Part shown: piece by piece, positions 1-15,140 of the stretch
Layout of the letters: each line of letters opens with the position of its first letter
How positions within the stretch are numbered: the stretch's first letter is position 1
Made by a program: the position numbers and the translations under genes
NCBI GenBank assembly: GCA_019894975.1
Contig: JAGXNO010000067.1
Location: 1-15,140 of the forward strand
DNA length: 15,140 nt
Direction of reading: 5' to 3'
DNA from: Promethearchaeota archaeon
Lineage (GTDB): Archaea; Asgardarchaeota; Lokiarchaeia; Sigyniarchaeales; SOKP01
Notes under the pieces: model-generated
The model's database searches: none
The model's input: the letters and a program-made list of their open reading frames with translations, nothing else
What the model was told of the DNA's origin: nothing

Positions 1-1
1 C

Positions 2-382
2 ATTACTATTGCTTTGATGTCTGAAAAAGACCTTCCAATTATCCATAAACGAATAAAGAAATTTACAGAAGCATTTGAAAATCAATTTGGTTTGAAGATA
101 AAAAAATGGACTGGAGAAACAACTATGTTCAAAGAAGCAGATACAATTGTAAGCAAATACTTCCCTATTGATGTAGAAGAACAAATCGTTCGTGGCGTTA
201 GAGGAAAACTAATAGAATTCAGGAACAGATTGGAAACCATGATACAGCCAAGAGAAATTATCTCCTTAATGCGAGAGATCACCGAATTTATATCTAGATA
301 CAGAGCAATTGTGAATAAAAATTATATTGATTATTATTTCGAAATAATTAAAATTGCTGAAGAAAAGATCTCATCAGCCTAA
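2..382 (+). CDS. 5'-truncated CDS: C-terminal part of a probable Asgard longin-like domain protein with a helical tail
   Basis: The frame is open from the window edge (ITIALMSEKD...). A strand-helix pattern ending F..AFENQF...IKKWTGETTMFKEADTIVSKYF resembles the C-terminal 'W/F-x-G-x4-F' helices of Asgard longin-like domains. Two amphipathic helices follow. Stop TAA at 380-382. Confidence 0.55.
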   Translation: MTIALMSEKDLPIIHKRIKKFTEAFENQFGLKIKKWTGETTMFKEADTIVSKYFPIDVEEQIVRGVRGKLIEFRNRLETMIQPREIISLMREITEFISRYRAIVNKNYIDYYFEIIKIAEEKISSA

Positions 383-420
383 TTTAATTTTTATTTTCAT
401 TTTTAGTTTTTGTAAAACAA
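383..420. terminator. Putative T-rich terminator region between convergent genes
   Basis: Several oligo-T tracts follow the stop at 382, ending in GTTTT-TGT-AAAAC (406-418). Confidence 0.35.
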
Positions 421-435
421 GAGAAGAAGAATATT

Positions 436-1692
436 CTATTCATTTTCTTTATTGTTGTCTTCTTCTTCTACTTCACCCTCTTCCAGATCATTTGTAAAAT
501 TAAAGGGTGGAAATTTCCTTCTTCTGGAAAAAAGATCTTTTAACCTTAGCTTTAACTCATTAAAAGGTTTTAAATTTCCCGAAAATGGAGTTTTTACTAC
601 GTTCTCGACTTCAGGATTAATTAATTCTTCTTCAATTATGTCAATGTTTCCTAAATTTCCTTCAGATAATAATGAGAGATAGTAATCATTCACATATTTT
701 CGAAAGGTTAAAAAACGATATTTTTGGAATCCTAATTTTACTGCAATCCATCGAGGGACAGCGCCAGTATTTCCTTGAGTATTTGCTGCAATCGCTTCTA
801 TTCTAGCGGTTAGCATAGACTCTTTCATTTCTTTCTCTTCTTCAGGGCTATCTACTTCCATCTGCAACTCAACATTTAATTCCTCTCCTATCAGTAATGA
901 TATTACCCCAATTGACATAGATGAAAGACCTAAATAATCTATGCGAATGGAGTCTTCAACATAAGGAATTACTTTATCTGAAAAGAACTCTTGCAATTTG
1001 AGGTATTCCATCAAAATAAAATTCGTTCGTTTTTTAAATTCAAGTTCTATTTGATATTTCTCAAATTTGGGTAGATTGTTTACATCTTTACCTCGTACTA
1101 ATTCAGAGTAATTATTTGACATTTGTTCAAGTAGCCACTTACCCTTTTTATCTGGAAACTTGCCATAAACCAGATATATTATCTCATCTTTAACAAAAAA
1201 TTGACATTTTTCCTCAGTATTTTTTTCTTCGGAAACCAGCAGCATTTTATCAAGTTCACCTCCTAAAATGCCAGTTGCTATGAAATCTAAATTATTTGTC
1301 AATTCTAATAAATAAGTATAATTTTTATTACTACAATATAATTCCGTTCTATCCGTTGATGTAATTCCCAGTAGTTTTATATATTCTAAGGGAGAATCGT
1401 CCTTAGATAACTTAATTTCATTGCTTTCCAATGAAAAAGACATAGGTGGTTCTTTTACTTTTACCTTCCCTCTCAATTTTGATGATAAAGTTGTAGTTTT
1501 GGTTTCAAATTGTTTAGGCTGAAGCTTTTCTTTCTCTTCGGAACTCAGATCATGTAAAATAGCTAAGAATTTGCTACATTTAGGACAGAGTTTGTCTTTA
1601 GGGAAAGGTTTTGTAATAATATATCCACAAAATGGACATTTAATCGTATTTTTCGGCGTATCTGAAGGAAATAAAGATTTAGGAATTTTTAT
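436..1692 (-). CDS. Hypothetical protein: N-terminal C4 zinc ribbon, two putative longin-like domains and an acidic tail (start codon uncertain; ORF track begins at TTG 1476)
   Basis: Manual translation shows no stop from 1477 to 1707 (TAA at 1710-1708). The extension reads (I)KIPKSLFPSDTPKNTIKCPFCGYIITKPFPKDKLCPKCSKFLAILHDLSSEEKEKLQPKQFETKTTTLSSK. Downstream are two alpha/beta blocks, the second ending PFSGNLKPFNELKLRLKDLF, then the tail DLEEGEVEEEDNNKENE. The CDS itself is well supported; the domain call and start are less so. Confidence 0.6.
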   Translation of the reverse strand: MKIPKSLFPSDTPKNTIKCPFCGYIITKPFPKDKLCPKCSKFLAILHDLSSEEKEKLQPKQFETKTTTLSSKLRGKVKVKEPPMSFSLESNEIKLSKDDSPLEYIKLLGITSTDRTELYCSNKNYTYLLELTNNLDFIATGILGGELDKMLLVSEEKNTEEKCQFFVKDEIIYLVYGKFPDKKGKWLLEQMSNNYSELVRGKDVNNLPKFEKYQIELEFKKRTNFILMEYLKLQEFFSDKVIPYVEDSIRIDYLGLSSMSIGVISLLIGEELNVELQMEVDSPEEEKEMKESMLTARIEAIAANTQGNTGAVPRWIAVKLGFQKYRFLTFRKYVNDYYLSLLSEGNLGNIDIIEEELINPEVENVVKTPFSGNLKPFNELKLRLKDLFSRRRKFPPFNFTNDLEEGEVEEEDNNKENE

Positions 1693-1695
1693 CGA

Positions 1696-1752
1696 CTCTC
1701 CTAAAATTTAGTCAATTATTACAATTATTAGGTTAAAATTATATATTTTTTT
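1696..1752 (-). promoter_or_regulatory. Putative BRE/TATA element and SD-like sequence upstream of the zinc ribbon gene
   Basis: The minus strand reads AAAAAAA (1752-1746), TATATAAT (1745-1738), then AGGAGAG (1702-1696) just before the in-frame ATA at 1692-1690. AT-rich background lowers certainty. Confidence 0.4.
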
Positions 1753-1764
1753 GCTTTTTGGCAG

Positions 1765-2850
1765 TTATAAGTATTTATCAGCTATTTTCTGAAATGCTTC
1801 AATAAATTTATTGTTATCTTCTTCCATCCCAATAGTAACCCGAATATAGTTATAAAGTCCTGGCTTGCTAAAGTGCCTAACCAGAATTTTCATCTCTTTC
1901 AAATCCCAAACAAATTGGAGAGTTTTAGACTTATCTTCAAATTTAATGAAGATAAAATTTGAATCAGATGGTAAAACACTGATACCTTCAAATTTATTTA
2001 AGATTTCTGTTAATCTATCTCTCTCCTCAATAATTTTTTTGTTTCTTTCGAAAATTTTATTGCTGTGCTTAATACATGACAAAGCGGCTATTTGGCCTAA
2101 ATAATTTGTATTATATGGTAATTTTACCCTATTCATCTCTTTAATAATCTCTGGATCTGCCAAAGCATAACCCATTCTCAAGGATGCTAGTGAAAAACTT
2201 TTTGAGAATGATCGATTTACAATTAGATTCTTTACTTTTTTTAAAAGTGAAAGACATGTTAGATTAGAAAAATCGGCATAAGCCTCATCAACAAGTACTA
2301 TACCAGGAAAACTTTCACATAATTTCAAAATTGTTTCATTATCAACTGATTTCCCATTAGGATTGTTAGGTGAGTTAATAAACATTAATTTGCCTTTTGC
2401 ATTAAATGCGCTATCTGGAATAGAGAAATCATCCGTTAATTGGATCTCTGTGATTTTAGCATTATATAGAGTTCCCAATACTTTGTAAAATCCATAAGTT
2501 GGATAAAAAATTACAACCTCGTCTCCAGGATCTATAAATATTTTAAAAATAACGTCTAATACTTCATCAGAACCATTTCCTATGAAGATTGAATTTCTAT
2601 TAGTTAAAGTATCTTTATCTCGAAGTAAGACATTTAGAATTTCTTTCCGTAATTCAAAGGAAGTAGGATCTGGATAGAGTCTGAGCTTTTCGTTAATCGC
2701 GCTCTTTATATCCTTTAATATTTCAGGAATTGGTGGAAAAGGATTTTCATTGGTATTTAATTTAAGCCAGCCATCTTCTGTAGGTTGTTCACCCGGTTCA
2801 TATGCGGAGTATTTTCTTAGGCTTTTTCGCAGTAATTCATTTAATTCCAT
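1765..2850 (-). CDS. hisC: Histidinol-phosphate aminotransferase
   Basis: Motifs KLNTNENPF, LRLYPD, GNGSDE, SPNNPNG, VDEAY, PLP-lysine motif RSFSKSFSLASLRMGY and YIRVTIG; adjacent to hisD and hisG. Confidence 0.95.
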   Translation of the reverse strand: MELNELLRKSLRKYSAYEPGEQPTEDGWLKLNTNENPFPPIPEILKDIKSAINEKLRLYPDPTSFELRKEILNVLLRDKDTLTNRNSIFIGNGSDEVLDVIFKIFIDPGDEVVIFYPTYGFYKVLGTLYNAKITEIQLTDDFSIPDSAFNAKGKLMFINSPNNPNGKSVDNETILKLCESFPGIVLVDEAYADFSNLTCLSLLKKVKNLIVNRSFSKSFSLASLRMGYALADPEIIKEMNRVKLPYNTNYLGQIAALSCIKHSNKIFERNKKIIEERDRLTEILNKFEGISVLPSDSNFIFIKFEDKSKTLQFVWDLKEMKILVRHFSKPGLYNYIRVTIGMEEDNNKFIEAFQKIADKYL

Positions 2851-2936
2851 TTATCTAACCTTTTATTATTTTAAATCTAGGGTTTACGATTGATTTTCTT
2901 ATAAAACCAATAATTTATGTATTTGCTTAATTAAAT

Positions 2937-4241
2937 TTAATCTTTATCTTTTAATCTTTCTTCGATGGATCTTTTATGGCCATATAATCCCTCAAATTCT
3001 GCTAATTTAATTGCTGTTTTACTGAGGTTTTTTAAACCTTCTTTATCGCAATTCAACACATCAATAGTTTTTAAAAAATCAAACAAGTTTAAACCTGAAT
3101 ATTTTTTAGCAGTCCCTCCTGTTGGTAGAATATGATTTGTTCCAGCGCAGTAGTCTCCTAAAGGTATAGGAGAATAAGGTCCTAAGAATATAGACCCCGC
3201 ATTCTTTATATCTTTAACTAGCACAGTGGGATTTTCGACTAAAATTTCTAGATGCTCTGGGGCGATTAAATTAGAAATTCTCACACAATCTTCTAAATTT
3301 TCTGCTTTAATTATTATTGAGTTATTATGCAGTGCCTGTTCTACAATAGTGTTCCTTTTTGAATCTTTAACGTACTTTTCAATAGAGCTTATAATTTGAT
3401 TGATTAAATTTTCTGAATCAGATACGATGATTCCAACATTATCAGGATCATGTTCAATTTGAGAGATGAAATCAACGATGACATAATTAGGATTTGCAAA
3501 TTCATCTGCAATAATTAATACCTCTGAAGGTCCAGCAGGGGCATCTATAGCAATAACATTTGAAAGAAGTTGTTTGGCGGTATTTACCCATTTATTTCCA
3601 GGACCTATTACTTTTTGAACTTTTGGAATAGTTTCTGTTCCATATGCCATAGCAGCAATAGCTTGTGCACCACCTACTTTATAGATTTTATCAATTTTAA
3701 ATTCATTAGCAGCAACTAATATCTCGGGTGCAATTTTTCTATTTTTTTGGGGTGGTGAACACATAATAATTTCTTTTATTCCTGCTACATATGCAGGAGC
3801 CGCGATCATCAAGACTGTACTTGGATATATTGCTCTACCACCGGGAATATATATTCCGATTGTTTCTAACGGGCGATAGACTTGTCCGGCTGTAACTCCT
3901 TTAGCGATTTCAATACTCCAATCTTCTCTTTTCTGAGCCTTATTAAATTTAACGAGGTTCTCCTTTGCTTTATGTATTGCTTGTAAAAGGCTCGTATCTA
4001 TTTTTTTATAGGCTTGAGAAATTTCTTCTTTTGATATTTGTATTTCATTACTGGCTAATTTTACTCCATCATATTTTTGAGTTAAATTAATTAAAGCCTT
4101 GTCTCCCCTTTCTTTAACCTTTTGAATAATATTGTTTACAGATTTTCTGATTGAATCTAATTGAGCTTCACTCCGAGGAATATAACGATGTAAACTTTCT
4201 TCATTCAACTCATCAGAATTAACAATTTTTAGAGGATTCAT
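2937..4241 (-). CDS. hisD: Histidinol dehydrogenase
   Basis: Motifs GIYIPGGRAIYPSTVLM, GGAQAIAAMAYGT, GPGNKWV, AGPSE, SQIEHD, APEHLE, GDYCAGTNHILPT; 434 aa. Confidence 0.97.
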   Translation of the reverse strand: MNPLKIVNSDELNEESLHRYIPRSEAQLDSIRKSVNNIIQKVKERGDKALINLTQKYDGVKLASNEIQISKEEISQAYKKIDTSLLQAIHKAKENLVKFNKAQKREDWSIEIAKGVTAGQVYRPLETIGIYIPGGRAIYPSTVLMIAAPAYVAGIKEIIMCSPPQKNRKIAPEILVAANEFKIDKIYKVGGAQAIAAMAYGTETIPKVQKVIGPGNKWVNTAKQLLSNVIAIDAPAGPSEVLIIADEFANPNYVIVDFISQIEHDPDNVGIIVSDSENLINQIISSIEKYVKDSKRNTIVEQALHNNSIIIKAENLEDCVRISNLIAPEHLEILVENPTVLVKDIKNAGSIFLGPYSPIPLGDYCAGTNHILPTGGTAKKYSGLNLFDFLKTIDVLNCDKEGLKNLSKTAIKLAEFEGLYGHKRSIEERLKDKD

Positions 4242-4255
4242 TTTAATCAGAACAA

Positions 4256-5236
4256 TTATTGTAGCTCTTCAAGAGGTAAGATTTGACGAGGTTCGTGAAC
4301 AACTAAGCCTTGAGCGTATTTTCTTAATACTGGAATCAAACCTAAAAATTCTTCTTTCTTAATTATCGTATTAATCGCATACCATCCATCAGTTCCAGCC
4401 AATTTTGAGACTGTAGGACGTTTTAACGCAGGAAGTTTTAGAATAACTTCATTTAATTTATCTTCTTTCACATTCATGAAAATATGAAGCTTTTTTTTAG
4501 CTTCTATAACACCTTTTAACAATACAAGAATATCTTTTATTTTTTCCTTCTTCCACTCGTCTTTTAATGCGTTTTTATTGGCAATTAAAACTGCGGTGGA
4601 TGTATCGATAATTTCTATAATTTTTAAATTATTCGCTTTAATTGTTGTACCCGTCGAAGTGTTATCTATTATTACATCTACTTCTTCAGGAGGTTTAGCT
4701 TCTGTAGCACCAAATGAGAGGAAGATTTTAACATTTTCATTTTCCCCCCAAGTTTTCCATGGAGTAATGACTAAAGGAGCAATATCCCCATAAAGATCTT
4801 TGTAAGTCTTATTTTCAATTAAATAATTCACCGATAACGTTAGATACTCCGTGGATATCCTTAATGCTTTTTTATTATCTGCAAATTTTCTGAGAATATC
4901 ATCTAAGCTTAAGATATTTTCCCAATTATTTGGGACACAAAGAACTATTGAAACAGCCCCAATCTCCAAATCTAATAAAACTTCAACTTCAGCTTTAGTT
5001 TCCTTAACCCAATCTATTCCCGAAATACCTAAATCAAATTGGTCTTCCCCAATTAGATAATTTGGAATTTCTTGTGGTCTTAATAATTTAATATAAATTT
5101 CTGGATCTCCCACAGAAGGACGATAATCTCTTTTTGAGACTGACTTTAGTTTTAGGCCCGCTCTTTCGAAGAAAAGAGTAATATCTTCTTGTAGGCTTCC
5201 TTTTGGAATTGTTAGTTTTAACACTTTTTCACTCAT
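4256..5236 (-). CDS. hisG: ATP phosphoribosyltransferase, long form with C-terminal regulatory domain
   Basis: Motifs IPKGSL, RPQEIP, DLGISGIDW, SFGATEAKPP, IIDNTSTGTTIKANNL; C-terminal domain MNV...LPALKRPTVSKL...WYAINTII. Ends 14 nt before the hisD start. Confidence 0.95.
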   Translation of the reverse strand: MSEKVLKLTIPKGSLQEDITLFFERAGLKLKSVSKRDYRPSVGDPEIYIKLLRPQEIPNYLIGEDQFDLGISGIDWVKETKAEVEVLLDLEIGAVSIVLCVPNNWENILSLDDILRKFADNKKALRISTEYLTLSVNYLIENKTYKDLYGDIAPLVITPWKTWGENENVKIFLSFGATEAKPPEEVDVIIDNTSTGTTIKANNLKIIEIIDTSTAVLIANKNALKDEWKKEKIKDILVLLKGVIEAKKKLHIFMNVKEDKLNEVILKLPALKRPTVSKLAGTDGWYAINTIIKKEEFLGLIPVLRKYAQGLVVHEPRQILPLEELQ

Positions 5237-5257
5237 TACAAATCAATAAACATTGTA

Positions 5258-5306
5258 AATTTAAGAATTTAATGATTCAAGTTATCATATTTTTAATTCT
5301 TAAATT
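5258..5306. repeat. 12-bp perfect inverted repeat with an inner 5-bp stem, upstream of hisG
   Basis: AATTTAAGAATT (5258-5269) pairs with AATTCTTAAATT (5295-5306). Inner ATGAT (5272-5276) pairs with ATCAT (5284-5288). Confidence 0.6.
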
Positions 5307-5422
5307 ACCAGAATTAGCTGTAGAAGAAATTTTTAAGCGATGATTTTTTGAAGTATAATTTCGAAAACTGAATTTTTAAATTTATTAACACTATTTTATT
5401 TATAGCATATATATCGTGAATA

Positions 5423-5430
5423 TTATAAAA
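5423..5430 (+). promoter_or_regulatory. Putative TATA box for the gelsolin-like gene (possibly a leaderless transcript)
   Basis: TTATAAAA ends 21 nt before ATG 5452, typical archaeal TATA-to-start spacing. The region is very AT-rich. Confidence 0.3.
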
Positions 5431-5451
5431 AATAACTAAGGATGTTAATTA

Positions 5452-6306
5452 ATGACAGATTTTGCTCTTATGTTCAACGCAAGACCCGGTGGGGAAATTT
5501 TTCCAGTTAAATGGGGTAAAGATAATTTCGTACCAGATACTTCAATAATAGTATTAGATGAAGGATCGGAATCAATTTATTTATGGCATGGAGTTCAGCA
5601 AGGATTAGTTGCTCGAAGAACAGCTCTAAGACAAGCTGAATCTTTGAAGGGCCACGGTTATACTGTTGGTAAAAGTATTATTGGACGCGATCTCAAGTCT
5701 TTAAAAGAAATAGATGCAAGAAAAGTAGGGAAAGTTCCGGAAGATACTCAGATGAATGAAGAAATGCAGGGTTTATTAGATAGAAAACGTACAGAGTTAG
5801 ATAATTTTATCGTTACCTTTCAAGAGGGTGCAGTCAAACCTGTTTCATTAGCACCGAAAGTGAAAGAAGCACCTAAGGTTGAGACTAAACCCGTACCAAA
5901 ACCTGTGGCAGCTAAACCATCACCCGCGCCTGTAACACCAAAGCCAACACCAACACAGATAAAATCAACTGATACTGCTTCTGAATATAATGATACGGGC
6001 CCTTTACCTTCAATAAAAACCGACCCAACGCCAGTCCCAACTGCACTAGTCTCAAAAACAAATTTAACCACGAATGCAAAAATATCATTTGTATTCAGTG
6101 CTATATTAGAACATTTTGATGATATTTGGATTTCAAAGAAGAAAGATGGGAGTTATTCTGTTGAAGAAATGGATGGTCCAATATGCAGTTTTTCTTTAAT
6201 GGAGGGTAGTAAAATAAATTTTTCTTCACAATCTTTTAGTAGAGTAGATCCTAAGGTGAAAACAGCAATTCAAAAGAAGTTCATTGAGCTTTCAAAACTA
6301 ATATAA
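5452..6306 (+). CDS. Gelsolin-homology domain protein: single gelsolin-like domain, Pro/Thr/Lys-rich linker and a small C-terminal alpha/beta domain
   Basis: FVPDTSIIVLDEGSESIYLWHGVQQGLVARRTALRQAESL matches the gelsolin core pattern (D-hydrophobic-LD...IY-x-W-x-G...R..A...A..L). There are 17 Pro in residues 130-196. Confidence 0.75.
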   Translation: MTDFALMFNARPGGEIFPVKWGKDNFVPDTSIIVLDEGSESIYLWHGVQQGLVARRTALRQAESLKGHGYTVGKSIIGRDLKSLKEIDARKVGKVPEDTQMNEEMQGLLDRKRTELDNFIVTFQEGAVKPVSLAPKVKEAPKVETKPVPKPVAAKPSPAPVTPKPTPTQIKSTDTASEYNDTGPLPSIKTDPTPVPTALVSKTNLTTNAKISFVFSAILEHFDDIWISKKKDGSYSVEEMDGPICSFSLMEGSKINFSSQSFSRVDPKVKTAIQKKFIELSKLI

Positions 6307-6418
6307 AAAAATTTGAACACTCATAACTATTATAATTTTTATTATATTCTTTTTTATTTATTATTAGGTTTTAGATGAAAATTGAATCTTGATTTTAAAA
6401 GATGTTCAAACATTAACA

Positions 6419-8176
6419 ATGAAATTCAATATTTTAGCCCAGTTATTTTCTGACCTAGAAGATACTACAAAAAGACTTGAAATGATAGATATTTTATCAA
6501 GTTTTTTTGAATCATTAAGAAATAAAGCAGATTTCAATGATTTAGATAAAATTATATATCTTTTACAAGGACAATTAGTTCCTAACATAAGACAATTCCC
6601 CAAGATGGGAATAGCTGAGAAGATGATTATTGAAGCTTTATCGGTACATTCTGGAATAGAGGGAAAAAGAATTAAGGAAGTACTTCGGAAGCAGGGAGAT
6701 ATTGGAGCGGCAGCAGAATTAATTCTATCAAAAAAGAAGAAACAGACATCTCTTTTTGATTATAACCAAAACGATGAAATATCAAAATCATCTCTTGAGA
6801 TTTCGGAATTATATTCTGAATTAAAGAAGATCGCTTTAACTGAAGGCTCAGGATCACATGATATAAAGTTAGGGATATTAAGAGGATTGATGAGGAAGAG
6901 TTCACCATTAGAAACTAAATATTTGTTAAGGATTATTACCTCTACATTAAGAGTAGGTGTTCAGGAAGCGACCATAATTGAAGGATTAGCTTTAGCATTC
7001 ACAGGGATGAGAGAGAATAAAAATATAATTGAAAAAGCATATAGATTATATCCTGATCTGGGTGAAATTTCAATAATATTAGCAGAACAAGGTTTAGATA
7101 AAGTTAAAAAAATAGATATTAAATATGGTACACCCATCCTAAGTATGCTTGCTTCACGAGAAATATATACCGAATTTATAAATAGGTTAGGCGTCCCTTT
7201 TGTCGCTGAAAATAAACTGGATGGGGAAAGACTCCAAATTCATAAACAAGGTGATCTTGTAACATTATTTTCCCGACGTTTACTGGATATTTCAGAACAA
7301 TATCCCGACGTCTGTGAAGTAGTAAGAGAAAATATTTTAACTCAAAATGTTATTTTTGAGGGAGAAGTTGTTGCGATGGATCATTTTTATGAAAAGATGC
7401 GCCCATTTCAAGTATTAAGCCAAAGAAGAAGAAAGTATGATGTTGAAGATATCTTAAAAGAAGTACCCGTATGTTTATTTGTTTTTGATCTTCTAAAATT
7501 GGGGGATATATCTTATGTAGATATACCTTTTTCAGACCGTAGAAGAAAACTTGAAGAAATAGTAAAAGAAAGAGATGAAATAAGGTTAGTGAAATCAGTT
7601 TTGATAAATAAAACTGATGAGTTGCTTGATTTCTTTAATAAAGCTAGAAATGAAGGATTTGAGGGAATTATGGCAAAATCTATTAAAGATGATTCTGTTT
7701 ATCAAGCGGGAAATCGTGGATATAAATGGTTAAAATTAAAAAGCTTAGAAGGAGGAAAATTAAAAGATACTATTGATGTGGTTGTAGTAGGGGCTTTTTA
7801 TGGGAAAGGTCGTAGAACTGGTTTATTGGGAACTTATATCGGGGCAGTATACGATCCTGAGAGTGATAATTATATAGCATTCACTCGTTTTTTTTCAGGG
7901 ATAGATGATGAACTATCAGAAGCACTTACGAAAGACATGGAAGATTTTACGCTTGATAAAAAGCCAAAAAATGTAATCTGTGAGGATAAACCGGATATCT
8001 GGTTAACTCCAAGAGTAGTTATTGAAATAACTGGGGATGAGATAACTATAAGTGAAAAATTCATCACATTAGGATTTTCAATGAGGTTTCCCGTTTTTCT
8101 GAGATTACGTCCTGAAAAAGGTCTAAAAGATATTACTACAGTAAGAGAGATTCACGAATTGTATGAAACTCAGTGA
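6419..8176 (+). CDS. lig: ATP-dependent DNA ligase (archaeal/LigI type)
   Basis: Motif I ENKLDGER, III FEGEVVA, IIIa FVFDLL, IV EGIMAK, V WLKLK, VI MRFPVFLRLRPEK, plus an N-terminal DNA-binding domain. ATG 6419 (MKFNILA) preferred over TTG 6389. Confidence 0.96.
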   Translation: MKFNILAQLFSDLEDTTKRLEMIDILSSFFESLRNKADFNDLDKIIYLLQGQLVPNIRQFPKMGIAEKMIIEALSVHSGIEGKRIKEVLRKQGDIGAAAELILSKKKKQTSLFDYNQNDEISKSSLEISELYSELKKIALTEGSGSHDIKLGILRGLMRKSSPLETKYLLRIITSTLRVGVQEATIIEGLALAFTGMRENKNIIEKAYRLYPDLGEISIILAEQGLDKVKKIDIKYGTPILSMLASREIYTEFINRLGVPFVAENKLDGERLQIHKQGDLVTLFSRRLLDISEQYPDVCEVVRENILTQNVIFEGEVVAMDHFYEKMRPFQVLSQRRRKYDVEDILKEVPVCLFVFDLLKLGDISYVDIPFSDRRRKLEEIVKERDEIRLVKSVLINKTDELLDFFNKARNEGFEGIMAKSIKDDSVYQAGNRGYKWLKLKSLEGGKLKDTIDVVVVGAFYGKGRRTGLLGTYIGAVYDPESDNYIAFTRFFSGIDDELSEALTKDMEDFTLDKKPKNVICEDKPDIWLTPRVVIEITGDEITISEKFITLGFSMRFPVFLRLRPEKGLKDITTVREIHELYETQ

Positions 8177-8192
8177 TTTTTGTAAAAACATT
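8177..8192. terminator. Putative bidirectional terminator between lig and the LRR gene
   Basis: The 16-nt gap contains TTTTT-GT-AAAAA, which gives a U5 tract on each strand. Confidence 0.4.
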
Positions 8193-9551
8193 TTAATAAT
8201 AGATTTTTAATCCTGAGCTTTCTAAATTTTTTAAACTTTTTGGGATTATTTTTACCTTAGTATCTTTTAAATAGAGCTCTTTTAATGATGGCAACGAAGC
8301 GATTGATTTAGGAAGATAATTAATTTCATTCCTTGATAAATTTAAGGTTTTCAAATTGTGAAGGTTACCAATACTCTCTGGAATTCTTTTTAACTTATTA
8401 TCACTTAGGTTTAAAAACTCTAAAGATGAGAGGTGCCCAATACTATCAGGGAGATCAACTAATTCATTCCTTTCCAAATCTAATATCATAAGTGATGAGA
8501 GATATCCTATACCTTCTGGTATTCTCTCAATTTGATTCCAACTTAGAATCAGTTTTTCTAATGAACTAAGTTGTTTCAATGATTCTGGGATTTTTATTAG
8601 TTGGTTATCATGTAAGTCTAGTTCTCTTAGTGATGATAAGTTTTCAATCGAATCGGGTAGAGTTTTAAGTTGGTTTAGTCTAAGGTTCAATGTTTCTAAA
8701 GATATTAATTGTCCAATGGTATTTGGAAGGTATGTAAGTTCATTTTTCCATAAATATAGTTCTCTAAGAGAACTCAGCATACCAATCGATTCAGGTAGTT
8801 TATTCAAGTTATTAACGTTGATATTTAATTCTTCAAGAGATTTTAAGACCCCTAGCCAATCAGGAAGATGTACCAATTGGTTATATCGCAGGATAAGTGT
8901 TTTCAACTGGCCTAGATATTCAATTACTTCTGGTAGCCTTGTTAAACCTTTAAAAATAAAATCTAATTCCACAATTTTGCATTCTTCAATTTCAAACTTT
9001 AATCTCCAATAAGATTTTTCCAATAAAATAATAGTAAAATAGTTAATGAGTATATCGCTCAGATCATTTTTAGAAAACGAATCTATCTCTTTAGTCTCGC
9101 ACATAATTTCAAATCCTAACCTAAACTCTTTTCTCCTAATTTTTTTAACTTCGGAAAGTAAAGTAGATTTTGTTAAAGAATTTGAATTCTCTACTAAATT
9201 TCGTAAAATTTTTATTAGTGTTAAATAGATAGTGTTTAAGCATAAAGGAGAATCCTCATGAATGAGAGCCCACTTCATTGGTTCTAGGATTTTTTCTAAA
9301 TAATTTTTTGCAAGTGTAAGTGCTGCTGTATTTCTAACTACTTCATTCGAATCAGAAATGAGTAAATTTTCTAAAATTTTGAATGTATGATTGTCTTTAA
9401 TTCCAATTCTTCCTATATCATTAATACAGTTAACTCTTACTTTGTCATTATCACTATTTTCAATTAAGGACAATAACAGTTTTGTTGCAGAATGTTTATC
9501 TAAATTATTTTTTAAGAAGTCTTTGTAGATCCTATCCGGGGTCAATTCCAT
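8193..9551 (-). CDS. HEAT-like N-terminal domain + leucine-rich repeat protein (about 11 LRRs of 23 aa)
   Basis: Repeats of LxxLxLxxNxLxxLPxxIxxLxx from about residue 193 (nt ~8975). N-terminal helical repeats include LENLLISDSNEVVRNTAALTL. No signal peptide or transmembrane segment seen. Confidence 0.92.
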   Translation of the reverse strand: MELTPDRIYKDFLKNNLDKHSATKLLLSLIENSDNDKVRVNCINDIGRIGIKDNHTFKILENLLISDSNEVVRNTAALTLAKNYLEKILEPMKWALIHEDSPLCLNTIYLTLIKILRNLVENSNSLTKSTLLSEVKKIRRKEFRLGFEIMCETKEIDSFSKNDLSDILINYFTIILLEKSYWRLKFEIEECKIVELDFIFKGLTRLPEVIEYLGQLKTLILRYNQLVHLPDWLGVLKSLEELNINVNNLNKLPESIGMLSSLRELYLWKNELTYLPNTIGQLISLETLNLRLNQLKTLPDSIENLSSLRELDLHDNQLIKIPESLKQLSSLEKLILSWNQIERIPEGIGYLSSLMILDLERNELVDLPDSIGHLSSLEFLNLSDNKLKRIPESIGNLHNLKTLNLSRNEINYLPKSIASLPSLKELYLKDTKVKIIPKSLKNLESSGLKIYY

Positions 9552-9662
9552 TAGGTTAAAAAATTGATTTTACCTTTTTAAATTACTGCTTTAACTTGTA
9601 TATGACGTTTCAATTATTCATATAACCGGATAAATCTAATTCTTAAATTATTAAGTGCTTAA

Positions 9663-11153
9663 TTATAGTTTAATAACTAATCCCCTAGTTTGTTCTAAAT
9701 CTTTCAAAAAAGGTGGTTTCTCATCAAAACGGTTGAAGTTTAAATCTAATACTTTAAGTGATGTTAATAAAGATATTGATTCAGGAAGTGTCTTTAGTTT
9801 GTTGCCCCATAGGTTTAATTCTTCGAGTGATGATAATGAAGCAATCCAATCTGGTATAGAAGTAAGATTATTCCAACTTAAATTCAATGTTTTAATAGAT
9901 TTCATATTAGTCAATGAAGGAGGAAGTTCTGTTATTTGATTATTTCTTAAATTGAGATGTTCAAGAGACTTCAGATGACCAAATGATATTGGAATTTCAA
10001 ATAATCTATTATCATATAGATCCAAGTGTTTAAGTAAATAAAATTGCCCAATCCAATCGGGTATGTTAATTAATTTATTACCCCCCAATCCCAACCTTTC
10101 TAGAGATAAGAGTTGTTTGACTCCATTTGGAACAGTTTTGAAATTATTCCATCCAAGCTCTAATTCTCTAATTGAACTGCTCAAATTAAAATTTATTAAA
10201 TTTAATTTGTTTCCATGCAAATCCAGAACTTTAAGTGAAGAAAGTAGGTTTAATGTTTCTGGAAGTTCTGCTAGCATATTATTTCTTAAATTTAAATATT
10301 CAAGTATTCGTTGAGAACCTAGTGATTCAGGAAGCATTCTTAGCCGATTAGATTTTAGATTTAAACTCTTCAATATGGTAAAATTTTGAAGATTAGGAAT
10401 TCTTACCAATTTATTATAACTTAAATCTAAATATTCAATTGAGTTATTAACTACATCTGGGAATTTAGTTAAGTGATTAAATCGTAAATCACATTTTTTA
10501 AGATCTTTTACTGTAAAGATTGCTTCTAAAAAATTTTCCAGCTTATTCAAACCAGAACTATATCTCTCAACATTAGATAAATCTAATTCAGTAATCCTGC
10601 CATATTCATTGTTTTTAAATTTAAAATATCCAAATGTCTTCTTTAAAAATGTAATTAAATTATAATTTATCAATATATCTGCAAGTTCCTTATTCGGAAC
10701 ATTTTCTGCATATTCTTTTTTAAAAATATCGTCTCCAGAACGTTTATAATCCTTTTTATGAAACTTATTTAATTCCTTAAGTAACACTAAATTAGCATCA
10801 TCAGTTTCAATCTCACCAATAGTCGAAATAATAGAAATTAGACACTTTAAGGATTTTTCATGTTCAAGAGCCCATATCATAGGATTGAGAGCACTCTCTA
10901 AATAATGATTTCTAAGAACAGAGATTGTTAAGTATCTTATACCCTCATTTAAATCAGAAATTAATAAATGCTCTAGGAATTCAAAGGTTTTCTCGTCATT
11001 TACTTGGATTTTATCGAGGACATTAATGCTTTCTATCCGTGCTTCGATTTTTTCTGCATTATCTATAAGAGTTAACAATAGTTCTATAGCAAATGATTTA
11101 TCTAAATCCCCATTTACAAAATCTCTATAAATAGCTTTTGGTGTTAAAGGCAT
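9663..11153 (-). CDS. HEAT-like N-terminal domain + leucine-rich repeat protein (about 13 LRRs of 21-23 aa); paralog of 8193..9551
   Basis: LRRs start at about residue 187 (nt ~10595). The first 100 aa align without gaps to the neighbouring paralog, with 47 identities by manual count. Confidence 0.92.
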   Translation of the reverse strand: MPLTPKAIYRDFVNGDLDKSFAIELLLTLIDNAEKIEARIESINVLDKIQVNDEKTFEFLEHLLISDLNEGIRYLTISVLRNHYLESALNPMIWALEHEKSLKCLISIISTIGEIETDDANLVLLKELNKFHKKDYKRSGDDIFKKEYAENVPNKELADILINYNLITFLKKTFGYFKFKNNEYGRITELDLSNVERYSSGLNKLENFLEAIFTVKDLKKCDLRFNHLTKFPDVVNNSIEYLDLSYNKLVRIPNLQNFTILKSLNLKSNRLRMLPESLGSQRILEYLNLRNNMLAELPETLNLLSSLKVLDLHGNKLNLINFNLSSSIRELELGWNNFKTVPNGVKQLLSLERLGLGGNKLINIPDWIGQFYLLKHLDLYDNRLFEIPISFGHLKSLEHLNLRNNQITELPPSLTNMKSIKTLNLSWNNLTSIPDWIASLSSLEELNLWGNKLKTLPESISLLTSLKVLDLNFNRFDEKPPFLKDLEQTRGLVIKL

Positions 11154-11177
11154 ACAACCATTTTACAACTGTTTTTT

Positions 11178-12716
11178 TTAAATTCTTTCAATCATCATCC
11201 CACCCAAACGGATAGGTCCTCCGGTTGCATTGTATATTTTTTCTGCTTTTCTTAGTTTGGATTGGCTATGCGAATAAATTCTGAAAACAATTTCTCCCTC
11301 TTTTACTTTTGCTCCTTGTTTTTTGATTATTTCGACACCAGAGCTTTTTGAACTAGGACACCCCGCAGTTTTTGCTATGTGGTTTATTATAGCATTATTT
11401 ACTTCTACGATATATCCTTCTTTTGCGGCAAAGAATTCTTTCATATGAGGTCCAAGTTCAATGTCATCAGGATTAATCTCAGGATTACCACCTTGAGCTT
11501 CTATTATCTTTTTCATTTTATCATAAGCCTTACCTGAACGTAAAATATCTTTCGCTAGACTTTGACCCATGCCTTTCTGAGCTTTTCCACTCATTTCAAG
11601 GATAATCCCAGCTAAATCTGTTGATTTTTCTATCAGAGAATTTGGGCCTGCAGAGTAATCCTTAAGTAAGTTTAAAGCTTCTCTTGCTTCTATAGCAGGT
11701 CCTACTGCATGCCCAATTGGTTGATGAGCTAAGGTTAAAGCACATTCTGATTCAATTCCTACATTAGCCGCAATTTCTTTAAAGATATAAGCAAATTGCT
11801 TCCCATTATCAGGAGTAGGAAACTTAGTTCCTTCCCCAACAGGTATATCAAGAACTAATTTCTTAACACCTAAGGAGAGTTTTTTGGTAAGAATTGAAGG
11901 AATCATTAACCCAATGGGATCCATATGTAAAGGACGTTCAATCTCGATCAAGATATTGTCTGCTGGAGCAATTTCAAGCGCTCCTCCCCAAATTATACAT
12001 GCATTTTCTTTGGAAACAATGTCGTTTAGTTCAGTTGGATTAAAAGCAACTGGTGCTAAGACTTCCATTGAATCTGCAGTACCGGAGGGTGAGGTTATTG
12101 CTCTGGTTGAGGATTTTGGAATAGTTAATCCTGCGGCTGCTACAATTGGGACAATGATAAGTGACACCTTATTCCCAGGAACACCCCCCGTACTATGCTT
12201 GTCATAAACGTCCATCCCGAAGTAAAAGATTTCCCCACTCTTTGTTTCTGCTAAGGTTAAAGCAGTCATCTCCTCATTATCCATTCCATTAATAGAAACG
12301 CCTGTAATAAATGCTGCTAAATCAATTCGAGATAATGATCCTGAAACTGCATCTGATACAATGGCATTAATTTCTTCACTTTTCAGTTTATTTCCTTTAA
12401 TTTTCTTTTGAATAAATTTAAAAGATTCGGGGGGGTCAGCTGGTTTTACCGAGACAAGAACATCATTCTTTAAATTCTTCTTCTCACGTATGATATCAAG
12501 AAATATACCAATTTCTCCAGGTTTTACCATCGTATTTGAGTAATCAATTTGGATGATAGCCGTCCAAAATTTGTCTTGTATAGATTTAGATTGCACATTT
12601 TTAATAAAAATACGTTCACCAGCTTTTTGTCCTAATTCTTGTGCATCATTGACATTTAAAACAATATTTTTGGTATTCCCTGTTTCAAAATTTATTTCCT
12701 TTACTTTAAGCTTCAT
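11178..12716 (-). CDS. deoA: AMP phosphorylase (archaeal nucleoside monophosphate phosphorylase, thymidine phosphorylase family)
   Basis: Motifs DKHSTGGVPGNK, IPKSSTRAITSPSGTADSMEVLAPV, APAD, SILTKKL, QPIGHAVGPAIEA. The extra N-terminal domain and 512-aa length are typical of AMP phosphorylase rather than classical thymidine phosphorylase. Confidence 0.92.
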   Translation of the reverse strand: MKLKVKEINFETGNTKNIVLNVNDAQELGQKAGERIFIKNVQSKSIQDKFWTAIIQIDYSNTMVKPGEIGIFLDIIREKKNLKNDVLVSVKPADPPESFKFIQKKIKGNKLKSEEINAIVSDAVSGSLSRIDLAAFITGVSINGMDNEEMTALTLAETKSGEIFYFGMDVYDKHSTGGVPGNKVSLIIVPIVAAAGLTIPKSSTRAITSPSGTADSMEVLAPVAFNPTELNDIVSKENACIIWGGALEIAPADNILIEIERPLHMDPIGLMIPSILTKKLSLGVKKLVLDIPVGEGTKFPTPDNGKQFAYIFKEIAANVGIESECALTLAHQPIGHAVGPAIEAREALNLLKDYSAGPNSLIEKSTDLAGIILEMSGKAQKGMGQSLAKDILRSGKAYDKMKKIIEAQGGNPEINPDDIELGPHMKEFFAAKEGYIVEVNNAIINHIAKTAGCPSSKSSGVEIIKKQGAKVKEGEIVFRIYSHSQSKLRKAEKIYNATGGPIRLGGMMIERI

Positions 12717-12902
12717 AATCTCAACTTAAATTTCTATTATATACAGATATAAGAAAATCGTGATTAATAATTTTATTACTAATTTGTGGTTGTGACAAAT
12801 AAAATCCCCAGAATAGGGTATATGCTTTTAGAAAAACCATAATAAAAATAAATAAATCAATATTTAGTTAAAATTAAAGATTAGATTGTAAATGGTAATA
12901 AT

Positions 12903-14042
12903 ATGAATAAATTTGAAAGGGCACAGGAATTAATAAAAAAATTGAATGTAGATGGTTGGTTAACAATTTCTGATGAAGGAAGTGATGTTCATTCTCATTT
13001 TTTATTAGGAGTGAATGCCCCTTCTCTTAATTATATTTATATTGCTGCAAATGGAGATCATAGAGTCCTTGCTGTTCAAATGGAAGCACCAATGATTGAA
13101 CGTTCATTGAAGAATAAAGGGATTAAAGCTAAAGTAGATTCTTTTAGTTCTTTGAAAGACCTTGAGTCGAAATTGACTACTTTTATTAATAAACCTCGAA
13201 TTGCATTAAACTTTGGTGAGAATCAGTTTAATGAAAAATCTACCTATTTCGCTGATCATCTAACAGTAGGGAATTACTTTTCTATTAAACACTTAGCTCC
13301 AAACACAGAGTTTATATCCTCAGCACCAATAATATATGGATTAAGAAGTGTAAAAAACCAAGAAGAATTAAAAGACCTAAGAAATGTATGCAAGGCTACT
13401 CTTGAAATACTAGAGACCCTTCCCGATATAGTTAAAAAAGGTATGAGTGAAAATGAAGTTAAAGCAGAAATCGAATATAAATACATGAAATTAGGAAAAC
13501 CATCCTTTCCTGCAATTGTGGGAACAGGAGCTCATTCTGCAGATCCACACCATAATACATCAAATAAGAAAATTGATGAAGGTGTCTTATTAATAGATAC
13601 AGGATTACAAATTGATCAGATGTGTTCAGATATAACCTGGACAGTTTGGGTTGGTAAAAAACCGTCTGATGAATTTATTAATGCGTATAGTGCTCTTTAT
13701 GAATCAAAAGAAATTGCAAATGAATATTTCATTGATGATTCTCCCGCAAACCTTCCTTCTCTAAAGTGTCGCGCTTATCTCGAAGAAAAAGGCTATGATC
13801 ATGAAAAACTTTTCTTTCACGGCTTAGGTCACTCACTTGGCTTTGAAGCTCATGATATCGGCCCTAGAGTTAGTTGGAAAGTATCTAAGGAATCCAAGCT
13901 TAGAGAGAATATGGTATACACAAATGAACCGGGTTTATATTGGAAAGGGAAATGGGGAGTTAGATTAGAGGATGATATAATTATCGGGAAAGATAAGTGT
14001 GAAAAAGTGACTTATAACCATGAGGATCCAATTATAATATAG
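12903..14042 (+). CDS. M24B metallopeptidase (Xaa-Pro dipeptidase/aminopeptidase P family)
   Basis: Motifs LRSVKNQEE, PSFPAIV, DPHH, IDTG, SDITWT, HGLGHSLGFEAHD, TNEPGLY, GVRLEDD, including the D, D, H, E, E metal ligands. Confidence 0.93.
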   Translation: MNKFERAQELIKKLNVDGWLTISDEGSDVHSHFLLGVNAPSLNYIYIAANGDHRVLAVQMEAPMIERSLKNKGIKAKVDSFSSLKDLESKLTTFINKPRIALNFGENQFNEKSTYFADHLTVGNYFSIKHLAPNTEFISSAPIIYGLRSVKNQEELKDLRNVCKATLEILETLPDIVKKGMSENEVKAEIEYKYMKLGKPSFPAIVGTGAHSADPHHNTSNKKIDEGVLLIDTGLQIDQMCSDITWTVWVGKKPSDEFINAYSALYESKEIANEYFIDDSPANLPSLKCRAYLEEKGYDHEKLFFHGLGHSLGFEAHDIGPRVSWKVSKESKLRENMVYTNEPGLYWKGKWGVRLEDDIIIGKDKCEKVTYNHEDPIII

Positions 14043-14101
14043 GATCTTCTAATTTTCTTATGCTTCTTATCTCATAGAGGGGAAATGTAAAATTTAAGTA
14101 A

Positions 14102-15139
14102 TTATAGTTTTATGGCTAAGGTAAATTCCTTTTTGTCTTCAATCAAATTTTGATCTGGATCATTAAACTTACTAGCAATACTAAAAGTGTAATCCCCTGC
14201 TTCAATAGGCTTGAGATTAATTTCCCATTTGATGCTTTCATTGGATCTTAGTGAATAAATCTGTTTCTTCAATGTGCCCCTCATGACTTTAATTTGTTCA
14301 GGAAATTCTACCTCAATATTGAGGTTCAGAGCATCTCCCTGGCTTTTATTCTCAATTAAGATCTCAAGAGGGAAAGTTTGCTCAATGAGAGGGGGTCTTA
14401 AATTTTTTGTAGAAATTTCGAGAGCTGGAGGTGGTGATATTAAATTTGGTACTAGAGTTTGAGAGATTTCATATTTAAACAATAAATCTCCACTCAACTC
14501 AGATGTTAAAAATATAGGCCCTATAAACGGCTTCCCCATTTGAAAATGAGGTTTTATTAGCAAGTTTACCAGTCGTGATTGACCAACTTGTATAGAGATC
14601 GGAAGTTCAGGAATTTTTTGAGAAGTTAAGTTATCAGAAAGAGACATTCCAATCTTTGAGATTATTAACTCTTCTGTTTTATAATTGTAAAAATCTTGTT
14701 TTGTAATTTCTAATAAAGGCTCTGTATTTATATTTAGTAATAGATTAATAGTTTCATTAGTAGTATAAACATCTTTATCAAAATTCAAGCTAATAAGCAA
14801 GGAAGCATATACTTTTGCTATTACTAAGGCTTGCTTTGCTAGAAGTATTTCAGCTTCCCAAAACTTAAAATTAACAAAATCTTTTTGGATTCTCTCAACA
14901 TATTTTTGATCTTTCTCTTTTATTACCATTGTTAGATTAGAAATAAGATGAATTAATGAGTGTTCTTTAAAATAAGTATCATCAACAAAAGTCTTTATCT
15001 TCTTAACTAACTTAAGACCTTCCTCTTGCTCTCCTTTAATGAAATAACATAGATATGAAAGACAGGCAAATAAGATAAAGAAATGATTTCGATCTGAGGT
15101 GCTTCTCAAATTAGGAACATAATTAATAGCCTCTCTAAA
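14102..15139 (-). CDS. 5'-truncated CDS: alpha-helical (TPR-like) region followed by two Ig-like beta-sandwich domains
   Basis: The frame is open to the window edge (FREAINYVPNLRSTSDR...). A helical segment is followed by two beta-rich blocks, the last with the CARDB/ASH-like pattern FPLEILIENKSQGDALNLNIEVEFP...LRSNESIKWEINLKPIEAGDYTF. No C-terminal membrane anchor. Confidence 0.7.
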   Translation of the reverse strand, partial: FREAINYVPNLRSTSDRNHFFILFACLSYLCYFIKGEQEEGLKLVKKIKTFVDDTYFKEHSLIHLISNLTMVIKEKDQKYVERIQKDFVNFKFWEAEILLAKQALVIAKVYASLLISLNFDKDVYTTNETINLLLNINTEPLLEITKQDFYNYKTEELIISKIGMSLSDNLTSQKIPELPISIQVGQSRLVNLLIKPHFQMGKPFIGPIFLTSELSGDLLFKYEISQTLVPNLISPPPALEISTKNLRPPLIEQTFPLEILIENKSQGDALNLNIEVEFPEQIKVMRGTLKKQIYSLRSNESIKWEINLKPIEAGDYTFSIASKFNDPDQNLIEDKKEFTLAIKL

Positions 15140-15140
15140 A

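Follow-up and report, generated by a model that had tools for sequence, protein, structure and literature searches.

A probable ATT start codon restores a hidden zinc ribbon to a longin-like protein of Lokiarchaeia

Where does translation begin in a gene whose reading frame stays open for 77 codons upstream of its annotated start, none of them ATG, GTG or TTG? The question is raised by the window analysed here, a stretch of 15,140 nucleotides that makes up the whole of a 15-kb contig in a 3.9-Mb Lokiarchaeia (Promethearchaeota) MAG. On its minus strand, the frame of a 346-aa ORF (TTG at 1476 to the stop codon at 438-436) continues without a stop up to an ATT at 1707. An earlier note on this DNA had pointed out that the frame, open to 1707 and devoid of a canonical start before 1476, encodes CPFC-x13-CPKC at 1638-1576, and this was confirmed in the sequence. 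The signals that it had listed upstream also lie where it had placed them: an AGGAG 5 nt before an ATA at 1692, in-frame ATT codons at 1707 and 1686, TATATAAT at 1745-1738, a TTG at 1715 that is out of frame, and a run of four T (T4) at 1706-1703. Its expectation that gene callers would truncate the protein is borne out by the exact-match public protein for the locus, P0003, which is the 346-aa form. The features discussed below are collected in Table 1.

Table 1. Features of the locus, in window coordinates
Feature	Position	Strand	Basis
Proposed full CDS, 416 codons plus stop (436-438)	436..1686	-	frame, orthologs, dN/dS
Longin-like domain, beta-beta-alpha-beta-beta-beta-alpha	982..1383	-	AlphaFold2 model, pLDDT 52; VIA-align
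TTG chosen by gene callers as start of the truncated 346-aa product	1474..1476	-	public call P0003
C4 zinc ribbon, CPFC-x13-CPKC	1576..1638	-	sequence; Cys invariance
ATT, proposed initiation codon of the 416-aa protein	1684..1686	-	ortholog conservation, SD spacing
ATA, earlier candidate start	1690..1692	-	overlaps 3' end of SD-like motif; spacing to GGTGA-equivalent -1 nt
SD-like element GGAGAGTCGAT, counterpart of the family motif GAGTTG[G/A]T	1691..1701	-	anti-SD pairing, conservation
TCG, site of the relatives' 'TTG' start call	1693..1695	-	within SD-like motif
In-frame TAA, upstream bound of the open frame	1708..1710	-	sequence
A-rich stretch with TATATAAT, possible BRE/TATA promoter element	1738..1752	-	sequence only

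The zinc-ribbon extension and its setting

None of the four cysteines of the ribbon (C19, C22, C36 and C39) varies across an alignment of 38 sequences (A1). They form two CxxC knuckles on either side of the x13 spacer, and the AlphaFold2 model has two short strands at the ribbon, with a pLDDT of about 70. Across 199 related loci, drawn from same-genus genomes, species genomes and metagenomes, the zinc-ribbon motif is in frame with the main ORF in 190. Same-genus orthologs were recovered by a six-frame search in 32 of 36 genomes and aligned from query residues 1-14 on. Over the 70 start-less codons, comparison with the two nearest relatives of the window protein (84% and 89% identical) gave dN/dS values of 0.09 and 0.10, with 9-10 synonymous and 4 non-synonymous differences. 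In this genome, at least 70 start-less leading codons are found in 39 of the 2971 frames of 150 codons or more; the rarity of such frames, together with the retention of the Cys motif in nearly all related loci, places the extension beyond chance. These comparisons indicate that the hidden extension is coding and is a real, truly translated front end of the protein, in agreement with the non-canonical translation of the zinc ribbon that the earlier note had proposed. A pseudogene or a decaying N-terminus is argued against by the intact frame and by the ratio of synonymous to non-synonymous differences.

What kind of protein is this? The full protein had no significant family match in Pfam or NCBIfam, where the best matches for the zinc ribbon were sub-threshold (UPF0547, E = 0.035; rubredoxin-like domain, 0.049; RNA polymerase subunit P, 0.18), and only unnamed Promethearchaeota clusters were matched in the ESM Atlas. 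With a pLDDT of 52 for the whole protein, only the first longin-like domain of the AlphaFold2 model is interpretable. In that model, residues 104-237 superpose on longin domains with VIA-align Z scores of 8-10 over 107-132 aligned residues, including those of SRX, Sec22b, VAMP7 and Mon1-Ccz1, and the Lokiarchaeal roadblock-longin 8yqg (Z 8.1). Almost all of the 35 chains that reach a VIA-align Z of at least 8 are longin domains, as are the top Foldseek matches, but the query model has a pLDDT of only 52 and the Foldseek E values are 2.6e-3 or weaker. A second, similar secondary-structure pattern appears at about 590-940 in the same low-confidence model. We tentatively regard the product, as modelled, as an Asgard-specific protein that combines a zinc ribbon with a longin domain.

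The zinc-ribbon gene lies directly downstream of hisG, hisD and hisC, in this order and on the same strand. The BRE/TATA candidate upstream of it is retained in the closest relatives (L035 and L036) and, given the usual archaeal TATA-to-start distance, would set the transcript start near 1718, with a leader of ~30 nt. Co-transcription with hisC is equally possible, because the gap to hisC is only ~37 nt in many same-genus orthologs. The leader is unstructured (z = +1.27, no stable fold) and accessible. A riboswitch or another leader structure is unlikely since there is no stable fold, and a search of Rfam with positions 1400-1900, at E values up to 1, gave no match.

The SD-like motif and the conserved start codon

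Most same-genus orthologs carry a TTG where the window has TCG, and this TTG is called as the start of database proteins of 396-397 aa. The triplet is embedded in an octamer, GAGTTG[G/A]T, that 115 of the 143 unique ortholog loci retain. The 16S rRNA was not found in the assembly of the window genome, and the 3' tail was taken instead from a genome of the same genus (L044), where it ends in GGATCACCTCCA; the full Shine-Dalgarno (SD) sequence would thus be GGAGGTGATCC. Both GAGTTGGT and GAGTTGAT differ from GAGGTGAT at one position only, and two orthologs carry AAGGTGAT and GGGGTGAT, which match the anti-SD better than the family motif does. Against the anti-SD, the family motif has a conserved U:C mismatch (GAGTTG in place of GAGGTG), and the T-to-C change in the window, which reads GGAGAG-TCG against GGAGAG-TTG and GGCGAG-TTG in the nearest relatives, is an additional irregularity. 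The predicted duplex of GGAGAGTCGAT with the L044 tail has an energy of -9.3 kcal/mol, pairing as GGAG, GU and GAU with two single-base bulges, and that of the genus consensus motif has -5.9 kcal/mol. Duplexes of -8 kcal/mol or lower are reached by only 9.6% of ATG genes and 2.3% of shuffles.

The position of this TTG relative to the ORF is variable. Among the 115 loci it stands in frame 0 in 59, in +1 in 50 and in +2 in 6, and 69 of the 143 unique loci lack any in-frame canonical start ahead of the zinc ribbon. On a family tree inferred from the sequence that follows the first Cys, the frame of the TTG shifted at least 6 times independently, and its distance to a downstream ATT, ATC or ATA codon stayed at 9-10 nt. 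A TTG that drifts between frames at a fixed distance from that codon points to a ribosome-binding site rather than to a start codon. Because the TTG belongs to this motif, its change to TCG in the window would leave the start intact. What is new here is that the TTG of the gene callers is, by these comparisons, a piece of an SD-like GAGTTG[G/A]T that is complementary to the 16S 3' tail.

The codon downstream of the motif is conserved in a restricted way. When the homologous start was inspected in relatives, as the earlier note had suggested, the Cys motif was kept in nearly all loci and the codon was ATT, ATC or ATA in most. Counted over the 115 orthologs with the motif, 107 have such a codon in frame (ATT in 73, ATC in 18 and ATA in 16), and ATG occurs in none of these 107. 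From the T of the motif's TTG the distance is 9 nt in 55 loci and 10 nt in 48, and in 43 loci the codon is preceded, at 0-2 codons, by an in-frame stop. In the window the corresponding ATT follows the GGTGA-equivalent by 5 nt and GGAG by 11 nt, within the ranges of this genome's own ATG genes (4-9 nt for GGTGA; a peak at 6-12 for GGAG). On the family tree the third base of the ATT, ATC or ATA codon changed at least 14 times among T, C and A and never to G, which hints at an avoidance of ATG and at a weak start being favoured by selection. Orthologs from other families of the order begin with an ATG that precedes the first Cys by ~12-16 residues, and their N-terminus is of the Met-Phe-Phe-Asn type; the N-terminus thus falls where ATT, ATC or ATA lies in this genus. 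Two members of the genus-level group, L048 and L099, have switched to a nearby ATG. The spacing rule does not hold in L010, L017, L030, L149 (poly-A runs), L100 and L124. Per-column entropy around the codon gave no usable signal, since the columns are smeared by indels near the N-terminus and by the presence of two spacing classes.

We consider it likely that the gene encodes a 416-aa, Asgard-specific zinc-ribbon and longin-like protein with an SD-directed start at the ATT at 1686-1684. According to this model, the 16S 3' tail would pair with the SD-like element at 1701-1691 and position the 30S subunit, initiation would take place at the ATT, and the AUU would be read by the normal CAU initiator tRNA via a third-position mismatch. 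The comparisons show conservation, frames, spacing and purifying selection; where initiation actually occurs, which residue comes first in the protein and how strongly the gene is expressed are inferred. In the 59 frame-0 loci the TTG could act as a second start, resulting in dual initiation at TTG and at ATT, ATC or ATA.

The ATA at 1692-1690, favoured by the earlier note, would give a protein of 418 aa, with AGGAG (1702-1698) as an SD at a distance of 5 nt. ATA is a near-cognate codon too, ATA starts are as frequent as ATT starts genome-wide, and this one is only two codons away from ATT 1686. However, its site is occupied in the orthologs by GTA, ATA, GTG, ATG, GTT, AAT or AAA rather than by a conserved near-cognate codon, in 56 orthologs the equivalent codon lies in another frame or ahead of a stop, and a GGAG-to-start spacing of 5 falls short of the peak and is rare in this genome. 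A start at this ATA is therefore unlikely. Of the earlier proposal the non-canonical start survives, and the codon itself is replaced: the ATA lies within the SD-like motif and is unconserved, and the conserved codon is the ATT two codons further on.

It could also be argued that the TTG is the true ancestral start and was lost in the window, leaving a gene that is decaying or that yields only the 346-aa form from TTG 1476. The TTG is in frame in most same-genus orthologs, public annotations start there, and the window differs from its nearest relatives by exactly a T-to-C change at this site. Such a loss is hard to reconcile with an intact frame whose start-less part has a dN/dS of about 0.1. 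Moreover, TCG arose in at least two groups of orthologs with a full frame (the window; L014, L052 and L139), and the zinc ribbon is still kept in the 56 of 107 unique orthologs where the TTG is out of frame (52) or where, in 4 further frame-0 loci, a TAA separates it from the ATT. We find a lost TTG start quite improbable.

Similarly, ribosomes might translate a mini-ORF from the TTG, terminate and restart at the nearby ATT, ATC or ATA, without placement by an SD. In the out-of-frame orthologs the TTG does open a mini-ORF of 2-9 codons that ends near or just past this codon, which could explain why the motif keeps TTG rather than GTG. But the mini-ORF is absent where TCG stands, in the window and three other loci, the stop of the mini-ORF may fall before or after the ATT, ATC or ATA codon, and the other ATT, ATA and ATC starts of this genome follow a plain GGTGA that has no TTG. 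These points led us to reject reinitiation as a general explanation, and we give it very little credence for this gene.

The second proposal of the earlier note, that an assembly or sequencing error (a T5 run in place of T4) or slippage at the T4 run links TTG 1715 to the frame, fared worst. The T4 run does lie between TTG 1715 and the frame, and some orthologs have frame breaks, but these fall within long poly-A runs. Over 120 bases that run from the last part of hisC across the intergenic gap into the start of the extension, the window agrees base for base with two other ENA metagenome assemblies, from samples ERZ27271183 and ERZ27271186, both of which have TCG at 1695-1693 and the T4 run; an assembly slip is unlikely for this reason. 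The nearest relatives share the T4 run and the frame, the equivalent upstream TTG is absent in most orthologs and no ortholog uses its frame, so that an error or slippage appears extremely improbable. A programmed +1 frameshift of the prfB type was rejected: the TTG stands at 0, +1 or +2 to the ORF, the orthologs share no slippery site, and in the window the TTG is missing altogether.

Near-cognate starts elsewhere in the genome

The proposed SD-directed ATT start of the zinc-ribbon gene is probably one case of a genome-wide habit of this genus, by which some genes would start at AUU, AUA or AUC behind a strong SD. In the window genome, a start-less lead of 35 codons or more is seen in 129 of the 2971 frames that reach 150 codons, and many of these 129 are real genes, with an SD and an ATT, ATA or ATC right after the upstream stop. 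Boundary ORFs were counted because a search for the motif followed by a codon is dominated by copies of the motif within genes. At 5-7 nt after GGTGA, the boundary ORFs have ATT, ATA or ATC in 37 cases (15, 15 and 7, respectively) against ATG in 38 and six A/T-rich control codons, taken together, in 11; the GTG within GGTGA is in frame at spacings 2, 5 and 8, and these counts were corrected for the resulting under-sampling. Furthermore, seven Pfam domains begin at profile position 1 in such frames, with the first canonical start 35-73 codons further in. The first frame residue matched is 4 for RagA/Gtr1 and TatD, 6 for zf-AN1, 8 for Ras, 9 for AFOR_N, 12 for Aconitase and 27 for DEAD.

An initiator-like tRNA with the anticodon CAU was detected by Aragorn with introns allowed (A1:U72, GGG in the anticodon stem, intron-bearing); the set of 28 tRNAs is incomplete, and Met tRNAs appear in it only under this setting. 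Given a normal CAU initiator anticodon, the simplest mechanism would be a third-position mismatch that is tolerated by the initiation complex. It is possible, although we stop short of calling it probable, that AUU, AUA and AUC are regular SD-dependent starts for a sizeable class of genes in this genus, and that selection has maintained the weak start of the zinc-ribbon/longin gene in more than 100 species, in none of which it would have turned into AUG.

Relation to known systems and implications

In bacteria, a few genes start in a comparable manner, and in E. coli infC and pcnB have starts of the AUU/AUA type behind a strong SD. Four S. aureus genes (infC, cvfC1, ccpN and citZ) have AUU or AUA starts behind extended SDs, with ~10-30% of the activity of AUG, a level that suggests tuned low expression (PMC13009471). 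The bacterial genes and the Lokiarchaeial gene, as proposed here, are alike in having a near-cognate start, a proper SD spacing and a conserved codon, and in being missed by gene finders. The bacterial cases, however, involve IF3 and a handful of genes, whereas here the organism is an archaeon with aIF1, aIF1A and aIF2, the genes appear to be many, and their starts are proposed from comparison.

For archaea, a review of initiation gives only AUG, GUG and UUG as starts, and reports that SDs were not prevalent in the single Lokiarchaeial genome examined (PMC7531240). The sole mention of an ATT start in an Asgard archaeon that we found in the literature is a methods-section remark that proposes a 'rare ATT start codon' for a tubulin gene, AtubA, of a Heimdallarchaeial (Kariarchaeaceae) MAG (PMC13394414). 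As with the zinc-ribbon gene, the deposited AtubA protein is truncated, and an upstream ATT with a likely ribosome-binding site at a plausible distance restores a conserved N-terminus. AtubA is a remark on a single gene in another Asgard class, whereas the zinc-ribbon start has been traced through more than 100 orthologs and set beside a genome-wide count.

In eukaryotes, near-cognate initiation occurs when the initiator tRNA reads codons that are one position off AUG, and eukaryotes and Asgard archaea share fidelity factors of the eIF1/aIF1 type (PMC5666671, PMC4705826). In eukaryotes such events rely on scanning and on the Kozak context, with CUG as the preferred codon, whereas the starts described here would be placed by an SD, and the third-position variants AUU, AUA and AUC dominate. 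In the low-confidence model, the longin-like domain superposes on eukaryotic Sec22b, VAMP7, SRX and Mon1-Ccz1 as it does on the Asgard roadblock-longin. The protein differs from known longin proteins in the zinc ribbon fused to its N-terminus and in having no significant sequence-family match.

The gene model can now be corrected from 346 aa to 416 aa with a zinc ribbon. Because the start is probably an ATT behind a ribosome-binding site, standard gene finders truncate the protein or choose a false TTG, and a wrong TTG start has probably been annotated in hundreds of database orthologs, given that this TTG is a piece of the ribosome-binding site. More generally, gene finders limited to ATG, GTG and TTG would truncate or mis-start such genes in Asgard MAGs, which affects domain inventories and structure predictions. 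As a comparative case, the locus would be among the cleanest proofs so far of AUU, AUC or AUA initiation in an Asgard archaeon. Since Asgard archaea have initiation factors of the eukaryotic type together with these conserved near-cognate starts, start-codon fidelity becomes directly testable in the lineage. If the genus-wide use of such starts is true, many Asgard protein models, eukaryotic signature proteins included, would be wrong at the N-terminus, and the closest archaeal relatives of eukaryotes would possess a layer of translational control tied to start-codon fidelity, that is, to proofreading of the aIF1 type.

Motif and poly-A runs ahead of the zinc ribbon

In the GAGTTG[G/A]T-family element that precedes the ATT, ATC or ATA codon at the ortholog loci, TTG stands in place of the GTG of a perfect Shine-Dalgarno (SD) sequence (GAGTTGGT versus GAGGTGAT), and this substitution is kept in ~110 loci; among the homologous sites in L006-L204, perfect GGTGAT occurs in 2 loci only. 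In seven orthologs (L007, L010, L012, L017, L024, L030 and L149) the stretch leading from the start region to the zinc ribbon contains long poly-A runs, which encode poly-Lys, and in four of the seven (L017, L024, L030 and L149) the frame is broken within the run. These breaks reflect either homopolymer length errors in assembly or else slippage-prone sequence.

Other genes of the genome and a probable initiator tRNA

At least 12 further intact genes of the genome containing the window (G000) have no canonical start (ATG, GTG or TTG) 5' of their Pfam domain and have ATT, ATA or ATC 3-7 nt after GGTGA-type SD sites. The start-less genes (L205-L220) include RagA/Gtr1-like and Ras-like GTPases, an aldehyde:ferredoxin oxidoreductase, TatD, an aconitase-family protein and paralogs of ADP-forming acyl-CoA synthetase. 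At three loci (L212, L213 and L214) no ATT, ATA or ATC was found 5' of the conserved N-terminal motifs. Here CTG is a possible start of a DEAD-box helicase and of an AN1 zinc-finger protein, both genes having the order GTGA, AATAAA, CTG, and ACG, located 5 nt 3' of AAGGTGAT, may be that of an HdrC-like 4Fe-4S protein. Only 28 tRNAs were detected in this MAG by Aragorn with introns allowed; an intron-containing one with a CAU anticodon is probably the initiator tRNA.

Coordinates of features in the window and in G000 (C-numbers, contigs of G000)
Feature	Location	Strand	Remark
SD-like family motif	window 1698-1691		homologous sites in L006-L204
ATP-dependent DNA ligase	window 6386-8173	plus	
Leucine-rich-repeat protein	window 8196-9569	minus	
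Leucine-rich-repeat protein	window 9666-11162	minus	
Distant paralog (L002)	C153:49649-50206		C-terminal half of zinc-ribbon protein
Locus with candidate CTG/ACG start, L212	C137:12870-14090		
Locus with candidate CTG/ACG start, L213	C94:22832-23872		
Locus with candidate CTG/ACG start, L214	C77:18968-19582		
Start-less genes (examples)	C109:109183-110157; C117:687-1451; C88:47984-49891; C87:100578-101396; C11:38589-39938		among L205-L220
tRNA, CAU anticodon	C104:32242-32373	minus	A1:U72, three G in anticodon stem

Neighbours, paralog and distribution of the proposed start codon

The two leucine-rich-repeat proteins adjoin each other, one with N-terminal HEAT repeats, and the pair is adjoined by the DNA ligase. 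The paralog L002 shares 28% identity with residues 211-392 of the zinc-ribbon protein, and its open frame of 303 aa lacks the zinc ribbon; similar paralogs are present in further genomes of the genus.

In orthologs from other Lokiarchaeial families of the order (L221-L236), which include single-contig genomes of 4.3-6.0 Mb, ATG is the start codon at the homologous N-terminus. The proposed ATT, ATC or ATA start of the zinc-ribbon gene is confined to the genus-level group of the window.
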